Shown: in pieces, positions 1-5,175 of the stretch | How the letters are laid out: every line of letters begins with the position of its first letter | Position numbering within the stretch: position 1 is the first letter of the stretch | IMG/VR virus record: IMGVR_UViG_2537562091_000002 | Reading direction: 5' to 3' (one strand) | DNA length: 5,175 nt | From: a virus | Taxonomy: Duplodnaviria > Heunggongvirae > Uroviricota > Caudoviricetes | Position numbers and translations under genes: made by a program | The notes under the pieces: generated by a model | Database searches by the model: none | Seen by the model: the letters and a program-made list of their open reading frames with translations, nothing else | What the model was told of the DNA's origin: nothing

Positions 1-195
1 CCTGTCATACGCGTAAAACAGCCAGCGCTGGCGCGATTTAGCCCCGACATAGCCCCACTGTTCGTCCATTTCCGCGCAGACGATGACGTCACTGCCCGGC
101 TGTATGCGCGAGGTTACCGACTGCGGCCTGAGTTTTTTAAGTGACGTAAAATCGTGTTGAGGCCAACGCCCATAATGCGGGCTGTTGCCCGGCAT
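1..195 (-). CDS. insB: IS1 InsB, 5' part only (65 codons; 3' end lies beyond the window)
   Basis: Minus-strand ATG at 193-195, then [65 protein letters not shown] to position 1; overlaps insA in another frame as in canonical IS1. Confidence 0.8.
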
Positions 196-389
196 CCAAC
201 GCCATTCATGGCCATATCAATGATTTTCTGGTGCGTACCGGGTTGAGAAGCGGTGTAAGTGAACTGCAGTTGCCATGTTTTACGGCAGTGAGAGCAGAGA
301 TAGCGCTGATGTCCGGCAGTGCTTTTGCCGTTACGCACCACCCCGTCAGTAGCTGAACAGGAGGGACAGCTGATAGAAACAGAAGCCAC
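114..389 (-). CDS. insA: IS1 InsA (transposition regulator / N-terminal part of the InsAB' transposase), GTG start
   Basis: 91-aa translation [40 protein letters not shown]...LKNSGRSR matches recalled IS1 InsA throughout; stop TAA at 114-116. Confidence 0.95.
132..138 (-). other. IS1 A6C slippery run (programmed -1 frameshift site producing InsAB')
   Basis: Minus strand reads TTAAAAAACTC here, at the insA/insB overlap. The role of this motif in IS1 is established knowledge. Confidence 0.7.
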
Positions 390-421
390 TGGAGCACCTC
401 AAAAACACCATCATACACTAA

Positions 422-444
422 ATCAGTAAGTTGGCAGCATCACC
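422..444. repeat. IS1 terminal inverted repeat (insA-proximal end)
   Basis: ATCAGTAAGTTGGCAGCATCACC is the exact reverse complement of the recalled 23-bp IS1 IR. Confidence 0.85.
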
Positions 445-517
445 CAACACCCGATACTTTTTCCTGGCTTCCAGCAACGGGGTTTCTTCCTCCGTTGCAT
501 ATACAGCTCACCTTTTT

Positions 518-811
518 TCACCCACGATTAACCAACAGCCAGATCAGCAGACACGCCACCACCGGCACAGCAAAATCCATCAGGCTTGCCACATCCCAAA
601 CACGCGGATCAAAACCGCCCCACCACGGCATGTTAATCCGCTTGCCATGCCCGAACATTTCAATCCAGCGATATTCTGCCTGGGTGTGTTCACGCGCAAT
701 GAAGAACGTACAACCAGCTATCGCCCCATAAGCCCAGTTTCCGGTAAAAAGACCAACCAGTGTCTGCGCAGCCACAGCACAAAGCGCATGAAGAAAAGGT
801 GTTATATCCAT
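518..811 (-). CDS. Small predicted membrane protein (97 aa), function unknown; last gene of the post-fibre cassette
   Basis: ORF with ATG at 809-811 preceded by AGGAGGAG immediately after the upstream stop. Hydrophobic stretches FLHALCAVAAQTLVGLF, WAYGAIAGCTFFIA and FAVPVVACLLIWLLV flank a charged loop containing WWGGFDPRVWD. No family recognised by eye. Confidence 0.6.
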   Translation of the reverse strand: MDITPFLHALCAVAAQTLVGLFTGNWAYGAIAGCTFFIAREHTQAEYRWIEMFGHGKRINMPWWGGFDPRVWDVASLMDFAVPVVACLLIWLLVNRG

Positions 812-821
812 TACTCCTCCT

Positions 822-1526
822 TTATCTAATATCGCTTCGGGAAGTTAATAACAACTTTAATTCTGACTCAAGTTCATCAACTCTTTCAGTCAGTTTCTGG
901 ATATGGTGAATCAGTGGAACAACCAGACGTTCGTACATTACACCTTCGGCAACAAGGCCATTGCTGGAAATAGCTTCAGGAGCATCATCTTCGTTAGCTG
1001 GTCGCCAGTGTACAAACTGAGGAGCAATTTCTCCTACTTCCTCGGCAATCAATCCGTAGAATCCCCAGTCACGCCTGTCATTTTCGCATTGCGACCTGTA
1101 CCACACAGGGCGCATCCTGAAAATGAGATCGGCGTGCTCTGAATCTATTGTCTCTACTGAATGTTTATAGCGGATAGACGATGTTGACCGCAGCACAGAC
1201 GAAATTGCAGGGTCAGGATTAAGATAAAGGTTTGCCGCCGCTGTAGTCGTGGCCAAATTCCATAAATAAAACGCTTCACGACCTGTCAGTGGATAAAAAT
1301 CTCCGCCATAACGACCACTTTCCAGATCGTTCACTTCCACTTTGTTTTTCAGCTTATTATCAACTTCAGTTTTTGTGTATCTGGAGCTGATATCCTGCTT
1401 TGCACTGGTCATCTCAGTCTGAAGCGTTGATACTTTTCTGCTAATTGATGAAATATCTTCCTTAGCTTTACTGACATCCCCCTTTAGCTTGGTGATATCT
1501 CCTGGAATTACTGTCGATGTAGCCAT
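822..1526 (-). CDS. Standalone coiled-coil protein (234 aa) with a C-terminal peptidase-S74-type intramolecular chaperone domain (tail-fibre/tailspike auto-chaperone type)
   Basis: ATG at 1524-1526, with GAGG overlapping the upstream stop 9 nt before it. Residues about 10-65 show 3-4 spaced hydrophobics (heptad pattern). Residues about 116-234 (SSIRYKHSVETID...RPVWYR...GLIAEEVGEIAPQFV...YERLVVPLIHHIQKL...ELESELKLL) fit the recalled S74 IMC consensus (SDrrlK...lrPvsYrY...GliAQEv...). Confidence 0.8.
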   Translation of the reverse strand: MATSTVIPGDITKLKGDVSKAKEDISSISRKVSTLQTEMTSAKQDISSRYTKTEVDNKLKNKVEVNDLESGRYGGDFYPLTGREAFYLWNLATTTAAANLYLNPDPAISSVLRSTSSIRYKHSVETIDSEHADLIFRMRPVWYRSQCENDRRDWGFYGLIAEEVGEIAPQFVHWRPANEDDAPEAISSNGLVAEGVMYERLVVPLIHHIQKLTERVDELESELKLLLTSRSDIR

Positions 1527-1535
1527 TTTCCTGCC

Positions 1536-1817
1536 TCACATCCAGCCACGAAGTTGATGCTCAACAACAACCGCGTATTTATCGAATATTGACGATTTTT
1601 TTGCATCATTAATGATGCGCACGTTTACAAAATATCCGTCTTCCTTAACACATACCGGCTCGCCATCTTCAGTAAGTTCTCCGGTTTCTTTGTACACGTT
1701 ACCTATCACGTCAATAAGAATATCATCCTGCATCGACTCGTCATCATAATAGCCAGCACTCTTCATAAAGGCCGAAAAGTCGGCCTTGTCTGTGAATTTG
1801 ATAATTAAATCTCGCAT
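1536..1817 (-). CDS. Small acidic hypothetical protein (93 aa), translationally coupled to the fibre gene
   Basis: ATG at 1815-1817 overlaps the fibre stop (minus strand reads TAATG); GGGAGAG lies upstream. Asp/Glu-rich product (MRDLIIKFTDKADFSAFMKSAGYYDDESMQDD...). No similarity to Tfa recognised. Confidence 0.6.
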   Translation of the reverse strand: MRDLIIKFTDKADFSAFMKSAGYYDDESMQDDILIDVIGNVYKETGELTEDGEPVCVKEDGYFVNVRIINDAKKSSIFDKYAVVVEHQLRGWM

Positions 1818-3784
1818 TATATTATCTCTCCCATTTGCGCATCGGTTAATTCTTTATGCCATATTCTAAAATTCCTGATATAACCAAATAAATGACGTAA
1901 GCCGGCTGTAGTCTGGCCTCCAATCCTTATACCTGTAGCACCACTAACACTCTTCCACGTTGTTGATGCTGGTGTTGATAAAACCCCATTGCAGCCAGCC
2001 TGAAACTTGCCATCGCTTTTTATTCTATATACAGCGATAATCTTTCTTGGGTAATTTCCAGGTGGAAATGATATTGGATTACCAAATTGAACATATGGAG
2101 TTCCTACACTACCTGCTGTATTTCTGAATGCAAAAACAAAAGCGTCGTCTTTTGTTTTAAATCCTGTTATATCATAAATTCTAGGCGCGGAATTTGGTGC
2201 CATAGACCAATTTTTATTCACTTCAACCATGCAGGTTAAAGGTTTGCTGGCCATGTTATTTTTACAAGGCAATGTAACAATATCGCTTGCTCGCGTTGAT
2301 GCAACTGTATCGGAAATGATAAAAGATGATGCGCATGAGCCGCCTTCAAATTGTGGTGTCGTAACATCCAAATATTCCCCGCCCAAATAAGTTCCAGGTG
2401 AAACAGGTGGAGCAATTTGGATCTGAGAGCCAACCATATTATCAATAGCTTCAGATTGATATGTAACCTCGAAATAAATCCATCCATTAGATTCTTTCTC
2501 CGCTCGGGCGGTTATTCTTGCAGCCCCTCCTCCCGTTTTCCTAATGGACATATCTGTTATATTAAGATATGCATCTGCCAGATAAAAATATGCGGACCCG
2601 TCATATCTTTCAAATCTTATACGACATTGTATATTAGCACTATCGCTTTTTACACGACATGATGTTGTAACATACTTTTCAGTTCCAGTAACATCGACAC
2701 CTCTTCCTCCTGAAACCGCAGCGATATTCATTGTCGTATTTGTCCCAATTTTTTCGTCCTTTATTTGAAACCGCCCATAAGTAAAGCCAAACTCATCAAC
2801 ACCACTTTCTGTTATAGTTACACTTGTTGTAGCTCCCCACTTAGATGGCGTAAGTGAATTAAGATGATAGTTGGTTCTTTGTCCTTCAATCAGCAAACCT
2901 TCTCGTTCAAATCGCGGTTCGTCAACTTCAGCAACGGTTAATACTCCTGATTTATTAATGTATGTTGCACCTGATGCGCGTTTGAAGCTAACAACCTTAT
3001 CGGATGGCATTTTAATAACATCATCACCTACAGTTATTTGCTTATAACCAGGCGAAAAGCCAGCAAGCATATCCAGTGAATCGTTAAACGGTATCCACAC
3101 ATCGGGAAGCGGCTGCAAAACTTGTTTATACGGCTCCGCAGCCTGGCTTGCATACTCTCTGGCTGCGTCTTCACTTGCTTTTGCAGCCGTCTGGCTTGCA
3201 GCGGATGCTTTCGCCGAGTTAGCCGCCGCAGTCTCGCTCGCCTTTGCGTTGGTTTCACTGGTTTTTGCAGCTTTTTGACTGTTGGCTGATGCAGTGGCAG
3301 AAGAAGCCGCCGCACTTGCAGAACCAGCTGCGGCACTCTCGCTTTGGGCCGCTGCATCCTGACTGTTTTTCGCCGCAGTTTCGCTGGCTTTGGCATTCGT
3401 TTCGCTGGTCTTCGCTGCCGTCTGGCTGGACTTTGCGTTAGTTTCGCTCGTCTTCGCTGCTTTCTGGCTGTTAGCTGCAGCAGTTGCTGATCCAGCTGCT
3501 GAAGTCGCAGAACCGGCTGCCGCACTCTCGCTTTCGGCTGCTGCAGCCTGACTGCTTTTCGCCGCAGTTTCACTGGTTTTGGCATTCGTTTCGCTTGTTT
3601 TCGCTGCCGCCTGGCTGGACTTTGCGTTGGTTTCGCTCGTCTTTGCTGCTGTCTCGCTATTTTTCGCGTTGTTTTCTGATTTTTTAGCTGCTGTCGCGGA
3701 GTTTGCCGATGCAGTCTGCGAGGCCGCTGCCGCCTGTGCGCTGTTAACCTGAATCGGTTCGTGCTGCCTTTGCGGTTTCCTGAT
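1817..3784 (-). CDS. Side tail fibre protein (Stf family), N-terminally truncated remnant. Open frame 3784-1817 with no canonical start; the only start candidate is TTG at 3116-3118. C-terminal LamG/concanavalin-A-like lectin-type domain.
   Basis: Manual translation of the frame continuous with the 1817..3118 ORF stays open up to TGA at 3785-3787. Residues upstream of 3118 read ...AAKTSETNAKASETAAKNSQDAAAQSESAAAGSA..., typical of lambda Stf-type shaft repeats. The C-terminus ...IGGQTTAGLRHLFGYIRNFRIWHKELTDAQMGEII fits the LamG signature (IGG...G.IDEVRIYNRALSAEEI). Confidence 0.8.
   Translation of the reverse strand: MRKPQRQHEPIQVNSAQAAAASQTASANSATAAKKSENNAKNSETAAKTSETNAKSSQAAAKTSETNAKTSETAAKSSQAAAAESESAAAGSATSAAGSATAAANSQKAAKTSETNAKSSQTAAKTSETNAKASETAAKNSQDAAAQSESAAAGSASAAASSATASANSQKAAKTSETNAKASETAAANSAKASAASQTAAKASEDAAREYASQAAEPYKQVLQPLPDVWIPFNDSLDMLAGFSPGYKQITVGDDVIKMPSDKVVSFKRASGATYINKSGVLTVAEVDEPRFEREGLLIEGQRTNYHLNSLTPSKWGATTSVTITESGVDEFGFTYGRFQIKDEKIGTNTTMNIAAVSGGRGVDVTGTEKYVTTSCRVKSDSANIQCRIRFERYDGSAYFYLADAYLNITDMSIRKTGGGAARITARAEKESNGWIYFEVTYQSEAIDNMVGSQIQIAPPVSPGTYLGGEYLDVTTPQFEGGSCASSFIISDTVASTRASDIVTLPCKNNMASKPLTCMVEVNKNWSMAPNSAPRIYDITGFKTKDDAFVFAFRNTAGSVGTPYVQFGNPISFPPGNYPRKIIAVYRIKSDGKFQAGCNGVLSTPASTTWKSVSGATGIRIGGQTTAGLRHLFGYIRNFRIWHKELTDAQMGEII
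3240..3720. repeat. In-frame tandem direct repeat, period 189 bp (63 codons), about 2.5 copies, encoding the fibre shaft low-complexity repeats
   Basis: Near-identical blocks start at 3321 and 3510 (GAACCAGCTGCGGCACTCTCGCTTTGGGCC... vs GAACCGGCTGCCGCACTCTCGCTTTCGGCT...). The sub-motif CTTTGCGTT.GTTTC.CT.GT recurs near 3242, 3431 and 3621. Confidence 0.85.
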
Positions 3785-3791
3785 TCAGCAT
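3744..3791 (-). pseudogene. 15-codon stub (MLNQETAKAARTDSG*), interpreted as the remnant 5' end of the gene after nu1 (terminase large subunit by position)
   Basis: ATG overlaps the nu1 stop as TAATG and is preceded by AGGAGGAG. The frame stops after 15 codons exactly where the Stf-type repeat sequence begins. Too short to identify by sequence; the call rests on position. Confidence 0.35.
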
Positions 3792-4285
3792 TACTCCTCC
3801 TGCTGTAATTCCTCCTCATCATCCGCACCTGCTTCAGTCACCCGCAGGGCTATCTGATCGCGCAGATCATCAATAATGGACTGAACACGGCTCACAGCGG
3901 CAGGCTGCAGACCGCAGTCACGTTCAAGAATATCCGGTAATGTCTCCAGCACCTGCACGACCGCTTTTGCCCAGATGGCAAACTCCCGTCTGACATCACT
4001 GGCCGGAATGAGTTGTGCCGTTTCCTGTTCGAACTTAAGACGCTCACGTTCAGACTGATACCAGGCTTTGCGCTCATGCGCGTCCATTTCGCCTTCTGCA
4101 ACCGGCGGTGGTAATGCCAGAAATGCCGACACAATATCAACCACCCGATAAAGCTTGAGGTTGCTTTCATGCCCCCCTGCAACGGGTAGATTTTGCAGCC
4201 TTGCCGCAGCAGTCTGGCGATGTACACCTGACAATGCCGCCAGTTGACTGATATTCAGCGTCAGATTTTTTAACTCTCGATCCAT
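3791..4285 (-). CDS. Terminase small subunit, lambda Nu1 / Noh family (164 aa)
   Basis: ATG at 4283-4285 with GGAG 7 nt upstream. N-terminal HTH-like segment LNISQLAALSGVHRQTAAARL parallels lambda Nu1 KKQLADIFGASIRTIQNWQ. Sits about 175 bp downstream of a cosN-like site, as in lambda. Confidence 0.85.
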   Translation of the reverse strand: MDRELKNLTLNISQLAALSGVHRQTAAARLQNLPVAGGHESNLKLYRVVDIVSAFLALPPPVAEGEMDAHERKAWYQSERERLKFEQETAQLIPASDVRREFAIWAKAVVQVLETLPDILERDCGLQPAAVSRVQSIIDDLRDQIALRVTEAGADDEEELQQEE

Positions 4286-4500
4286 ACCCGCTCCAGAATG
4301 TTTTAAACATGCATCTTGCGAACAACTTTAGGCAAACGGTGTTAGTGATGAACAAAAAACAATCAGAATCGACACCATAAAAATAAAACAACTGTAATAT
4401 CAATCAATTACAGTAGTGGTGATGACGAATAAAATTTCAAAAACTAGCCTTTTTCCGCGACGCTCCCGCCCCGTGGCAGGGCCCCCCCACTGGGAGGACC
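4286..4500 (-). other. cos region: cosN-like 12-mer (minus strand GGGCGGGAGCGT, plus 4460-4471), cosQ-like sequence on the high-coordinate side, AT-rich cosB-like spacer towards nu1
   Basis: Minus strand reads ...GGGTCCTCCCAGTGGGGGGGCCCTGCCACG GGGCGGGAGCGT CGCGGAAAAAGG... Recalled lambda is ...GGGTCCTTTCCGGTGATCCGACAGGTTACG GGGCGGCGACCT CGCGGGTTTTCGC... The 12-mer matches 8/12, both nick-flanking triplets/pentamers match, and the spacing to GGGTCCT is the same. Confidence 0.55.
4391..4414. repeat. Perfect 8-bp inverted repeat with 8-bp spacer (ACTGTAAT-ATCAATCA-ATTACAGT) inside the cosB-like spacer
   Basis: Read directly from the sequence; function unknown. Confidence 0.5.
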
Positions 4501-4718
4501 CGACAGCCTGACAACCGTGACGAGCATCTGTAACAGAGCTTTACATAATGGCATGGGGATAATTCAGAAGGACATCACAGCATGCCCACACAAATTAGTG
4601 TGAGTGTCCTGTTTCTTACTACGCGCAGGACTGACGAGCATGAGGGGAAAATACGAGAAACGAAATGCCTTATCTTCAGAAATGCAGCCGGCATCCGAAC
4701 TGGACGATATTGTAAATT

Positions 4719-4757
4719 TGATCTTACCCAGCAATAGTGGACACGCGGCTAAGTGAG
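4719..4757. repeat. IS3 left terminal inverted repeat (approximate extent)
   Basis: Element terminus begins with TG at 4719; the roughly 39-bp IR length is recalled, not measured. Confidence 0.6.
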
Positions 4758-4783
4758 TAAACTCTCAGTCAGAGGTGACTCAC

Positions 4784-5083
4784 ATGACAAAAACAGTATC
4801 AACCAGTAAAAAACCCCGTAAACAGCATTCGCCTGAATTTCGCAGTGAAGCCCTGAAGCTTGCTGAACGCATCGGTGTTACTGCCGCAGCCCGTGAACTC
4901 AGCCTGTATGAATCACAGCTCTACAACTGGCGCAGTAAACAGCAAAATCAGCAGACGTCTTCTGAACGTGAACTGGAGATGTCTACCGAGATTGCACGTC
5001 TCAAACGCCAGCTGGCAGAACGGGATGAAGAGCTGGCTATCCTCCAAAAGGCCGCGACATACTTCGCGAAGCGCCTGAAATGA
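4784..5083 (+). CDS. insE: IS3 OrfA (InsE). The ORF track starts at GTG 4775; the canonical ATG is at 4784 with AGAGG upstream.
   Basis: Translation MTKTVSTSKKPRKQHSPEFRSEALKLAERIGVTAAARELSLYESQLYNWRSKQQNQ...ATYFAKRLK matches recalled InsE. The CCAAAAG slippery motif lies at about 5043-5049. Confidence 0.9.
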   Translation: MTKTVSTSKKPRKQHSPEFRSEALKLAERIGVTAAARELSLYESQLYNWRSKQQNQQTSSERELEMSTEIARLKRQLAERDEELAILQKAATYFAKRLK

Positions 5084-5175
5084 AGTATGTCTTTATTGAA
5101 AACATCAGGCTGAGTTCAGCATCAAAGCAATGTGCCGCGTGCTCCGGGTGGCCCGCAGCGGCTGGTATACGTGGT
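5080..5175 (+). CDS. insF: IS3 OrfB (InsF), 5' part only, with an apparent 1-nt deletion in an A-run (possibly inactivating, possibly a homopolymer sequencing error)
   Basis: ATG at 5080 encodes MKYVFIE in frame 1. The conserved continuation HQAEFSIKAMCRVLRVARSGWYTW is encoded from 5103 in a different frame. The window has GAAAAC where the recalled sequence has GAAAAAC. Confidence 0.7.
   Translation, partial: MKYVFIENIRLSSASKQCAACSGWPAAAGIRG

Follow-up and report, generated by a model that had tools for sequence, protein, structure and literature searches.

A decayed Qin-type prophage segment lying between IS1 and IS3 in an Escherichia coli-type draft genome

The stretch of DNA analysed here (5,175 nucleotides, hereafter the window) is a piece of a decayed, Qin-type defective lambda-like prophage that lies between IS1 and IS3 on a contig of an E. 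coli-type draft genome. At this locus a cryptic lambdoid prophage of the Qin type occupies ydfJ; its form is that of E. coli B, C and EC931, not that of K-12. The contig very probably represents the late-gene end of this prophage, decaying in place and shaped by three independent events: an IS3 insertion, a 3693-bp internal deletion and a 980-bp loss beside IS1. The finding is ordinary prophage decay of a known kind.

Placement and gene content of the window

Sequence look-up identified scaffold GL872249.1 of assembly GCA_000191015.1 as 100% identical to the window. Runs of N lie directly outside window position 1 and after 5175 on this scaffold, inside the IS1 and IS3 copies, and the bracketing by IS elements is therefore in part a matter of draft-assembly break points. 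The 4274 bp between the two elements (445-4718) are prophage DNA. Positions 445-3746 share 99.97% identity with the tail-fibre part of Qin in REL606 (E. coli B), and positions 3745-4718 share 99.8-99.9% identity with the small-terminase/cos region of the Qin-type prophage in EC931 and D2. The first-pass annotation had taken this 4.27-kb segment for all that is left of the prophage; its nature as prophage DNA stands, but prophage DNA extends beyond each of the two IS elements. Beyond IS1 the scaffold carries ydfK, ynfT and a truncated ydfJ, which form the left end of Qin. On the far side of IS3 it carries a 68-aa ORF, gnsB, ynfN, cspI, rzpQ, rrrQ, a ydfR homologue and the holin gene essQ. The scaffold gene list thus shows a Qin-type placement, with truncated ydfJ and ynfT-ydfK on one side and gnsB-cspI and the lysis cassette on the other, and the scaffold is collinear with REL606, EC931, D2 and K-12 at the prophage locus. 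Unrelated chromosomal DNA around the IS elements was looked for on this scaffold, and both elements proved to lie inside prophage DNA. Nor has the attachment-site end been removed, one of the possibilities raised earlier, since the ydfJ' end is still present past IS1.

Along the minus strand one meets, in turn, cos, small terminase, terL' (15 codons), 5'-truncated stf', the 93-aa gene, the 234-aa fibre gene, the 97-aa gene and the tfa remnant. The features of the window are:

1..444, minus: left part (444 bp) of an IS1 of the IS1A type, 100% identical to its annotated counterpart in E. coli EC931
445..498, minus: tfa' remnant, a tail-fibre assembly gene cut by IS1 (alignment to the REL606 tfa pseudogene)
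518..811, minus: 97-aa hydrophobic protein, last gene of the tail-fibre module (phrog_1443, 2.7e-58)
822..1526, minus: 234-aa protein of tail-fibre type whose C-terminal domain is an intramolecular chaperone (Peptidase_S74)
1536..1817, minus: 93-aa protein of the tail-fibre module (phrog_1361, 1.3e-44)
1817..3744, minus: stf', side tail fibre without its start and first ~148-150 codons (open frame)
3744..3791, minus: terL', first 15 codons of the large terminase (translation MLNQETAKAARTDSG, then stop)
3791..4285, minus: small terminase subunit, Nu1 analogue (DUF1441 family), 164 aa (Pfam DUF1441, 2.7e-41)
4459..4470 (read 4470-4459), minus: cosN-like cohesive-end site GGGCGGGAGCGT, read in the sequence
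4716..4718, unstranded: ATT, left copy of the 3-bp IS3 target-site duplication (ATT on both sides of IS3)
4719..5175, plus: left 457 bp of IS3, matching the annotated IS3 of EC931, REL606 and D2 save for one 1-base indel

The tail-fibre module accounts for most of the prophage DNA. The stf' product matches a tail-protein profile (phrog_1419) over positions 148-793 of 793 (9e-300) and also matches NF048003. Ala/Ser-rich repeats within it are encoded by two units of 189 bp at 3224-3601 that show a 21-nt sub-period, and its C-terminal domain is spike-fibre/lectin-like; D2 carries an intact stf of 782 aa. The 234-aa protein matches Pfam PF13884 above the cut-off (3.9e-6) as well as the tail-fibre families phrog_3299 and phrog_454. 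The position of the 93-aa gene is conserved in REL606, D2 and the active phage PhiR49_1, and PhiR49_1 also has a 97-aa gene at the equivalent position. The tfa remnant aligns with a pseudogene annotated in REL606 at L001 5944-6054 (window 445 corresponding to L001 6001), and blastn of K-12 tfaQ against the window covered 445-499 at 91%. It was an exact look-up of the 417-aa fibre protein, which carries the M290 variant, that led to the source scaffold. Composition along the window is unremarkable except for a lower G+C content in the fibre-tip genes, and an Rfam scan of the window gave no matches.

Upstream of the fibre genes, the small terminase gene is apparently intact as read; its product matches the terminase small subunit family phrog_141 (7e-74), and phage records annotate the homologue as terminase small subunit. 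The cosN-like site lies 174 bp upstream of terS within a cos region of about 4286-4520, and we take GGGCGGGAGCGT to resemble lambda cosN, GGGCGGCGACCT. Two deposited phage genomes have their termini here, that of Tritos ending at window 4472 and that of cdtI starting at 4471. By sequence and position this is a putative lambda-type cos packaging site, at which cleavage to 12-nt cohesive ends is predicted.

Insertions and deletions at the locus

IS3 begins at 4719, as the first-pass annotation had placed it: its inverted repeat starts there with TGATCTTACCC, and the element matches annotated copies. Its orfA (4784-5083) encodes HTH_Tnp_1 (PF01527), and the overlapping orfB starts at 5080 and runs past the scaffold gap; a complete IS3 would measure 1258 bp, and its transposase is produced through a -1 frameshift out of orfA. 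An A-run at 5099-5102, one base shorter than in the IS3 copies of EC931 and REL606, shifts orfB. This may be a homopolymer sequencing error, and the two homopolymer differences in the window, C7 at 4481-4487 and A4 at 5099-5102, are probably both errors of this type. Should A4 be genuine, the transposase frame of this IS3 copy would be broken. ATT is present on either side of IS3 in EC931 and in the scaffold. The empty site, which reads GTAAATT-CACCTAAAT in D2, was found in 558 complete genomes, the right IS3 junction in at least 16, a count that looks low beside the 28 genomes with IS3 adjoining the region; the insertion is common to several E. coli lineages. IS3 entered by simple transposition, at a point 248 bp beyond cosN, duplicating 3 bp and deleting nothing. 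Lysis genes, previously supposed to have been removed or separated, are indeed separated from the window by IS3, but they persist past it.

Inside the segment, positions 3745/3746 mark a deletion junction with a 2-bp microhomology, TA. The parental ends lie in EC931 at L003 8307 and 12001, and the intervening 3693 bp are missing from the window. Codon 15 of the large terminase is thereby joined to approximately residue 150 of the side tail fibre, and terL' ends in a TAA stop made at the junction. The deletion took out what remained of terL, along with part of J, all of lom and some 150 codons from the start of stf. Its ends share only TA, and illegitimate, microhomology-mediated recombination is its presumed origin. 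The terL'-stf' junction was present in 0 of 5426 complete E. coli genomes, and exact-match scans of genome and metagenome contigs for it gave nothing. This deletion, together with the tfa remnant at 445-498 and the assembly gaps at the window ends, had escaped the first-pass annotation.

The IS1 end at 444, 73 bp past the last cassette gene, was likewise correctly placed: it is fixed by identity to IS1A and by the gap at 445-517 that separates it from the stop of the 97-aa gene. The 23-bp terminal inverted repeat occupies 422-444, and insA (114-389, minus strand) matches Zn_ribbon_InsA and HTH_Tnp_IS1 (PF03811, PF12759). A full IS1 measures 768 bp and also holds insB and a second terminal repeat. 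The remainder of this copy lies past the assembly gap: its second end (IRR, ...GGTAATGACTCC) is at L006 13804 in the scaffold, with an N-gap and overlapping IS1 pieces between the two ends. The search for target-site duplications, fruitful at IS3, gave none at IS1, where the flanks read CTTGAAATC and CAACACCCG with no 8-9-bp repeat. In REL606 the two flanks map to L001 positions 5020 and 6001, with no direct repeat where they meet, and 980 bp of ancestral sequence are missing between them, comprising the pinQ invertase gene and half of the tfa remnant. The missing duplication informs the history of this IS1 copy, not its identity as IS1.

Comparison with IS-free relatives recovered the ancestral pinQ as well as the empty IS3 site. 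In these relatives pinQ sits ~150 bp past the IS1 insertion point, and the 980-bp deletion adjoining IS1 accounts for its absence from the source strain, bearing out the earlier suggestion that an invertase had been lost here. An IS1-promoted adjacent deletion following insertion would explain the loss; recombination between two IS1 copies could be an alternative origin. For both deletions the mechanism is deduced from the end products alone. A second IS1 in the same orientation is present at L006 228-1444, 11.2 kb away, joined to an intQ fragment. The IS1-linked junction was without a match in the 5426 complete E. coli genomes and in exact-match scans of genome and metagenome contigs. An invertible tail-fibre segment of the Gin/Pin/Cin type was also considered and rejected: pinQ is deleted, the window holds no gix-like crossover site (AAACCNNGGTTT-type core) even at one mismatch, and an inverted-repeat search of the window found nothing significant.

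Alternative readings of the arrangement

Two readings would make the IS elements parts of a mobile unit. That IS1 and IS3 together carry the 4.27-kb prophage piece as a composite, a question raised in the first-pass annotation, is suggested by geometry only, in that two IS ends face a short segment. The chance of this is as good as nil: IS1 and IS3 are of distinct families, differ in terminal repeats and transposase, and cannot function as a single composite. The 3-bp duplication, moreover, belongs to IS3 alone, and on the far side of each element the DNA runs collinear with this prophage in relatives. A Tn9-like transposon bounded by the two IS1 copies, mobilising 11.2 kb of prophage DNA with the window and the lysis genes, can draw on their shared orientation. 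It is nevertheless very improbable, as the outer flanks of the pair, ACTGTTTTG and GATTTCAAG, are not a duplication, and the intQ fragment and ydfK keep the order and orientation seen in relatives without these IS1 copies. With native outer flanks on the IS1 pair, the structure therefore arose in place by two deletions. Deletion of the 11.2-kb segment by IS1-IS1 recombination is a likelier future for it than transposition.

Chimeric joining of contigs at repeats might also mimic such an arrangement, since the scaffold is gapped, overlapping IS1 pieces surround a gap and the homopolymer differences are typical of pyrosequencing. However, the IS1, deletion and IS3 junctions all lie inside the contig, away from the gaps, and independent assemblies contain them (the IS1 and IS3 junctions in L008, the deletion and IS3 junctions in L007), which makes an assembly artefact exceedingly improbable. 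As to the source, the IS density had suggested Shigella or an IS-rich E. coli; three IS copies lie within ~14 kb, and the latter alternative fits. A Shigella genome is unlikely, as 6355 bp of flank (ydfJ to dcp plus adjacent prophage-end DNA, mostly chromosomal) are 99.984% identical to E. coli EC931, with one base differing, and for the prophage the identity to E. coli B and EC931 reaches 99.9%. Such identity is closer than expected between Shigella and commensal-type E. coli. We consider E. coli the likely source because of these almost identical flanks.

We therefore retain decay in place of a Qin-type prophage. Particle production from the remnant is ruled out: the large terminase and the head and tail genes are absent, and the fibre lacks its attachment domain. 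The small terminase and cos look intact in sequence, and a related infecting phage could in principle recombine with or recognise them. It seems quite improbable, though, that the cos/terS, fibre-tip genes and lysis cassette between the direct IS1 copies have been kept because they still work. If they have, an infecting lambdoid phage could package from the remnant cos, mobilising adjacent chromosomal DNA, or acquire the fibre module by recombination, which would make the remnant a functional donor for packaging or host range instead of dead DNA.

Past annotation, the finding matters little. The stf and terL fragments should be labelled pseudogenes, and pinQ recorded as missing in the source strain. 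The window is a clean example of a defective lambdoid prophage trimmed by IS insertions and by IS-adjacent and microhomology deletions, and it illustrates that different E. coli lineages lost different pieces of the Qin-type prophage. A literature search on Qin, REL606 and IS3 found no relevant paper. The 3693-bp internal deletion is previously unremarked; the overall phenomenon is already known.

Comparison with known IS1 structures, Qin prophages and active phages

Two aspects of IS1 biology are well known: the deletions that IS1 promotes next to itself, and composite transposons with IS1 ends, of which Tn9 is one. As in the former, IS1 here stands beside missing DNA without a target duplication. 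As in Tn9, the source has two direct IS1 copies, but unlike in Tn9 the IS1-flanked block bears no sign of past movement, its outer flanks being native prophage neighbours.

The closest relatives are the Qin prophages of E. coli B (REL606/BL21), E. coli C, ATCC 8739 and EC931, which share the ydfJ' site, genes that are 99.8-100% identical and the same IS3 insertion site, with ATT on the right side. Compared with the Qin of E. coli B, C and EC931, the source alone has the IS1-linked 980-bp pinQ deletion and the 3693-bp terL'-stf' deletion; REL606 instead lost nohQ-cos through a deletion adjoining IS3.

Qin of K-12 MG1655 (pinQ-tfaQ-stfQ-nohA) occupies the same integration site, shares the flanking genes ynfT, ydfK, gnsB, cspI, rzpQ, rrrQ and essQ, and likewise has a terminase-small-subunit gene fused beside a truncated stf. 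At the DNA level, however, only 55 bp (445-499, the end of tfaQ) are similar, which made K-12 Qin of no use as a reference for the window module. In K-12, nohA, stfQ and the cos region make up another module, and the locus is free of IS elements. By sequence comparison, the window belongs to an alternative late-gene module, which E. coli B, C, EC931 and D2 carry at the Qin site.

Both parts of this module have counterparts in active phages. PhiR49_1 and IdasGreatGrand share the fibre module at ~91% DNA identity, PhiR49_1 with the intact order J-lom-stf-93aa-234aa-97aa, and mEp460, phi458 and vB_EcoS-569R4 have terS/cos regions 85-98% identical to that of the window. In these phages the fibre and terS/cos modules are far apart, flanking the head and tail genes, whereas a deletion has fused them in the window, where stf is without its N-terminal domain and IS elements stand at the flanks.

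Identity and source of the prophage remnant

Megablast against 5426 complete E. coli genomes, with annotation of the best hits, placed the 4274 bp between IS1 and IS3 in the cryptic lambdoid prophage Qin, at ydfJ. Window 445-3746 aligned with the tail-fibre end of the REL606 (E. coli B) Qin at 99.97% identity; for 3745-5175 the counterpart was the small-terminase/cos/IS3 region of the EC931 Qin, at 99.86%. The window itself matched scaffold GL872249.1 of assembly GCA_000191015.1 at 100% identity (L006, the source scaffold, 13070-7896). N-runs start directly outside both window ends, within IS1 and within IS3, showing that the window is a single contig of a draft scaffold. The limits proposed in the first-pass annotation (IS1 to 444, IS3 from 4719) were borne out by sequence and ORF reading, and its 73-bp gap between IS1 and the nearest gene was as stated.

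Features of the window
1-444, minus: left part of IS1, terminal repeat 422-444; 100% identity to an annotated IS1A copy
114-389: insA of IS1; both InsA Pfam domains
445-498, minus: tfa (tail-fibre assembly) remnant
518-811, minus: 97-aa hydrophobic protein, function unassigned; phrog_1443, no Pfam/NCBIfam match
1536-1817, minus: 93-aa gene, function unassigned; phrog_1361, no Pfam/NCBIfam match
minus strand: 234-aa fibre protein; Peptidase_S74 chaperone domain
1817-3744, minus: stf' (side tail fibre) without its first ~148-150 residues; phrog_1419 profile positions 148-793
minus strand: terL', 15 codons of the large terminase
3791-4285, minus: small terminase, DUF1441; phrog_141
4470-4459, minus: cos, reading GGGCGGGAGCGT
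4719-5175: left part of IS3, beginning TGATCTTACCC
4784-5083: orfA of IS3; HTH_Tnp_1 domain

Exact-match scans of species-representative genomes and of a metagenome collection did not detect the window junctions. The same internal junctions were present in two independent assemblies, GCA_045884285.1 (matching window 522-4795) and ENA ERZ27272545 (312-3272 and 3620-4859), confirming that the structure is not a chimera. A single base at position 2201 differs from REL606, giving I290M in a 417-aa fibre protein; exact look-up recovered this variant in three assemblies. Over a 6355-bp flank that begins inside the prophage left end, crosses ydfJ' and reaches dcp, the source scaffold and EC931 differ at one base. 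This comparison with E. coli sequence points to an E. coli source near EC931 and the B/C group and away from Shigella, one of the two backgrounds guessed previously.

C7 at 4481-4487 (vs C6 in EC931) and A4 at 5099-5102 (vs A5 in other IS3 copies), the latter of which would cause a frameshift in orfB of IS3, are probably sequencing errors, given the gapped, 2011-era scaffold. The two other assemblies with the same arrangement (L007 and the metagenome contig L008) each have one single-base gap relative to the window somewhere in the C7 region.

Insertions and deletions at the Qin locus

In the source scaffold, the far IS1 end adjoins coordinate 5020 of the REL606 Qin locus (L001), just past ydfK, and the near end adjoins coordinate 6001. 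The 980 bp missing between these points hold the distal half of the tfa remnant as well as pinQ (L001 5256-5846), in agreement with an earlier guess that an invertase had been lost beside IS1. The 9-mers flanking IS1 are unlike (CTTGAAATC vs CAACACCCG). The loss probably arose by IS1-promoted adjacent deletion or by IS1-IS1 recombination. None of the complete E. coli genomes carried this IS1 junction.

Another IS1 copy, oriented like the first (L006 228-1444), lies ~6.5 kb past the IS3 end of the window. It links the HTH gene region of Qin straight to an intQ integrase fragment on its outer flank; from coordinates, the estimated loss of early genes at this point relative to strain H1827/12 is ~6.8 kb. 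The two copies enclose 11.2 kb, which homologous recombination between them could delete. Their outer flanks show no duplication and are native prophage neighbours, and thus offer no indication that the block has moved as one. Cooperation between IS1 and IS3 was ruled out, since they belong to different families. The DNA directly outside IRR of both IS1 copies starts alike (GATATTTCAAGT and GATTTCAAGT; L006 1445-1456 and 13805-13814), probably by chance or through IS1 target preference.

Both EC931 and the source scaffold have ATT on each side of IS3, and strain D2 retains the uninterrupted target GTAAATT-CACCTAAAT; by sequence, this identifies IS3 as a simple insertion without loss of DNA. 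The empty site was found in 558 complete genomes and the right junction in at least 16, a count below the 28 genomes listed with IS3 adjoining the region that may reflect joining or counting of repeated matches. The left junction as in the window occurred in 5 of the genomes listed. The left neighbour of the same IS3 copy differs in REL606, where it is a J fragment, indicating a separate IS3-adjacent deletion in that strain. Beyond IS3, the source retains a 68-aa ORF, gnsB, ynfN, cspI, rzpQ, rrrQ, a ydfR homologue, the holin gene essQ and an HTH gene. The lysis genes, previously proposed to have been removed or separated, are therefore still present, set apart from cos by 1.26 kb.

The cos region recognized in the first-pass annotation is real, because a lambda-like sequence lies 174 bp upstream of the terminase start and phage genome ends map to it: the last base of the deposited Tritos genome is equivalent to window 4472, and the first base of the cdtI genome falls at 4471. 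The site, ACG-GGGCGGGAGCGT-CGCGG, closely resembles that of lambda, ACG-GGGCGGCGACCT-CGCGG.

An internal deletion had been missed. At 3745/3746 the sequence switches from stf to terL, and 3693 bp are missing compared with the EC931 locus (L003 8308-12000), a stretch that holds the terL remnant, a J fragment, lom and ~150 codons from the 5' end of stf. The parental ends have only TA in common, and the joint forms the TAA stop of the 15-codon terL'. From 3784 to 1817 stf reads as one open frame, but this frame is not that of terL' and has no start codon before 3118; stf of the window is a pseudogene. This junction too was found in none of the complete E. coli genomes.

The tail-fibre module and its relatives

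Independent IS1 insertions have struck the tail-fibre module (window 445-3746) in three or more lineages: at 445 in the source, at 1734-1742 in TUM10008, where a 9-bp duplication is seen, and at 2563 in EC931, accompanied by deletions. Within stf, 3224-3601 consists of two tandem 189-bp units, 81% alike and with a 21-nt sub-period, encoding an Ala/Ser/Thr-rich shaft. L008 is without 347 bases of this repeat region (3273-3619), probably a collapsed repeat. Searches of the window revealed no invertible-segment signals and no RNA families.

The middle of stf (2271-3115, the spike-fibre domain region) shares 88-90% DNA identity with lateral tail fibre genes found in large virulent phages (107-112 kb; for example IrisVonRoten, SPLA5b and PMBT29), suggesting that virulent and temperate phages have exchanged modules. 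It also matches two short unannotated records, Listeria phage LM 4-14-1 and Salmonella phage S.Inf 5-2, which look mislabelled or contaminated.

The earlier observation of an IS-bracketed prophage remnant was confirmed and its interpretation essentially right: at this locus a known prophage has decayed in an ordinary way through known elements. The 97-aa and 93-aa genes are conserved companions of fibre genes in prophages and active phages, and in the active phage PhiR49_1 the order J-lom-stf-93-234-97 is intact. The K-12 reference Qin has only 55 bp in common with the window (445-499, the end of tfaQ). The window thus represents an alternative late-gene module at the same site, which is also present in E. 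coli B, C, EC931, D2 and others.

What the first reader, a model, noticed from the sequence alone, without database searches (positions are those of the whole stretch)
518..1817. Three tightly coupled small genes replace the expected Tfa/Pin partners downstream of the tail fibre
All three ORFs are co-directional with the fibre and packed with coupling signals: TAATG overlap at 1815-1819, a 9-nt gap with GAGG at 1527-1535, and a 10-nt gap with AGGAGGAG at 812-821. In lambda, Rac, Qin and e14 the side tail fibre is followed by a Tfa assembly chaperone and often a Pin-family invertase. None of the three products looks like Tfa (about 190 aa) or a serine recombinase. Instead there is an acidic 93-aa protein, a 234-aa coiled-coil plus intramolecular-chaperone protein, and a 97-aa membrane protein. 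The fibre-distal end of a late operon is a known hotspot for morons, superinfection exclusion and defence cargo. The cassette could therefore be either an unusual fibre-maturation set or an accessory or defence module. I cannot tell which from sequence alone.
Basis: partly seen in the sequence, partly recalled or inferred. Interest (0 to 1): 0.75.

Follow-up and report, generated by a model that had tools for sequence, protein, structure and literature searches.

The report
Tail-fibre tip genes plus membrane cargo
The three small genes are not a defence cassette: two belong to a widespread modular phage tail-fibre tip, the third is a separate, uncharacterised membrane-protein gene, and all sit in a decayed E. 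coli prophage.

Summary
Three co-directional minus-strand ORFs (93, 234 and 97 aa) lie at the stated coordinates with the stated coupling signals.

They are not one functional cassette, and Tfa/Pin are not truly replaced.

- The 93-aa gene (phrog_1361) directly follows, with start overlapping the fibre stop, a fibre ending in the same ~430-aa C-terminal module in all eight loci read. These span five phage groups: lambdoid, Drexlerviridae, Dhillonvirus, T5-like and rV5-like. A sixth group, Queuovirinae, shows the same gene order by hit coordinates.
- The 234-aa protein is a minimal distal fibre. It shares its N-terminal motif (M-x-T-x-T-x-IP-x-DIT-x-LK) with the larger distal fibres of IrisVonRoten (Gp24) and Tritos. 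It also has a coiled coil and a Peptidase_S74 self-cleaving chaperone domain.
- The 97-aa protein (phrog_1443) is a three-helix membrane protein with a near-invariant loop. It occupies positions I know as cargo slots in unrelated temperate phages and is a lone chromosomal gene in Aeromonas. Its function is unknown.

A tfa remnant (445-512) is cut by IS1, and pinQ follows in sibling genomes. The fibre here is a pseudogene fused to a terL stub. The full block occurs in 723 of 5,426 complete E. coli genomes. PADLOC finds nothing. Overall this is ordinary in kind, but it contains two uncharacterised families.

The parts
1..444 (-). IS1 (partial in the window; insA at 114-389), inserted into the tfa remnant
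   Evidence: The ORF translation is IS1 InsA. Identity with REL606 begins at 445. The IS1 terminal sequence ends at 444.
445..512 (-). 3' remnant of a tail fibre assembly (tfa) gene, truncated by IS1
   Evidence: The minus-strand frame reads AVYATEEETPLLEARKKYRVL. The Tritos counterpart continues ...LNRVDTSTAQDIEWPALP*. RefSeq annotates the REL606 equivalent as 'tail fiber assembly protein, incomplete' with pinQ next to it.
518..811 (-). 97-aa three-helix membrane protein (phrog_1443), the last gene of the late operon in lambdoid phages; an accessory gene of unknown function
812..821 (-). Ribosome-binding site AGGAGGAG in the 10-nt gap before the 97-aa ATG
   Evidence: Read directly.
822..1526 (-). 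234-aa minimal distal fibre. It comprises an N-terminal docking motif (1-15), a coiled coil (~12-65), a short tip (~66-116) and a Peptidase_S74 intramolecular chaperone (117-234; Ser116/Lys121 motif SSIRYK).
   Evidence: PF13884 at 27.5 bits against a cut-off of 22. Matches the C-terminal end of phrog_3299 at E = 9.5e-138 and several tail fibre PHROGs. Matches the IMC of the chain named 'L-shaped tail fiber assembly' in PDB 8hqz (E = 2.7e-6). The N-terminus is shared with IrisVonRoten Gp24, KarlBarth gp30, the KarlJaspers 225-aa protein and Tritos gene 21.
1536..1817 (-). 93-aa acidic protein (phrog_1361), the obligate neighbour of fibres carrying the LPDVWIPF...RHLFGHIRNFRIWH module; a probable fibre-tip assembly or attachment factor
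   Evidence: PHROG E = 1.3e-44. Found in 186 phage records; in nearly all listed annotated rows the match overlaps a gene called tail fibre or tail protein. The same upstream module is present in all eight loci read, from five phage groups. AF2 pLDDT 80, with no significant structural relative.
1820..3106 (-). C-terminal ~430-aa module of the side tail fibre (GTA head-spike-fibre-like domain plus a Laminin_G_3/'galectin-like' end), the probable glycan-binding tip
   Evidence: NF048003 at E = 4.3e-14, residues 76-277. Laminin_G_3 over residues 347-428 at 25.1 bits, just below the 27.6 cut-off. The first 270 residues are 93% identical to IrisVonRoten Gp22. Described in print as a 'galectin-like domain' (PMC11990801).
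3107..3746 (-). Ala/Ser/Thr-rich SETNAK-repeat shaft of the fibre. It is N-terminally truncated, so the fibre is a pseudogene.
   Evidence: Translation. Aligns from residue 173 of the intact 731-aa fibre of IdasGreatGrand. No start codon before 3118.
3747..3789 (-). First ~14 codons of a terminase large-subunit gene (ATG at 3789; MLNQETAKAARTDSG*), joined out of frame to the fibre shaft: a deletion scar
   Evidence: Window 3745-4560 is 99.9% identical to intact 'DUF1441 family protein | terminase large subunit' prophage loci. Identity with REL606 stops at 3746.
3791..4285 (-). Terminase small subunit (DUF1441)
   Evidence: PF07278 at E = 2.7e-41. phrog_141 at E = 7.2e-74.
4719..5175 (+). IS3 left end with orfA (4775-5083)
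   Evidence: ORF translation. RefSeq annotation of the identical REL606 sequence as IS3.

Best explanation
The region is the distal end of a modular side (lateral) tail fibre locus in a decayed Qin-like lambdoid prophage, followed by one unrelated accessory gene. It is not a single three-gene system.

How the intact ancestor most likely worked:
1. The side fibre carried a trimeric SETNAK-repeat shaft ending in a ~430-aa lectin-like module.
2. The 93-aa protein, translated by coupling from the fibre's stop codon, acts on or binds that conserved module. It is either its folding/assembly factor or the seat onto which a second fibre docks (inferred).
3. The 234-aa protein is a minimal distal fibre. 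Its N-terminal peptide docks on the proximal fibre. Its coiled coil and short tip trimerise under the guidance of the C-terminal S74 chaperone domain. That domain then cleaves itself off at Ser116, leaving a stub of about 116 residues (inferred from family knowledge).
4. The 97-aa protein is an inner-membrane protein carried at the end of the late operon as cargo. My best guess is an envelope-directed or superinfection-exclusion function that benefits the lysogen.

In this window the fibre has lost its N-terminus and its start codon, and the head and tail genes are deleted. The cluster is therefore a relic and cannot build a fibre.
For: Shown:
- The same C-terminal fibre module precedes every 93-aa homologue examined: eight loci from five phage groups. 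In nearly all listed annotated rows of the 186 phage records, the 93-aa match overlaps a gene called tail fibre or tail protein.
- Where a further fibre-type gene directly follows the 93-aa homologue, it starts with M(A/V)T.T.IP.DIT.LK. This holds in lambdoid, Drexlerviridae, Dhillonvirus and T5-like loci read directly. By hit coordinates it also holds in the Queuovirinae phage JenP1.
- IrisVonRoten Gp24 carries this N-terminus and is modelled in print as a distal fibre attached to the proximal fibre Gp22, whose 'galectin-like' C-terminal domain is the module found here (PMC11990801; 93% identity).
- The S74 domain passes the Pfam cut-off and matches the IMC of the chain named 'L-shaped tail fiber assembly' in PDB 8hqz.
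- The middle slot is exchangeable. It is empty in phage 21, 234 aa here and in IdasGreatGrand, and 346 aa with its own IMC in Tritos. E. coli genomes fall into the matching coverage classes.
- The 97-aa gene is independent of this fibre type. It lies between the tailspike and int in the P22-like phage Gally, behind a terminator-like hairpin and a promoter-like site. It lies after tfa in phiHAP-1, between gpJ and genes I read as a lysis cassette in a Comamonas prophage, and alone in an Aeromonas chromosome.
- Virulent phages with the same fibre module (KarlJaspers, IrisVonRoten, KarlBarth) have no adjacent 97-aa homologue.
- Decay of the locus.
Against: - No experiment or complex model here shows that the 93-aa protein touches the fibre or the distal fibre.
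- If the 93-aa protein were purely an adaptor, its retention in phage-21-type and rV5-like loci without an adjacent distal fibre would be unexplained.
- A mature stub of about 116 residues with almost no tip domain is an odd receptor-binding protein. BASEL annotators call its homologues a 'putative lateral tail fiber chaperone', and a trans-acting role is not excluded.
- The role of the 97-aa protein is a guess from position only. It also occurs inside the tail-fibre cluster of a 154-kb phage, and partial matches occur in ~235-kb Aeromonas phages. That fits lysogen-benefit cargo poorly.
Confidence: 0.7

Rival explanations
1. The three genes form one dedicated fibre-maturation set. The 93-aa and 234-aa proteins would be trans-acting chaperones for the lectin-tipped fibre, with the S74 domain working in trans. 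The 97-aa protein would be a membrane-anchored assembly platform.
For: Tight translational coupling of all three genes. Homologues of the 234-aa protein are annotated 'putative lateral tail fiber chaperone'. Distant 97-aa homologues lie directly after fibre, tfa or tailspike genes in phiHAP-1, Carin-5 and Gally. The whole block is conserved in 723 E. coli genomes.
Against: Virulent phages build the same fibre module with no adjacent 97-aa homologue, and phage 21 does so with no 234-aa gene. The 97-aa gene also occurs with no fibre nearby, in an Aeromonas chromosome. The N-terminus of the 234-aa protein is shared with bona fide long distal fibres. To my knowledge, S74 domains act in cis.
Confidence: 0.12
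2. The block, or at least the 97-aa gene, is an anti-phage or superinfection-exclusion module that protects the lysogen. The 97-aa membrane protein would block DNA entry or mask or alter a surface receptor.
For: The 97-aa gene is the last late-operon gene in the lambdoid phages read. It occupies the tailspike-to-int slot of the P22-like phage Gally, where to my knowledge P22-like phages carry O-antigen conversion genes, behind a terminator-like hairpin and a promoter-like site. It sits between the fibre-assembly and sheath genes in phiHAP-1, which I know as a cargo slot in P2-like phages. The phage records with full-length matches are mostly temperate types. The strictly conserved polar loop suggests a specific target.
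Against: No PADLOC match. No similarity to known exclusion proteins was found in any library searched. It is present inside the fibre cluster of a 154-kb phage, with partial matches in ~235-kb Aeromonas phages, and as a chromosomal gene in Aeromonas. For the 93-aa and 234-aa genes this reading is contradicted by their presence in the structural operons of virulent phages.
Confidence: 0.3
3. The 97-aa protein is a holin-like or lysis-timing membrane protein.
For: It has three predicted membrane helices in ~97 residues, the size and layout of class I holins. In the Comamonas prophage its stop overlaps the start of a membrane-protein gene that is followed by ORFs I read as an endolysin and an Rz/Rz1 pair.
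Against: It has no charged C-terminal tail. The sequence is very strongly conserved across genera, which is unlike holins. Lambdoid phages that carry it have their own lysis cassette elsewhere. A lone chromosomal copy exists in Aeromonas.
Confidence: 0.07

Closest known systems
Composite lateral tail fibre of T5-like phage IrisVonRoten (Bas32): Gp22 proximal fibre, Gp23 (92 aa), Gp24 T-shaped distal fibre (Humolli et al. 2025, PMC11990801)
   Same: The gene order is the same. Gp22 ends in the same ~430-aa module (93% identity over its first 270 residues). Gp23 is a 40%-identical homologue of the 93-aa protein, with its start overlapping the fibre stop. Gp24 shares the N-terminal motif and the C-terminal S74 domain.
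   Different: Gp24 is 574 aa with two receptor-binding domains, whereas the protein here is 234 aa with almost no tip. The shaft and virion attachment are lambdoid Stf-type rather than T5 LtfA/LtfC-type. A 97-aa membrane gene follows here but not in IrisVonRoten. The locus here is a pseudogenised relic.
Branched LtfA/LtfB lateral tail fibres of T5-like phages DT57C and DT571/2 (Golomidova et al. 2016, PMC4728585; Ayala et al. 2023, PMC10713586)
   Same: The principle is the same: a second fibre protein attaches to the virion only through the first, and the fibre proteins have S74 autocleaving C-terminal domains.
   Different: In DT57C both LtfA and LtfB end in S74 domains, and no small intervening gene is described. 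Here the proximal fibre ends in a lectin-like module and is followed by the 93-aa gene.
Lambda Stf-Tfa with a Pin-type invertible segment (lambda, Rac, Qin, e14)
   Same: The N-terminal and shaft architecture of the fibre (SETNAK repeats) and the position after J-lom are the same. A tfa 3' remnant and pinQ flank the block in sibling genomes.
   Different: The receptor-binding end and its helper genes are of a different type. None of the three products has a Tfa (Caudo_TAP) domain.
T4 long tail fibre gene set 34-35-36-37 (my own knowledge)
   Same: Analogy only. The order is a proximal fibre gene, then a small joint protein, then distal fibre genes, with N-terminal regions mediating attachment between segments.
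   Different: No sequence or fold similarity was detected, and the T4 proteins are much larger. The adaptor role of the 93-aa protein is unproven.

Membership tests
Peptidase_S74 / intramolecular-chaperone tail fibre proteins (234-aa product) | Pfam PF13884 match above the gathering score | tested here: met
   27.5 bits against a cut-off of 22, residues 116-172 covering profile positions 1-57 of 58.
Peptidase_S74 / intramolecular-chaperone tail fibre proteins (234-aa product) | Conserved Ser ... Lys (S-x-x-x-x-K) autocleavage motif at the start of the domain | tested here: met
   S116-S-I-R-Y-K121 aligns with T-S-G-I-E-Y-K of the PDB 8hqz chain named 'L-shaped tail fiber assembly' and with S-D-S-R-L-K in IrisVonRoten Gp24 and S-D-R-D-L-K in Tritos gene 21.
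Peptidase_S74 / intramolecular-chaperone tail fibre proteins (234-aa product) | Autoproteolytic release of the C-terminal domain after trimerisation | not testable with these tools
   Needs expression and SDS-PAGE or mass spectrometry.
Composite proximal/distal lateral tail fibre (IrisVonRoten Gp22-Gp24 type) | Proximal fibre ending in the LPDVWIPF...RHLFGHIRNFRIWH lectin-like module | tested here: met
   Alignment of the window with seven phage loci. NF048003 at E = 4.3e-14.
Composite proximal/distal lateral tail fibre (IrisVonRoten Gp22-Gp24 type) | Downstream protein with the shared N-terminal motif M-x-T-x-T-x-IP-x-DIT-x-LK | tested here: met
Composite proximal/distal lateral tail fibre (IrisVonRoten Gp22-Gp24 type) | Physical attachment of the distal protein to the proximal fibre in the virion | not testable with these tools
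   In the literature this is only an AlphaFold-Multimer model for the homologous pair (PMC11990801).
Composite proximal/distal lateral tail fibre (IrisVonRoten Gp22-Gp24 type) | Intact proximal fibre able to join a tail | tested here: not met
   The N-terminal ~170 residues and the start codon are missing, and the frame is fused to a terL stub. This window therefore holds a relic of such a system.
Tfa / Caudo_TAP tail fibre assembly chaperones | Caudo_TAP (Tfa) domain in any of the three products | tested here: not met
   No such match in Pfam, NCBIfam or PHROGs. Only a 3' tfa remnant lies outside the three ORFs, at 445-512.
Pin-family serine invertases | Resolvase/invertase catalytic domain | tested here: not met
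   No match in the three products. pinQ/PinR lies further downstream in REL606, TUM10008 and Tritos but is cut away by IS1 here.
Known anti-phage defence systems (PADLOC-DB v2) | Match of any product to a defence-system protein model | tested here: not met
   No families at E up to 1 for any of the three.
Class I holins (97-aa product) | Three transmembrane helices, a charged cytoplasmic C-terminal tail, and a gene next to an endolysin | tested here: not met
   Three helices are present. However, the protein ends 1-3 residues after helix 3 with no charged tail. It is not adjacent to lysis genes in any lambdoid locus read.
Prophage cargo ('moron') / lysogenic-conversion genes (97-aa product) | Location at known cargo slots of unrelated temperate phages, with autonomous transcription signals | tested here: inconclusive
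   The slots match in Gally, phiHAP-1 and at lambdoid late-operon ends. The terminator-plus-promoter layout in Gally rests on consensus matches only. In the window the gene is translationally coupled, with no promoter of its own standing out.

The most novel reading that the evidence does not exclude
The 97-aa protein (phrog_1443) may be the founding member of an undescribed family of small inner-membrane proteins with a catalytic or ligand-binding site (invariant D2, H8 and Q16 in helix 1, plus the R-E-H-x-Q-A-E-Y-R-W ... G-x-R ... P-W-W-G-G-F-D loop). Temperate phages of several lineages would carry it as cargo to alter the host envelope or to exclude other phages. Separately, the 93-aa protein (phrog_1361) may be a new class of fibre-tip assembly factor or joint protein specific to lectin-tipped lateral fibres in at least five phage groups.
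Probability: 0.3. Interest if true: 0.55.

Novelty: new member of a known kind. Interest (0 to 1): 0.3.

Why it matters
For this window it matters little. The locus is a decayed prophage end whose fibre cannot be made.

More generally, the comparison clarifies a very common arrangement: the full block is in 13% of complete E. coli genomes, and some part of it is in 35%. It is a modular fibre tip with a fixed lectin-type module, a fixed small partner gene and an exchangeable distal-fibre slot, shared between temperate and virulent phages.

That is useful for predicting and engineering host range. It also points to two abundant but uncharacterised protein families (phrog_1361 and phrog_1443) that are cheap to test experimentally.

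Tried and rejected
- **Defence system:** PADLOC found nothing, so I rejected this for the block as a whole.
- **Tfa or invertase identity:** no domain match in any of the three products.
- **AFDB Foldseek:** the library was unavailable.
- **Sequence search of the PDB:** nothing for the two small proteins.
- **Co-variation test:** I asked whether divergence of the 93-aa protein tracks a particular part of the fibre module. The loci are too mosaic (rho 0.56 with the first 270 residues, -0.03 with the C-terminal 150, 0.47 with the last 40). The result is inconclusive.
- **Deeper MSA for the 93-aa protein:** the word-index search returned mainly homologues above 80% identity, plus one clade at about 50%. 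This limited model confidence (pLDDT 80).
- **Literature:** searches by accession and FIG identifiers found no paper. Searches for virion proteomics and for the PhiR phage collection gave nothing on these proteins.
- **Rfam:** no RNA family in the window.
- **Holin reading of the 97-aa protein:** considered and ranked low (see rival explanations).
Full report
**1. The observation**

The window carries three co-directional minus-strand ORFs: 1536-1817 (93 aa), 822-1526 (234 aa) and 518-811 (97 aa). The junctions, read on the minus strand, are:
- The fibre stop and the 93-aa start share one base (TAATG, 1815-1819).
- A 9-nt gap precedes the 234-aa ATG. Its GAGG overlaps the TGA stop.
- A 10-nt gap reading AGGAGGAGTA precedes the 97-aa ATG.

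No terminator-like site occurs between 430 and 4600.

The product descriptions hold:
- The 93-aa protein has pI 4.45.
- The 234-aa protein has Peptidase_S74 above the Pfam cut-off, plus weak coiled-coil matches in its N-terminal third.
- The 97-aa protein is modelled as three long helices (pLDDT 93.9).

**2. Context**

- Window 445-3746 is 99.97% identical to the Qin-like prophage of E. coli B REL606.
- In REL606 the same three genes are followed by a tfa fragment and pinQ. TUM10008 and phage Tritos show the same.
- In the window, IS1 (1-444) has inserted into that tfa remnant. The remnant's frame (445-512) reads AVYATEEETPLLEARKKYRVL.
- Upstream, the fibre frame is open over 1820-3778 but has no start codon before the TTG at 3118. 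It aligns only from residue 173 of the intact 731-aa fibre of phage IdasGreatGrand.
- At about 3746 the fibre shaft is joined, out of frame, to the first ~14 codons of a terminase large-subunit gene, which lies next to a DUF1441 terS.

The head and tail genes are therefore gone and the fibre is a pseudogene. The cluster is a relic. 'Replaces Tfa/Pin' is also not accurate.

**3. Are the three genes a unit?**

They are not.

*The 93-aa protein (phrog_1361).*
- It has homologues in 186 phage records: lambdoid, Dhillonvirus, ~50-kb Drexlerviridae, T5-like, rV5-like and JenP1-type phages.
- In nearly all listed annotated rows the match overlaps a gene annotated as tail fibre or tail protein.
- In the seven comparison phage loci read in full, its start overlaps the fibre stop.
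- In all eight loci, counting the window, the fibre ends in the same ~430-aa module, from LPDVWIPFNDSL to RHLFGHIRNFRIWH..LTD.
- That module matches NCBIfam 'phage head spike fiber domain'. It also gives a near-threshold Laminin_G_3 match at the end: 25.1 bits against a cut-off of 27.6.

*The 234-aa protein.*
- It is >92% identical in four lambdoid phage records and 57-60% identical in about 45 Drexlerviridae. There it is annotated 'putative lateral tail fiber chaperone' or 'chaperone of endosialidase'.
- Its N-terminus, MATSTVIPGDITKLK, recurs at the start of several proteins: the 574-aa distal fibre Gp24 of IrisVonRoten, KarlBarth gp30, the KarlJaspers 225-aa protein and the 346-aa Tritos gene 21. 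Tritos gene 21 has its own S74 domain.
- The slot after the 93-aa gene is therefore exchangeable. It is empty in phage 21, holds 234 aa here and 346 aa in Tritos.

*E. coli genome counts.* In 5,426 complete E. coli genomes:
- 723 carry the whole block.
- A second class matches only the flanks across a longer middle.
- A third class matches only the 97-aa gene.

*The 97-aa protein (phrog_1443).* It is the most conserved element at lambdoid late-operon ends but is not tied to this fibre:
- In the P22-like phage Gally it lies between the tailspike and int, behind a terminator-like hairpin and a promoter-like site.
- In phiHAP-1 it follows tfa, before the sheath gene.
- In a Comamonas prophage it lies between gpJ and genes I read as a lysis cassette.
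- In Aeromonas rivipollensis it is a lone chromosomal gene.
- Virulent phages with the same fibre module have no adjacent copy.

**4. Mechanism**

The closest described system is the composite lateral fibre of IrisVonRoten. Humolli et al. (PMC11990801) model Gp24 as a distal fibre attached to the proximal fibre Gp22. Gp22 bears a 'galectin-like' C-terminal domain. The window's module is 93% identical to Gp22 over its first 270 residues.

By homology I read the 234-aa protein as a minimal distal fibre with these parts:
- a docking peptide;
- a coiled coil;
- a short tip;
- an S74 chaperone domain, which matches the IMC of the PDB 8hqz chain named 'L-shaped tail fiber assembly'.

The chaperone domain should cleave itself off at the S116...K121 motif, leaving about 116 residues. 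That step is inferred from what is known of the family.

The 93-aa protein is inferred to be an assembly factor or seat for the conserved lectin-type module. Three lines of evidence support this:
- its strict linkage and translational coupling to that module;
- its presence in virulent structural operons;
- its presence even where no distal fibre follows (phage 21, rV5-like JeffSchatz).

That last point favours a chaperone or cap role over a pure adaptor role.

Neither small protein could be placed by structure or sequence:
- The 97-aa protein has a near-invariant loop (AREHTQAEYRWI...G.G.R.NMPWWGGFD.R.W) and invariant D2, H8 and Q16. It has no informative fold match and no match in Pfam, NCBIfam or PADLOC.

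From its positions I favour prophage cargo acting on the envelope or excluding other phages, but with low confidence. Holin-like and assembly roles are ranked lower.

**5. Comparison and novelty**

- The kind of system is known: a modular or branched lateral tail fibre with an S74-bearing distal part (DT57C LtfA/LtfB; IrisVonRoten Gp22-Gp24).
- This locus is a lambdoid member with an unusually small distal fibre, and it is degraded here.
- It is not a member of the Tfa, Pin or any PADLOC family (tested, not met).
- The uncharacterised elements are the two small protein families. No paper was found for them.

**6. Verdict**

- Observation: confirmed.
- Interpretation: partly supported.
- Novelty: new member of a known kind.
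- Interest: 0.3.
- Most novel reading not excluded: the 97-aa family is an undescribed small membrane enzyme or receptor-modulator carried as phage cargo, and the 93-aa family is a new fibre-tip assembly factor. Probability about 0.3.

Noticed in passing
window 3745-3790: Deletion scar. The first ~14 codons of a terminase large-subunit gene (ATG at 3789) are joined out of frame to the fibre shaft, so the whole head/tail region is missing. REL606 has a different structure at this point (fibre N-terminus, lom and a J fragment).
   Followed up: partly
window 1-5175: No complete E. coli RefSeq genome (5,426 searched) holds the window contiguously. The best is 81% coverage, in pieces spread over 7-8.6 kb. 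The IS1/IS3-flanked variant may come from an unsampled E. coli B-related lineage or from Shigella.
   Followed up: no
window 2271-3115; L005 (IrisVonRoten) 3700-4560: The first ~270 residues of the fibre's C-terminal module are 93% identical at protein level (about 90% at DNA level) to Gp22 of the virulent T5-like phage IrisVonRoten. That is the only BASEL Markadamsvirinae phage able to infect K-12 with restored O16 O-antigen. This points to a recent exchange of a probable glycan-binding domain between temperate and virulent phages.
   Followed up: partly
window 445-512: The conserved tfa 3' remnant directly abuts the 97-aa stop codon, here and in REL606 and Tritos. Together with the SETNAK shaft repeats it could act as a homology anchor, so that the whole tip block is swapped as a cassette (inference).
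   Followed up: partly
window 4455-4505: A GC-rich stretch (cgctcccgccccgtggcagggcccccccactgggaggacccgac) lies upstream of terS. It has no Rfam match and might belong to the cos/packaging region.
   Followed up: no
L011 6300-8033 (Comamonas testosteroni prophage): Directly after the 97-aa homologue come a 125-aa and a 99-aa gene (the first clearly a membrane protein). Then come a 183-aa ORF, and a 171-aa Rz-like ORF with an embedded lipoprotein-type ORF. I read this by eye as a lysis cassette placed right after gpJ.
   Followed up: partly
phrog_3299: The whole 234-aa protein matches positions 1147-1383 of a 1385-position PHROG profile. In some phages the mini distal fibre may therefore be fused in frame to a long fibre protein.
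   Followed up: no

Follow-up and report, generated by a model that had tools for sequence, protein, structure and literature searches.

The window, as we call the whole stretch of DNA analysed here (5,175 nucleotides, IMG/VR record IMGVR_UViG_2537562091_000002), is a decayed Qin-type lambdoid prophage of Escherichia coli with insertion sequences on both flanks. Transcription on the minus strand runs from nohA/nu1 through a shaft/LamG fibre frame, a 93-aa gene and a 234-aa S74 gene to a 97-aa gene, which is the subject of this study. The following features were identified.

1–444: end of an IS1 element, present in place of the tfa'/pinQ side of the locus; from position 445 onwards the DNA is homologous to the B and C strains
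114–389, minus strand: insA of IS1
445–517, minus strand: remnant of a tfa (tail-fibre-assembly) gene, the 3' flank of the 97-aa gene, annotated as partial tfa in REL606 and E. coli C
518–811, minus strand: gene for a predicted three-helix membrane protein of 97 aa, a full-length member of PHROG 1443
812–821, minus strand: ribosome-binding site AGGAGG with a 4-nt spacer
822–1526, minus strand: 234-aa tail-fibre C-terminal ORF with a Peptidase_S74 intramolecular-chaperone domain
1536–1817, minus strand: 93-aa acidic protein of PHROG 1361, companion of LamG-ended fibre genes
1817–3778, minus strand: N-terminally truncated side-tail-fibre frame with repeat shaft and LamG head (positions 359–793 of PHROG 1419)
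3791–4285, minus strand: Nu1/NohA-like terminase small subunit (DUF1441, PHROG 141)
4775–5083, plus strand: orfA of IS3

In E. coli B REL606 and in E. coli C, the Qin region matches positions 445 to 3746 with 99.8–99.97% identity. The shaft and the 433-aa LamG ORF form a single open frame (1817–3790, minus strand), which abuts the stop codon of nohA/nu1 and contains no ATG, GTG or TTG until position 3118. Since it lacks a start codon, the side-tail-fibre frame is an N-terminally truncated pseudogene. E. coli C carries an intact side-tail-fibre gene of 792 aa, with lom and a J fragment before it. The 264-aa Arg-rich ORF at 3034–3828 is the wrong frame of Ala/Ser/Thr/Lys repeats, and secondary BLAST alignments reveal internal direct repeats in the shaft (3224–3661), which are offset by 189 nt and match at about 83% over 249 nt. 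IS1 occupies window positions 1–444 and IS3 lies on the opposite side (4714–5175); at least 80% of the window is covered in only two genomes. The nohA gene is fused beside the fibre shaft as in K-12, unlike in the B and C strains, and the window thus mixes both Qin arrangements.

The gene at the position of the 234-aa S74 ORF (822–1526) encodes 343 aa in the lambdoid phage HannyBb and 346 aa in Escherichia ruysiae (locus L089). The S74 genes of the window and of HannyBb share no nucleotide similarity, and the genes on either side are 89–95% identical; judged by this comparison, the S74 fibre position looks like a hotspot for cassette replacement. The 93-aa protein of PHROG 1361 follows every LamG-ended fibre gene seen and is probably a fibre-specific chaperone or adaptor. 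Elsewhere it was located at 4994–5278 and 6601–6888 of locus L161 and at 5636–5917 of locus L159, and a P1-like Leclercia element carries the 93-aa-type gene twice, in tandem pairs of fibre and small gene.

The 97-aa ORF is intact at 518–811 on the minus strand and starts with ATG, as described in the first-pass annotation of this DNA. The very strong ribosome-binding site reported there was also found: the TAA stop codon of the upstream gene is followed by AGGAGG, AGTA and the ATG, which gives a gap of 10 nt and a spacer of 4 nt. As the ribosome-binding site occupies this entire gap, co-transcription with the upstream gene is implied. The frame evolves under purifying selection. Among 48 distinct alleles, dN/dS in the 518–811 frame is 0.146 and the variable sites at the three codon positions number 26, 13 and 54; other reading frames give ratios near or above 2, save the antisense frame that shares third positions. 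The proposal that a fibre operon ends here with the gene of a small membrane protein is borne out by a genuine gene with a fibre ORF directly upstream and with predicted transmembrane helices, for which no characterised housekeeping homologue was found. The product had further been said to be neither Tfa nor an invertase, in agreement with the lack of a Pfam match and with PHROG matches only to the unannotated families 1443 and 34165.

The base composition of the gene (52.4% GC) is indeed nearer to that of the shaft (56%) and nu1 (53%) than to that of the three upstream genes (43.7, 40.8 and 39.9%). From this it had been suggested that the gene may be native to the prophage, which three comparisons do not support. 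The Qin prophage of K-12 (nohA-stfQ-tfaQ-pinQ) does not contain the gene. In E. coli B and C it falls inside the segment, composed of the LamG head, the 93-aa gene, the S74 ORF and the 97-aa gene, that replaces the 3' end of stfQ and the 5' end of tfaQ and leaves a 111-nt tfa remnant before pinQ. Furthermore, free lambdoid phages carry the unit 445–823, with 95% identity, after fibre genes that are unrelated. The GC step is a mosaic junction at the gene start, between parts of a fibre cassette with differing history, and not a boundary between native and acquired DNA.

The limits of this unit bear on its expression. Against HannyBb and the lambdoid phage 4A7, a nucleotide identity of about 95% extends from 445 to 812–823, covering the 97-aa gene and the 73-nt tfa remnant. 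The block ends at the start codon or the ribosome-binding site, and the neighbouring S74 fibre genes show no detectable nucleotide similarity. In P22-like phages only the gene body (569–811) is conserved, at 85–91%. Since conservation sets in only at the ribosome-binding site or start codon, the gene brings no promoter with it, and neither a promoter nor a terminator motif was found beside it in the window. Thus, expression must depend on transcription of the upstream fibre gene. With the upstream fibre truncated and the prophage cryptic, the copy in the window may be silent though intact.

Hydrophobic segments around a short charged loop had been noticed in the translation, and the Kyte–Doolittle profile (19 residues) agrees with this. 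One strong peak (2.33, centred at residue 85) and two moderate ones (1.61 at residue 12 and 1.19 at residue 30) are observed, helix 2 being marginally hydrophobic; the charged loop comprises residues 40–73 and includes WWGGFDPRVWD. AlphaFold2, run on a 27-sequence alignment, predicts with confidence a fold of three helices (residues 4–23, 26–53 and 74–96; mean pLDDT 92.9, pTM 0.77). By hydropathy and AlphaFold2 together, the protein has the bilayer-spanning hydrophobic helices of an integral membrane protein. Its N-terminus, MDITPFLHAL, contains neither a signal peptide nor a lipobox, and its C-terminal tail, NRG, has three residues and one charge.

The orientation in the membrane, which would be the inner membrane, can be argued both ways. 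The mean number of Lys and Arg residues in the family is 0.74 at the N-terminus, 0.08 in loop 1, 5.3 in loop 2 and 0.78 at the C-terminus, and by the positive-inside rule these counts place the N-terminus and the conserved loop in the cytoplasm. The opposite orientation is favoured by the homologue P0158, the only distant homologue with a canonical lipoprotein signal peptide right before helix 1, and by the long basic C-terminal tails of several homologues. Most other homologues with N-terminal extensions are frameshift or fusion artefacts and carry no topology information. Judged by helical periodicity, the conserved residues H8, A12, Q16, G20 and G24, the residues G29, G33, F37 and E41, and the residues S76, D79 and P83 would fall on one face of each helix. 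On this basis, a polar cluster of H8, R40/E41/Q44 and S76/D79 would be situated near one membrane interface.

The match to PHROG 1443, a family without functional annotation, is full-length (residues 1–96 against profile positions 1–96 of 97, E = 2.7e-58). A word-indexed search returned 579 database homologues, all labelled hypothetical, from Escherichia, Salmonella, Citrobacter, Enterobacter, Leclercia, Aeromonas and Comamonas. Among 1.84 billion representative proteins, a profile search yielded 431 clusters, all of proteins with 58–146 aa, and no domain fusion. In a 74-sequence alignment E41 and W72 are invariant, H8, R40, Q44, A45, E46 and P83 are conserved to at least 90%, and D79 to 81%. 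The conserved core comprises H8, Q16, R40-E41-x-x-Q44-A45-E46-Y-R-W-I, R58, MPWWGGFD, W72, D79 and P83, and the loop consensus reads GRE-x-x-QAEYRWI ... G-x-G-x-R-x-NMPWWGGFDPRVW. In a subfamily (P0144, P0194 and P0258) an acidic, aromatic-rich stretch of about 45 residues is inserted into the loop between FG-x-G and NMPWWGG, which suggests that the conserved loop tolerates or uses an extra soluble module.

Pfam and NCBIfam scans of the 97-aa protein gave no match, and no PADLOC defence model matched it at E ≤ 1. The profile found a single match among PDB sequences, with E = 0.2, and Foldseek searches of PDB and BFVD returned nothing at E ≤ 0.001. Across Pfam, PHROG, NCBIfam, PADLOC, PDB and BFVD there was no homology to known exclusion, conversion or defence proteins; neither was any similarity found to known enzyme, transporter or metal-binding families. 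No Pfam match to a GtrA-like four-TM domain or to an acyltransferase domain was obtained for the 97-aa protein or for 74 family members. When these 74 members were scanned against Pfam at E ≤ 1, the outcome was a scatter of sub-threshold matches to transmembrane families, with the PhoR N-terminus in six members, VirB3 in four and cytochrome b561 in three, which were judged compositional. CPBP/Rce1 proteases, PAP2 and BacA phosphatases and DUF3307, as well as SdhC/D, NuoK, MerT and colicin immunity proteins, were considered and set aside, as their motifs do not seem to fit.

In about ten phage architectures (lambda-, P22-, P2-, HP1-, P1- and T1-like, and others), the gene comes immediately after one that encodes a tail fibre or tailspike. 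The contexts are listed here with their gene orders.

Lambdoid HannyBb: J, 790-aa LamG tail protein, 93-aa gene, 343-aa S74 fibre, 97-aa homologue, then convergent invertase and int
Lambdoid 4A7: tail protein, IS element, 93-aa gene, 97-aa homologue, sitABCD cargo, int
Lambdoid Citrobacter prophage: GpJ, pectate-lyase spike, PHROG 1443 gene, prophage end
P22-like JEP4: tailspike whose stop overlaps the start of the PHROG 1443 gene, int next
P22-like 611R6: tailspike, OafA-type O-acetylase, 37-aa S74 fibre remnant, PHROG 1443 gene, int
P2-like Enterobacter prophage: fibre, 71-aa gene, PHROG 1443 gene
HP1/P2-like Leclercia prophage: 939-aa S74 fibre, PHROG 1443 gene with zero gap
P1-like Leclercia element: two pairs of LamG fibre and 94/95-aa gene, PHROG 1443 gene, 104-aa gene, LydB, DarA
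160-kb Salmonella contig (multi-tailspike element): PHROG 1443 gene flanked by two pectate-lyase tailspikes
Comamonas prophage: 2520-aa J-like protein, 72-aa gene, PHROG 1443 gene
Phage HC6 (T1-sized): 860-aa protein directly followed by an unannotated partial homologue, at the end of the structural module
Aeromonas phage: PHROG 1443 gene convergent with the tailspike

There are two exceptions: the relative in a jumbo Aeromonas phage comes after a helicase/terminase-like gene, and that of phage 4_4512 sits between a 698-aa protein and gp10. In 4A7 (locus L002, 9386–12835) the sitABCD iron/manganese transporter operon directly follows the 97-aa gene, and the IS element splits the fibre module. 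The slot in the P2-like Enterobacter prophage is the G and Z/fun slot of P2. The slot between tailspike and int in P22-like phages is the one that holds the conversion genes gtrABC in P22, oac in Sf6 and neuO in CUS-3.

The linkage to receptor-binding genes is strong on a larger scale as well. A relative is encoded at 588 IMG/VR loci, and in 78 of the 79 diverse loci analysed an ORF on the same strand lies upstream. When the proteins of these upstream ORFs were clustered at 60% identity, 30 clusters resulted. The gap to the upstream ORF is between −19 and +50 nt in 23 of the 30; Peptidase_S74 occurs in 11, and others are of endosialidase, pectate-lyase, GDSL or LamG type. Tail fibre, tailspike or tail-protein families account for 21 of the 25 most-hit PHROG families, and the remaining four are unannotated. 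In complete E. coli genomes the gene is present in 1900 of 5426 (35%), with a median of two copies and a maximum of seven, and every E. coli record listed annotates it as hypothetical. Its carriers include E. coli B, C and Nissle strains and at least five major temperate phage lineages.

Relatives also exist outside phages. In a scan of one genome per species, 70 loci were found in Gamma-, Beta- and Alphaproteobacteria and in Desulfovibrio, many of them outside prophages. In Aeromonas the gene follows pirin, a synteny common to four species, and two genes for lipid A acyltransferases lie close by on the opposite strand. The copies of five Leclercia species lie beside a methionine-synthase-like gene and an ABC transporter. 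Three sphingomonads carry it after the NAD-dependent DNA ligase gene ligA, with a gap of 1 nt or an overlap; in Sphingomonas arvum the gap is 1 nt and prmA lies downstream. Further upstream neighbours of cellular copies are DAHP synthase, cyclophilin and cytidine deaminase. Apparently operonic cellular copies, in ligA or pirin contexts, were noted in loci L151 (3933–6282), L152 and L004 (6990–8309). All-against-all clustering of the neighbours in 66 diverse genomic loci gave no conserved partner gene. The non-prophage loci in several genera indicate that the family is cellular as well as viral.

The family was not found in the literature searched on its PHROG identifier, the RefSeq protein accession and the topics of exclusion, tail fibres and membrane proteins; nor did this literature contain the consistent placement behind receptor-binding genes across phage morphotypes. 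Our analysis adds for PHROG 1443 that its genes are linked to those of receptor-binding proteins and that it has a conserved motif, a predicted fold and relatives in cells.

Several known systems resemble the 97-aa protein in part. Cor (phi80, N15, HK022) and Llp (T5) are exclusion lipoproteins encoded beside receptor-binding genes; each blocks one specific outer-membrane receptor, and they vary with the receptor-binding protein. PHROG 1443 proteins are likewise small envelope proteins, by prediction, with genes beside a receptor-binding gene. Unlike these lipoproteins, however, the 97-aa protein without signal peptide and lipobox is predicted to be an integral three-helix protein, and its gene keeps 95% identity where the preceding fibre genes have no nucleotide similarity to each other. 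Since it does not vary with fibre type, whatever the protein does is generic. T4 Imm and HK97 gp15 are small phage-encoded inner-membrane proteins thought to block genome entry. Imm, gp15 and SieA of P22 are each directed at particular groups of phages, and none is known to have conserved homologues in cells. SieA is a small inner-membrane exclusion protein which is also thought to block genome entry (PMC10883804). Exclusion of this kind is the function proposed in the first-pass annotation. The 97-aa protein, with its matches confined to the two PHROG families, has no sequence similarity to Imm, SieA or gp15.

Other likenesses concern the host glycan. D3 Iap and the epsilon15 alpha-polymerase inhibitor are small membrane peptides which trail tailspikes and alter O-antigen synthesis; they act on a host inner-membrane pathway and not on the phage. 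PHROG 1443 proteins are similarly small and hydrophobic and are encoded near glycan-specific tailspikes, but the two peptides are shorter and single-serotype, whereas PHROG 1443 spans 58–146 aa, has an invariant loop and is also present in bacteria without LPS O-antigen. With OafA/Oac, NeuO and GtrABC the family shares the tailspike-int slot of P22-like phages, but at 97 aa the protein is far smaller and has no acyltransferase or GtrA domain. It also differs from class I holins, which have three TM helices, a highly charged C-terminal tail and an adjacent endolysin. Tfa proteins (Caudo_TAP) are soluble, whereas the 97-aa protein is predicted to lie in the membrane, and neither Pfam nor PHROG matches it to Tfa.

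Our preferred reading, which we hold tentatively and on sequence comparison, is that of an envelope-acting accessory protein co-expressed with receptor-binding proteins, with a possible role in superinfection exclusion or receptor conversion. On this view, a small inner-membrane protein of three helices would be passed from phage to phage with its gene at the tail end of receptor-binding cassettes, and these fibre and tailspike cassettes would mostly be glycan-specific. The gene has no promoter of its own, and its coupling to the fibre gene is tight or translational, so that synthesis of the protein probably goes along with that of the fibre or spike, either by late-operon transcription or by read-through. 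The conserved polar cluster at one membrane face (H8, R40, E41, Q44, E46 and D79) and the Trp-rich loop would be the site of action. As the sequence is invariant across fibre types, the target is likely a conserved component of the host envelope and not the fibre or a specific receptor. Most likely, the outcome would be protection of the surface of the infected or lysogenic cell, with phage entry blocked or the display of the glycan receptor altered. The slot in P22-like phages and the adjacent O-acetylase recall receptor-conversion genes, and independence from the fibre type argues against both a fibre-specific chaperone and a receptor-specific mask of the Cor/Llp kind.

The superinfection-exclusion or moron function proposed earlier is plausible and is weakened by the cellular homologues, the very highly conserved loop and the absence of a travelling promoter. 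Homologues in housekeeping neighbourhoods (ligA, pirin, the Leclercia locus) would be unexpected for a dedicated anti-phage exclusion protein, and sphingomonads are not known to have classical LPS. Exclusion proteins usually diverge fast, whereas the loop of this family is nearly invariant. In addition, the lack of its own promoter argues for late expression and not for expression in the lysogen.

A different explanation is that the protein is host-derived and has a general role in ion, metal or lipid-linked chemistry or in envelope homeostasis, being carried by phages as an auxiliary or passenger, with its fibre position a result of cassette exchange and of a conserved recombination anchor. 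The conserved synteny outside phages (four Aeromonas species, Sphingomonas arvum and the Leclercia chromosomal locus), the lack of a conserved partner gene across loci, and the 95% conservation between phages with dissimilar adjoining fibre genes would all fit, as would the conserved residues on one face of each helix, which from helical periodicity may form a binding or catalytic core. Nevertheless, we regard this explanation as unlikely: a fibre or spike linkage that recurs in about ten architectures, often with overlapping stop and start codons, is far tighter than that of ordinary cargo, and no similarity to known enzyme, transporter or metal-binding families was found. The linkage itself could instead mean that the protein associates with the membrane and helps fibres and tailspikes to mature or to be delivered, for instance in the handling of S74-chaperoned fibres at the membrane. 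Translational coupling or close spacing to fibre and spike genes, Peptidase_S74 in 11 of 30 distinct upstream proteins, and the late co-expression implied by the gene position are consistent with this. It is nonetheless improbable, since the protein does not co-vary with fibre type, the gene is found after S74, LamG, pectate-lyase and P22-type spikes alike, no fibre gene lies near the cellular homologues, and many phages of the same fibre types, including K-12 Qin, do without the gene. Moreover, Tfa, gp38, gp57A and the S74 domain itself, which are the known chaperones of fibres, are soluble.

Very improbable, in our judgement, is a lysis-timing protein of holin or antiholin type, or a small pore. 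Small size, three helices and Gly-xxx-Gly spacing (G20, G24, G29, G33) suit such a role; the T7 holin gene 17.5 also trails a fibre gene, and in the P1-like element the gene lies directly upstream of the 104-aa gene and LydB. The similarity to holin Pfam families, however, amounts to a weak single match in one member (E = 0.0036) and none in the 97-aa protein of the window. The three-residue tail with its one charge (family mean 0.78 Lys and Arg) does not resemble the charged tail by which class I holins are marked, the gene has no endolysin neighbour in the lambdoid, P22-like and P2-like contexts, which have their own lysis cassettes, and neither the long invariant loop nor the stable cellular homologues are in keeping with a lysis protein.

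Returning to the envelope-acting accessory, we can frame a more specific version of it, which is doubtful as a whole. PHROG 1443 may represent a hitherto unrecognised, conserved class of inner-membrane proteins that is recruited from a cellular family and co-transferred with glycan-specific cassettes in lambda-, P22-, P2-, P1- and T1-like phages. Such proteins would act on a universal inner-membrane step, such as the handling of lipid-linked glycans or the entry of phage DNA, and would thereby control the susceptibility of the cell surface whatever the fibre.

It often depends on small accessory genes next to those for receptor binding which phages can infect a lysogen and how the cell surface appears. 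If the 97-aa protein controls phage entry or glycan display, host range in phage therapy and prophage-mediated immunity would be affected, and the gene would need attention in the engineering of fibre cassettes, where swaps by homology would bring it along. Should the protein turn out to be a membrane factor that phages have borrowed from cells, it would define a new conserved family of small proteins in Proteobacteria. The abundance of the family makes the answer broadly relevant.

Follow-up and report, generated by a model that had tools for sequence, protein, structure and literature searches.

What does a phage protein of 234 aa do if half of it is a putatively self-cleaving chaperone and no large receptor-binding body stands in front of that half? 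The question is raised by an open reading frame in 5175 nt of caudoviral DNA (IMG/VR record IMGVR_UViG_2537562091_000002; 'the window' below is this whole stretch). The original prediction, made from the sequence alone, described a standalone protein composed of a heptad coiled coil and a peptidase S74-type intramolecular chaperone (IMC) domain. The frame with both of its parts was confirmed at exactly 822..1526 on the minus strand. We refer to it as gene 3 and to the two genes preceding it as gene 1 and gene 2 (Table 1).

Table 1. Features of the window related to gene 3 (residue numbers refer to the gene-3 product unless stated otherwise)
Feature	Coordinates	Strand	Basis or remark
Gene 3, short distal side-tail-fibre protein (probable role), 234 aa	822..1526	-	ATG start, TAA stop
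N-terminal motif, residues 1-15, MATSTVIPGDITKLK	1482..1526	-	Common to all gene-3 alleles; putative docking peptide
Heptad coiled coil (10-48) followed by YTKTEVDNKLK fibre-shaft motif; residues 10-60	1347..1499	-	Heptads, AF2
IMC-proximal stalk or tip, non-helical, residues 61-115	1182..1346	-	Homology to fibre ends
Peptidase_S74/IMC auto-processing domain, residues 116-234, C-terminal helix 198-233	825..1181	-	Pfam, AF2, Foldseek
Predicted dyad, Ser116 (codon 1179-1181) and Lys121 (codon 1164-1166)	1164..1181	-	Alignment
Gene 2, 93-aa protein, phrog_1361	1536..1817	-	Always between gene 1 and gene 3
Gene 1 C-terminal domain, 433 aa, lectin-like, conserved; putative partner of gene 3	1817..3118	-	GTA_spike_fiber, Laminin_G_3
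Gene 1 shaft, Ala/Ser/Thr-rich repeats, in frame with the 433-aa domain; truncated pseudogene	3119..3784	-	Frame translation
97-aa hydrophobic protein, phrog_1443, downstream of gene 3	518..811	-	Strong Shine-Dalgarno

Gene 3 has the sequence AGGA 5 nt upstream of its start, and its product is identical to RefSeq WP_000235975.1 ('tail fiber domain-containing protein'); the Qin prophage of E. coli B REL606 carries an identical gene. The allele was found in 746 of 5426 complete E. coli genomes, and 740 of these carriers hold at least 80% of the gene. Among 23 distinct prophage alleles dN/dS was 0.17 overall (0.34 in the coil, 0.13 in residues 66-115 and 0.13 in the IMC domain); gene 3 is under purifying selection, a real gene and not a chance ORF. 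Intact ORFs of 221-245 aa, 56-60% identical to the lambdoid copy, are present in many independent isolates of virulent T1-like phages (Drexlerviridae). Across phages the gene-3 proteins fall into length classes of 231-234, 333-348 and 574 aa. A match to phrog_3299 (profile positions 1147-1383 of 1385) could indicate a C-terminal fragment of a larger gene; this idea was rejected because all homologues share the start Met and the N-terminal motif and lie directly after gene 2. Gene 3 occurs commonly in E. coli prophages and is an ordinary representative of a known type. Two further ORFs of the window, an antisense one at 903..1142 (plus strand) and an Arg-rich one of 264 aa at 3034..3828 (minus strand), were treated as frame artefacts of real genes.

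S74 domains are established to act in cis on the directly preceding segment. In the gene-3 product, Pfam family PF13884 (Peptidase_S74, IPR030392) matched residues 116-172 over profile positions 1-57 of 58, with 27.5 bits (E = 3.9e-6; curated cut-off 22 bits). The AlphaFold2 monomer model (pLDDT ~90 at residues 120-233) has the beta-rich core and the long C-terminal helix of the IMC fold, and its best Foldseek matches in the PDB were the three solved IMC domains: MyRF ICA (7dc3, E = 1.7e-5), GA-1 gp12 (3gud) and K1F endosialidase (3gw6). With a score above the cut-off, a matching fold and a conserved dyad (see below), the S74/IMC assignment of the original prediction was borne out. A sequence search of the PDB with a 43-sequence profile reached one relative only, the C-terminus of the L-shaped fibre protein LtfA of the T5-like phage DT57C (8hqz_d), and retrieved neither endoNF nor T5 pb1; the link of gene 3 to these two therefore rests on fold and Pfam.

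The gene-3 segment TSSIRYK aligns with TSGIEYK of DT57C LtfA, with Ser116 at the nucleophile position of the family and Lys121 at i+5. A Ser-Lys pair at i, i+5 is kept in 148 of 150 representative relatives; among 43 homologues Lys121 is invariant, and Ser116 and Ser117 are each kept in at least 90%. The dyad S587/K592 of MyRF corresponds to S911/K916 of endoNF, and the cut is made N-terminal of the Ser (PMC8326128). By this alignment, the scissile bond of the gene-3 product is predicted to lie between Thr115 and Ser116, in the Ser116/Ser117 region named in advance. Such a cut would release chains with computed masses of 12.6 kDa (residues 1-115) and 13.9 kDa (residues 116-234), in agreement with the earlier estimates of ~12 and ~13 kDa. 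Cryo-EM maps of mature fibres show no S74 domain (10.1101/2024.10.28.620165).

As judged from sequence, the gene-3 allele joins three parts: the motif with the coil, a stalk of ~65 aa and the IMC domain. The coil consists of five perfect heptads (residues 10-48) with I, L, M, V or A at 11 of 11 a/d positions, a regularity matched by none of 20 000 shuffles; AlphaFold2 placed helices at residues 11-47 and 52-60. The number of heptads differs between gene-3 alleles, and the YTKTEVD motif also matches the shaft repeats of DT57C LtfA. The pre-domain part had been described as ~110 residues of mostly coiled coil; the coil is there, but its extent was overstated, as residues 61-115 are non-helical. 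This stalk terminates in the conserved signature ...TTTxxANLYLxPxxxxSxVLRST and is 57-60% identical to the last ~55-65 pre-cleavage residues of fibres of 539-1243 aa, which carry PF08400, PF12571 or Gp34_trimer N-terminal parts. The module of stalk and IMC domain also terminates complete Stf-type and P2-type fibres. In the monomer model pLDDT is below 50 in the stalk (about residues 61-115), with no confident structure at 63-114; we read these values as what may be expected of an obligate trimer. There are only ~55 non-helical residues between the coil and the cleavage site, a generic stalk common to unrelated fibres, and therefore the 234-aa gene 3 is a short allele that lacks a receptor-binding domain and is not a typical cassette member. 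No binding domain was recognized in the mature part (1-115) of this allele.

The protein is not standalone, as had been proposed. Gene 3 is the third cistron of a tightly packed, co-directional side-tail-fibre operon (gene 1, gene 2, gene 3), and its N-terminal motif is common to much larger distal fibre proteins. The gene-1 stop overlaps the gene-2 start (TAATG) and gene 3 begins 9 nt past the gene-2 stop; the frames of the cassette overlap or lie 9-10 nt apart. The same order of gene-1 domain, 93-aa gene and gene 3 was found in lambdoid phages (IdasGreatGrand, 2G7b and PhiR46_1) and in the genera Warwickvirus (PeterMerian, JLBYU19 and swan01), Nonagvirus (JenP2), Dhillonvirus (KarlBarth) and Tequintavirus (HMD-P4, IrisVonRoten and EC104). 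Among IMG/VR prophage loci that share this gene-2 subtype, 73 could be evaluated, and in 71 of them gene 3 directly follows gene 2 (40 loci with the 229-234-aa allele and 22 with the 346-aa allele). Two lambdoid phages, ev207 and ev243, have genes 1 and 2 intact and no gene 3; the contribution of gene 3 is therefore dispensable in some backgrounds. Only in its lambdoid version does the cassette include the phrog_1443 gene. An Rfam scan of the window found nothing.

The gene-1 C-terminal domain has an NCBIfam GTA_spike_fiber match and a weak Laminin_G_3 match. Over its first 85 residues, identity among the siphovirus lineages that were compared is 71-93% (39% to the rV5-like myovirus JeffSchatz), and its middle is variable. 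Gene 2 is present in 186 phage records; the AlphaFold2 model of its product has a ferredoxin-like fold (pLDDT 65), for which Foldseek gave no significant match in the PDB (best matches ribosomal uS10 and PII proteins, E > 0.02).

All gene-3 alleles start with the motif M-x-T-x-T-x-I-P-x-D-I-x-x-L-K. In seven proteins representing the lambdoid, Warwickvirus, Nonagvirus, Tequintavirus and Dhillonvirus lineages, M1, T3, T5, I7, P8, D10, I11, L14 and K15 are invariant; outside the motif these proteins are 25-29% identical or unrelated. Families phrog_4563 and phrog_19752 match residues 1-32 only, and a set of 5.8 billion proteins, searched with a profile of the N-terminal 45 residues, yielded short fragments only.

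A structural prediction is available for a longer allele. In AlphaFold-Multimer models of the Tequintavirus IrisVonRoten (Bas32), Gp24 was placed on the proximal fibre Gp22, the end of which is a galectin-like domain (10.1101/2024.09.12.612763). Genes for Gp22, Gp23 and Gp24 have the same order as the cassette of the window; the C-terminal domain of Gp22 is 81-93% identical to the gene-1 domain over the first 345 residues, Gp23 is 40% identical to the gene-2 product, and Gp24 begins with MVTKTVIPTDITKLK, the same motif as in gene 3, and ends in an S74 domain. Gene order, direction, tight spacing and N-terminal motif of the IrisVonRoten cassette type are thus all present in the window. The distal proteins differ in that Gp24 is a T-shaped fibre of 574 aa with two predicted receptor-binding domains, whereas gene 3 has 234 aa and none; their S74 domains belong to different subfamilies (SDSRLK in Gp24 versus SSIRYK in gene 3). 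Conservation of the motif, together with the published prediction for this different allele, suggests that the gene-3 N-terminal peptide docks on the lectin-like domain of gene 1, where the segment GDDEITMPGDKIVKFKRAS is a candidate docking site.

We consider it fairly probable that the gene-3 product is the shortest allele of an exchangeable distal subunit of a two-part side (lateral) tail fibre, which is close to the 'tip or adaptor protein' suggested initially. Assembly could proceed as follows. The C-terminal IMC domain would set three gene-3 chains in register, with its last helix forming a trimeric coiled coil; it would template the stalk (61-115) and so allow the N-terminal heptads to come together as a trimeric coiled coil. 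Cleavage by the Ser116-Lys121 dyad would follow and the 13.9-kDa chaperone would depart, leaving a trimer of 12.6-kDa chains on the virion, anchored by the N-terminal peptide at the distal lectin-like domain of gene 1, possibly with the gene-2 product. The 234-aa allele could not accommodate a receptor-binding domain and would most likely form a short cap or an extension; in this cassette the variable middle of the gene-1 domain would determine the host specificity. In the virion proteome of the cassette carrier swan01 five abundant proteins were detected, none of them a fibre protein (PMC6563131 supplement).

A bolder form of the same proposal is tentative: the N-terminal peptide, gene 2 and the first 85 residues of the gene-1 domain may constitute a universal plug-and-socket joint on which unrelated distal modules are exchanged between coliphages of at least five lineages. 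In this scheme the 234-aa allele would be a 'blank plug' devoid of a receptor-binding domain. Such a plug would occupy and stabilize the socket, or supply IMC-driven trimerization, rather than bind a receptor.

The architecture of gene 3 had been called unusual and minimal. Its domain agrees with those of K1F endosialidase, GA-1 gp12, T5 pb1, DT57C LtfA and MyRF ICA in fold, C-terminal position, Ser-Lys dyad at i, i+5 and C-terminal trimerizing helix. The difference lies upstream: in K1F endosialidase, GA-1 gp12, T5 pb1, LtfA and MyRF hundreds of beta-helix, spike or tip residues precede the domain, and in gene 3 there are 115 residues, about half of them coiled coil (the median of relatives is 362). 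Still, the combination of coiled coil and S74 has been described as a tail-fibre class (TC7, 10.1101/2024.10.28.620165; Figure 12C legend of 10.1101/2024.09.12.612763), and lateral fibres with a coiled coil, a T5-like tip and an IMC domain were described for the small siphoviruses JakobBernoulli (Gp36) and RuthEpting (Gp29) (10.1101/2024.09.12.612763). Class TC7 and these two proteins, like gene 3, have an N-terminal coiled coil followed by a short tip and S74; unlike gene 3, they are described as complete fibres with a receptor-binding tip. At most 135 residues precede the cleavage site in 17 of the 150 representative relatives (about 11%), a count that includes two proteins without a Met start and some truncated fragments of the same gene. 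Given the described class, these similarly short relatives and the 746 E. coli carriers, 'unusual' was an overstatement.

The branched L-shaped fibres of DT57C offer a parallel: a second protein, LtfB, attaches by its N-terminus to LtfA, both proteins end in S74, and LtfA is unstable without LtfB (PMC4728585, PMC10713586). The DT57C cassette is different, however; LtfA has its own IMC domain, a 93-aa gene is missing, the N-terminus of LtfB is similar to phiEco32 gp15 and not to the gene-3 motif, and similarity to gene 3 is limited to the IMC domain and the YTKTEVD shaft repeat.

The instability of LtfA without LtfB (PMC4728585) is among the observations that would fit another, in our view unlikely, role of gene 3, that of a trans-acting assembly factor which never stays on the virion: its N-terminus would dock transiently while the S74 domain aids trimerization of the gene-1 lectin-like domain. 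Gene 1 itself lacks an IMC domain, the cassette contains no intact Tfa-type chaperone gene, and the mature part of the 234-aa allele is too small for a receptor-binding domain. The homologue is also called a chaperone in the records of PeterMerian, KarlJaspers and HMD-P4 (GenBank 'putative lateral tail fiber chaperone'), but these names were carried over from 'chaperone of endosialidase' and are not results of experiments. Action of S74 domains in cis on the segment immediately upstream (PMC8326128) argues against a trans role, as do the purifying selection on the pre-cleavage region and the persistence of intact genes 1 and 2 without gene 3 in ev207 and ev243. Moreover, the same motif heads clear fibres with large distal domains (346 and 574 aa) and, in the KarlBarth gp30/gp31 allele, a protein entirely without IMC. 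In Pfam, NCBIfam and PHROGs, gene 3 has no match to trans-acting chaperone families (lambda Tfa, Mu GpU or T4 gp38 and gp57A types); its family matches there are to S74 and tail-fibre families only.

Side tail fibres are dispensable in the laboratory, and lambda PaPa lacks stf. One could then imagine the short gene 3 as a degenerate recombinational leftover without the receptor-binding middle, roleless and persisting as a harmless neighbour linked to gene 1. It has the look of a chimera, with adaptor and coil joined at the YTKTEV fibre-repeat motif to a generic stalk and IMC domain, and the adjacent gene 1 is broken both in the window and in REL606. We find this improbable in view of dN/dS of 0.13-0.34 in all three regions (23 alleles), the retention of at least 80% of the gene in 740 of 746 carriers, and the intact 221-245-aa ORF of many independently isolated virulent T1-like phages. 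The suggested decoy or defence function, by which a prophage-encoded stub would interfere with fibres of superinfecting phages, found no support and is highly improbable: gene 3 does stay intact in defective prophages and the shared motif could in principle compete with distal fibres of incoming cassette-bearing phages, but PADLOC gave no defence match, strictly virulent phages carry the same allele, and its place in the operon, coupled to fibre genes, speaks for a structural role.

The distal-subunit reading is of practical value for engineering phages and for predicting their host range. Were the 15-residue motif to prove a portable docking peptide, one could rationally exchange distal modules among phages of the lambdoid, T1-like, T5-like, Nonagvirus and Dhillonvirus groups; in that case the 115-residue stub would represent the minimum needed by the socket and the S74 chaperone, and gene 3 would be a compact model substrate for S74 autoprocessing. 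For gene 3, 'chaperone of endosialidase' and 'lateral tail fiber chaperone' are probably misleading labels; 'short distal fibre subunit with self-cleaving chaperone domain' would be a better annotation.

In the window itself gene 1 is without its N-terminal part, and deletion has removed the morphogenesis genes. The shaft has no start codon (the ORF listing shows no ATG, GTG or TTG before 3118 in gene 1) and no N-terminal virion-anchor domain; a side tail fibre therefore cannot be built here. With gene 1 truncated and morphogenesis genes lost, gene 3 is an intact relic that makes no virion contribution at this locus. The locus is a decayed prophage with a common gene, and nothing special follows for it. 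The gene-1 breakpoint, at ~3745, adjoins the start of terL and the small terminase gene.

Gene 3 encodes a short protein of two-part lateral tail fibres, a kind of fibre that is known, and is already annotated as a tail-fibre or S74 protein. E. coli B REL606 encodes an identical protein (WP_000235975.1, ‘tail fiber domain-containing protein’) in its Qin prophage, and gene-3 DNA, almost always at full length, is carried by 746 of the 5426 complete E. coli genomes. The original prediction located the ORF and its 234 codons correctly and called the protein standalone; gene 3 is instead the third cistron of a compact minus-strand operon. The TAA of gene 1 overlaps the ATG of gene 2 (TAATG), 9 nt separate the gene-2 stop from gene 3, and 10 nt lie between the gene-3 stop and the gene for a 97-aa protein.

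Coordinates of the features identified in the window
Feature	Position	Strand	Description
IS1	1..~444		remnant flank; InsA at 114..389 (minus)
97-aa protein gene	518..811	minus	phrog_1443; hydrophobic N- and C-terminal segments; strong AAGGAGG Shine-Dalgarno
Gene 3	822..1526	minus	ATG start, 234 codons, TAA stop
Gene 2	1536..1817	minus	93 aa
Gene 1 frame	1817..3784	minus	lambda Stf-type side tail fibre
DUF1441 small-terminase gene	3791..4285	minus	intact, 164 aa; phrog_141; Pfam 141 bits
IS3	~4700..5175		other remnant flank; orfA at 4775..5083 (plus)

The two parts originally proposed for the protein, a coiled coil and an S74 domain, both hold. Pfam model PF13884 (Peptidase_S74, ‘chaperone of endosialidase’) covers residues 116-172 with 27.5 bits, the curated cut-off being 22 bits. 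The AlphaFold2 model draws on 43 homologues and has high confidence across residues 120-233 (pLDDT about 90), showing a core rich in beta structure and a long terminal helix (198-233). Its top Foldseek matches in the PDB are solved intramolecular chaperone (IMC) domains, namely MyRF ICA (7dc3, E = 1.7e-5), GA-1 gp12 (3gud) and K1F endosialidase (3gw6). Sequence alone reveals a single relative of solved structure, the C-terminus of the L-shaped fibre protein LtfA of the T5-like phage DT57C (8hqz_d). The a/d heptad positions of residues 10-48 are all hydrophobic (11 of 11 are I, L, M, V or A, matched by none of 20000 shuffles); the model has helices at 11-47 and 52-60, and a non-helical segment, 61-115, where the monomer is modelled without confidence.

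The predicted nucleophile is Ser116, with Lys121 at i+5 completing the putative dyad, which fits the cleavage region suggested earlier. The assignment follows from the alignment of TSSIRYK with TSGIEYK of LtfA, from conservation among the 43 homologues (K121 is invariant; S116 and S117 are each retained in at least 90%), from retention of the S...K pair in 148 of 150 representative relatives, and from the MyRF dyad S587/K592 (equivalent to S911/K916 of endoNF), which cleaves N-terminal of Ser (PMC8326128). The predicted products have masses of 12.6 kDa (residues 1-115) and 13.9 kDa (116-234).

Searched exhaustively with HMMER, 1.84 billion representatives yielded 3505 relatives of gene 3. Large fibres of 539-1243 aa, whose N-terminal parts are of Stf type (PF08400), P2 type (PF12571) or Gp34_trimer, share the gene-3 sequence from residue ~44-49 to the C-terminus with 57-60% identity. 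The junction to this generic fibre module is a YTKTEVD fibre-repeat motif, and the pre-cleavage segment ...TTTxxANLYLxPxxxxSxVLRST/SSIRYK (slash, predicted cleavage site) is kept even among distant relatives. The protein is thus a three-part chimera: the cassette-specific N-terminal motif with its five heptads, then ~65 residues of generic IMC-proximal stalk, then the IMC. The short allele has no space for a receptor-binding domain. At 115 residues, its pre-cleavage part is towards the short end of the family range (median 362) and is not unique, since 17 of the 150 representatives have 135 or fewer residues there (two of the 17 lack an initial Met, and truncated fragments of gene 3 itself account for some). 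‘Unusual minimal architecture’ was therefore an overstatement, the more so as the main members of tail-fibre atlas class TC7 pair an N-terminal coiled coil with an S74 domain at the C-terminus; the S74 domain is missing from mature-fibre cryo-EM maps (10.1101/2024.10.28.620165).

The order of the cassette (gene-1 C-terminal domain, 93-aa gene, gene 3) is constant in lambdoid phages (IdasGreatGrand, 2G7b, PhiR46_1), T1-like Warwickvirus (PeterMerian, JLBYU19, swan01), Nonagvirus (JenP2), T5-like phages (HMD-P4, IrisVonRoten, EC104) and Dhillonvirus (KarlBarth). Gene 1 has shaft repeats rich in Ala/Ser/Thr and, behind them, a C-terminal domain of 433 aa. This domain matches NCBIfam GTA_spike_fiber and, weakly, Laminin_G_3/concanavalin-like lectin, and it corresponds to phrog_1419 (‘tail protein’) in the latter's C-terminal half. 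Over its first 85 residues, the siphovirus lineages compared share 71-93% identity with the window and the rV5-like myovirus JeffSchatz shares 39%; its middle varies, as a receptor-binding surface would be expected to. The gene-2 protein, conserved in 186 phage records (rV5-like myoviruses included), had no family annotation anywhere; its AlphaFold2 model (pLDDT 65) combines a ferredoxin-like beta-alpha-beta fold and a long hairpin, and gave no significant PDB match.

Gene 3 itself always starts with the motif M-[AV]-T-x-T-x-I-P-x-D-I-[TK]-x-L-K, nine positions of which are invariant in seven lineage representatives. Beyond the motif, the alleles vary in length and content: 231-234 aa (window type), 333-348 aa (a middle rich in beta structure and a canonical SDRDLK S74 domain), 574 aa (IrisVonRoten Gp24) and a form without any S74 domain (KarlBarth gp30/gp31). 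Among 80 IMG/VR prophage loci with the window's gene-2 subtype, 73 were evaluable and 71 of these had gene 3 directly behind gene 2; alleles of 229-234 aa occurred in 40 loci and of 346 aa in 22.

Several deposited Warwickvirus genomes (JLBYU19, locus L005, 2352..3090, and similar Drexlerviridae records) have the gene-3 homologue split into two overlapping CDSs, and tblastn matched it there in two pieces; the cause is a frameshift or else an error in sequencing. The 97-aa gene follows the cassette in every lambdoid version examined, with or without gene 3, and is missing from the virulent-phage cassettes; a lysogen-expressed accessory gene would fit.

When IrisVonRoten gp22 (2614-5004 of locus L010) was compared with the window's gene-1 domain (1817..3118, minus), the first 345 residues had 81-93% identity and the final 88 had 47%, a pattern that looks like a recent mosaic exchange in which temperate and virulent phages traded the presumed receptor-binding region. 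Cassettes that lack a gene 3 with the motif (loci of ev207, L095; ev243, L096; and JeffSchatz, L011) differ in one gene-1 stretch (window 2900..3000, minus) inside an otherwise highly conserved block: ev207 and ev243 have GDDVVQVASDKQVNFSRAS in place of GDDEITMPGDKIVKFKRAS, and JeffSchatz has lost part of the stretch. On these three cases only, the stretch is a candidate site for docking of the gene-3 N-terminus.

We think it rather likely that the mature gene-3 trimer stays on the gene-1 fibre as a distal piece after the S74 domain has removed itself, by steps that we infer as follows. The S74 domains would trimerise via their terminal helices and template the short stalk, after which the heptads would zip; the Ser116-Lys121 dyad would then cleave between Thr115 and Ser116, releasing the chaperone. 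The 115-residue trimer left behind would stay attached to the gene-1 fibre at its distal lectin-like domain, held by the gene-3 N-terminal peptide, perhaps jointly with the gene-2 protein. The stub of the short allele probably serves as a cap or a short extension, in which case specificity would sit in gene 1, in its variable middle part; the ‘tip or adaptor’ suggested earlier comes near this and was partly right. One idea is a conserved plug-and-socket joint, with the short allele as a plug lacking a receptor domain.

In DT57C, genetics showed that a second S74-bearing fibre protein is joined by its N-terminus to the first, which was unstable without it (PMC4728585). In AlphaFold-Multimer models of IrisVonRoten, Gp24, a distal ‘T-shaped’ fibre with a C-terminal IMC, is joined to the proximal fibre Gp22, whose C-terminus carries a galectin-like domain (extended BASEL collection, bioRxiv 10.1101/2024.09.12.612763). 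This Gp22/Gp24 fibre is the same cassette as in the window.

For 23 distinct alleles of 234 codons, taken from prophage loci, dN/dS was 0.17 overall (coil, 0.34; residues 66-115, 0.13; S74 domain, 0.13); all three parts are constrained. Several GenBank labels imply that gene 3 is a chaperone acting in trans on gene 1, which seems unlikely given that S74 domains are known to act in cis, that the pre-cleavage part is under purifying selection, and that the large alleles and one IMC-less allele bear the same N-terminal motif. Lambdoid ev207 and ev243, with intact genes 1 and 2 followed by the 97-aa gene and no gene 3, speak against it too, an objection softened by side fibres being dispensable in the laboratory. 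That gene 3 is a degenerate leftover allele is more doubtful still: the selection data oppose it, and an intact ORF of similar length is retained in many independently isolated virulent T1-like phages. The decoy role put forward earlier, or one in defence, is hardly credible, being unsupported and with no PADLOC match.

The window is a decayed prophage in which gene 1 has an open frame from 3784 to 1817, with a TTG at 3118 as its first start codon; no N-terminal virion-anchor domain and no start codon upstream of 3118 were found. Within 3119..3793 (minus), at a breakpoint at about 3745, the shaft repeats adjoin the first ~45 nt of a large-terminase gene and the small-terminase gene, which is the only packaging gene remaining. 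As the shaft is joined straight to terminase genes, the entire head and tail morphogenesis region has been deleted; with gene 1 broken as well, the intact gene 3 cannot serve a fibre in this genome. The exact arrangement occurs in no complete E. coli genome of the collection (best coverage 81%); REL606 and related strains have a tfa remnant and pinQ at the IS1 side instead. The ORF at 3034..3828 (minus) and several plus-strand ORFs at 3122..3752 were rejected as genes: long and Arg/Lys-rich or Ala/Phe-rich, they are by-products in other frames of the Ala/Ser/Thr repeats, arising from repetitive, GC-rich and strand-skewed sequence (AT skew -0.57).

Follow-up and report, generated by a model that had tools for sequence, protein, structure and literature searches.

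An AT-rich distal tail-fibre module joined to a lambdoid side-fibre shaft in a Qin-like cryptic prophage remnant

Tail-fibre mosaicism among unrelated phages was reportedly described by Haggard-Ljungquist in 1992 and Sandmeier in 1994, for the fibre tips of P2, Mu, P1, lambda and T4. The tip of lambda Stf resembles T4 gp37 and is assembled by Tfa. Receptor-binding domains (RBDs) have often moved horizontally, and in IrisVonRoten (Tequintavirus, Bas32), which infects K-12 with restored O16 O-antigen, Gp22 is a proximal fibre whose C-terminal domain is galectin-like and which bears the T-shaped distal fibre Gp24 (10.1101/2024.09.12.612763; PMC8594841). The T5-like phages DT57C and DT571/2 have branched LtfA/LtfB fibres, in which a tail-attached proximal fibre carries a second fibre encoded downstream, and these lateral fibres are used for O-antigen binding (PMC4728585; PMC10713586).

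We analysed a 5,175-nucleotide stretch of viral DNA (IMGVR_UViG_2537562091_000002; hereafter the window), in which the gene order is the same as in the IrisVonRoten locus: gp22 (proximal fibre), gp23 (92 aa) and gp24 (T-shaped distal fibre). Like gp22, the window proximal fibre has a conserved adaptor and a lectin-like C-terminal domain; adaptor plus tip show 72% protein identity to the matching part of gp22 (tblastn), and the 93-aa protein encoded next is 39% identical to gp23. The composition of the two loci is also the same. However, the N-terminal anchor and shaft are of lambdoid Stf type in the window and of T5 type in IrisVonRoten, the last ~110 tip codons (about 1932-2254) differ, and the window fibre copy is, unlike gp22, a truncated pseudogene remnant. 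The 234-aa distal protein of the window shares the gp24 N-terminal motif and C-terminal S74 chaperone, but it aligns to gp24 (574 aa) only at these places, the first being the N-terminal ~28 residues, and lacks the Gp12-like RBD1 and the T5-like RBD2 (~340 residues). The likeness to LtfA/LtfB is one of concept, and the window distal protein is far shorter than a distal fibre of that type, with no recognisable receptor-binding domain.

On the lambdoid side, the intact prophages L003 and L004 carry J, lom and an stf gene of the PF08400 family ('prophage tail fiber N-terminal domain') with identical shaft and adaptor, and P0002 is an intact 687-aa form of the window fibre, including PF08400. Unlike lambda Stf, the window fibre has a lectin-like tip followed by the 93-aa and S74 genes, with only a tfa remnant. 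As in classical mosaicism, receptor-binding ends appear to be swapped at conserved motifs, giving compositional and phylogenetic mosaics; however, another module family is involved, and the partners are a lambdoid prophage and virulent siphoviruses of the T5-like, Nonagvirus and T1-like groups. The locus is an ordinary case of the well-known phenomenon of tail-fibre module swapping.

It is also what remains of a Qin-like cryptic prophage and is no longer functional. IS1 and IS3 border the region; IS1 occupies 1-444, with the InsA ORF at 114-389, and cuts the tail fibre assembly gene tfa, whose 3' remnant lies at 445..498 on the minus strand (REL606 annotation mapped onto the window). In E. coli B, a tfa remnant and pinQ lie downstream of the fibre. 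The syntenic relatives REL606, L003 and L007 place the fibre downstream of J and lom in the lambdoid tail cluster. In the window, J and lom are deleted and a terL remnant adjoins the shaft: a deletion joins to it the opening ~15 codons of the large terminase subunit gene (3747..3791, minus strand), next to the GC-normal right flank formed by a Nu1-type small terminase gene (DUF1441; 3791..4285, minus strand, GC 0.529). The joint is out of frame (MLNQETAKAARTDSG, then stop). Expression of a TerL'-'Stf fusion was considered and rejected, since the TerL ATG at 3791 is in a different frame and a stop follows after 15 codons at the joint. The open frame of the fibre does not begin until about 3784, within the shaft; unlike intact lambdoid Stf, it has lost its start codon and N-terminal anchor domain, both taken out by the terL-to-stf deletion. 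In a Pfam search, PF08400 was absent from the window and present in the intact homologues P0002/P0004 and L003/L004, indicating that the window fibre is the truncated remnant of a PF08400-family member. The arrangement IS1...terL'-'stf...IS3 was intact in none of 5426 complete E. coli genomes, where coverage reached at most 81%, in joined pieces.

An earlier note had described, by eye, an AT-richer block between about 820 and about 3120. Segmentation and the GC3 step show the block to be real, far outside the block-shuffle null. Unsupervised maximum-likelihood segmentation delimited a low-GC segment at 788..3130 (no strand) with a GC of 0.411, compared with 0.534 for 1-787 and 0.520 for 3131-5175; its right limit lies within ~10 nt, and its left limit within ~35 nt, of the one proposed. 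The two-change-point log-likelihood ratio was 32.8, against 6.9 +/- 2.2 (maximum 14.3) in a null of 200 shuffles of 30-nt blocks. Sliding GC lay at 0.36-0.43 along most of 1201-3100 and at 0.54-0.58 over 3101-4100, and 901-1300 formed an intermediate rise (0.46-0.50); by segment, GC was 0.412 for 822-3120, 0.562 for 3121-3784 and 0.515 for 445-821. The GC and codon-usage calculations that the note had proposed set the block significantly apart from its flanks, synonymous sites included, and the peptide it quoted (...ASQAAEPYKQVLQPLPDVW...) does span the step. The low GC extends, as claimed, through the 93-aa gene (1536..1817, minus strand, GC 0.408, GC3 0.43) and the 234-aa gene (822..1526, minus strand, GC 0.437, GC3 0.39), and GC goes up again to 0.52-0.53 in the 97-aa gene (GC3 0.51). 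The block is not uniform: GC3 reaches its minimum in the tip core (0.26), the 93-aa and 234-aa genes are intermediate, and 901-1300 goes up to 0.47.

On the GC-rich side of the step lie repeats from the shaft of a lambdoid side tail fibre, rich in Ala, Ser and Thr (3121..3746, minus strand, GC 0.564, GC3 0.486), with a 189-bp tandem repeat at 3224-3658. The step could be an amino-acid artefact without any foreign origin, an Ala-rich (GCN) shaft being GC-rich where a globular tip is not; indeed the shaft is 34% Ala, its GC2 is 0.65-0.68, and the step falls exactly at the boundary between repeats and globular domain. However, GC3 falls too, from 0.491 in the shaft (109/222 codons) to 0.267 in adaptor plus tip (115/431; chi-square p = 1.8e-8), and the low GC goes on through two further genes of ordinary amino-acid composition. 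The shaft of IrisVonRoten gp22 served as an amino-acid control: it is comparably rich in Ala, Ser and Thr (A+S+T 56%, against 62% in the window shaft), but its GC is 0.444 and its GC3 0.265, whereas the window shaft has 0.560 and 0.491. Amino acids alone would thus give ~0.04 of the observed 0.16 shaft-to-tip GC step, and the Ala-rich shaft composition accounts for only about a quarter of it. Amino-acid composition as the sole cause is ruled out by GC3 and this control, and we consider such an artefact highly improbable. The composition of the window tip (GC 0.40, GC3 0.27) matches that of the IrisVonRoten local genome (GC 0.40, GC3 0.26-0.30), in which non-fibre neighbour genes have a GC of 0.38-0.44 and a GC3 of 0.26-0.37.

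BLAST comparisons of the tip side and the shaft side gave different nearest relatives, in agreement with the earlier prediction. For the AT-rich part, the phages that match best are virulent and T5-like. In IrisVonRoten, the lateral tail fibre gene gp22 is 89.4% identical in DNA over 2255-3115, and this homology ends at 3115, that is, at the GC step; it includes a tract (2401..2866, minus strand) with 97.9% identity (10 mismatches in 466), whose edges fall at ~2403 and ~2872 in the mismatch list. The same-shaft prophages L003 and L004 have 445-1895 and 2867-3746 in common with the window at about 94% identity and differ from it only in 1896-2866. What they have in common takes in the opening ~85 codons of the AT-rich stretch, which form the conserved adaptor (QPLPDVWIPFNDSLDM...EGQRTNY; 2867..3120, minus strand, GC 0.417, GC3 0.32). 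The adaptor is AT-rich yet accompanies the shaft in the closest prophages, and it is common to about 1400 genomes at 75-80% identity. The most recent breakpoint among same-shaft relatives is at ~2867 and not at the GC step at 3120, a discrepancy that tells against the exchange model favoured below. In prophage L005, where the 234-aa gene is missing, homology is limited to 445-823 and 2856-3117, breaking off at 823 on the left and 3117 on the right. Nonagvirus ESCO3 is 88.6% identical over 1462-1924 and the lambdoid phage IdasGreatGrand 93.8% over 533-1927. Together, these comparisons place internal breakpoints at ~2867, 2402, 2255, 1895-1930 and 1466-1483, positions that derive from a handful of aligned relatives and are not population-wide statistics.

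The segments also differ in their distribution, counted at >=80% coverage among the 5426 complete E. coli genomes: the shaft (3121-3784) is found in 1001 genomes, the 93-aa and 234-aa genes in 719, alongside other tips, and the tip (1817-3120) in only 74. A single cassette covering the whole of 822-3120, gained in one acquisition and bounded by the two GC steps, would explain why both GC boundaries coincide with ends of homology in some comparisons (3115-3117 for IrisVonRoten and L005, 823 for L005). Against it stand the breakpoints inside the block, the roughly ten-fold wider spread of the 93-aa and 234-aa genes than of the window tip, and the different best phage relatives of its parts (T5-like for 2255-3115, Nonagvirus for 1462-1924). 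The segment-wise distributions and the breakpoints rule out this model, to which we give almost no credence. The earlier suggestion of a receptor-binding block exchanged onto a conserved shaft is supported in essence, but 822-3120 is not one exchange unit.

The part that distinguishes the window from its same-shaft relatives is the hypervariable tip core (1896..2866, minus strand), with the lowest GC3 (0.257) and lectin-like beta-sandwich domain(s). It comprises an NCBIfam GTA_spike_fiber part (52.2 against a cutoff of 36, aa 296-497 of the fibre) and a LamG-like C-terminal part; Pfam Laminin_G_3 scored 24.3 bits, under its 27.6 cutoff. The predicted fold of the tip is a beta-sandwich resembling known lectins and carbohydrate-binding modules (CBMs), at moderate confidence (mean pLDDT 65) in a monomer model that represents the adaptor and some of the C-terminal domain poorly. 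When the fibre was compared with PDB sequences, the only matches were low-complexity ones to Ala/Ser/Thr depolymerase shafts, none informative for the tip. Family and predicted fold suggest a putative receptor-binding function for the tip, and its ligand may be a glycan, putatively O-antigen. Members of the tip family number >2400 and sit behind N-terminal anchors of at least three kinds (PF08400/PF13620; PF12571/PF03406; none detected). In the same-shaft prophages the tip core is a diverged allele; the possibility that it is an unrelated sequence was rejected, as protein alignment revealed the same domain family with many invariant positions. The core is followed by a conserved fibre C-terminal motif (...RNFRIWHKELTDAQMGEII; 1817..1895, minus strand), its putative left recombination anchor.

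The 93-aa gene, a homologue of IrisVonRoten gp23 belonging to phrog_1361, is always next after fibres of the window type, and its protein alignment has 28 invariant columns across 5 homologues. The 234-aa gene encodes a minimal distal-fibre protein. Its N-terminal motif (MATSTVIPGDITKLKG) is conserved, its stalk is short, and aa 116-172 are a Peptidase_S74 intramolecular chaperone (PF13884; 27.5 bits, cutoff 22). The protein matches the C-terminus of phrog_3299 and that of the T5 L-shaped fibre (8hqz, E = 2.7e-6). S116 and K121, five residues apart, are invariant in the alignment; we take them to be the catalytic Ser-Lys dyad, as in endosialidase chaperones. The order fibre, ~93-aa gene, S74 fibre is kept in T5-like, Nonagvirus and lambdoid phages. 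Beyond it, the GC-normal left flank encodes a 97-aa hydrophobic protein (518..811, minus strand, GC 0.52; phrog_1443) with two hydrophobic segments and backbone composition, a region found in 1735 of the 5426 genomes at >=80% coverage. Pfam gave no match for the 93-aa or the 97-aa protein, and in PHROGs both fell into families of unknown function only.

We consider it likely that the AT-rich block is a distal two-component lateral-fibre module drawn from a shared phage gene pool, which kept a donor-like low GC and was exchanged at linking motifs into a nested mosaic. Under this model, adaptor, lectin-like tip, 93-aa gene and short S74 distal-fibre gene would together be the receptor-binding, distal end of a lateral (side) tail fibre locus with two components, and the pool would be one that lambdoid prophages have in common with virulent siphoviruses of AT-rich composition (T5-like, Nonagvirus/Seuratvirus, T1-like). 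The low GC, above all the low GC3, would be the composition of AT-rich phage genomes, conspicuous here only because the module is joined to a lambdoid Stf shaft of E. coli-like composition. Exchange probably proceeds by homologous recombination in short conserved linkers. Two of these bound the adaptor, at about 3116-3120 (start) and at EGQRTNY, about 2867-2872 (end); a third, at about 1895-1930, comprises the C-terminal RNFRIWHKELTDAQMGE motif and the 93-aa gene; the others are the distal-fibre N-terminal motif at about 1466-1483 and the point where the 234-aa gene ends (822/823). Exchange at several linkers would make the block a nested mosaic whose parts differ in age; the ~470-bp tract of the tip, which shares 98% identity with a T5-like phage, would be the youngest. 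Where the breakpoints fall suggests crossover at conserved motifs; composition, the one guide to direction, points to transfer into the lambdoid background.

However, adaptor, tip and the 93-aa and 234-aa genes are low in GC in all relatives examined. Selection on the module in every host, and not a donor trace, could keep it AT-rich, through slow translation for trimeric beta-rich folding, H-NS silencing in lysogens or the need for an AT-rich recombination substrate. Such selection would fit alleles that stay low in GC even in GC-rich lambdoid backgrounds and at 17-25% DNA divergence, and an adaptor GC3 still at 0.31 in lambdoid lineages. On the other hand, in composition the IrisVonRoten module cannot be told from the replication and tail genes beside it, so that no module-specific signal is needed in that phage; the tip alleles resident in lambdoid prophages (L003-L005) have a GC3 of 0.35-0.36, compared with 0.26 in the window tip, which in this small sample fits partial amelioration; and continuing gene flow, shown by the 98% tract, accounts for the persistence of AT-richness. 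As a full explanation selection therefore seems unlikely to us, but the AT-richness of the module in all carriers makes local AT-coding selection a possible contributor to the donor-derived composition that we favour.

The ~470-bp tract has as its partners a decayed cryptic prophage of E. coli B/C type and an obligately virulent T5-like phage. We tentatively suggest, as a somewhat doubtful extension of the module-exchange model, that the tract (about 2403-2872) reflects a very recent, possibly direct, recombination between prophage and virulent phage, with conserved motifs of the adaptor serving as universal crossover linkers. If so, defective prophage remnants would be a standing bank of receptor-binding alleles, from which superinfecting virulent phages may draw or into which they may deposit. 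The locus reveals no new principle, as horizontal RBD transfer among these phage groups is already known (10.1101/2024.09.12.612763). It provides a quantified example of tail-fibre specificity modules passing between temperate and virulent phages, in which composition records the donor gene pool, and the junctions at about 3116-3120, 2867-2872 and 1895-1930 would be practical splice points for combining lambda-type side fibres with T5-type glycan-binding tips.

All genes of interest in the window are encoded by the minus strand. An IS1 element (1-444) truncates a tfa remnant (445-498) at the left, followed by a 97-aa ORF (518-811), a 234-aa ORF (822-1526), a 93-aa ORF (1536-1817) and a tail-fibre reading frame that is open from ∼3784 down to a stop at 1817. 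Further right lie the initial 15 codons of a large-terminase gene (terL, 3747-3791), a Nu1-type small terminase gene (DUF1441, 3791-4285) and an IS3 element from ∼4714 (4714-5175). In the intact relatives L003, L004 and L007, J and lom are followed by stf (∼780 aa), then by the 93-aa, 234-aa and 97-aa genes and a tfa remnant. In the window, a deletion joint (3746-3793) connects terL', out of frame, to mid-shaft sequence of stf. Translation from the terL start codon (ATG at 3791, overlapping the nu1 stop codon) runs in another frame than the fibre and gives MLNQETAKAARTDSG-stop, and the first ATG, GTG or TTG in the fibre frame is the TTG at 3118. The PF08400 anchor domain and the start codon have both been lost. 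Because of this joint and the lack of a start upstream of 3118, the window fibre is a dead remnant. A search of 5426 complete E. coli genomes identified a Qin-like cryptic prophage in REL606 (E. coli B) matching 445-3746 at 99.97% identity, in which the PGAP annotation gives a 417-aa ORF starting at the internal ATG at window position 3070. None of these 5426 genomes contained IS1, the terL'-'stf deletion and IS3 in one contiguous arrangement, so the window may come from a Shigella or from an E. coli lineage that they do not sample. The nu1-IS3 interval (4286-4713), the expected place of a cos site and of terminase binding sites, has a lower GC content (0.456), with dips to 0.41 at 4201-4400.

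The earlier note had described by eye an AT-rich block at 822-3120, with GC rising again in the 97-aa gene, and the computed profile confirmed both observations. The GC content is 0.412 in 822-3120, 0.562 in 3121-3784 and 0.515 in 445-821. Unsupervised segmentation delimited 788-3130 at GC 0.411, with flanks at 0.534 and 0.520; the two-change-point log-likelihood ratio was 32.8, against 6.9 ± 2.2 (maximum 14.3) for 200 shuffles of 30-nt blocks. The step is also seen at synonymous sites, GC3 dropping from 0.491 in the shaft to 0.267 across adaptor and tip (p = 1.8e-8). In the downstream genes, GC3 is 0.39 (234-aa), 0.43 (93-aa) and 0.51 (97-aa). The block is heterogeneous, with GC3 of 0.257 in the tip core (1896-2866) and 0.32 in the adaptor (2867-3120), and GC up to 0.47 at 901-1300 within the 234-aa gene.

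The amino acids of the shaft must account for part of the step, since it contains 34% Ala and has a GC2 of 0.65. A 189-bp tandem repeat at 3224-3658 (2.3 copies, 83% matches) forms this Ala/Ser/Thr-rich shaft, and the plus strand shows there an extreme AT skew (-0.44 to -0.65), because the coding strand is A-rich and T-poor. A natural control is provided by the virulent T5-like phage IrisVonRoten, whose lateral tail fibre gp22 has a shaft that is also Ala/Ser/Thr-rich, with KTSETNAK-type repeats (A+S+T 56% versus 62% in the window), at GC 0.444 and GC3 0.265. With the GC3 step, it argues strongly against amino-acid composition as the sole cause. The shaft-to-tip GC step is only ∼0.04 in IrisVonRoten versus 0.16 in the window; thus, about a quarter of the step is due to shaft amino acids and about three-quarters to a real difference in codon bias and mutational bias.

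The two sides of the step differ in their relatives. At ≥80% segment coverage, the shaft (3121-3784) is present in 1001 of the 5426 genomes and the tip (1817-3120) in 74, while 719 carry the 93-aa and 234-aa genes (822-1817) and 1735 the 97-aa region (445-821). IrisVonRoten matches 2255-3115 at 89.4%, with 67 of the 91 mismatches at third codon positions, and this match stops at the GC step. Pairwise blastn and sliding identity indicated that, in some comparisons, homology ends at the two compositional boundaries (3115-3117 and 823). The proposed horizontal exchange of a receptor-binding block on a conserved shaft is supported by relatives and composition. However, 822-3120 is not a single cassette but a nested mosaic, as the most recent junctions lie inside it, at ∼2867-2872, 2402, 1895-1930 and 1466-1483. 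The prophages L003 and L004 share 2867-3746 with the window at ∼94%, as well as 445-1895 and 533-1895, respectively, and carry a diverged allele of the tip core. In the nearest relatives, the adaptor goes with the shaft despite being AT-rich. Homology of L005, another prophage locus, to the window is limited to 445-823 (95%) and the adaptor (2856-3117, 76%). The 234-aa (S74 distal-fibre) gene is missing from L005, where a 92-aa gene is directly followed by the 97-aa gene. Nonagvirus ESCO3 matches 1462-1924 at 88.6%, and the lambdoid phage IdasGreatGrand 533-1927 at 93.8%. All junctions fall in protein motifs kept across otherwise divergent alleles (QPLPDVWIPFNDSLDM, EGQRTNY, RNFRIWHKELTDAQMGE and MATSTVIPGDITKLKG), as expected if recombination takes place at conserved linkers. 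The sitABCD iron/manganese transporter genes are immediate neighbours of this fibre module in several ExPEC-type genomes (L005, NZ_CP028320.1; L003, NZ_CP098201.1).

The fibre belongs to the tail protein family phrog_1419 (E = 1e-299), and residues 296-497 of its 653-aa translation match the NCBIfam GTA head-spike-fibre domain (52 bits, cutoff 36); Pfam Laminin_G_3 scored just under threshold at the C-terminus. AlphaFold modelled adaptor and tip (431 aa; mean pLDDT 65) with a confident beta-sandwich at residues ∼85-260, the adaptor being modelled poorly as a monomer. The tip family comprises >2400 members, whose N-terminal anchors are of three or more kinds. The 234-aa protein contains a Peptidase_S74 chaperone (Pfam score above threshold) and has a match in the C-terminal end of the L-shaped fibre of T5. 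Its similarity to both IrisVonRoten gp24 (574 aa) and a 351-aa ESCO3 protein is confined to the first ∼28 residues and the chaperone, in which the S116/K121 dyad is invariant. Unlike gp24, it lacks receptor-binding domains, and in sequence it looks like a minimal distal fibre that has kept the N-terminal attachment motif and the chaperone; if self-cleaving, its mature product would be only ∼115 aa. The 93-aa and 97-aa proteins fall into PHROGs families of unknown function (phrog_1443 for the latter). The 97-aa ORF, always located between fibre module and tfa remnant in its 1735 genomes, has a backbone-like GC content and codes for a protein with two or more hydrophobic segments (residues 3-21 and 74-95), perhaps a moron acting at the membrane or an exclusion protein. 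In IrisVonRoten, which is reported to plate on K-12 whose O16 O-antigen has been restored, gp22 is described as a proximal fibre with a galectin-like C-terminal domain, bearing the T-shaped distal fibre gp24, and such receptor-binding domains often move horizontally (BASEL papers: 10.1101/2024.09.12.612763; PMC8594841). By homology, the AT-rich block of the window is the putative glycan-binding distal part of such a two-component fibre.

In composition, the module fits IrisVonRoten and is foreign to the lambdoid backbone. GC is 0.398 across the 8.8-kb IrisVonRoten locus, and GC3 is 0.26-0.37 in its genes for flap endonuclease, dUTPase, central fibre and fibre assembly, indistinguishable from the window tip, compared with 0.49-0.62 for the lambdoid backbone (lom, nu1, shaft and 97-aa gene). 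GC is low in the adaptor, tip and 93-aa/234-aa genes of every relative examined; selection for AT-rich coding may help to keep it so, as a minor contributor. In a small sample, lambdoid-resident tip alleles not close to T5-like sequences have a GC3 of 0.35-0.36 versus 0.26 for the window allele, which is compatible with partial amelioration. On these compositional grounds, we infer that the lambdoid fibre received the module from a pool of AT-rich virulent siphoviruses.

Taken together, the interpretation of the earlier note is supported with these refinements, and the AT-rich block is a textbook case of tail-fibre modularity in a decayed prophage. Identity to IrisVonRoten reaches 97.9% over 2401-2866 (10 mismatches in 466; tract edges ∼2403 and ∼2872) and falls sharply on either side, to 83% (2867-3115) and 73% (2255-2400). 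Such an identity points to genes having moved very recently between virulent phages and prophage remnants, and 98% over ∼470 bp between a prophage remnant and an obligately virulent T5-like phage is mildly notable.

What the first reader, a model, noticed from the sequence alone, without database searches (positions are those of the whole stretch)
1536..1817. Acidic 93-aa ORF translationally coupled to the fibre stop codon
The ATG shares one nucleotide with the fibre stop (TAATG), which argues for co-expression with the receptor-binding module. The product is strongly acidic (runs such as YYDDESMQDDILID and GELTEDGEP) with no recognisable Tfa-like sequence. Candidate roles are a dedicated chaperone or adaptor for the LamG-type fibre tip, or a small DNA-mimic or inhibitor type protein. 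None is demonstrated.
Basis: partly seen in the sequence, partly recalled or inferred. Interest (0 to 1): 0.5.

Follow-up and report, generated by a model that had tools for sequence, protein, structure and literature searches.

The report
Small partner gene of lectin-headed phage fibres
The 93-codon ORF is a real, conserved phage gene that always sits directly behind tail-fibre genes ending in a lectin-like head, so it is most likely a helper or accessory subunit for that fibre, but nobody has tested what it does.

Summary
A 93-aa acidic ORF lies on the minus strand (1817..1536), and its ATG shares one base with the fibre stop codon (TAATG).

It is a genuine gene. It matches PHROG 1361 (unknown function) end to end, is intact in 83 of 85 close loci, and has a median dN/dS of 0.33. 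It has no Pfam, NCBIfam or PDB relative.

Homologues occur in lambdoid phages (including phage 21), Dhillonvirus, Drexlerviridae, Nonagvirus, T5-like and rV5-like phages, environmental viral contigs and Celeribacter prophages. In every locus examined it directly follows a protein ending in the same two-domain head (GTA-spike-fibre domain plus LamG/galectin-like domain). In 24 of 25 diverse loci it overlaps that gene or lies within 11 nt of it.

Two natural controls tie it to the head. rV5-like phages whose fibre ends in a Peptidase_S74 chaperone domain lack the ORF. So do proximal fibres that have no lectin head.

The best reading is a dedicated trans-acting assembly factor that takes the place of Tfa or the S74 domain. 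A virion-bound cap or joint subunit is not excluded. A DNA-mimic role is disfavoured.

In this window the fibre is 5'-truncated, inside an IS-flanked defective prophage.

The parts
1536..1817 (-). 93-aa acidic ORF (PHROG 1361, function unknown). It is identical to WP_001205170.1 of E. coli B REL606.
   Evidence: The AF2 model has pLDDT 83 with topology b1-a1-a2-b2-b3-b4-b5 and a poorly ordered but conserved C-terminal P-x-R-x-W tail.
1815..1819 (-). TAATG stop/start overlap between the fibre gene and the small ORF.
   Evidence: Equivalent overlaps (TAATG or ATGA) are present in 85 of 85 close loci.
1826..1832 (-). Shine-Dalgarno-like GGGAGAG inside the last fibre codons, 8 nt upstream of the ATG.
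   Evidence: The G-rich motif is conserved in the upstream context of close loci.
1820..3118 (-). C-terminal 433-aa head module of the fibre. It contains a GTA_spike_fiber domain (about 2288-2893) and a LamG/galectin-like C-terminal domain (about 1835-2080).
   Evidence: phrog_1419 E 1.6e-183 and phrog_5939 E 9e-74. NF048003 E 4.3e-14, above its cutoff. Laminin_G_3 E 2.2e-5, just below the gathering score.
3119..3784 (-). Ala/Ser/Thr-rich Stf-like shaft repeats of the same fibre frame. The gene is 5'-truncated: no start codon and no N-terminal attachment domain.
   Evidence: One search shows the frame open from 3784. One search shows no ATG, GTG or TTG in frame before 3118.
1527..1535 (-). 9-nt spacer (GGCAGGAAA) with a ribosome-binding site, between the small ORF stop and the next gene.
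   Evidence: A 9-12 nt spacer is conserved in coliphage loci.
822..1526 (-). 234-aa second fibre-like protein: N-terminal docking-type peptide MATSTVIPGDITKLK, a coiled coil, and a Peptidase_S74 intramolecular chaperone.
   Evidence: Pfam PF13884 E 3.9e-6, above its cutoff. Matches the phrog_3299 C-terminus. The N-terminal peptide co-occurs with the small ORF in 80 of 80 IMG/VR hits.
518..811 (-). 97-aa membrane protein (PHROG 1443) that closes the module.
   Evidence: It follows the small ORF directly in phage 21 and Perceval.

Best explanation
The ORF encodes a small, acidic, cytoplasmic alpha/beta protein. It is the dedicated partner of tail-fibre or spike proteins that end in a two-domain lectin-like head (a GTA-spike-fibre domain followed by a LamG/galectin-like domain).

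**Proposed mechanism.**
- It is translated by coupling to the fibre's stop codon, so it appears next to the fibre's C-terminus in roughly equal amounts.
- It most likely binds the conserved framework or C-terminal strands of the head and helps the fibre assemble.
- This would be the job done by Tfa in lambda-type fibres and by the C-terminal Peptidase_S74 domain in others.

**Shown.** The gene is real and conserved. Its genomic linkage to this head type is strict. Start/stop coupling is conserved. It is absent from alleles that carry an S74 domain.

**Inferred.** Physical binding, chaperone activity, and whether the protein is released or stays on the virion.

**In this window.** The copy is probably a relic, because the fibre is 5'-truncated in a defective, IS-flanked prophage.
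For: **1. Real gene.** PHROG 1361 matches over the full length at E 1.3e-44. Median dN/dS is 0.33 and ORF length is conserved.

**2. Strict linkage to the head module.**
- In 25 of 25 diverse loci the upstream protein ends in the LamG-type C-terminal strand motif.
- 10 of 10 environmental upstream proteins match phrog_5939 right up to their C-terminus.
- The same holds for the IrisVonRoten, JeffSchatz, IME178 and Perceval fibres and for Celeribacter GTA_spike_fiber proteins.
- Phage-database counts nearly match: 186 records hold the small ORF and 205 hold the head, with the same split by host name.

**3. Negative controls at the same genomic position.**
- The JohannBauhin fibre ends in Peptidase_S74 (E 9.7e-16) and has no small ORF. 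JeffSchatz has the lectin head plus the ORF, and both phages share the same downstream gene.
- The KarlSchell proximal fibre has no head and no small ORF.

**4. It occupies the tfa slot.** The order J-stf-small ORF, with no tfa, is seen in phage 21, Perceval and IdasGreatGrand.

**5. Coupling is conserved.** 85 of 85 close loci overlap the upstream stop, and 24 of 25 diverse loci overlap or lie within 11 nt.

**6. Partner-binding features.** The family is always a stand-alone protein of about 70-125 aa. A conserved but low-confidence C-terminal P-x-R-x-W tail suggests a motif that orders on binding a partner.
Against: - There is no experimental data and no complex model.
- Lectin and LamG domains usually fold on their own. 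The related RcGTA head-spike fibre Rcc01080 was produced in E. coli without a helper and still bound cells (PMC10218006).
- Within lambdoid prophages the small protein is 84-96% identical while the last 170 aa of the fibre are only 35-52% identical. It therefore does not co-diversify with the tip, unlike the C-terminal half of Tfa proteins.
- Every second fibre carrying the N-terminal MxTxTxIPxDITxLK peptide is preceded by the small ORF, 80 of 80. That fits a structural joint role equally well.
Confidence: 0.5

Rival explanations
1. It is a structural accessory subunit that stays on the virion. It could be a cap on the lectin head, or part of the joint where a second, distal fibre docks through its conserved N-terminal peptide. 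That would make branched or segmented fibres.
For: - All 80 IMG/VR occurrences of the second-fibre N-terminal peptide have the small ORF immediately upstream.
- The trio fibre, small ORF, second fibre with a 9-12 nt spacer recurs in lambdoid, T5-like, Dhillonvirus, Warwickvirus and Nonagvirus phages.
- Published models place IrisVonRoten Gp24 on the end of Gp22, with the galectin-like domain protruding (PMC11990801).
- Transient chaperone caps have been proposed for other glycan-binding fibres (PMC10579305).
- The slow evolution of the small protein relative to the tip fits a conserved mechanical joint.
Against: - The small ORF is kept where there is no second fibre with that N-terminal peptide. 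Phage 21, Perceval and the environmental contigs have no second fibre gene at all. In JeffSchatz and IME178 the downstream fibre gene has a different N-terminus. In Celeribacter the next ORFs have no tail-family match or are an endolysin.
- In rV5-like phages the same downstream gene is present with and without the small ORF.
- Low-resolution cryo-EM of the EmilHeitz fibre was fitted with the lectin head alone (PMC12143355), although a 10-kDa subunit could be missed at 7-9 A.
- No virion proteome covering this protein was found.
Confidence: 0.3
2. It is an unrelated small acidic protein, such as a DNA mimic, anti-defence factor or other inhibitor, that merely rides in the tail operon.
For: The family is acidic throughout, with pI 4.05-4.5. 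No known function is attached to it.
Against: - It always lies in late tail-fibre operons and is coupled to one specific fibre head, across unrelated virulent and temperate phages and prophages.
- It is lost together with that head in allelic swaps.
- Net charge is only -8 over 93 aa.
Confidence: 0.04
3. It is a spurious ORF with no product.
For: None beyond its small size and its 'hypothetical protein' annotation.
Against: The full-length PHROG match, conserved length, dN/dS below 1, and homologues at 30-50% identity that keep the same position in many phage families.
Confidence: 0.01

Closest known systems
Lambda/Mu/P2-type tail fibre assembly proteins (Tfa, gpU, gpG; Pfam Caudo_TAP)
   Same: A separate gene immediately downstream of the side tail fibre gene and co-expressed with it. 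In lambdoid genomes the small ORF occupies exactly the tfa slot, and no tfa is present.
   Different: No sequence similarity: zero Pfam hits at E<=1. It is about half the size. It serves a lectin-headed tip rather than a Stf/gp37-type tip. It does not co-diversify with the tip.
Peptidase_S74 intramolecular chaperone domain (endosialidase, T5 Ltf, DT57C LtfA/LtfB)
   Same: It is the allelic alternative at the same fibre locus in rV5-like phages: S74-ended fibres lack the small ORF and lectin-ended fibres have it. Both would act at the fibre's C-terminus.
Separately encoded tail-fibre chaperones of Alteromonas phages V22 and A5 ('transient chaperone caps', PMC10579305)
   Same: A small cognate gene next to the fibre gene, shared as a module between unrelated phage families. 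Dependence on the chaperone varies between phages.
   Different: Those chaperones structurally resemble S74 intramolecular chaperone domains. This protein is predicted to be a different alpha/beta sandwich. No homology was detected.
RcGTA head-spike locus ghsA/ghsB (rcc01079/rcc01080)
   Same: The partner fibre head carries the same GTA_spike_fiber domain. Celeribacter loci show a tail-fibre gene, a GTA_spike_fiber gene and the small ORF in that order.
   Different: No small partner is described for RcGTA, and Rcc01080 was functional when expressed alone (PMC5026251, PMC10218006). I could not check the R. capsulatus locus here.
PHROG 1361 and PHROG 18574 (unknown function)
   Same: Direct family membership: full-length match to 1361 at E 1.3e-44, and a weaker match to 18574 at E 6.3e-10. 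The Celeribacter homologues fall in 18574.
   Different: Nothing differs. The families simply carry no annotation.

Membership tests
PHROG 1361 (uncharacterised phage protein family) | Full-length match to the family HMM. | tested here: met
   E 1.3e-44, residues 1-93 against profile positions 1-92 of 92.
Tfa / Caudo_TAP tail fibre assembly proteins | Sequence match to the Pfam or NCBIfam tail-fibre-assembly models. | tested here: not met
   No Pfam family at E<=1 and no NCBIfam family at E<=0.1.
Tfa / Caudo_TAP tail fibre assembly proteins | Gene directly downstream of, and co-expressed with, the fibre gene it serves. | tested here: met
   Stop/start overlap in 85 of 85 close loci. Overlap or a gap of at most 11 nt in 24 of 25 diverse loci. 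It occupies the tfa slot in phage 21.
Tfa / Caudo_TAP tail fibre assembly proteins | Required for folding or trimerisation of the cognate fibre. | not testable with these tools
   This needs co-expression or mutant analysis.
S74-like (intramolecular-chaperone-like) trans chaperones, as in Alteromonas V22/A5 | Structural similarity to the Peptidase_S74 chaperone domain. | tested here: not met
DNA-mimic / anti-restriction proteins (Ocr, ArdA-type) | A very high, patterned negative charge, similarity to known mimics, and an early-gene context. | tested here: not met
Virion structural fibre subunit (adaptor or joint) | Presence in purified virions. | not testable with these tools
   The only proteome found, for AKFV33, analysed four gel bands. 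It detected the lectin-headed fibre ORF137 but did not assay small proteins (PMC3326045).
LamG/galectin-like fibre head (the partner module) | Match to concanavalin-A-like/LamG models at the fibre's C-terminus. | tested here: inconclusive
   Laminin_G_3 scores 20-25 bits in 4 of 5 divergent members, below the 27.6-bit gathering score. Published models describe a galectin-like or lectin-like head in homologues (PMC11990801, PMC12143355).

The most novel reading that the evidence does not exclude
The small protein is a stoichiometric, virion-associated regulator of the lectin head. In one version it is a removable cap that masks glycan binding until release. In the other it is the universal socket that lets interchangeable distal fibres, with their conserved N-terminal peptide, plug onto lectin-headed proximal fibres. 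Either way it would be a previously unrecognised, horizontally shared building block of modular receptor-binding machines, found across siphoviruses, myoviruses and relatives of GTA-like head spikes.
Probability: 0.25. Interest if true: 0.65.

Novelty: new variant of a known kind. Interest (0 to 1): 0.45.

Why it matters
Lectin-headed lateral fibres are a common, horizontally exchanged way for coliphages to recognise O-antigen and other surface glycans. They occur in T5-like, rV5-like, Drexlerviridae, Dhillonvirus, Nonagvirus and lambdoid phages.

If this small gene is their obligatory helper or accessory subunit, it must travel with the fibre whenever such receptor-binding modules are swapped or expressed for host-range engineering, diagnostics or structural work.

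It would also define a fibre helper family unrelated to Tfa and to the S74 domain, and give a function to PHROG families 1361 and 18574. Published fibre models of IrisVonRoten (PMC11990801) and EmilHeitz (PMC12143355) do not mention the gene.

Tried and rejected
- **Sequence annotation.** Pfam and NCBIfam gave nothing for the ORF.
- **Solved structures, by sequence.** Only chance-level hits: GAPDH at E 0.13 and telomerase p19 at E 0.0085. The fibre head has no solved homologue either.
- **Complex prediction.** I tried to model fibre head plus small protein as a linker-fused chain with a paired alignment of 22 orthologous pairs.
- **Locus search with an alignment.** The search for related loci with the diverse alignment failed for lack of a conserved stretch. 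Single-protein queries worked.
- **Cultured relatives of the distant clades.** tblastn of the Celeribacter homologue against isolated phages found nothing.
- **Literature.** The DT57C papers, the AKFV33 proteome, both BASEL papers, RBPseg and the RcGTA papers describe the fibres but never this small gene.
- **Co-diversification.** I expected the small protein to vary together with the fibre tip, and rejected the idea. It is far more conserved than the tip within lambdoid prophages.

Full report
**1. The observation**

The ORF lies on the minus strand. Its ATG is at 1817-1815 and its TGA at 1538-1536, giving 93 aa. The upstream long frame ends in TAA at 1819-1817, so the TAATG one-base overlap is real. 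A GGGAGAG ribosome-binding motif sits 8 nt upstream of the ATG, inside the last fibre codons. Nine bases after the ORF's stop codon, the next gene starts at ATG 1526. The protein has pI 4.45 and net charge -8.

**2. It is a real gene**

- It matches PHROG 1361 (unknown function) end to end at E 1.3e-44, and PHROG 18574 more weakly.
- There is no Pfam or NCBIfam hit.
- A word-indexed search found 214 clusters, almost all from E. coli and all named 'hypothetical'.
- An exhaustive HMMER search of 1.84 billion representative proteins found only 53 clusters at 50% identity. All are stand-alone proteins of 150 aa or less, and the full-length ones are about 70-125 aa.
- In 85 close loci the ORF is 93 codons in 82.
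- Median dN/dS over 790 pairs is 0.33.
- Conserved positions are M1, D3, L6, K7, F8, D36, I38, G39, Y42, P54, G61, V64, N65, R67, D71, and a C-terminal P-x-R-x-W.

**3. Surroundings in this window**

The fibre is a remnant. Its frame is open only from 3784 and holds no start codon before 3118. It lacks the N-terminal attachment domain. It abuts a DUF1441 small-terminase gene at 3791-4285. IS1 lies at about 1-444 and IS3 from about 4719.

The closest annotated relative is the Qin-like prophage of E. coli B REL606. There the ORF is WP_001205170.1, 'hypothetical protein'.

Downstream of the ORF come two more genes:
- A 234-aa protein with a coiled coil and a Peptidase_S74 intramolecular chaperone, at 822-1526.
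- A 97-aa membrane protein, at 518-811.

**4. Distribution and context**

tblastn finds homologues in 186 phage records. These cover:
- lambda-like phages: IdasGreatGrand, Perceval and the classic phage 21
- Dhillonvirus: KarlBarth
- Drexlerviridae: tuinn, swan01
- Nonagvirus: JenP1
- Tequintavirus: IrisVonRoten bas32_0023, IME178
- Vequintavirus: JeffSchatz bas55_0027, EmilHeitz, FFH2, LL12

Distant homologues at about 30% identity occur in environmental viral contigs and in Celeribacter genomes.

In every locus the ORF directly follows a protein whose C-terminal 370 aa or so is the same module as the window's fibre head. That module is phrog_1419/5939: a GTA_spike_fiber domain followed by a LamG-like domain, ending in a motif like ..G.I...R.W...LT..Q. 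The head alone is found in 205 phage records, with the same split by host name as the small ORF.

Published structure predictions describe this head in two ways. For IrisVonRoten Gp22 it is a 'galectin-like domain protruding from the C-terminus' (PMC11990801). For EmilHeitz RBP_10 it is a 'lectin-like head D69' (PMC12143355).

**5. Natural controls**

- *rV5-like phages.* The same fibre locus exists in two alleles. JeffSchatz, EmilHeitz and CarlMeissner have the lectin head plus the small ORF. JohannBauhin's fibre ends in Peptidase_S74 (E 9.7e-16), and no small ORF separates it from the same downstream 196-aa gene.
- *Gordonclarkvirinae.* In KarlSchell the proximal fibre lacks the head and is followed directly by the T-shaped distal fibre.
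- *Lambdoid phages.* The small ORF sits where tfa would be, and no tfa is annotated.

The small ORF therefore tracks the head, not the phage lineage and not the presence of a second fibre.

**6. What varies**

The gene downstream of the ORF is not conserved:
- S74 fibres of 234 or 346 aa in prophages
- a 574-aa T-shaped fibre in IrisVonRoten
- a 715-aa fibre in IME178
- a membrane protein in phage 21 and Perceval
- membrane or lysis genes in environmental and Celeribacter loci

One dependency does exist. Second fibres that begin with M-[AV]-T-x-T-x-I-P-x-D-I-T-x-L-K are always preceded by the small ORF, in 80 of 80 IMG/VR hits. This sample is dominated by related E. coli prophages, and I designed the search pattern from known cases.

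Within lambdoid prophages the small protein is 84-96% identical to the window's copy. The last 170 aa of the fibre are only 35-52% identical, and the last 45 aa are 47-78% identical in all but one locus. Any contact must therefore be with conserved framework elements of the head (consensus), not with its variable surfaces.

**7. Structure**

AF2 with a 23-sequence alignment gives pLDDT 83 and pTM 0.69. The fold is b1-a1-a2-b2-b3-b4-b5, followed by a low-confidence but conserved C-terminal tail.

**8. Interpretation**

- *Settled.* It is a genuine, conserved partner gene of lectin-headed fibre modules, co-translated with them.
- *Most likely, about 0.5.* It is a trans-acting assembly factor that replaces Tfa or the S74 domain. 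This is an inference from position, coupling and the allelic swap.
- *Against an obligatory folding role.* Lectin domains usually fold alone. The related RcGTA head-spike fibre worked when expressed alone in E. coli (PMC10218006). The small protein does not co-diversify with the tip.
- *Main rival, about 0.3.* It is a retained structural cap or joint. The 80 of 80 dependency of the docking-peptide fibres supports this. So does the published model in which IrisVonRoten Gp24 attaches to Gp22 (PMC11990801).
- *Disfavoured.* A DNA-mimic or inhibitor role.

**9. Novelty**

The kind of system is familiar: a fibre plus a small cognate helper or accessory. The protein family is unannotated, unrelated to known fibre chaperones, and not mentioned in the fibre literature I could read.

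It is a useful lead for engineering receptor-binding proteins rather than a surprise. I score interest at 0.45. The copy in this window is probably a non-functional relic.

Noticed in passing
window 822-1526 (-): This 234-aa 'stub' fibre has the conserved N-terminal peptide MATSTVIPGDITKLK, a short coiled coil and a Peptidase_S74 chaperone domain starting at residue 116. After self-cleavage little more than about 115 aa of coiled coil would remain. The same N-terminal peptide heads much longer distal fibres in T5-like, Dhillonvirus, Warwickvirus and Nonagvirus phages.
   Followed up: partly
window 518-811 (-): This 97-aa membrane protein (PHROG 1443, unknown function) closes the module. In phage 21 and Perceval it follows the small ORF directly. 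The phage 21 record annotates it with a signal sequence and 2 TMDs. It may be a superinfection-exclusion or lysogenic-conversion gene.
   Followed up: no
window 3119-3793 (-): The fibre gene is 5'-truncated. Its Ala/Ser/Thr-rich shaft frame has no start codon and abuts a DUF1441 small-terminase gene. A second TAATG at 3789-3793 opens only a 15-codon ORF. The morphogenesis genes expected between terS and the side tail fibre in a lambdoid phage are not in the window, so this looks like a deletion-scarred defective prophage.
   Followed up: partly
window 1-444 and about 4719-5175: IS1 (InsA ORF at 114-389, minus strand) and IS3 flank the prophage remnant. No complete E. coli genome in the collection matches the window in one piece. 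The best two cover 81% in 3-4 pieces.
   Followed up: no
L008-L085 (IMG/VR prophage loci) versus the window: The small ORF and the last 45 aa or so of the fibre form a conserved right-hand border to a hypervariable fibre-head cassette. Head identity is 35-52% while the flanking small ORF is 84-96% identical. This suggests the pair also serves as a homology arm for exchanging the tip by recombination.
   Followed up: partly
L197 and L198 (Celeribacter genomes), small ORF at 3001-3324 and 3001-3321: These Rhodobacterales prophage-like loci carry a tail-fibre gene (phrog_24210), then a 380-aa GTA_spike_fiber protein, then the small ORF with a 4-nt overlap. The layout resembles the RcGTA head-spike pair rcc01079/rcc01080. 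Whether RcGTA or RcapMu has the small partner could not be checked.
   Followed up: partly
phage database records MG0656xx, OR849447 and OR850771: Records labelled 'Campylobacter phage' and 'Listeria phage' carry rV5-like or T5-like coliphage sequence that is nearly identical to E. coli phages. The host labels or the assemblies look unreliable.
   Followed up: no
L003 (IrisVonRoten) 3700-5001 versus window 2271-3115: The first 280 aa or so of the window's head module, which includes the GTA_spike_fiber domain, are about 90% identical at the DNA level to IrisVonRoten Gp22. IrisVonRoten is the only BASEL Tequintavirus that infects O16-restored K-12 (PMC8594841). This hints at a shared glycan specificity with this E. 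coli prophage fibre.
   Followed up: no

Follow-up and report, generated by a model that had tools for sequence, protein, structure and literature searches.

Among described tail fibres, the published homologue of the protein analysed here is Gp22 of the Escherichia phage IrisVonRoten (Bas32, Tequintavirus; bas32_0022). Humolli et al. 2025 (PMC11990801) assigned Gp22 to the proximal part of the fibre and, on the basis of AlphaFold-Multimer, proposed that the T-shaped distal fibre Gp24 attaches to it. In the same work, Gp22 was predicted to end in a 'galectin-like domain' projecting from the fibre, a possible extra receptor-binding domain, and the authors credited the recognition of O16 to the distal fibre rather than to Gp22 (PMC11990801). 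The LtfA/LtfB fibres of the T5-like phages DT57C and DT571/2, as described in the accessible parts of two reports, follow the same logic, with a tail-anchored protein that bears a second fibre protein and with maturation by a C-terminal intramolecular chaperone (PMC4728585, PMC10713586). Those parts report neither a lectin or jelly-roll end nor a 93-aa intervening gene for LtfA.

Two other systems are relevant. The Stf/Tfa side tail fibre of lambda (orf-401/orf-314/orf-194) shares the PF08400 anchor and the Ala-rich KTSETNA shaft with the full-length relatives of our protein, and lies at the same gene position, after J and lom. The head fibre of the Rhodobacter capsulatus gene transfer agent (RcGTA) is present as one subunit per spike and attaches to capsular polysaccharide (PMC7296036, PMC10218006).

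Layout of the window and truncation of the fibre gene

The window, that is, the whole stretch of 5,175 nucleotides that we analysed (IMG/VR record IMGVR_UViG_2537562091_000002), carries a fibre cassette and a terminase remnant, all on the - strand. The side-tail-fibre remnant is an open frame of 655 codons plus stop (1817-3784, - strand), and its fibre-derived part covers 1817-3746. It comprises an Ala/Ser/Thr-rich shaft of KTSETNAK-type repeats (3119-3746, - strand), with a 189-bp tandem repeat present in 2.3 copies at 3224-3658, followed by a globular module. Three further genes of the cassette lie downstream on the same strand: p93 (93 aa, 1536-1817), at the position otherwise expected for tfa; a distal fibre of 234 aa (822-1526); and p97 (97 aa, 518-811), a predicted membrane protein assigned through phrog_1443 and synteny, which is the last gene of the cassette in lambdoid prophages. 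Next comes a relic of 18 codons of a tail fibre assembly (Tfa) gene (445-498, - strand, from the REL606 annotation), cut by the end of an IS1 element (1-444, with insA at 114-389 on the - strand). At the other side of the window, a DUF1441/terminase-small-subunit gene (3791-4285, - strand; Pfam E=2.7e-41; phrog_141) and the first ~15 codons of the terminase large subunit (together 3747-4285, - strand) are joined to the fibre remnant at 3746/3747, and the end of an IS3 element occupies 4708-5175 (+ strand, with an insE-like ORF at 4775-5083). An ORF in the wrong frame at 3034-3828 and + strand ORFs at 3390-3752 were rejected as genes, since the low-complexity repeat is open in several frames.

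The fibre frame contains no ATG, GTG or TTG between the upstream stop codon (3785-3787) and a TTG at 3118. It opens inside the shaft repeats and lacks the PF08400 tail-anchor domain. With start codon and anchor missing, the gene is a 5'-truncated pseudogene. Comparison with other genomes placed it within a decayed, Qin-like cryptic prophage. Escherichia coli B REL606 is 99.97% identical to the window across 445-3746, and the homology stops at 3746: beyond this point the window continues into the start of the terminase large subunit, whereas REL606 continues into the upstream part of the fibre, lom and a J remnant. Moreover, an intact relative with the same Ala-rich shaft and C-terminal module encodes 794 aa and retains the PF08400 anchor (locus L007, 4918-7302; 222 bits). 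A deletion joining the fibre gene to the terminase genes would have removed both the start codon and the anchor; IS1 and IS3 lie on the flanks. The loss of start codon and tail anchor had been overlooked in an initial sequence-only reading of this DNA.

Similarity to lambda orf-401 is confined to the Ala/Ser/Thr-rich KTSETNA repeats of the shaft. The distal half of lambda Stf is unrelated: the best BLASTP match, to orf-314, had E=0.16. This agrees with the sequence-only reading, which had set the C-terminal region apart from that of lambda.

A globular module with two variable beta-sandwiches

The module that follows the shaft can be divided into a conserved N region (aa 1-99, 2822-3118, - strand), a variable middle beta-sandwich, M (aa 100-250, 2369-2821, - strand), and a C-terminal ConA-like/LamG-type jelly-roll domain, C (aa ~251-433, 1820-2368, - strand). 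The boundary between the middle sandwich and the jelly roll is uncertain and falls somewhere in aa 245-285, with the N-terminal limit of the jelly roll placed within aa 245-278.

The fold of the C-terminal domain emerged from the family rather than from the single protein. Pfam PF13385 (Laminin_G_3) scored 24.3 bits against the 655-aa frame and 25.1 bits against the 433-aa part, below its gathering score of 27.6, and the match was confined to profile positions 72-149 of 151, aligned with residues 347-428 of the 433-aa part. The same profile was matched by 43 of 71 diverse relatives at E<=0.01, with a best value of 1.9e-11. Likewise, the 433-aa part used as a single-sequence query returned nothing from PDB sequences (best E about 1), and the family profile alone was informative: its last ~155 positions aligned with the S-layer domain-containing protein 4qvs (E=3.7e-5), BoNT/D HCN (E=0.003) and pentraxins (E=0.005-0.007). 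Domain 4 of AbnA was not significant by sequence (E=0.18). An AlphaFold2 monomer model built from the 71 sequences was confident (pLDDT 92.5, pTM 0.89) and showed a two-sheet jelly-roll sandwich superposable on solved members of the ConA-like fold. Foldseek recovered the relatives found by the profile and, in addition, the galectin domain of the porcine adenovirus fibre (2wsu). AbnA domain 4, BoNT HCN, CBM40, pentraxins and this galectin domain share the fold at 9-16% sequence identity; the adenovirus protein is likewise a viral fibre with lectin domains at its end. Together, these results confirm a ConA-like/LamG fold for the C-terminal domain. The sequence-only reading had proposed this fold from C-terminal peptides that are indeed present, and had located them correctly; of the checks that it suggested, the structure prediction bore it out, and the Pfam scan did so in the relatives and fell short of the gathering score in the window protein. 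Since galectin and LamG are both ConA-like folds, the assignment also matches the prediction already in print for Gp22.

No ligand-site residues could be assigned from sequence, and the invariant residues sit at the ends of the LamG domain.

The part of the module upstream of the LamG domain has a relative of its own. NCBIfam NF048003 (GTA_spike_fiber) matched residues 298-499 of the 655-aa frame over the full profile length, with 52.2 bits against a cut-off of 36 (E=1.1e-13), and our family profile matched the RcGTA head spike fibre Rcc01080 (PDB 6tb9/6tsu) at E=5.2e-40. The homologous part consists of the middle sandwich and its flanking strands (aa ~43-285, window 2264-2992). Rcc01080 (GhsB; 6tb9/6tba/6tsu/6tui) differs in being a 325-aa single subunit on the capsid pentons, without a fibre shaft and without a LamG domain after the homologous part. 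The family profile also matched the tail fibre protein gp17 (9occ) and two Pseudomonas phage proteins, Pa193 gp46 and E217 gp45 (9b45, 8env), which occupy another virion context in the wedge or triplex of a myovirus baseplate. This second beta-sandwich was not noticed in the sequence-only reading.

Conservation is distributed unevenly along the module. No other part of the family is as conserved as the N region, with the motif QPLPDVWIPFNDSLDM...RASGATYINKSGVL...EPRFE..GLLIEGQRTN. Column by column, conservation peaks at residues 41-90, at 251-280 and at 411-430; it is at its lowest in residues 91-250 and in residues 320-400. In distant relatives, residues 3-100 and 252-430 are kept, and residues ~100-250 are swapped for unrelated sequence. 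Because of this replacement and of the pattern of conserved columns, we read the module as a conserved frame in which the middle sandwich is variable, as are the loops of the LamG sandwich.

A probable branched fibre cassette

To place the module in its genomic context, we relied on a synteny sample of 80 related viral loci. A p93 homologue begins at the stop codon of the fibre gene in all 75 loci with room downstream, and in 70 out of 74 loci the next gene encodes a second fibre with a conserved N-terminal peptide. In the window, the stop codon of the fibre gene overlaps the start codon of p93 (TAATG), and a 9-nt spacer with a Shine-Dalgarno-like sequence precedes the distal fibre gene. The p93 protein is acidic (pI 4.45) and has no recognisable fold relative. 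The 234-aa distal fibre opens with a putative docking peptide (MATSTVIPGDITKLK...), continues as a coiled coil and ends in an S74 intramolecular chaperone (Peptidase_S74, PF13884; aa 116-172, window 1011-1181), which scored 27.5 bits against a gathering score of 22. In these 70 loci, the distal fibres share the motif MATSTVIP.DI..LK and match the 234-aa protein over the first ~31-40 residues. The S74 chaperone also occurs on a 346-aa distal fibre of other lambdoid prophages and on the 574-aa Gp24 of IrisVonRoten. The downstream cassette of p93 and distal fibre had been overlooked in the sequence-only reading.

The module, p93 and the distal fibre are contiguous at 822-3118, in the same order as Gp22, Gp23 and Gp24 of IrisVonRoten, and the likeness extends to each gene. 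Gp22 carries the same N-M-C module, with 62% identity overall, 94-96% in N and M and about 49% in the C-terminal lectin domain. The 92-aa gene that follows it is 40% identical to p93, and Gp24 has the N-terminal peptide and the S74 chaperone in common with the distal fibre of the window. The two systems differ in the distal fibre, which has 574 aa, a T shape and dual RBDs in IrisVonRoten and 234 aa in the window, and in the anchor, which is of the T5 type in a functional phage in one case and of the lambda Stf type, truncated in the window copy, in the other. More generally, Pfam domains and source names place the module on both lambda-type (PF08400) and P2-type (PF12571/PF03406) fibres, in lambdoid, T5-like, T1-like, Dhillonvirus and P2-like contexts.

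The fibre protein of the window most probably corresponds to the proximal segment of a two-part branched tail fibre, of a known and recently described kind. The window copy is a new, diverged member of the described class of proximal subunits, left as a truncated relic. The statement of the sequence-only reading that the tail fibre ends in the lectin domain is not supported: the polypeptide does end there, but p93 follows in 75 of 75 loci, a second fibre gene in 70 of 74, and Gp22 was published as a proximal fibre.

Possible roles of the lectin-like domains

Most likely, the M and C sandwiches serve as auxiliary lectin heads that bind surface polysaccharides reversibly; carbohydrate binding by the LamG domain in particular is plausible. 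Three lines of evidence favour a lectin or auxiliary receptor-binding role. First, the closest folds of the C domain are largely carbohydrate-binding modules. Second, the domain next to it has a capsule-binding homologue. Third, M and C are the variable parts of the cassette, with median pairwise distances of 0.44 and 0.26, respectively, and the N region (0.11), p93 (0.09) and the N-terminus of the distal fibre (0.09) are conserved. Speaking against such a role, BoNT HCN, among the nearest folds, is not known to have a ligand, the window protein itself scores under the Laminin_G_3 gathering score, and O16 recognition in IrisVonRoten was credited to the distal fibre.

The LamG domain could instead be a structural docking platform for p93, the distal fibre or both, with no part in receptor binding. 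This role would fit the strictly kept gene order with p93 and the distal fibre, and also the high conservation of residues 251-280 and of the motif HxRNxRIWHxxLT at the C-terminus; contacts between proteins are, besides, a common use of ConA-like folds. The motif, however, coincides with a strand and a helix that belong to the common core of Laminin_G_3 domains. In addition, the C domain of the window is only 45-53% identical to those of relatives in which p93 is 84-96% and the distal N-terminus 85-91% identical. When we compared distance matrices, the C domain correlated least with p93 (r=0.24) and with the distal N-terminus (r=0.20), in a crude test that is uncorrected for phylogeny and dominated by E. 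coli prophages. C adjoins p93 on the DNA, yet their variation is almost uncoupled. The weak correlation leads us to rank docking below lectin activity, and we consider it unlikely. The conserved N region would make a better joint than the LamG domain, and is our candidate for the junction or branch node.

We regard it as less likely still that the LamG domain forms the receptor-binding tip at the end of the fibre, replacing a tip of the gp37/Tfa type and so accounting for the absence of tfa, as the sequence-only reading had held. In line with this proposal, the last domain of the polypeptide does have a lectin fold, nothing in the protein resembles the distal half of lambda Stf, and the window contains no intact Caudo_TAP gene, only the 18-codon relic; a lambda-type combination of a gp37-like distal region with a Tfa (Caudo_TAP) gene is not found there. 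The published model of a homologue as a proximal fibre (PMC11990801) and the distal fibre gene that comes next in nearly all loci speak against a terminal position, and other loci account for tfa differently. The P2-like locus L085 encodes the same N-M-C module and, downstream of it, p93, a distal fibre of 303 aa and a Caudo_TAP Tfa of 175 aa, in that order. This distal fibre has the same N-terminal peptide and a gp34/gp37-type body (Gp34_trimer, 104 bits; gp37_trimer, 20.4 bits, under the cut-off of 21.7). Since this locus has both, a lectin module can coexist with a Tfa-dependent tip. In the window, no Tfa would be needed, because the distal fibre is predicted to fold with its own S74 chaperone, and the S74 chaperones of lambdoid distal fibres already account for the missing gene. 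Finally, the relic at 445-498 indicates that a tfa gene was once present: the corresponding REL606 relic of 36 aa is 50% identical to aa 142-174 of the Tfa of the P2-like locus, and appears to be left over from an older stf-tfa arrangement. As judged from these gene complements, the presence of Tfa tracks the type of the distal fibre and not the LamG module. Overall, the sequence-only reading is thus partly supported, with its fold retained and its explanation of the absent tfa given up. An enzymatic function for the domain, within the ConA-like glucanase or lyase branch (GH16-like or a polysaccharide lyase) and directed at the degradation of surface glycans, seems to us very improbable.

Returning to auxiliary lectin heads, we consider it probable, if far from certain, that the observations have a joint explanation in a proximal fibre of a portable branched cassette, with such heads and with a self-chaperoned distal fibre, preserved here as a relic. 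At positions 1817-3746 (- strand), the side-tail-fibre gene of this cassette would survive without its 5' third. Its intact product would run from a tail-anchor N-terminus through the Ala-rich shaft into the globular module, with its junction region, RcGTA-like sandwich and LamG jelly roll. We infer that the distal fibre, encoded two genes downstream, docks via its conserved ~30-residue N-terminal peptide and adds further specificity beside the two lectin heads, and that p93 acts as an assembly factor or as an adaptor between proximal and distal fibres.

A more specific joint reading is possible, and we advance it tentatively. Each chain of the trimeric shaft may carry one N-M-C module as an arm with two lectins, which folds by itself and is possibly monomeric, at a branch node that also holds the distal fibre via the conserved 30-residue peptide. 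In that case p93 would be a new fibre joint or assembly factor standing in for Tfa, and the branch-node cassette, portable across lambda-, T1-, T5- and P2-like virions, would take any distal tip, self-chaperoned or Tfa-dependent.

As a piece of a decayed, Qin-like cryptic prophage, the window copy itself has small biological weight. The fold assignment nevertheless provides a sound annotation for a fibre module that is very common in E. coli prophages and phages, that databases name inconsistently ('phage head spike fiber domain-containing protein', 'phage tail protein', 'hypothetical'), and that belongs to a cassette of four genes. For host-range engineering, it means that the proximal fibre bears two variable beta-sandwich domains besides the distal tip, that the distal fibre sets the chaperone requirement (S74 or Tfa), and that the cassette is exchanged among sipho- and myoviruses.

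Deletion junction and Tfa relic at the two ends of the fibre cassette

At the deletion junction at window 3746/3747, the first ~15 codons of a terminase large subunit are joined to the middle of the Ala-rich fibre shaft, and therefore the head and tail genes are all missing. An intact DUF1441 terS-like gene precedes the terminase fragment; the two together occupy window 3747-4285. We take this junction to resemble the nohA-stfQ arrangement of Qin in E. coli K-12. At the other end lies a relic of the C-terminus of the tail fibre assembly protein Tfa (18 codons, ATEEETPLLEARKKYRVL; window 445-498, minus strand), which is cut by IS1; in the E. coli B strain REL606, 36 codons are kept and adjoin pinQ. 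The Tfa relic suggests that an earlier stf-tfa end was exchanged for the fibre cassette through a recombination event within tfa.

Variable shaft and lectin domain

The KTSETNAK-type fibre shaft is encoded by a 189-bp tandem repeat (window 3224-3658; 2.3 copies, 83% matches) with a nested 21/42-bp periodicity. Since the number of repeats varies among relatives, the length of the shaft is variable. Several frames are open on both strands of this region (3034-3828, minus; 3390-3551 and 3579-3752, plus), and the RefSeq annotation of REL606 places there a wrong-frame 'phage tail protein' and two plus-strand 'hypothetical proteins' (8590-8952, 8946-9107 and 9135-9386 of locus L001). These calls look like artefacts of a low-complexity repeat and an absent start codon rather than genes.

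The LamG-domain variant of the window (1820-2368) is rare when compared with loci L003-L084. Identity of at least 99% is confined to copies of the E. coli B type (L001, L002, L005 and L006); with every other locus compared it is 45-53%. In contrast, the adjacent conserved N and variable M regions are 94-96% identical to those of the Tequintavirus phage IrisVonRoten. Because the variant is rare while its neighbouring regions match this phage, the sequence comparison points to a putative recombination event with its breakpoint at about residues 255-260 in the fibre module.

Variation in the order and host tail of the cassette

In nearly all lambdoid loci, the next gene after the distal fibre is that for p97, a predicted membrane protein of 97 aa (window 518-811, minus strand; phrog_1443) that matches no Pfam family; IrisVonRoten lacks it. 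Speculatively, this gene might serve lysogenic conversion or exclusion. In a few loci (L057, L058, L060 and also L044), p93, the 93-aa product encoded directly after the fibre gene, is of a divergent type (40% identical); p97 comes immediately after it, or else no distal-fibre N-terminus can be recognised there. Such loci might be variants without a branch, or copies that have decayed.

In locus L085 (positions 1-3999; GCA_024165985.1, contig JAKWSV010000018.1), a P2-type fibre with the same lectin module is followed by p93, a gp34/gp37-type distal fibre and Tfa. The fibre cassette therefore crosses between the tails of siphoviruses and those of myoviruses, and can take a distal tip of either type.

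What the first reader, a model, noticed from the sequence alone, without database searches (positions are those of the whole stretch)
3119..3784. 222-codon open frame with no ATG/GTG/TTG: can the fibre be expressed at all?
Manual translation shows the Stf frame is open from 3784 to the TTG at 3116-3118, but this stretch contains only Ala/Ser/Thr/Lys/Glu/Asn/Gln/Asp/Gly-type codons and no canonical initiator. The fibre is therefore either a non-expressed remnant, initiated at TTG 3118 (giving only the receptor-binding module, 433 aa), or reached by recoding from the upstream stub (a +1 shift would be required). The intact 655-codon frame suggests the truncation is recent or that the gene is under selection.
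Basis: seen in the sequence. Interest (0 to 1): 0.45.

Follow-up and report, generated by a model that had tools for sequence, protein, structure and literature searches.

The report
Beheaded prophage tail-fibre gene remnant
The start-less open frame is what remains of a phage side-tail-fibre gene whose first 150 codons were deleted in a decayed Qin-type prophage; this is ordinary prophage decay, not a recoding puzzle.

Summary
On the minus strand the frame 3784-1817 is open for 655 codons, and the first ATG/GTG/TTG is TTG 3118.

The explanation is mundane. The window is a Qin-type cryptic prophage remnant: IS3, terS, the first 15 codons of terL, a truncated stf, three small genes and IS1. A deletion with 2 bp of microhomology (TA, 3746-3745) joined terL codon 15 to stf codon 151. 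It removed the PF08400 tail-attachment domain, the start codon and the ribosome-binding site.

The intact gene is 792 aa in E. coli B REL606 and is 99.97% identical over 3,302 nt. It already has a 248-codon stretch with no start codon, because its Ala/Ser/Thr/Lys/Glu shaft contains no Met or Leu and its coding strand is only about 10% T. The deletion endpoint simply fell inside that stretch.

I found no slippery codon for a +1 shift, no usable Shine-Dalgarno sequence before TTG 3118, GTG 3100 or ATG 3070, and no Rfam element. The best reading is a recent, untranslated pseudogene.

One side observation is unexplained. The same TA in stf is the deletion breakpoint in five other independent junctions with different left partners (BL21 IS3, Rz, KilA-N, tail gene L, a GREB1-related gene). 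That looks like a deletion hot spot.

The parts
4719..5175 (+). End of an IS3 copy (orfA 4775-5083 on the + strand). The IS3 terminus ...GGGTAAGATCA ends at 4719 when read on the minus strand.
   Evidence: 99.6% identity to the IS3 in REL606 (L001 6001-6463). PGAP annotates it as an IS3 family transposase.
4286..4718 (-). Non-coding DNA upstream of terS, directly abutting IS3. It contains one sigma-70-like match at 4403-4374.
   Evidence: The same IS3-flank-terS arrangement occurs in EC931 and three other E. coli genomes. Promoter scan.
3791..4285 (-). Terminase small subunit gene (164 aa, DUF1441), intact.
   Evidence: Pfam PF07278, E = 2.7e-41. phrog_141 terminase small subunit, E = 7e-74.
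3744..3791 (-). Stub made of the first 15 codons of the large terminase gene (MLNQETAKAARTDSG) plus a TAA created by the deletion junction. A strong SD (GGAGGAG) lies upstream.
   Evidence: 100% identity to the terS/terL junction of many E. coli prophages down to window position 3745. SD duplex -10.3 kcal/mol.
3745..3746 (-). Deletion junction. The dinucleotide TA is shared by terL (GGTTA|TATCC) and stf (GCAGCTA|ACAGC).
   Evidence: Three-way alignment. BLAST breakpoints against REL606, 214-4 and EC931.
3746..3784 (-). Thirteen codons (IRKPQRQHEPIQV) at the head of the open frame. They are terL DNA read in the +1 frame, not fibre sequence.
   Evidence: Translation. Homology to terL extends down to position 3745.
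3119..3745 (-). stf codons 151-359: the Ala/Ser/Thr/Lys/Glu-rich shaft, with no ATG, GTG or TTG (209 codons).
   Evidence: 99.97% identical to REL606 stf. Codon census. The start-free run in the intact gene covers codons 112-359.
3224..3658 (-). Tandem array inside the shaft: 189-nt (63-aa) units, 2.3 copies, 83% matches.
   Evidence: Tandem Repeats Finder. An independent assembly with the same junction (L004) has 378 nt (2 x 189) less here.
1817..3118 (-). C-terminal receptor-binding module of Stf (433 codons from TTG 3118). It carries a GTA/head-spike-fibre domain and a weak ConA/LamG-like match.
   Evidence: NCBIfam NF048003, E = 4e-14. phrog_1419 profile positions 359-793. 75% identity to the C-terminus of the lateral tail fibre of the T5-like phage IrisVonRoten.
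1536..1817 (-). 93-aa gene that always follows this fibre type. Its function is unknown.
   Evidence: phrog_1361, E = 1e-44. It holds the same position in phages Tritos and IrisVonRoten.
822..1526 (-). 234-aa tail-fibre-domain protein with an S74 intramolecular chaperone domain.
   Evidence: Pfam PF13884, E = 3.9e-6. phrog_3299 and phrog_454.
518..811 (-). 97-aa predicted membrane protein that completes the cassette.
   Evidence: phrog_1443, E = 3e-58. It is conserved next to the Pin recombinase gene in Tritos and REL606.
1..448 (-). End of an IS1 copy (InsA ORF 114-389). It cuts the locus off from the tfa remnant and pinQ that follow in REL606.
   Evidence: 99.3% identity to the IS1 in L002. 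REL606 continues with tfa'-pinQ-ydfK-ydfJ.

Best explanation
The 222-codon start-less stretch is the 5' part of a beheaded side-tail-fibre gene (stf) in a Qin-type cryptic prophage.

**How it arose.** A single illegitimate deletion crossed over in a 2-bp TA. It joined codon 15 of the large terminase gene to codon 151 of stf. Relative to an EC931-like ancestor it removed the rest of the terL remnant, the J remnant, lom and the first 150 codons of stf. Those 150 codons hold the PF08400 tail-attachment domain, the ATG and the ribosome-binding site.

**Why there is no start codon.** The endpoint fell inside the low-complexity shaft. The shaft encodes no Met or Leu and uses only GTT for Val, so no canonical start remains until TTG 3118.

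**Why the frame is still open.** The event is young, and T-poor DNA rarely makes stop codons.

**Likely expression (inferred).** Ribosomes load at the strong terL SD, make a 15-residue peptide and stop at the junction-made TAA. The fibre frame is not translated beyond noise. It could not function as a fibre anyway, because the tail and the attachment domain are gone.

**Shown:** the junction, the ancestry, the missing domain, and the lack of starts, SD sequences or slippery sites. **Inferred:** the lack of translation.
For: - **Frame and start census:**
- **The stub is terL.** There is 100% identity to terS-terL of many prophages down to window 3745. The three-way alignment shows terL GGTTA|TATCC and stf GCAGCTA|ACAGC, and a junction-made TAA.
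- **An intact allele exists.** REL606 carries a continuous 792/794-aa ORF that is 99.97% identical to window 445-3746. PF08400 lies at residues 3-132 and is absent from the window copy. The phrog_1419 profile (793 positions) matches REL606 end to end, but matches the 433-aa receptor-binding ORF of the window (from TTG 3118) only over positions 359-793.
- **Ancestral layout.** EC931 carries IS3-terS-terL'-'J-lom-stf. The window is collinear with it apart from a 3,693-bp gap.
- **The start-free run is intrinsic.** It covers codons 112-359 of the intact gene, and the coding strand is 9.8% T.
- **No expression route found.** SD duplex energies are -10.3 kcal/mol for the stub ATG, but -5.8 (poor spacing), +1.2 and +0.3 for TTG 3118, GTG 3100 and ATG 3070. 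There is no +1 re-pairing codon and no Rfam hit.
- **Not an assembly error.** The same junction is present in the independent assembly GCA_004570285.1.
- **Precedent.** PGAP already calls the equally truncated BL21 copy a pseudogene 'missing N-terminus'.
- **Functional phages keep the full-length gene** directly after J (Tritos, 790 aa).
Against: - No expression data exist for this locus, so 'not translated' is an inference from sequence.
- Near-cognate codons ATC 3784 (about 10 nt downstream of the strong terL SD) and ATT 3754 could give initiation at roughly 0.02-3% of AUG levels (bioRxiv 10.1101/063800).
- No terminator-like site separates terS from the fibre frame, so the region may be transcribed.
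- Fragments of tail-fibre genes in another cryptic prophage (e14 StfE2) have been reported to be made and to block phage T2 adsorption (PMC12529663). A host-level role for a remnant is therefore not absurd.
Confidence: 0.9

Rival explanations
1. Internal initiation at TTG 3118, GTG 3100 or ATG 3070 produces a stand-alone receptor-binding module of 417-433 aa. This module has a host-level function, for example masking a surface receptor against incoming phages.
For: - The receptor-binding module is a self-contained unit: phrog_5939 and the T5-like IrisVonRoten fibre share only this part, from about residue 213 of the 655-residue frame.
- PGAP annotates a 417-aa protein from the equivalent ATG in REL606.
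- There is a precedent for a cryptic-prophage fibre fragment blocking T2 adsorption (PMC12529663).
Against: - None of the three codons has a usable SD.
- In every functional phage examined the module is the C-terminus of a protein of about 790 aa, never a separate gene.
- The REL606 call is an annotation artefact, because the full 794-codon ORF is continuous there.
- There is no evidence of transcription or of selection.
Confidence: 0.06
2. Programmed +1 frameshifting from the 15-codon terL stub carries ribosomes into the fibre frame. The product would be a truncated fibre of about 650 aa.
For: The stub has a strong SD and an ATG. The fibre frame is +1 relative to it, and the two frames overlap over 3784-3744.
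Against: - No codon in the overlap allows the P-site tRNA to re-pair in the +1 frame, and there is no CUU-U, CCC-N or similar motif.
- The overlap exists only because of an accidental deletion with 2 bp of microhomology.
- The junction is absent from 5,426 complete E. coli genomes, so it has had no time to evolve a recoding signal.
- There is no Rfam frameshift element.
Confidence: 0.01
3. Leaky initiation at the near-cognate ATC 3784 or ATT 3754, using the terL SD, gives trace amounts of a nearly full-length headless fibre.
For: ATC 3784 lies about 10 nt downstream of GGAGGAG. AUC and AUU initiate at 0.02-3% of AUG in E. coli reporters.
Against: - The ATG at 3791 sits at the optimal spacing from the same SD and should outcompete ATC.
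- Elongating ribosomes on the stub would occlude both codons.
- Any product lacks the tail-attachment domain, and there is no tail to attach to.
Confidence: 0.03

Closest known systems
Full-length stf of the Qin-type prophage of E. coli B REL606 (L001 8493-10871; phrog_1419 family; lambda Stf homologue)
   Same: It is 99.97% identical in DNA over the retained 642 codons and the three downstream genes. It has the same shaft repeats and the same receptor-binding module.
   Different: REL606 keeps codons 1-150 (the PF08400 domain), the ATG and the upstream lom and J remnant. The window copy has lost all of these.
BL21(DE3)/BLR(DE3) Qin stf pseudogene (PGAP: 'phage head spike fiber domain-containing protein, incomplete, missing N-terminus')
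   Same: The same gene is truncated at the same TA (stf codon 150/151), leaving the same 642 codons and no start. It is already annotated as a pseudogene.
   Different: The left partner is an IS3 copy lacking its last 31 nt, not terL. The event is confined to the BL21 laboratory lineage, 32 genomes.
E. coli K-12 Qin nohA-stfQ junction
   Same: It is the same prophage locus (ydfJ-ydfK-pinQ side), and a terminase small-subunit gene directly abuts a 5'-truncated stf after loss of all head and tail genes.
   Different: The terminase type differs (Nu1-like NohA rather than DUF1441). The fibre C-terminus is lambda-like. The breakpoint is different, and stfQ is annotated with a GTG start.
Functional fibre cassettes of phage Tritos (lambdoid) and phage IrisVonRoten (T5-like)
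   Same: They share the gene order: fibre, 93-aa gene, S74-chaperone fibre gene, 97-aa gene, then a Pin recombinase in Tritos. Identity is 65% over the shaft and receptor-binding module (Tritos) or 75% over the receptor-binding module (IrisVonRoten).
   Different: In these phages the fibre gene is complete (790-796 aa) with its own start, and it sits in a complete virion gene set.
e14 StfE/StfP fragments recombined by PinQ/PinE into StfE2 (PMC12529663)
   Same: It is a tail-fibre remnant in a cryptic prophage next to a Pin-family recombinase, and it has a proposed host-level role.
   Different: StfE2 arises by inversion of a defined P segment flanked by 16-bp inverted repeats and has a start codon. 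No such repeats or Pin-type sites were found here, and IS1 separates the window from pinQ.

Membership tests
Lambdoid side tail fibre (Stf; phrog_1419, PF08400 + shaft + receptor-binding module) | N-terminal 'prophage tail fibre N-terminal' domain (PF08400) that anchors the fibre to the tail | tested here: not met
   PF08400 matches residues 3-132 of the REL606 protein (E = 1e-66). It is absent from the 655-codon window frame.
Lambdoid side tail fibre (Stf; phrog_1419, PF08400 + shaft + receptor-binding module) | Homologous shaft and C-terminal receptor-binding module | tested here: met
   99.97% DNA identity to REL606 stf codons 151-792. phrog_1419 E = 1.6e-183 and NF048003 E = 4e-14 for the C-terminal 433 aa.
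Lambdoid side tail fibre (Stf; phrog_1419, PF08400 + shaft + receptor-binding module) | Own start codon and ribosome-binding site, located after J/lom in a tail gene cluster | tested here: not met
   There is no ATG, GTG or TTG before 3118. J, lom and all tail genes are absent, and terS/terL' lies directly upstream.
5'-truncated pseudogene created by deletion | A full-length orthologue exists, and the copy lacks its 5' end at a definable junction with unrelated DNA | tested here: met
   The junction was mapped to TA 3746-3745 between terL codon 15 and stf codon 151. The same junction is present in an independent assembly.
5'-truncated pseudogene created by deletion | No translation of the remnant | not testable with these tools
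   Only sequence proxies are available: no canonical start, no SD and no slippery site. No expression data are available.
Programmed +1 ribosomal frameshift (prfB-type or similar) | A shift-prone P-site codon that can re-pair in +1, next to a slow codon or stop, with an upstream SD-like stimulator | tested here: not met
   None of the 15 stub codons keeps its first two bases on a +1 shift. The only stop, TAA, follows GGT, which cannot re-pair as GTT.
Programmed +1 ribosomal frameshift (prfB-type or similar) | Conservation of the overlap and shift site among homologues | tested here: not met
   The overlap exists only at this deletion scar. It occurs in 0 of 5,426 complete E. coli genomes and in no GTDB species representative.
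Qin-type cryptic prophage (ydfJ locus) | Collinearity with the Qin remnant of E. coli B and relatives (IS3, ..., stf cassette, pinQ, ydfK, ydfJ) | tested here: met
   Window 445-3746 and 4714-5175 match REL606 Qin. Window 3745-5175 matches EC931 Qin. The pinQ side is cut off by IS1 within the window.
Pin/Gin/Cin-type invertible tail-fibre segment | 26-bp crossover sites in inverted orientation, one inside the fibre gene | tested here: not met
   No gix/pix-like motif and no significant inverted copy of the breakpoint region were found in REL606 or Tritos.

The most novel reading that the evidence does not exclude
The TA at stf codon 150/151 is a genuine, sequence-determined hot spot for deletions that behead this fibre gene. 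Six independent junctions, spread over several diverged stf alleles and different prophages, share it. Their left partners are terL (this window), IS3 (BL21), Rz, KilA-N, tail gene L and a GREB1-related gene.

Most partner sites resemble TA-NCNGCG, which is the retained stf side. Two of the events are in frame and create expressible headless fibres: L'::'stf (649 aa with L's ATG) and KilA-N::'stf.

A site-specific nick or break, or a recombinase acting on a primary site in stf and on secondary sites elsewhere, would be a new route of prophage domestication. It would repeatedly strip the virion genes while keeping the receptor-binding cassette.
Probability: 0.2. Interest if true: 0.55.

Novelty: already known. 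Interest (0 to 1): 0.14.

Why it matters
For the finding as posed, it matters little. It is a textbook product of prophage decay, and annotation pipelines already flag the equivalent BL21 copy as a pseudogene.

There are three practical lessons:

- A long open frame in T-poor, Ala-rich fibre shafts is not evidence of selection or recoding.
- Such shafts confuse gene callers. PGAP splits the intact REL606 gene into fragments and calls spurious out-of-frame and antisense ORFs.
- Beheaded fibre cassettes remain available as recombination donors for incoming lambdoid phages. Lambda acquires DNA from the Qin stf/tfa region at about 2e-6 (PMC3945230).

The recurrent breakpoint seen in passing is the only part that could lead somewhere new.

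Tried and rejected
- **Missed start codon.** None exists.
- **+1 frameshift site.** No re-pairing codon and no Rfam element.
It is not informative. There is one real substitution against REL606 (Ile to Met at codon 528 of the frame). The few other differences lie at repeat-copy boundaries.
- **Source genome via the junction 32-mer.** No hit among GTDB species representatives or in complete E. coli genomes. The junction was found only in draft assembly GCA_004570285.1.
- **Explanations tested for the recurrent breakpoint:**
  - Pin/gix-type crossover site or dyad symmetry: none.
  - Inverted repeats linking the site to the pin-proximal end: none convincing.
  - ssDNA secondary structure: z-scores -0.8 to +1.0.
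  - IS3 involvement in the other events: none.
  - Plain microhomology ranking: the site is among the best for the BL21 IS3 event (8 of 12) but unremarkable for the terL event (4 of 12).
- **Explanations for the breakpoint considered from memory only.** Comparison with dif/Xer, integron, IS-target and restriction-site consensus sequences gave no match. No tool was run for these.
- **Literature on BL21 versus REL606 Qin differences.** Nothing useful was found in the library.
Full report
**1. The observation.** Reading the minus strand, a TGA lies at 3787-3785. The frame is then open from 3784 to the TAA at 1819-1817, which is 655 codons. The first ATG, GTG or TTG is TTG 3118, and it gives the 433-aa ORF that the mechanical ORF list reports. 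The 222 codons from 3784 to 3119 are dominated by GCN, AGC/AGT, AAA/AAG, GAA/GAG, ACN, AAC and CAG. The only near-cognate start codons are ATC 3784 and ATT 3754. A 15-codon ORF (ATG 3791 to TAA 3744) overlaps the head of the frame, and the fibre frame is +1 relative to it.

**2. What the locus is.** The window matches the Qin-type cryptic prophage of E. coli B and its relatives. Window 445-3746 is 99.97% identical (one mismatch in 3,302 nt) to REL606 L001 8942-12243. Window 4714-5175 matches the neighbouring IS3, and window 1-448 is IS1. Window 3745-4505 is 98% identical to the terS (DUF1441) and terL start of common E. coli prophages. In a 401-nt junction query the terS/terL match is 100% down to position 3745 and then stops. 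A three-way alignment shows terL ...GATTCAGGTTA|TATCC..., stf ...CATGCAGCTA|ACAGCGCAC... and the window ...GATTCAGGTTAACAGCGCAC.... The join is therefore an illegitimate crossover in a shared TA (3746-3745). The stub is the first 15 codons of the large terminase gene. Its TAA stop is made by the junction, because terL codon 16 is TAT. The first 13 codons of the '655-codon fibre frame' (IRKPQRQHEPIQV) are terL DNA read out of frame.

**3. What was lost.** In REL606 the fibre gene is one continuous ORF of 794 codons from GTG, or 792 from the ATG MAAVKISG.... Pfam places the 'prophage tail fibre N-terminal' domain PF08400 at residues 3-132 (E = 1e-66). The window frame has no such match. The PHROG family phrog_1419 (793 positions) matches REL606 end to end, and matches the window's C-terminal 433 aa over positions 359-793. 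The breakpoint is the third base of codon 150. Codons 1-150, the start codon and the ribosome-binding site are gone, and 642 codons remain.

**4. Ancestry of the deletion.** E. coli EC931 and three other genomes carry the same IS3 insertion and the same flank, followed by terS, a terL remnant, a J remnant, lom and stf. The window is collinear with EC931 on both sides of a 3,693-bp gap, L005 10016-13708. The truncation is thus a further deletion inside a prophage that had already lost its head and tail genes. The same junction is present in an independent NCBI draft assembly (GCA_004570285.1, contig SPSC01000086.1), so it is not an assembly error. It is absent from 5,426 complete E. coli genomes and from GTDB species representatives.

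**5. Why there is no start codon.** The intact REL606 gene has no ATG, GTG or TTG between codons 111 and 360, a run of 248 codons. The shaft is a low-complexity Ala/Ser/Thr/Lys/Glu/Asn/Gln sequence built partly from 189-nt tandem units. Its coding strand is 9.8% T over 3119-3784. All start codons and all stop codons contain T. The reading frame therefore has neither, and a second frame is also stop-free, which produces the spurious 264-aa ORF at 3034-3828. Mononucleotide shuffles give P(no start) of about 0.01. Once the amino-acid composition is taken as given, nothing remains to explain. The deletion endpoint simply fell inside the start-free run.

**6. Can it be expressed?**
- The stub ATG has a strong SD (GGAGGAG, duplex -10.3 kcal/mol).
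- TTG 3118 has only a weak GGAG at a poor spacing (-5.8 kcal/mol). GTG 3100 and ATG 3070 have none (+1.2 and +0.3).
- No stub codon can re-pair in the +1 frame, and Rfam finds nothing in the window.
- One sigma-70-like site lies upstream of terS and no terminator-like site follows it, so transcription is possible.
- AUC and AUU can initiate at 0.02-3% of AUG in reporters (bioRxiv 10.1101/063800). Trace product from ATC 3784 or ATT 3754 cannot be excluded, but the ATG at 3791 shares the same SD at a better spacing.
- Any product would lack the tail-attachment domain, and there is no tail.

I conclude, by inference, that the frame is an untranslated pseudogene.

**7. Recent or selected?** Against REL606 there is a single substitution, ATA (Ile) to ATG (Met) at codon 528 of the frame. 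The few differences from EC931 and L004 lie in or next to repeat copies and are all synonymous repeat variants. That shows the event is recent, and it gives no power for dN/dS.

**8. Comparison with known cases.**
- PGAP already annotates the equally truncated copy in BL21/BLR(DE3) as a pseudogene 'missing N-terminus'.
- K-12 Qin shows the same kind of scar, with nohA overlapping a 5'-truncated stfQ.
- Functional phages keep the whole cassette. Tritos has J, stf (790 aa), a 93-aa gene, an S74-chaperone fibre gene, a 97-aa gene and PinR. The T5-like phage IrisVonRoten carries the receptor-binding module (75% identity) at the C-terminus of a 796-aa lateral fibre, followed by the same small gene.
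- Such remnants can still matter as donors. Lambda recombines with the Qin stf/tfa region at about 2e-6 (PMC3945230). An e14 fibre chimera has been reported to block T2 adsorption (PMC12529663).

**9. An unexplained side observation.** The stf breakpoint of the window is also the breakpoint in five other junctions, each with a different left partner:

| Source | Left partner | Note |
|---|---|---|
| BL21 lineage (32 genomes) | IS3 lacking its last 31 nt | |
| E. coli 2452 | Rz codon 6 | apparent 8-nt microhomology TAACAGCG, inferred from the junction (the intact Rz of this lineage was not recovered) |
| Gut metagenome contig L105 | KilA-N gene | in frame |
| IMG/VR contig L245 | tail gene L codon 3 | in frame; gives a 649-aa ORF beginning MQD-NSAQ |
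| IMG/VR contig L316 | GREB1-related gene | |

In the 241 loci anchored on the 25-mer just right of the site, three truncations lie exactly at the site (one is BL21-type), against four scattered over the other 449 nt upstream. In 80 further loci anchored 35 nt downstream, the only truncation was again at the site.

Aligned at the TA, most partner sites resemble the retained stf side:

| Site | Sequence from the TA |
|---|---|
| stf | TA ACAGCG |
| Rz (inferred from the junction) | TA ACAGCG |
| IS3 | TA GCCGCG |
| GREB1-related gene | TA CCCGCG |
| KilA-N | TA TCCGCC |
| Tail gene L | TA TCCGGC (recalled from the phage lambda L sequence, not read from any locus here) |
| terL | TA TATCCT |

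The stf, IS3, KilA-N, GREB1-related and terL rows were read from intact copies.

I found no Pin-type site, no dyad symmetry, no inverted partner, no unusual ssDNA fold and no IS3 near the other events. The pattern fits a fixed DNA end or nascent 3' end at this TA that is rejoined through short imperfect homology. What fixes the end is unknown.

**10. Verdict.** This is a known kind of object, a deletion-truncated prophage pseudogene, and is of low interest. The recurrent breakpoint is the one lead worth following up.

Noticed in passing
window 3745-3746 (= REL606 L001 8942-8943); L007 2925-2926; L009 about 5000; L105, L245 9934, L316 4848 (in the stf reading orientation): The TA at stf codon 150/151 is the breakpoint of six independent deletions with different left partners: terL, IS3, Rz, KilA-N, tail gene L and a GREB1-related gene. 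Most partner sites resemble TA-NCNGCG. In anchored samples it is strongly over-represented compared with the neighbouring 450 nt. The mechanism is unknown.
   Followed up: partly
L245 9927-11876 (IMG/VR UViG contig) and L105 (gut metagenome contig): Two of those junctions are in frame. One joins tail gene L codons 1-3 to stf codon 151, giving a 649-aa ORF with L's ATG and SD. The other is a KilA-N::stf fusion (KQYG|NSAQAAAAS). Headless fibres that can be translated therefore do exist elsewhere.
   Followed up: partly
REL606 L001 8487-10871 (equivalent to window 1817-3746 plus the lost 5' end): The intact 794-codon stf of REL606 is annotated by PGAP as fragments. These are a 'missing C-terminus' pseudogene, an out-of-frame 'phage tail protein' (WP_071819603.1, the Arg/Gln-rich frame), two antisense hypothetical proteins, and a 417-aa protein starting at the ATG equivalent to window 3070. 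These are annotation artefacts of the T-poor repeat region.
   Followed up: yes
window 3034-3828 (- strand) and 3122-3752 (+ strand ORFs): There is a 264-aa GTG ORF in a second frame of the shaft, and several 50-67-aa ORFs on the opposite strand. All are by-products of the skewed composition (few T on one strand, few A on the other) and are not genes.
   Followed up: yes
window 3224-3658: A 189-nt (63-aa) tandem repeat is present in 2.3 copies in the fibre shaft. The independent assembly with the same junction (L004) is exactly 378 nt (two units) shorter here. This is either a real in-frame length polymorphism or a short-read assembly collapse.
   Followed up: partly
window 1-448 and 4719-5175: The remnant is bracketed by IS1 and IS3. 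IS1 sits just after the 97-aa gene and separates the cassette from the tfa remnant and pinQ found in REL606. Relatives carry IS1 at other positions in the same cassette: TUM10008 in the 93-aa gene, and EC931 inside stf at window-equivalent 2563.
   Followed up: partly
L010 (E. coli Z0117EC0005, DLP12/appY-ompT locus) 4822-6695, and K-12 L006 4886-6368: Other prophage loci show independent joins of a terminase small-subunit gene to a truncated stf at different breakpoints (L001-equivalent 8880 in Z0117EC0005; nohA/stfQ in K-12). Loss of everything between the terminase genes and the fibre is a recurrent outcome of lambdoid prophage decay.
   Followed up: partly
window 518-3118; L254 (phage Tritos) 1458-5827; L253 (phage IrisVonRoten) 1445-5844: The four-gene cassette (fibre receptor-binding module, 93-aa gene, S74-chaperone fibre gene, 97-aa membrane protein) is conserved in order in a lambdoid phage next to a Pin recombinase. 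Its first three genes are also conserved in a T5-like virulent phage, an example of fibre-module exchange across phage families.
   Followed up: partly

Follow-up and report, generated by a model that had tools for sequence, protein, structure and literature searches.

The window analysed here (5,175 nucleotides of the Caudoviricetes virus record IMGVR_UViG_2537562091_000002) carries on its minus strand a tandem array with a period of 189 nt, which is very probably an ancient in-frame duplication of nine heptads in the helical shaft of an Stf fibre, surviving here as a relic after an illegitimate deletion. The gene that holds the array encodes a side tail fibre of the lambda Stf type, of which the array is the proximal shaft, and belongs to a Qin-like defective lambdoid prophage. 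The feature is ordinary for a known kind of phage protein: lambda-type Stf shafts are built of heptads and shift in length by whole heptads and, occasionally, by nine-heptad blocks. Its importance is small, and the build of Stf shafts is useful background for engineering Stf chimeras in host-range work.

In the course of events that we favour, a nine-heptad (63-residue) block within an Ala/Ser/Thr/Lys/Glu-rich shaft array was duplicated in frame long ago. Units and heptads would be gained and lost through in-register unequal homologous recombination or replication slippage; one unit would correspond to ~9.4 nm of rod (63 x 0.1485 nm), and copy number would set the reach of the receptor-binding domain from the tail. 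An illegitimate deletion with a 2-nt overlap removed the collar domain together with the start codon.

Periodicity and layout of the array

Tandem Repeats Finder detects a period of 189 at 3224-3658 (2.3 copies, 83% matches, 0% indels, score 597) and lists periods 21 and 42 nested within this array, while a repeat search aligns 3224-3412 with 3413-3601 at 81% identity. Within 3125-3746, self-identity peaks at lag 189 (0.67, the top value among lags 1-319), as compared to 0.42-0.54 at other multiples of 21 and 0.25 at lags that are not a multiple of 3. Since 189 nt equal 63 codons or nine heptads, the array is in frame, and the minus-strand reading frame that carries it runs uninterrupted from 3784 until it terminates at 1819-1817. 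The 189-bp periodicity and the in-frame character proposed in the first-pass annotation are thus both borne out, as is its unit of 63 codons. Its estimate of about 2.5 copies is too high, as in-register high identity is confined to 3230-3649 (2.2 copies) and 3650-3746 holds diverged heptads only; nor do the copies differ by just a few substitutions, given that the two units differ at 36/189 nt and 10/63 aa (17-19% divergence).

The raised self-identity at all multiples of 21, along with the additional periods of 21 and 42, could suggest that there is no true higher-order repeat and that the 189-nt signal is a by-product of heptad low complexity. We consider this extremely improbable: lag 189 stands well above the remaining multiples of 21, and its value was attained at any multiple of 21 in 0/5000 shuffles of the 29 heptad blocks, a control in which the shuffled sequences preserve the 21-nt periodicity. 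Moreover, both units are recognisably orthologous across six other alleles, and a third unit is present in some alleles (see below). The shuffle control and the cross-allele unit matrix together refute a pure side effect of the heptads, and the array is a higher-order tandem repeat with a period that is a multiple of 3, copies in register, and a signal above the heptad background.

The array and its parts, all on the minus strand, are as follows.

3125..3746, minus strand: surviving proximal shaft of Stf (coiled coil by homology), a 21-nt heptad array whose 5' side is cut by the deletion junction
3629..3649, minus strand: leading heptad AAKTSET, a partial copy at the 5' edge of the array (coding sense), 19/21 nt identical to 3440-3460 at lag 189
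3440..3628, minus strand: unit 1 (type 1), 189 nt or 63 codons
3251..3439, minus strand: unit 2 (type 2), 83% nt and 53/63 aa identical to unit 1
3230..3250, minus strand: trailing heptad NAKASET, a partial third copy at the 3' edge of the array, 17/21 nt identical to 3419-3439

The basic unit is a 21-nt heptad with the consensus [A/N]-A-[K/A]-x-S-[E/Q/A]-[T/S], of which 29 complete copies run from 3733 to 3125 with no break, stutter, or indel. Position 2 is Ala in 25/28 and position 5 is Ser in 27/28 heptads, resulting in spacings of 3 and 4 residues, and large hydrophobic residues occur at no heptad position of the array. The duplicated nine-heptad block comprises the units at 3628-3440 (NAKSSQA AAKTSET NAKTSET AAKSSQA AAAESES AAAGSAT SAAGSAT AAANSQK AAKTSET) and 3439-3251 (NAKSSQT AAKTSET NAKASET AAKNSQD AAAQSES AAAGSAS AAASSAT ASANSQK AAKTSET), and the leading heptad at 3629..3649 is homologous to the last heptad of each unit.

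Identity of the fibre gene

By BLAST, positions 445-3746 of the window match E. coli B REL606 at 99.97% identity across 3.3 kb. The stf ORF is intact in REL606 (792 aa); in LD67-1, it is one CDS of 782 aa downstream of J and lom. The J-lom-stf context recurs in REL606, in LD67-1, and at five further loci that carry this gene; in the window itself, J and lom are deleted. The N-terminus of the intact allele matches the lambda Stf collar domain (PDB 9E7M/9MGH, E = 5e-50), and this allele (P0001/REL606) carries the PF08400 collar domain. In the window, the collar domain (PF08400; lambda gpStfN) is missing through deletion, which makes the window copy a truncated family member. The full length of the fibre protein is matched by phrog_1419, and its homologues in functional lambdoid phages bear the annotation side tail fibre. 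The 'fibre shaft' of the first-pass annotation was hence an apt description, as the intact allele consists of the Stf collar domain, then the heptad array, and then a receptor-binding C-terminal region, which is retained in the window.

1817..3124, minus strand: last stretch of the shaft (QVLQPLPDVWIPF...) plus the receptor-binding C-terminus of Stf, including its stop codon (1819-1817)

NCBIfam assigns a 'GTA_spike_fiber' domain to this region, which also has a weak match of the Laminin_G_3 / ConA-like kind; T5-like phages share this C-terminal module. With the whole model, Foldseek found lectin-like domains and phage tail fibres as weak matches only (query TM < 0.3). The shaft gave no match and is likewise covered by no Pfam family. 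NCBIfam matches to SMC and NlpC/P60 over the shaft were rejected, being far under the cut-offs and reflecting coiled-coil or low-complexity composition.

The intact allele resembles lambda Stf in its N-terminal collar domain, its position after J and lom, and its Ala/Ser/Thr/Lys/Glu heptad shaft with AAKTSETNA-type motifs. It differs in a shorter shaft (~245 aa) with a clear nine-heptad duplication and in a distal part that is GTA_spike_fiber / lectin-like rather than lambda's gp37-like fibre; the window copy additionally differs by the deleted collar domain and start codon. A distal fibre of the gp37 type, with OmpC-binding tip and Tfa chaperone, was not found; downstream in REL606, only a tfa fragment is annotated. 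Further relatives are the StfQ/StfR-type remnants of the defective lambdoid prophages Qin and Rac in E. coli K-12 and B. The window copy lies at the chromosomal locus of REL606 Qin (ydfJ ... pinQ ... cspI, rzpQ) and follows the decay pattern of these remnants, through deletions and IS elements, but has a deletion of its own that fuses terL codon 15 to stf.

The deletion junction

The features at the upstream edge of the shaft are the following.

3744..3746, minus strand: deletion junction, placed by aligning the window jointly with REL606 stf and EC931 terL, and by BLAST end points
3747..3791, minus strand: start of the terminase large subunit gene (15 codons, MLNQETAKAARTDSG), in a different frame from the stf remnant
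3791..4285, minus strand: DUF1441 / terminase small subunit-like gene, 164 aa (PF07278, E = 2.7e-41; phrog_141 terminase small subunit)

At the junction (3746/3745), only 'TA' (3746-3745) is common to the terL and the stf parent, and the join creates a TAA (3746-3744) that ends the 15-codon terL stub. The DUF1441 gene now lies directly upstream of the stf remnant. The loss extends from terL codon 16 to approximately stf codon 146 and includes the tail-anchoring collar domain and the start codon; the shaft offers no in-frame ATG, GTG, or TTG before 3118. The repeats had been suggested to provide the microhomology for this deletion, a proposal that fails, because just 2 nt are shared at the junction, which sits in a diverged heptad ~97 nt outside the 189-nt array; in addition, terL has no similarity to the repeat. 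The deletion that killed the fibre of the prophage is illegitimate and not repeat-mediated, and the repeat in the window is a relic within a beheaded fibre gene. The terL-stf junction was found in 0 of 5,426 complete E. coli genomes, and its exact 36-nt pattern had no match in GTDB species-representative genomes.

Divergence, age, and selection

Identity between the units is uneven: 3335-3460 and 3524-3649 agree at 91%, 3230-3334 and 3419-3523 at 74%. The longest exact in-register run in the window allele is 18 nt. Unit 1 of the window is 91-99% identical to the type-1 units of six other alleles (i. e., unit 1, plus the added unit in three-unit alleles), and for unit 2 the identity to the type-2 unit in other alleles is 95-96%. 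Because paralogous units within alleles are 83-88% identical and orthologous units between alleles 91-99%, the units are read from these comparisons as old paralogues that are orthologous by type, and the duplication as ancient and in frame. Between the two units, pS is 0.485 and pN 0.071 (pN/pS ~0.15), and at the level of codon substitutions purifying selection is shown to act on the sense-frame Stf protein.

Synonymous divergence is distributed unequally, with a pS of 0.18 in the 5' five heptads and of 0.78 in the 3' part, in which synonymous sites are saturated. Protein alignments hinted at concerted evolution of the two units; as a general pattern it was rejected, since the nucleotide matrix groups units by position and not by allele, and low synonymous divergence is limited to the 5' five heptads.

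Copy number among alleles

The shafts of T4 gp34/gp37, P2 H, and T5 pb1 are built from in-frame repeated structural units in a trimeric rod, and the length and module boundaries of tail-fibre shafts shift via recombination between repeats. While those shafts have mostly beta-structured repeats, the Stf repeat unit described here is a multiple of the alpha-helical heptad. A literature search on heptad-repeat length variation in tail fibres yielded nothing relevant.

Among 88 homologue clusters, the shaft measures 245 aa in 79, 308 aa in 5, 238 aa in 3, and 140 aa in 1. Six two-unit clusters alone account for 2,223 member sequences. In 5/88 clusters, all of them singletons, the shaft is exactly 63 aa longer and holds a third unit, and 3/88 clusters have lost one heptad (-7 aa). 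Comparison among relatives thus revealed the polymorphism that had been anticipated (308 versus 245 aa, plus losses of single heptads). In complete genomes, by contrast, the two-unit length was found in 72/72 sampled rows (12/12 with full coverage and the best 60 rows); with a three-unit BLAST query, overlapping pieces were joined, which leaves coverage uninformative and the record span alone usable, and this span was 961 nt, the two-unit length, in all of the best 60 rows. The idea that the repeats allow the shaft to vary in length accordingly stands as far as the gain of a unit is concerned, but not as a common variation: copy number is mostly fixed, and unit gain occurs but is rare.

The three-unit alleles, among them those in GCA_016595135.1 and GCA_036902485.1, stem from draft or metagenome assemblies, in which mis-assembly of repeats is possible, though they represent five clusters in three sequence versions. 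In one of them (P0011), units 1 and 2 are 100% identical. In another (P0019), unit 2 shares 99% identity with unit 1 of REL606 and unit 1 shares 97% with the P0011 type, which in sequence looks like an unequal crossover between two different alleles.

The existence of alleles with +63 aa and -7 aa, together with the two identical units that point to a recent event, might be taken to indicate a hypervariable, contingency-type locus, at which frequent recombination switches shaft length and also caused the deletion in the window. We regard this as very improbable in light of the constant shaft length in 79/88 clusters and in all 72 complete-genome rows, the mere 83% identity between units with no exact run beyond 18 nt, and a deletion junction that shares 2 nt and lies outside the array. 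Near-identical units combined with frequent copy-number change among close relatives, as expected of a contingency locus, were not found. For efficient RecA-dependent recombination in E. coli, roughly 23-27 bp are usually cited; with a longest exact run of 18 nt, further unit change in the window allele should therefore be infrequent.

Structure of the shaft

The window array corresponds by position to the proximal coiled-coil domain of Ur-lambda Stf, residues 102-393 of which were modelled as the proximal coiled coil of a trimer (PMC12617516). A weak match (E = 0.0013) places the same heptad motif in residues 129-173 (AKTSEDNAKSSENAAKNSE) of DpK2, the depolymerase of Klebsiella phage RAD2 (PDB 7LZJ), within a region described as an 'extended triple helical bundle' of the trimer in cryo-EM density (PMC8552709). 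DpK2 differs in that its motif segment is short and lies in a region not modelled in the deposited structure, and in being a beta-helix tailspike rather than a side fibre of the lambdoid kind. Homology suggests that the shaft forms a trimeric coiled coil, the trimer being drawn from these two studies (PMC12617516 and PMC8552709) and the structure prediction here being that of a monomer. Its core positions would be Ala and Ser, where large hydrophobic residues are the rule. In the AF2 monomer model, residues 2-131 and 146-202 of the remnant are helical, with moderate confidence in the shaft (block-mean pLDDT ~36-76) that falls below 50 at residues 76-89 and 130-151.

Alternatively, the repeated segment could be a flexible or disordered Ala/Ser-rich linker, or be hinged at the Gly heptads, so that the 63-residue unit would be a spacer-plus-hinge module. 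In line with this, large hydrophobic residues are absent at every heptad position, and AF2 confidence is <50 at the three uncharged heptads of each unit, where one helix break occurs; these low-confidence heptads include two Gly heptads in unit 1, and in unit 2 they are AAAQSES, AAAGSAS (Gly), and AAASSAT. We nonetheless find a linker improbable, as the heptad register is intact over 29 heptads without stutters or indels, the remaining array is predicted to be helical, published descriptions of homologous regions speak of a coiled coil or a triple-helical bundle, and such uncertainty is expected when an obligate trimer is predicted as a monomer.

It is conceivable, albeit rather unlikely, that the 63-residue block is a conserved structural module and not a chance duplication. 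Each block has six charged heptads (AAKTSET / NAKSSQT type) followed by three uncharged ones, which in this reading may act as a soft spot or hinge. Two of these three contain Gly in unit 1 and one in unit 2. The protein sequence of the block is kept despite the saturated synonymous sites in its 3' part (pS 0.78); its 5' part would have been homogenised (pS 0.18), suggestive of gene conversion. Gain or loss of whole modules would then alter the reach of the fibre in ~9.4 nm steps and could suit adsorption to cells that differ in O-antigen or capsule thickness.

Antisense and out-of-frame ORFs

Several further ORFs overlap the shaft, all of which were judged spurious.

3244..3441, plus strand: antisense ORF, 65 aa
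3484..3687, plus strand: antisense ORF, 67 aa, resembling 3244-3441 at a 189-nt offset
3390..3551, plus strand: antisense ORF in another plus-strand frame, 'hypothetical protein' of REL606 in RefSeq
3579..3752, plus strand: antisense ORF, partner of 3390-3551 at an offset of 189 nt; the REL606 counterpart is a 'hypothetical protein'
3034..3828, minus strand: Arg-rich +1-frame ORF spanning the whole shaft, part of it annotated 'phage tail protein' in REL606

The ORFs at 3244-3441 and 3484-3687 align at an offset of exactly 189 nt, so that the repeats do account for this mutually similar pair, as had been proposed, with a contribution from the T-poor sense strand (T content 9.5%). The antisense ORFs are a by-product of repetition and T-poor composition. 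A case for genuine genes in the plus-strand ORFs or the Arg-rich +1 frame, with the repeat reflecting selection on them, might be built on RefSeq, which annotates two plus-strand ORFs and part of the +1 frame as REL606 proteins, and on the 0-1 stops of the +1 frame in seven alleles. This reading has next to no chance of being correct: most of the substitutions that separate the units are silent in the Stf frame (pN/pS ~0.15), antisense stop positions vary between alleles (longest open stretches of 92 to 218 codons), the stop count is near the expectation from composition (mean 6 per 207 codons), and Stf is annotated as a single uninterrupted CDS in LD67-1 and in many other genomes. For annotation, these ORFs serve as a warning that a T-poor, repetitive shaft makes pipelines split an intact fibre gene into antisense or out-of-frame 'proteins'.

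A Duplicated Nine-Heptad Block

The repeat lies on the minus strand in the side tail fibre gene (stf), in a frame that is open from 3784 to a stop codon at 1819–1817. Over the repeat the encoded protein is an unbroken series of heptads with the consensus [A/N]-A-[K/A]-x-S-[E/Q/A]-[T/S] (29 complete heptads, 3733–3125). Tandem Repeats Finder reported a period of 189 at 3224–3658 (2.3 copies, 83 % matches, 0 indels, score 597) with nested periods of 21 and 42 in the same array, and a gap-free repeat search paired 3224–3412 with 3413–3601 at 81 %. Within 3125–3746, self-identity peaks at a lag of 189 (0.67, the highest value among lags 1–319), as compared to 0.42–0.54 at the remaining multiples of 21 and 0.25 at lags not divisible by 3. 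Since the region is itself periodic at 21 nt, a control retaining this periodicity was used, in which the 29 heptad blocks were shuffled and the best lag over all multiples of 21 was taken; 0 of 5000 shuffles matched the observed lag-189 value. The in-frame 189-nt repeat noticed in the first-pass annotation is therefore real. In-register high identity spans 3230–3649 (2.2 copies); the end point of 3720 and the 2.5 copies given for the array slightly overshoot. What had been called a few substitutions amounts to 36 differences in 189 nt and 10 in 63 residues between the two units. The array is laid out as follows:

3649–3629, minus strand: leading heptad AAKTSET
3628–3440, minus strand: unit 1 of the 189-nt array
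3439–3251, minus strand: unit 2 of the 189-nt array
3250–3230, minus strand: trailing heptad NAKASET

The repeat is thus hierarchical, with the heptad as basic unit and a block of nine heptads duplicated.

Identity of the Gene

Several lines of evidence identify the gene as a lambda-type side tail fibre. Window 445–3746 aligns gap-free with the Qin-like prophage of E. coli B REL606 at 99.97 % identity, and in REL606 the same frame extends upstream to an ATG and yields an intact ORF of 792 codons. The first 95 residues of the intact protein match the lambda Stf collar domain (PDB 9E7M/9MGH, E = 5e-50), full-length homologues carry Pfam PF08400, and phrog_1419 (“tail protein”) matches along the whole length. 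In strain LD67-1 and five other loci the gene is a single CDS after J and lom, and homologues are annotated as side tail fibre in functional lambdoid phages (2G7b, Tritos, PhiR63_1, phage 21, and others). The heptad array occupies the same position as the proximal coiled-coil domain (102–393) of Ur-lambda Stf, a trimer by cryo-EM/cryo-ET in which this domain follows a collar domain (1–91) and a linker (PMC12617516). An AlphaFold2 monomer model renders residues 2–131 and 146–202 of the fibre remnant in the window helical with moderate confidence, and the same heptad motif occurs in the Klebsiella phage depolymerase DpK2 (residues 129–173), within the part appearing as an “extended triple helical bundle” in cryo-EM density (PMC8552709). 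The earlier designation as fibre shaft is therefore correct; more precisely, the repeat region forms the proximal coiled-coil shaft in a side fibre of the lambda Stf type, and the window gene is a truncated member of this family with a shaft of known coiled-coil kind. This particular duplication of nine heptads and the rare alleles with three units may be previously undescribed; a limited literature search found no description of them.

Age of the Duplication and Selection

Units were taken from REL606, LD67-1, and the genes of the homologous Stf proteins P0011, P0012, P0019, P0020, and P0107, seven alleles in all. At the nucleotide level they cluster by position, not by allele, with 91–99 % identity among type-1 units (unit 1 and, in three-unit alleles, the added unit), 94–99 % among type-2 units, and 83–88 % between the types. 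The duplication is therefore older than the divergence of the seven alleles. General concerted evolution of the units was rejected on the same grounds.

Between units 1 and 2 of the window, a pS of 0.485 against a pN of 0.071 indicates purifying selection on the Stf-frame protein. The divergence is uneven, with a pS of 0.18 in the first five heptads of the unit and 0.78, essentially saturated, in the last four, where pN is still just 0.085; most simply read, the duplication is old and its 5′ part would have undergone partial gene conversion.

Copy-Number Variation

Among the 120 best homologue clusters examined, 88 contain both shaft boundaries. The shaft measures 245 aa in 79 of these 88, 308 aa (+63) in five, and 238 aa (−7) in three, and in the remaining one it is 140 aa long with a different, unrelated sequence. 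The +63 alleles carry a third unit, of type 1. Units 1 and 2 of P0011 show 100 % identity, and the exact run there reaches 257 nt, which points to a very recent duplication; those of P0012 share 98 % identity. Unit 1 of P0019 shares 97 % identity with unit 1 of P0011, and its unit 2 shares 99 % with unit 1 of REL606, the pattern that an unequal crossover between two different alleles would produce. The −7 alleles have lost one heptad each, from two different sites.

Each of the five three-unit clusters is a singleton, as compared to a total of 2,223 member sequences in six two-unit clusters. In a spread sample of complete genomes (93–100 % identity), 12 of 12 full-coverage rows had exactly the query length, and the best 60 matches of a three-unit query all span 961 nt, the two-unit length. 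The suggested length variation by unequal recombination is hence supported as an occasional event, represented by the +63 and −7 alleles, but not as a hypervariable locus, with 245 aa predominating among the clusters and the two-unit length in the genomes. For RecA-dependent exchange to be efficient in E. coli, about 23–27 bp are needed. Exact in-register runs reach at most 18 nt in the window allele, versus 29–47 nt in the other two-unit alleles, and the window allele should therefore be comparatively stable.

Two further loci (L004 and L005) and the homologous protein P0008 have the same collar domain and PLPDVWIPF boundary with a different shaft, which is 105 residues shorter and without 63-residue units. 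These alleles diverge past the first five or six heptads, and shaft modules are thus swapped within the heptad array.

Proposed Mechanism and Shaft Structure

The comparisons demonstrate an old, selected, in-register nine-heptad duplication in a helical shaft, in which unit gain and heptad loss are rare. In the mechanism that we propose, three chains would run in parallel as a coiled coil, with the Ala at position 2 and the Ser at position 5 turned toward the core, and one unit would add ∼9.4 nm of rod (63×0.1485 nm). Unit and heptad changes would occur via unequal homologous exchange or slippage, and the reach of the C-terminal receptor-binding region would be set by shaft length.

In the AlphaFold2 monomer model, confidence is <50 at window 3314–3376 and 3482–3523 (remnant residues 130–151 and 76–89). 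These sites lie at the three uncharged heptads of a 63-residue unit, where the helix is broken once. In unit 1 they are the two Gly heptads, and in unit 2 they are AAAQSES, AAAGSAS (a Gly heptad), and AAASSAT. This may be a soft spot that recurs with the unit, or an artefact that comes from modelling a monomer.

Deletion and State of the Gene

The fibre gene in the window is a beheaded remnant. Homology to REL606 stf ends at 3746 and homology to intact DUF1441–terL prophage regions (e. g., strain EC931) begins at 3745; in a three-way alignment, the two parents share only “TA” at the crossover (2-nt overlap). The terL stub starts with an ATG at 3791, comprises 15 codons, ends at a junction-created TAA (3746–3744), and is out of frame with stf. 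From the junction to a TTG at 3118, the stf frame holds no ATG, GTG, or TTG. The remnant is without a start codon, and the collar domain, the anchor of the fibre to the tail, is missing. Because the gene is a remnant, the proposed shaft function is inoperative in the window's strain.

The repeats had been considered as a source of microhomology for the deletion. The junction, however, falls into a diverged heptad (HAANSAQ in REL606) ∼97 nt upstream (coding sense) of the 189-nt array, and terL at the junction has no similarity to the repeat. The deletion was therefore illegitimate and not repeat-mediated, and the microhomology idea is not supported. The same terL–stf junction was not found in 5,426 complete E. 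coli genomes or in GTDB species representatives. EC931 and REL606 carry other deletions of the same prophage (terL′–′J and IS3–′J, respectively).

Other Reading Frames and Annotation

T makes up only 9.5 % of the sense strand of the shaft. Owing to this composition, the +1 sense frame is open across the entire shaft (0–1 stops in seven alleles), and the antisense frames, with 4–7 stops in the 245-codon REL606 shaft, are close to expectation (shuffling the 622-nt array of the window gave 6 stops per 207 codons on average). The plus-strand ORFs 3244–3441 and 3484–3687 align at an offset of exactly 189 nt, as do 3390–3551 and 3579–3752, and the longest open antisense stretches vary by allele, in one frame between 92 and 218 codons. 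The first-pass explanation of the former pair as an artefact of the repeat is upheld by these data: the plus-strand ORFs are by-products of composition and repetition.

In REL606 (7373–9751 of locus L001, equivalent to window 1817–3746 plus upstream sequence), RefSeq splits the intact 792-codon stf into five features: a “pseudo” N-terminal piece, two antisense “hypothetical proteins” (WP_000896277.1 and WP_077880430.1), an out-of-frame Arg-rich “phage tail protein” (WP_071819603.1), and a 5′-clipped “phage head spike fiber” CDS. A single CDS is annotated instead in other genomes such as LD67-1. The T-poor repetitive shaft is the likely cause of the split.

C-Terminal Module and Neighbourhood

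The C-terminal region of Stf (window 1817–3124) contains a GTA_spike_fiber domain and shows weak lectin-like similarity. The C-terminal 443 residues (aa 350–792 of the intact protein) share 71–75 % identity with the lateral tail fibre proteins of several T5-like phages (phage records H131–H144; IrisVonRoten, SPLA5b, mar004NP2). This similarity begins exactly where the heptad array ends, indicating that lambdoid and T5-like phages have exchanged a receptor-binding module. Downstream of stf there are three small genes, and the prophage remnant is flanked by two insertion sequences:

1536–1817, minus strand: 93-aa protein, phrog_1361
822–1526, minus strand: 234-aa protein with a Peptidase_S74 intramolecular-chaperone domain
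518–811, minus strand: 97-aa protein, phrog_1443
1–445: partial IS1 (InsA ORF 114–389), abutting the point of the REL606 tfa pseudogene fragment
4708–5175: IS3 (orfA from 4775), at the same position as in EC931

In some alleles a 346-aa version replaces the 234-aa protein. The small downstream genes may constitute a second small fibre accompanying this Stf type.

Follow-up and report, generated by a model that had tools for sequence, protein, structure and literature searches.

The window analyzed here, meaning the whole 5,175-nucleotide (5.2-kb) stretch of DNA, carries an authentic lambda-type cos site on its minus strand, beside an intact gene for a small terminase subunit (terS). Around these lie a stub of the large-terminase gene (terL), a side-tail-fibre fragment, phage right-end DNA, and two insertion sequences. 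In window coordinates, the features are as follows:

1..444, minus strand: partial IS1, running off the window edge; 99.6-100% identical to copies that relatives have annotated as IS1A
1817..3745, minus strand: side-tail-fibre gene fragment, lacking the N-terminus and start codon, with the frame open from the junction onward
3745..3746, no strand: deletion junction at which terL codon 16 meets the side-tail-fibre repeat region; the overlap is 2 bp
3744..3791, minus strand: terL remnant of 15 codons, MLNQETAKAARTDSG, plus a TAA created by the deletion junction
3791..4285, minus strand: terS, intact, 164 aa, of the DUF1441/PHROG 141 type, a remote relative of Nu1
4286..4459, minus strand: cosB, the presumed TerS-binding and IHF-bending region, 174 bp between cosN and terS
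4388..4417, no strand: 11-nt inverted repeat ACAACTGTAAT / ATTACAGTAGT, with one arm on either side of the IHF site
4398..4410, plus strand: IHF consensus site TATCAATCAATTA, spanning positions 62-74 from the nick; in lambda orientation it is on the bottom strand
4439..4471, minus strand: 33-nt block (the 12-mer plus CGCGGAAAAAGGCTAGTTTTT), common to phages with differing cosB and TerS
4460..4471, minus strand: cosN cohesive-end 12-mer GGGCGGGAGCGT, with which the phage cdtI and Tritos records begin
4472..4494, minus strand: cosQ-to-cosN spacer, 23 nt, with a run of seven G at 4483-4489
4495..4501, minus strand: cosQ, GGGTCCT, the packaging-termination element; the exact lambda heptamer, 23 nt before the nick
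4502..4718, minus strand: DNA of the phage right end, upstream of cosQ and truncated by IS3, with homology to the corresponding ends of 569R4, HannyBb, and Tritos
4719..5175, plus strand: left end of IS3 with orfA, situated between the lysis/late region and cos; relatives have it annotated as an IS3 family transposase

The side-tail-fibre fragment matches the PHROG 1419 tail protein (E 1.6e-183, profile positions 359-793) and contains a 189-bp tandem repeat at 3224-3658. When the window is compared by BLAST with E. coli REL606 and EC931, side-tail-fibre homology stops at 3746 and homology to terL, terS, and cos begins at 3745. The 15 codons that survive of terL are residues 1-15 of a 700-aa large terminase (GpA_ATPase plus GpA_nuclease) encoded by an intact relative, IMG/VR locus L025. 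A preliminary description of this DNA, made from the letters alone, had called the small terminase an orphan without a large subunit, and the stub bears this out. Because terL is reduced to 15 codons in the window and is full in L025, the module is incomplete: the GpA-family terL that adjoins a lambda-like cos is missing, and membership in this cos family is by descent. The IS3 insertion point is the same in EC931 and others. Among complete E. coli genomes, none matches the window collinearly over its full length (the best cos/terS segment matches are 99.6-99.9% identical), and the 30-mer across the deletion junction is absent from the GTDB species representatives.

The TerS protein belongs to the DUF1441/PHROG 141 family by a full-length profile match, covering positions 1-146 of the 147 in Pfam DUF1441 (E 2.7e-41, 141 bits against a cut-off of 35) and matching PHROG 141, "terminase small subunit," at E 7e-74. 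Matches to the family of lambda Nu1 (PHROG 57) are more distant: TerS reaches E 8e-10 against PHROG 57, and Nu1 reaches 5.6e-8 against PHROG 141 in the reciprocal comparison. An hhalign comparison of TerS and Nu1 is collinear over 141 columns (E 8e-4, at a probability of just 24%), and BLASTP of TerS against Nu1 finds nothing (E = 20). By these scores, TerS is a remote relative of the Nu1 family and not a member of it. A search for solved structures of TerS found none. The protein is 100% identical to the TerS of phage 569R4, and its C-terminal two-thirds are identical between two cosB classes, A and B. At the DNA level, the window terS is identical to alleles at loci with a full TerL and has no nonsynonymous change. 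A dN/dS test of selection on terS was dropped because this identity leaves no post-deletion divergence to measure. Promoter-like matches around cos and terS are weak only (9/12). The RefSeq label of the terS gene is merely "DUF1441 family protein."

Read along the minus strand, the cos region runs from cosQ through the spacer and cosN into cosB and terS. The 12-mer GGGCGGGAGCGT is preceded by ...CCACG and followed by CGCGG. The top strand is probably nicked between 4472 and 4471; base 4472 corresponds to the last base of the cdtI and Tritos records. Terminase would nick the two strands with a stagger of 12 bp, giving the virion ends. In lambda-like cosN sites, positions 7-12 form the half of the 12-mer that is free to vary (PMC4669245). 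The window 12-mer differs from that of lambda at four positions, all in this half (7, 8, 9, and 11), and keeps GGGCGG, the CG dinucleotides at both nick positions, and cosQ; both the cosQ spacing and the cosN conservation thus agree with the definition of a lambda-like cos given by Feiss (PMC4669245). The terS ATG at 4285 is position 187 from the nick (191 for lambda nu1), at a distance of 174 bp from the 12-mer. The preliminary description had placed a cos site at 4440-4520, and its particulars stand: a cosQ-like GGGTCCT and a cosN-like 12-mer, conserved nick flanks in the form of the two CG dinucleotides, a lambda-like cosQ spacing (23 nt in the window and in lambda), and a terS start about 175 bp from the 12-mer.

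The lambda-like length of the spacer deserves a qualification. Lambda and N15 have 23 nt, and 116 of the 125 related loci have 22 nt; the window equals lambda because of one additional G in the run at 4483-4489. This seventh G is private to the window, and the relatives at the same locus, D2 and EC931, have six. It could be a homopolymer sequencing error; alternatively, as an atypical feature in this class of cos, it could impair termination-type cutting. The cosQ heptamer itself is invariant across an alignment of 59 window-like cos regions.

Alignment to lambda and N15, part of the check originally proposed for the site, does not decide the matter on its own. The 12-mer matches lambda at 8/12 positions and N15 at 7/12; a search of the window with the lambda cosN core, allowing up to 3 mismatches, finds no match; and the ungapped identity to the 33-nt core is 19/33, a score tied by an unrelated site at 2011-1979. 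Likeness to lambda alone was rejected as proof because an unrelated site scores equally. The composite arrangement, by contrast, stands out from shuffled sequence: the pattern GGGTCCT-N20-26-GGGCGGNNNCNTCGCGG is found at one place in the window and in 0 of 200 shuffles.

The identity of the site is carried by its match to the ends of phage records. The records of cdtI (AB285204) and Tritos (OV696610, deposited as linear) open with 33 nt identical to the 12-mer and the 21 nt that follow it, and both end in ...GGGTCCT(22 nt)CCACG, directly before the 12-mer. The full 33-nt block is identical in cdtI, Tritos, PhiR47_1, and the window's own class, across differing neighbors: cdtI and Tritos have a cosB unrelated to that of the window and a TerS 40% identical, and PhiR47_1 has a variant cosB. 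Phages 569R4, PhiR47_1, and phi458 also have the identical 12-mer upstream of their terS. More widely, the cos 24-mer is present in at least 120 IMG/VR contigs, and 2,113 of 5,426 complete E. coli genomes (~39%) have a match to 4286-4530, which covers cosB, cosN, and cosQ. The ends of the IMG/VR contigs were rejected as evidence of physical termini because the cos match sits well within the contig in most of the listed loci; judging by contig names, many of them are apparently predicted prophages in isolate genomes. A full-text literature search for the 12-mer string returned no phage paper containing it, and the paper on LF82/Tritos does not discuss genome ends.

The cosB region is likewise that of known phages. 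Over positions 34-186 past the nick (ungapped), it is 92-100% identical to 58 other loci, phi458 and 569R4 among them. Its place between cosN and terS and its IHF consensus are as expected of a lambda-like cos. The consensus WATCAANNNNTTR is matched once in the 5.2-kb window (0.29 matches expected), and 101 of the 125 loci have a match at a distance of 62 or 64 nt from the nick; the 62-nt sites vary at the four N positions only. The 11-nt inverted repeat around the IHF site may be an architectural element for TerS or IHF. Apart from it, a search of cosB for R-type repeats found short repeats at chance level only. The heptamer TCATCAC occurs on both sides of the IHF site, which by our own estimate is about the chance expectation for 186 bp. 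In N15, one R site can suffice. Searches found no terminators around cos, and an Rfam scan of the window found no RNA family.

By sequence comparison, the same DNA sits in related E. coli genomes in the Qin defective prophage at ydfJ. The window does not reach as far as ydfJ, and its own Qin location is probable from these relatives. Gene order agrees with Qin: ydfJ', pinQ, tfa/stf, (lom, J'), terL', terS, cos, gnsB, cspI, rzpQ, rrrQ, and ess. Window segments are 99.8-99.97% identical to the Qin locus in REL606 and EC931, and 94-99.8% identical in D2. The deletions and IS insertions at this locus differ from lineage to lineage: REL606, of the B lineage, has lost cos and terS entirely; in D2, terS adjoins a fragment of lom; and in EC931, 1.5 kb of terL survives as a pseudogene. 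The EC931 element is about 28 kb long, with annotated integrase, excisionase, cI/cro-like, and replication-region genes and no head genes; its Q antiterminator gene has an internal stop. Among the related IMG/VR loci that could be scored, TerL is full in 26 and truncated in 11, and terS is disrupted in 3.

Taken together, cos and terS are very probably a module of a phage of the lambda supergroup, surviving in a Qin-type defective prophage. The source phage would have had a terminase in which a GpA-family large subunit was paired with a DUF1441-type small subunit. A deletion from terL codon 16 into the side-tail-fibre gene, together with the IS1 and IS3 insertions, would then have left the cos/terS module where it is found. 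The locus is an ordinary prophage remnant, and nothing marks it as a satellite.

By itself, the cos site is expected to be inert. It is probably still a substrate for the terminase of an infecting or co-resident phage of the same class (mEp460, phi458, or 569R4); a cognate terminase should recognize it because cosN, cosB, and TerS match those of isolated phages. Terminase does initiate at a prophage cos whose specificity matches its own (PMC4669245). From established lambda biology, the terminase would bind cosB and nick at 4471/4472 and, on the other strand, 12 nt away. Translocation would then proceed leftwards in window coordinates. Past terS and the remnant of the tail-fibre gene, it would reach host DNA on the side of ydfJ after ~6-7 kb. 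Without another cos further downstream, the motor would be expected to stall, leaving a full, tailless, non-infectious head. The Feiss laboratory has described this outcome for a lone prophage cos, at which initiation packages the adjacent host DNA and stalls at a full head; the stalled product is a tailless, non-infectious particle, and the productive outcome is recombination with the infecting phage (PMC4669245). Lateral transduction is not performed by cos phages (PMC12829572). At the window, the double-strand end could likewise promote recombination, and the cos/terS module could pass into an incoming phage.

The preliminary description had proposed that cos and the small terminase form the recognition module that a helper phage would need, and, as an idea it marked as speculative, that the remnant could be mobilized in the manner of a cos-type satellite. 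The first part stands in that cosN, cosB, and TerS are as in isolated phages; the second is unsupported, given a plain phage TerS and cosB, lineage-specific decay, and a dead-end outcome in the literature. In its fuller form, the proposal is that the remnant is, or becomes, a cos-type satellite for which helper infection leads to excision, replication, and packaging from its own cos into helper capsids. Several observations agree with it: neither cos nor terS is damaged and both equal phage alleles, the EC931 relative keeps integrase, excisionase, cI/cro-like, and replication-region genes without head genes, lambda and phage 80 transfer plasmids with a cloned cos (PMC6739421), and defective prophages are reported to excise or replicate during phage infection in some backgrounds (PMC3945230).

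These observations are outweighed by what the locus lacks of a satellite's equipment. The cos satellites of E. coli (PICIs) have a redirecting protein, Rpp, and a cosB unlike that of the helper (PMC6739421, PMC9026076). Both are absent here: TerS is that of 569R4, and cosB is an ordinary phage allele (92-100% identical to phage and prophage copies). Nor is there the compact layout of a satellite, without structural or lysis genes; the window has tail-fibre fragments, and in relatives the window DNA is adjoined by lysis genes. The layout is not conserved, with different deletions and insertion sequences in each lineage and B strains without cos and terS; terS is disrupted in three related loci, Q has an internal stop in EC931, and IS3 stands between terS and the late region. 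The 5.2-kb window contains no integrase or excision genes, helper-responsive regulation, or replication module, and no excision, replication, or interference functions are encoded in it. Size also argues against the proposal. At 25-28 kb, the element has ~55-65% of the length of the 42-47 kb cognate phage genomes, and a dimer ~110-130%; in lambda, roughly 75-105% of the genome length is packageable, so neither monomer nor dimer fits well. On balance, a satellite is very improbable. Comparably slight is the prospect of either a Qin-type remnant with cos, TerS, and, as in EC931, integrase, excisionase, immunity, and replication genes that is in transition to helper dependence and might undergo excision, replication, and packaging from its own cos upon infection by a phage of the mEp460 class, or an orphan TerS that might steer a captured foreign TerL to the chromosomal cos and cut the yield of the invader.

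A reading marginally less probable still is that the orphan cos and TerS are kept as a decoy of benefit to the host, diverting or poisoning the terminase of related phages and lowering their yield. Initiation at a prophage cos does waste capsids and reduce the yield of the infecting phage (Feiss and co-workers, PMC4669245), and a foreign TerL is a plausible partner for the orphan TerS, since the C-terminal two-thirds of TerS are the same in cosB classes A and B. The intact terS, free of nonsynonymous change, would suit maintenance; its DNA, however, equals alleles beside a full TerL, and so too little has changed since the deletion to reveal selection. The module has, moreover, been lost or broken in sister lineages, terS expression is doubtful because of the upstream IS3 and the weak 9/12 promoter-like match, and a single chromosomal cos absorbs few packaging events per cell. 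Last, a chance match to cosN in GC-rich intergenic DNA, for which the tie at 2011-1979 and the 8/12 score of the 12-mer could be cited, is next to impossible, being already refuted by the exact 33-nt identity with the ends of two phage records, the recurrence of the same DNA in many phages and prophages, the lambda-like placement upstream of terS, and the 0/200 shuffles.

As a discovery, the remnant of a cos phage at this locus carries little weight, for the retention of cos in defective lambdoid prophages has already been described, as have its consequences: wasted packaging, recombination hotspots, and the donation of cos and terS to incoming phages. Its interest lies in annotation and in the comparison of cos classes. 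The pairing of cohesive end GGGCGGGAGCGT with a DUF1441-type small terminase looks very common in E. coli. In this cos class, as the comparison maps it, cosQ is invariant, the spacer measures 22 nt, different TerS types share the 33-nt block, and the IHF site stands 62-64 nt away from the nick. Such a map could help to set the genome ends of many lambdoid phage records.

Among known systems, the closest in kind is DLP12 of K-12, also a defective lambdoid prophage with a cos between lysis genes and a small-terminase gene, from which the head genes have been lost. The DLP12 module is 98% identical to that of lambda and has the cohesive end GGGCGGCGACCT, whereas that of the window is GGGCGGGAGCGT; the window also differs in its TerS, of the DUF1441/PHROG 141 family, and in a TerL of 15 codons. 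The Qin prophage of K-12 presumably offers a further retained counterpart in nohA. DLP12 keeps cos, nu1, and a truncated A, and its nu1 works once recombined into lambda (PMC3945230). Recombination of lambda at the DLP12 cos is ~100-fold above that at Rac or Qin, with junctions clustered at cos (PMC3945230).

The window resembles lambda itself in the IHF consensus between cosN and terS, in the position of the terS start (187 vs 191), and in the GpA family of the partner TerL in its intact relatives. It differs from lambda in 4 of the 12 cohesive-end bases, in an unrelated cosB in which R repeats (lambda R3-I1-R2-R1) are not recognized, in a TerS alike at the profile level only, and in that the TerL of its relatives is 25% identical to gpA. 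An identical cosN is found in cdtI, Tritos, mEp460, phi458, vB_EcoS-569R4, and PhiR47_1; in mEp460, phi458, and 569R4, the resemblance extends to cosB and terS, which are almost identical to those of the window (89-96% across the cos region). In contrast to the window, all six phages are complete, with TerL, head, and tail genes. Finally, PICIs of the EcCICFT073 type are, like the window's prophage, chromosomal elements without capsid genes in which lambda-like cosQ and cosN lie beside the gene for a small HTH protein, placed as cos and terS are in a phage (PMC6739421, PMC9026076). In a PICI, that protein is Rpp, which heterodimerizes with the helper TerS, cosB is private, and the element brings functions of its own for induction, excision, and replication, arranged in a compact layout that is conserved; the window has a standard phage TerS and the phage's own cosB in an IS-ridden remnant whose deletions vary by lineage.

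The window holds a lambda-like cos, of an uncharacterised yet very common specificity class, in an ordinary defective prophage. An Rfam scan of the window returned no RNA families.

Features of the window, from an ORF listing, family scans and annotated E. coli genomes used for comparison
1-444: IS1, incomplete at the window edge
518-3745: tail-fibre cluster, genes on the minus strand (97-aa ORF, 234-aa fragment, 93-aa ORF, side-tail-fibre gene without its N-terminus)
822-1526, minus strand: 234-aa ORF with Peptidase_S74 chaperone domain
3745/3746: deletion junction
3791-3744, minus strand: large-terminase stub, 15 codons then a stop
4285-3791, minus strand: intact small-terminase gene, 164 aa
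4286-4501: cos region
4471-4460, minus strand: cosN 12-mer
4501-4495, minus strand: cosQ, GGGTCCT
4502-4718: further phage DNA
4719 onward: IS3

On the minus strand, GGGTCCT is followed by 23 nt ending in CCACG, by the 12-mer GGGCGGGAGCGT and then by CGCGGAAAAAGGCTAGTTTTT; the ATG of terS (4285) lies at position 187 from the nick, compared with 191 for lambda nu1. The pattern GGGTCCT-N20-26-GGGCGGNNNCNTCGCGG matches once in the window and in 0 of 200 shuffles. Pairwise alignment with lambda alone is equivocal because similarity is modest (8/12 for the 12-mer, against 7/12 for N15, and 19/33 for the 33-nt core) and the core score is equalled at an unrelated site, 2011-1979. Identity as cos is settled instead by where related phage records start, by recurrence in phages and genomes, and by a lambda-like pattern of conservation. 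As deposited, phages cdtI (AB285204) and Tritos (OV696610, linear) start exactly with GGGCGGGAGCGTCGCGGAAAAAGGCTAGTTTTT and finish with GGGTCCT plus 22 nt ending in CCACG, which would be a cut point as in lambda. The identical 12-mer lies upstream of terS in the isolated phages vB_EcoS-569R4, PhiR47_1 and phi458, and variants occupy the equivalent place in mEp213 (GGGCGGCGCGCT, given as the putative cos of that phage; PMC12315714), VT1-Sakai and Fels-1. A 24-mer from the site is present in at least 120 IMG/VR contigs, and the DNA of 4286-4530 is matched in 2113 of 5426 complete E. coli genomes; a full-text literature search found the 12-mer string in no phage paper. The lambda and window 12-mers differ at positions 7, 8, 9 and 11, while GGGCGG, cosQ and the CG dinucleotides on both flanks are retained, a pattern of variation that matches the Feiss laboratory's account of natural lambda-like cosN sites (PMC4669245). 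The conserved nick flanks and lambda-like spacing of the preliminary description are thus borne out. Separately, the mEp460_4F5 phage record (L009) begins 5 nt before the nick and is without 3 nt in or beside the 12-mer (GGGCGGGAGCG-CGG), apparently an artefact of assembling a genome with physical cohesive ends there.

Within the cosQ-cosN spacer, positions 4483-4489 form a run of seven G, whereas the same-locus relatives in the E. coli genomes D2 and EC931 have six, and the spacer is 22 nt in 116 of 125 loci. The extra G is an insertion private to the window or else an error in homopolymer sequencing; because of it, equality with the 23-nt lambda spacing is accidental, or itself a sequencing error.

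Downstream of the nick, the only IHF consensus match in the window is TATCAATCAATTA at 4398-4410 (0.29 expected across the whole window), located centrally in an 11-nt inverted repeat. A match on the same strand lies 62 or 64 nt from the nick in 101 of the 125 loci with this cosN, the 62-nt sites varying only at four degenerate positions. The distance is kept even in the cdtI/Tritos class, despite a cosB that is unrelated in other respects. The window site parallels I1 of lambda, between R3 and R2 (PMC9026076); no convincing R-type repeats were found in the window cosB. Since the first 33 nt past the nick are common to three cosB/TerS classes, this block fits a stretch that would be read by TerL rather than TerS. 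Phage PhiR47_1 (L014) has a variant cosB and a TerS that equals the window's from about residue 58 onward, differing only in the N-terminal helix-turn-helix third. This looks like a natural joint swap of DNA-binding domain and cosB, with cosN and the TerL-binding part kept.

Family scans place the small terminase in Pfam DUF1441 (E 2.7e-41) and in PHROG 141, "terminase small subunit" (E 7e-74). It matches PHROG 57, the family of lambda Nu1, at 8e-10, and Nu1 matches PHROG 141 at 5.6e-8; BLASTP against Nu1 gave no match, and a shallow profile-profile comparison with Nu1 was collinear but weak (E 8e-4, probability 24%). By these profile matches the protein is a remote Nu1 relative, not a Nu1 family member. 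No solved structure for this TerS was found. The protein is 100% identical to TerS of phage 569R4, and the terS gene has the same DNA sequence as in IMG/VR loci carrying a full 700-aa TerL, which has GpA_ATPase and GpA_nuclease domains and 25% identity to lambda gpA (E 6e-19). The stub in the window equals the first 15 residues of this TerL, followed by a TAA made by the junction: the 3745/3746 deletion, with a 2-bp overlap, fuses terL codon 16 to the Ala/Ser-rich side-tail-fibre repeat. The small terminase is indeed an orphan, as first described.

No genome searched is collinear with the window over its full length, and GTDB representatives lack the 30-mer across the junction. Pieces of the window match the Qin defective prophage at ydfJ with 99.8-99.97% identity in REL606 and EC931 and 94-99.8% in D2. 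The EC931 locus has the same IS3 insertion, a 1.5 kb terL pseudogene and a J fragment; in D2 a lom fragment directly abuts terS; REL606 and other B strains have lost cos and terS entirely; and the window's own deletion runs terL into stf. TerL is intact in 26 related IMG/VR loci and truncated in 11, and terS is broken in 3. Because lineages decay by different deletions, with TerL and terS variously broken, the locus bears the signature of neutral erosion and does not look like a maintained layout.

The IS3 insertion point (4719) is common to EC931, PK8276, QML220614 and TUM17668, and in REL606 and other B strains 11 bp of IS3 flank (4708-4718) is left before a J-gene fragment, which suggests an insertion older than several distinct later deletions. 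The 234-aa ORF (822-1526) matches no more than the final ~230 of the 1385 positions in a PHROG profile, among them the Peptidase_S74 intramolecular-chaperone domain; it is free-standing, yet RefSeq labels the relatives' copy an intact "tail fiber domain-containing protein". The side-tail-fibre frame (1817-3760, minus strand) is open for ~650 codons, without a start codon past the junction, and a 189-bp tandem repeat in it (3224-3658; 2.3 copies, 83% matches) codes for an Ala/Ser/Thr/Lys-rich shaft. In relatives L001 and L003, pinQ lies ~0.2 kb past the tail-fibre-assembly remnant, just left of the window's IS1. A 2025 paper links resistance to phage T2 to PinQ-driven inversion in Qin (PMC12529663), and the window's tail-fibre cassettes may be part of this invertible region.

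Alone, cos would be inactive. In a cell where a phage from the window's cosB/TerS class was growing, the phage terminase should bind the window cos and cut it, and packaging would most likely start at cosN and proceed leftwards through cosB and then terS, leaving the prophage after ~6-7 kb for the ydfJ-side chromosome, judging from D2. Feiss and co-workers describe packaging from a prophage cos as taking in adjacent host DNA and stalling at a full head to give a tailless, non-infectious particle, or alternatively, after a downstream crossover, a recombinant phage; productive helper packaging of passive prophages requires two tandem cos sites (PMC4669245). De Paepe et al. found lambda recombination ~100-fold commoner in the DLP12 region, which contains cos, than at Rac or Qin; the DLP12 junctions clustered at cos, and Dlp12 nu1 worked in lambda (PMC3945230). 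According to a 2026 paper, lateral transduction is not carried out by cos phages (PMC12829572).

The preliminary description further proposed, as a speculation, that the remnant is potentially mobilisable as a cos-type satellite, which is very unlikely. Its cos and terS are intact, a plasmid with cloned cos can be transferred by lambda and phage 80 (PMC6739421), and the Qin-type element of EC931 (L139, 313-338 kb) retains annotated integrase, excisionase, exonuclease, dicB, cI/cro-like and replication-region genes without head genes. However, the layout varies between relatives, the Q antiterminator gene of EC931 has an internal stop, IS3 parts terS from the late region, and neither monomer nor dimer of a 25-28 kb element suits a 42-47 kb head, given the packaging limits of lambda. 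A decoy of benefit to the host is likewise very unlikely. The site was correctly identified, whereas the satellite view of the element is incorrect or, at the least, lacks support: what defines the cos PICIs of E. coli is the redirecting protein Rpp together with a private cosB (PMC6739421, PMC9026076), whereas the TerS and cosB of the window are ordinary phage alleles.

Follow-up and report, generated by a model that had tools for sequence, protein, structure and literature searches.

The window, by which we mean the whole 5,175-nt stretch of DNA analysed, ends inside an IS3 copy that lacks one A at the start of orfB, and this missing A is most probably a homopolymer under-call (a sequencing or assembly artefact) in a gapped draft assembly. 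The true IS3 copy at this locus probably carries AAAAA and an intact orfB. An earlier note, made from the sequence alone, had proposed a one-nucleotide deletion and left a sequencing error open as the alternative. The evidence favours that alternative: the draft contig ends at an N gap, the orthologous copies have 5 A, and two further homopolymer changes private to the same assembly lie nearby, one of them contradicted by independent assemblies. The features referred to below are the following (window coordinates).

1..444, minus strand: left 444 nt of IS1, with insA at 114-389; the contig start cuts the element, and an N gap lies beyond it in the scaffold
3791..4285, minus strand: gene for a DUF1441 protein, in the position of the terminase small subunit; left neighbour of IS3, marking the orthologous site
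4482..4488, plus strand: run of seven C (six in relatives), intergenic between the DUF1441 gene and IS3; a private length change
4719..5175, plus strand: left part of IS3, 457 nt, equivalent to nt 1-458 of the element less one A; the contig end cuts the element
4784..5083, plus strand: orfA, intact (99 aa + stop), with a Pfam HTH_Tnp_1 domain
5046..5050, plus strand: A-AAA-G slippery motif for -1 programmed frameshifting, unchanged; AAG at 5048-5050 is an orfA codon
5051..5089, plus strand: stem-loop and potential pseudoknot; the stem-loop (5051-5072) lies directly 3' of the slip site
5080..5175, plus strand: start of orfB, in frame 1 until the A-run; the conserved sequence from 5103 is in another frame
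5099..5102, plus strand: run of four A (five in IS3), corresponding to IS3 nt 381-385 and orfB codons 7-8

Identification of the IS3 copy

The left inverted repeat (TGATCTTACC...) begins at position 4719, directly preceded by ATT, and the right end, which lies outside the window, reads ...GGTAGGATCA followed by ATT in both the source scaffold (L017, described below) and EC931. The element is thereby flanked on both sides by ATT as a 3-bp target duplication, and together with inverted repeats of the form 5'-TG...CA-3' this duplication is a hallmark of IS3. As in IS3, orfA (frame 0) is overlapped by orfB in the -1 frame and contains an A-AAG slip site, and the nucleotide sequence is nearly identical to IS3 (99.8% over 459 nt to thousands of annotated copies). 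The one IS3 property that we looked for and that the deposited sequence lacks is an rve (DDE) domain that shares its frame with the start of orfB. The reading frame is lost at 5099-5102; the rve part is found past the scaffold gap in L017 as a 148-aa fragment. The element is IS3, the absent in-frame catalytic domain being the doubtful feature itself.

Compared with IS3 of Escherichia coli (IS3 family, IS3 group; RefSeq "IS3-like element IS3 family transposase", WP_085947598.1 / WP_085947771.1), the window copy has the same left inverted repeat, orfA, slip site, stem-loop and orfB start, and with the EC931 copy it also shares the insertion site in a Qin-like prophage and the ATT target duplication. 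It differs from IS3 in being one A short at IS3 nt 381-385 and in that its middle ~322 nt are unsequenced in the scaffold. Once shortened by one A, the EC931 copy matches the window at each of the 457 positions.

The loop CAUACU (5058-5063) is complementary to AGUAUG (5084-5089), a pairing read from the sequence that would form the potential pseudoknot. A stem-loop/pseudoknot reportedly acts as a stimulator of frameshifting in IS3, as Sekine et al. are said to have described in 1994. The A-run begins 10 nt past the last base of the potential pseudoknot, and the recoding signals are therefore untouched. A scan of positions 4700-5175 against Rfam at E-values up to 1 returned no family; a literature search on IS3 OrfAB, the pseudoknot and frameshifting found no papers, and a wider search returned only general IS3-family background.

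The A-run and the reading frames

The window sequence around the A-run is ATGAAGTATGTCTTTATTGAAAACATCAGGCTGAG, with four A at 5099-5102 (GAAAAC at 5098-5103). Frame 1 from the ATG at 5080 encodes MKYVFIENIRLSSASKQCAACSGWPAAAGIRG and runs on to the window end, and the conserved OrfB continuation, HQAEFSIKAMCRVLRVARSGWYTW, is encoded from 5103 in a frame that differs from that of the ATG; the spacing between the OrfB start and this continuation is 23 nt where 24 are required.

We ran megablast with window positions 4717-5175 against 5,426 complete E. coli genomes and obtained matches in 4,605 genomes, the top matches aligning all 459 bases of the query to 460 bases of the record at 99.8% with one gap. 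Base-by-base alignment placed this gap in the A-run, where the window has 4 A and EC931, PK8276, REL606 and TUM10008 have 5. Essentially all IS3 copies of the 5,426 complete genomes have AAAAA: an exact 91-mer with 4 A occurred in 16 of the 4,801 matching records, which hold about 13,700 places (~0.1% of places). Its four A set the window apart, by one specific base, from a consensus that hardly varies, and chance similarity does not explain the difference. The earlier note was thus right both that one A is absent at the orfB start, leaving the two frames 23 nt apart, and in recalling GAAAAAC for IS3, 5 A being what the other copies have.

Orthologous insertions in the Qin-like prophage

The locus is a Qin-like defective prophage, and IS3 occurs at the same site, beside the gene for the widespread DUF1441 protein (43,474 blocks), in six complete genomes. 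In EC931 and PK8276 the orthologous IS3 has 5 A and is annotated in RefSeq with an intact programmed-frameshift transposase; in E. coli B REL606 and TUM10008 the right junction agrees, the left deletion is a different one, and the run again has 5 A. Over window positions 3745-5175 (1,431 nt), the comparison with EC931 yielded zero substitutions and only two differences, both in homopolymer length (C7/C6 and A4/A5).

The window carries a deletion junction at 3745-3746, which fuses the first few codons of the terminase large subunit gene to the alanine-rich repeats of the side tail fibre gene, with loss of the genes for head and tail. This junction was found only in L017 and two further contigs of the same lineage (L018 and L019) and is absent from the 5,426 complete genomes, and a 264-aa ORF spanning it is not on record; in EC931 and E. 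coli B this prophage has other deletions. Window positions 3100-3750 are taken up by the alanine-rich repeats of the side tail fibre gene, and 3224-3469 match a second, offset stretch of the EC931 repeat region at ~84% identity; in relatives, the RefSeq annotation of these repeats is a patchwork in which short ORFs lie on either strand. Position 2201 is C in the window and T in REL606, PK8276 and TUM10008, a lineage marker, and because of this substitution the 417-aa tail-fibre protein is nearly unique (4 contigs on record). At position 445 the left end of IS1 adjoins a remnant of the tail-fibre-assembly gene. Elsewhere in the same prophage, IS1 lies inside a 93-aa gene in TUM10008 and at a position matching window 2563 in EC931; these differing positions among relatives indicate repeated independent IS1 insertion in the region.

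The source contig and its gaps

The window corresponds to positions 13070-7896 of L017 (scaffold GL872249.1 of the draft assembly GCA_000191015.1), with 100% identity over all 5,175 nt, and constitutes one whole contig of that scaffold. Among complete-genome, phage and plasmid records, none was collinear with the whole window. A gap of 687 N (L017 7209-7895) directly follows window position 5175, inside IS3, and a gap of 284 N (L017 13071-13354) directly precedes position 1, inside IS1. About 322 nt of the IS3 copy fall in the scaffold gap, past which the right 479 nt of the element are present, identical to the EC931-type copy and followed by ATT. Because of the gap in IS3 the contig stops 73 nt past the A-run, which lies in sequence common to all IS3 copies of the genome. 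The gaps of L017 are of estimated size (382, 687 and 284 N), which marks a mate-pair-scaffolded draft and nothing more. The platform behind GCA_000191015.1 may have been pyrosequencing (454), to judge by assemblies of that period.

An A-run close to a contig end within a repeat makes a consensus error in homopolymer length plausible. The assembler reached only 457 nt into the multi-copy IS3 before the gap, and the length error would have arisen at the A-run, 73 nt from the contig end in repeat sequence.

Other homopolymer changes private to the source assembly

The C-run at 4482-4488, seven long in the window, is six long in EC931, in PK8276 and in L018 and L019, two independent short-read contigs that share the terL-stf deletion junction of L017; over the 4,274 nt compared between L018 and the window, the C-run is the only difference. 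L018 and L019 end 75-139 nt into IS3, short of the A-run, and so have no bearing on the A-run itself. A third private homopolymer change lies at L017 position 5538 in ynfN, which has A6 against A7 in four complete relatives and a gene call of 63 aa against 76 aa. Across the 10.4 kb of L017 that could be compared with complete relatives, we found three indels, all of them private one-base homopolymer changes; the stretch contains 186 runs of at least 4 nt, of which these three are affected. We infer a common cause for the A-run difference and the other two. Errors in the assembly are few, since 3,302 nt of tail-fibre genes are free of indels relative to REL606 and none of six core genes in L017 departs from its usual length.

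The four-A allele in other genomes

We inspected 11 copies with 4 A, taken from 10 of the 16 complete-genome records and one metagenome contig. Nine of them carried 1-12 more homopolymer indels within the same IS3 copy, and genes near four-A copies were often flagged "frameshifted" (in DH5alpha, for example, dgcT is broken too). The IS3 copies of strain 114 and SBF45, and also that of NZ_LR778148.1, all from complete genomes, show no indel besides the missing A, and genuine four-A alleles may therefore exist at low frequency. An exact 47-mer with 4 A had no match in GTDB species representatives or in IMG/VR, and one match in JGI metagenome contigs; this IS3 copy is unrelated and has three homopolymer indels besides.

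An old insertion at the alpha-amylase locus is common to 502 genomes, of which three have 4 A (SBF45, ESBL 15 and NZ_LR778148.1) and the rest 5 A. The allele is accordingly sporadic at this shared insertion and defines no clade, and we rejected the idea of an inherited lineage allele. Elsewhere, then, the four-A allele is sporadic and mostly bears the signature of assembly error, although a few cases may be genuine.

Weighing of the explanations

Two observations point to an artefact: the one-base difference is private to a single assembly (A4 against A5 in EC931 and PK8276), and that assembly has other private homopolymer changes, of which C7 is contradicted by the independent L018 and L019. 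The complete genomes put a bound of about 0.1% per copy on genuine private loss of this A, and in this assembly a private length change affects 2 of the 185 other runs (about 1%), so that an artefact is favoured by roughly an order of magnitude; the position at a contig end inside a repeat adds further weight. The homopolymer errors of draft and long-read assemblies, which tend to persist within repeats above all, show the same pattern, a private one-base change near a contig end in a repeat with other private changes alongside, and the co-occurrence of the four-A allele with many homopolymer indels in other assemblies is likewise that of known assembly errors. Several points speak against an artefact. 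The run is short, and five nucleotides is little for a consensus homopolymer error; there are only 3 changes in 10.4 kb and none in the six neighbouring core genes; and with the contig indel-free over 3,302 nt and the core genes normal, this assembly is not error-riddled. All three private indels lie in a decaying prophage/IS region, where real frameshifts are tolerated. The copies of strain 114 and SBF45 with the missing A as sole indel may also count against it.

A real one-base deletion by replication slippage in the A5 of this IS3 copy is an explanation that we consider unlikely but the foremost of the alternatives. The result would be an ordinary non-autonomous copy with intact ends, movable only by the transposase of other IS3 copies and still making OrfA. 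The deposited sequence does have 4 A, its predicted products are truncated, and decay is expected in a defective prophage that has undergone large deletions and IS insertions; the contig is otherwise free of indels over 3.3 kb, the strain 114 and SBF45 copies supply clean parallels, and inhibition by OrfA and OrfB has been reported in the IS3 group (PMC5771124). A deletion of this kind is at odds with the 5 A of the orthologous copies, with the restriction of the allele to a gapped draft at a site 73 nt from the contig end in a repeat, and with the two other private homopolymer changes close by, one of them contradicted by independent assemblies. It is also hard to square with the rarity of the allele in complete genomes (~0.1% of places), where it mostly stands alongside obvious assembly errors.

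We regard it as very unlikely that reads of several IS3 copies were merged into the final few hundred bases of the contig, so that the 4 A, genuine or otherwise, would belong to another copy in the genome. The contig does enter a multi-copy element for 457 nt and break at a gap, and IS3 occurs at a median of 3 places, and at most 16, in the genomes that contain it; the available data, however, show no heterogeneity among the IS3 copies of the strain, and outside the A-run the 457 nt do not differ from the orthologous copy in EC931.

Extremely unlikely in our judgement is the broader proposal that the A5 at orfB codons 7-8 is a recurrent slippage hot spot producing OrfA-only copies that damp IS3 transposition in trans, with the window, strain 114 and SBF45 as examples. 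Finally, a real deletion compensated in expression, with transposase made through slippage of transcription or a +1 ribosomal shift at the A-run, has only the proximity of the run to the known recoding site in its favour, and we rejected it as the least likely of all: no Rfam family or extra signal was found in the region scanned, the five-A form is near-invariant, and the runs known for transcriptional slippage are far longer than four A.

Predicted products of a four-A copy

To predict the consequences of a real four-A run, we took one A out of the orthologous EC931 copy. OrfB would then be 38 aa instead of 288 aa, and OrfAB 137 aa instead of 387 aa. In Pfam, wild-type OrfAB matches HTH_Tnp_1, HTH_21, rve, rve_2 and rve_3, and the 137-aa product matches HTH_Tnp_1 only. 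As OrfAB would be cut before HTH_21 and rve, the copy would be without transposase, keeping its ends and OrfA. The earlier note had argued that a real deletion would disrupt OrfB and OrfAB and leave the copy non-autonomous, and as a conditional statement this is correct (HTH_21, rve and rve_2 are lost). It had also described the conserved segment HQAEF...WYTW as the helix-turn-helix region, which holds only loosely: the segment spans OrfAB 108-131, Pfam HTH_21 lies further downstream at OrfAB 152-201, and at the segment itself there is a sub-threshold match to HTH_Tnp_1_2 (E 0.0026, 18.3 bits, cut-off 27.9).

The transposase of the IS3 family is OrfAB, whereas OrfA and OrfB by themselves are reported as inhibitors of transposition (PMC5771124). 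The predicted outcome is the same as in decayed non-autonomous IS copies, with the ends and orfA intact and the catalytic domain out of frame. Unlike in such copies, the frameshift here is without independent support and is contradicted by the orthologous copies.

Meaning for IS3

Nothing new is involved: the missing A reflects a miscalled base or else the routine pseudogenisation of an IS copy. If it is an artefact, homopolymer frameshifts near contig ends in the insertion sequences of draft assemblies should not be taken for pseudogenisation. If it is real, this would be one more decayed IS3 copy in a decaying prophage, which is commonplace. Either way the matter carries little biological weight, and knowledge of IS3 and of its programmed frameshifting is unchanged.
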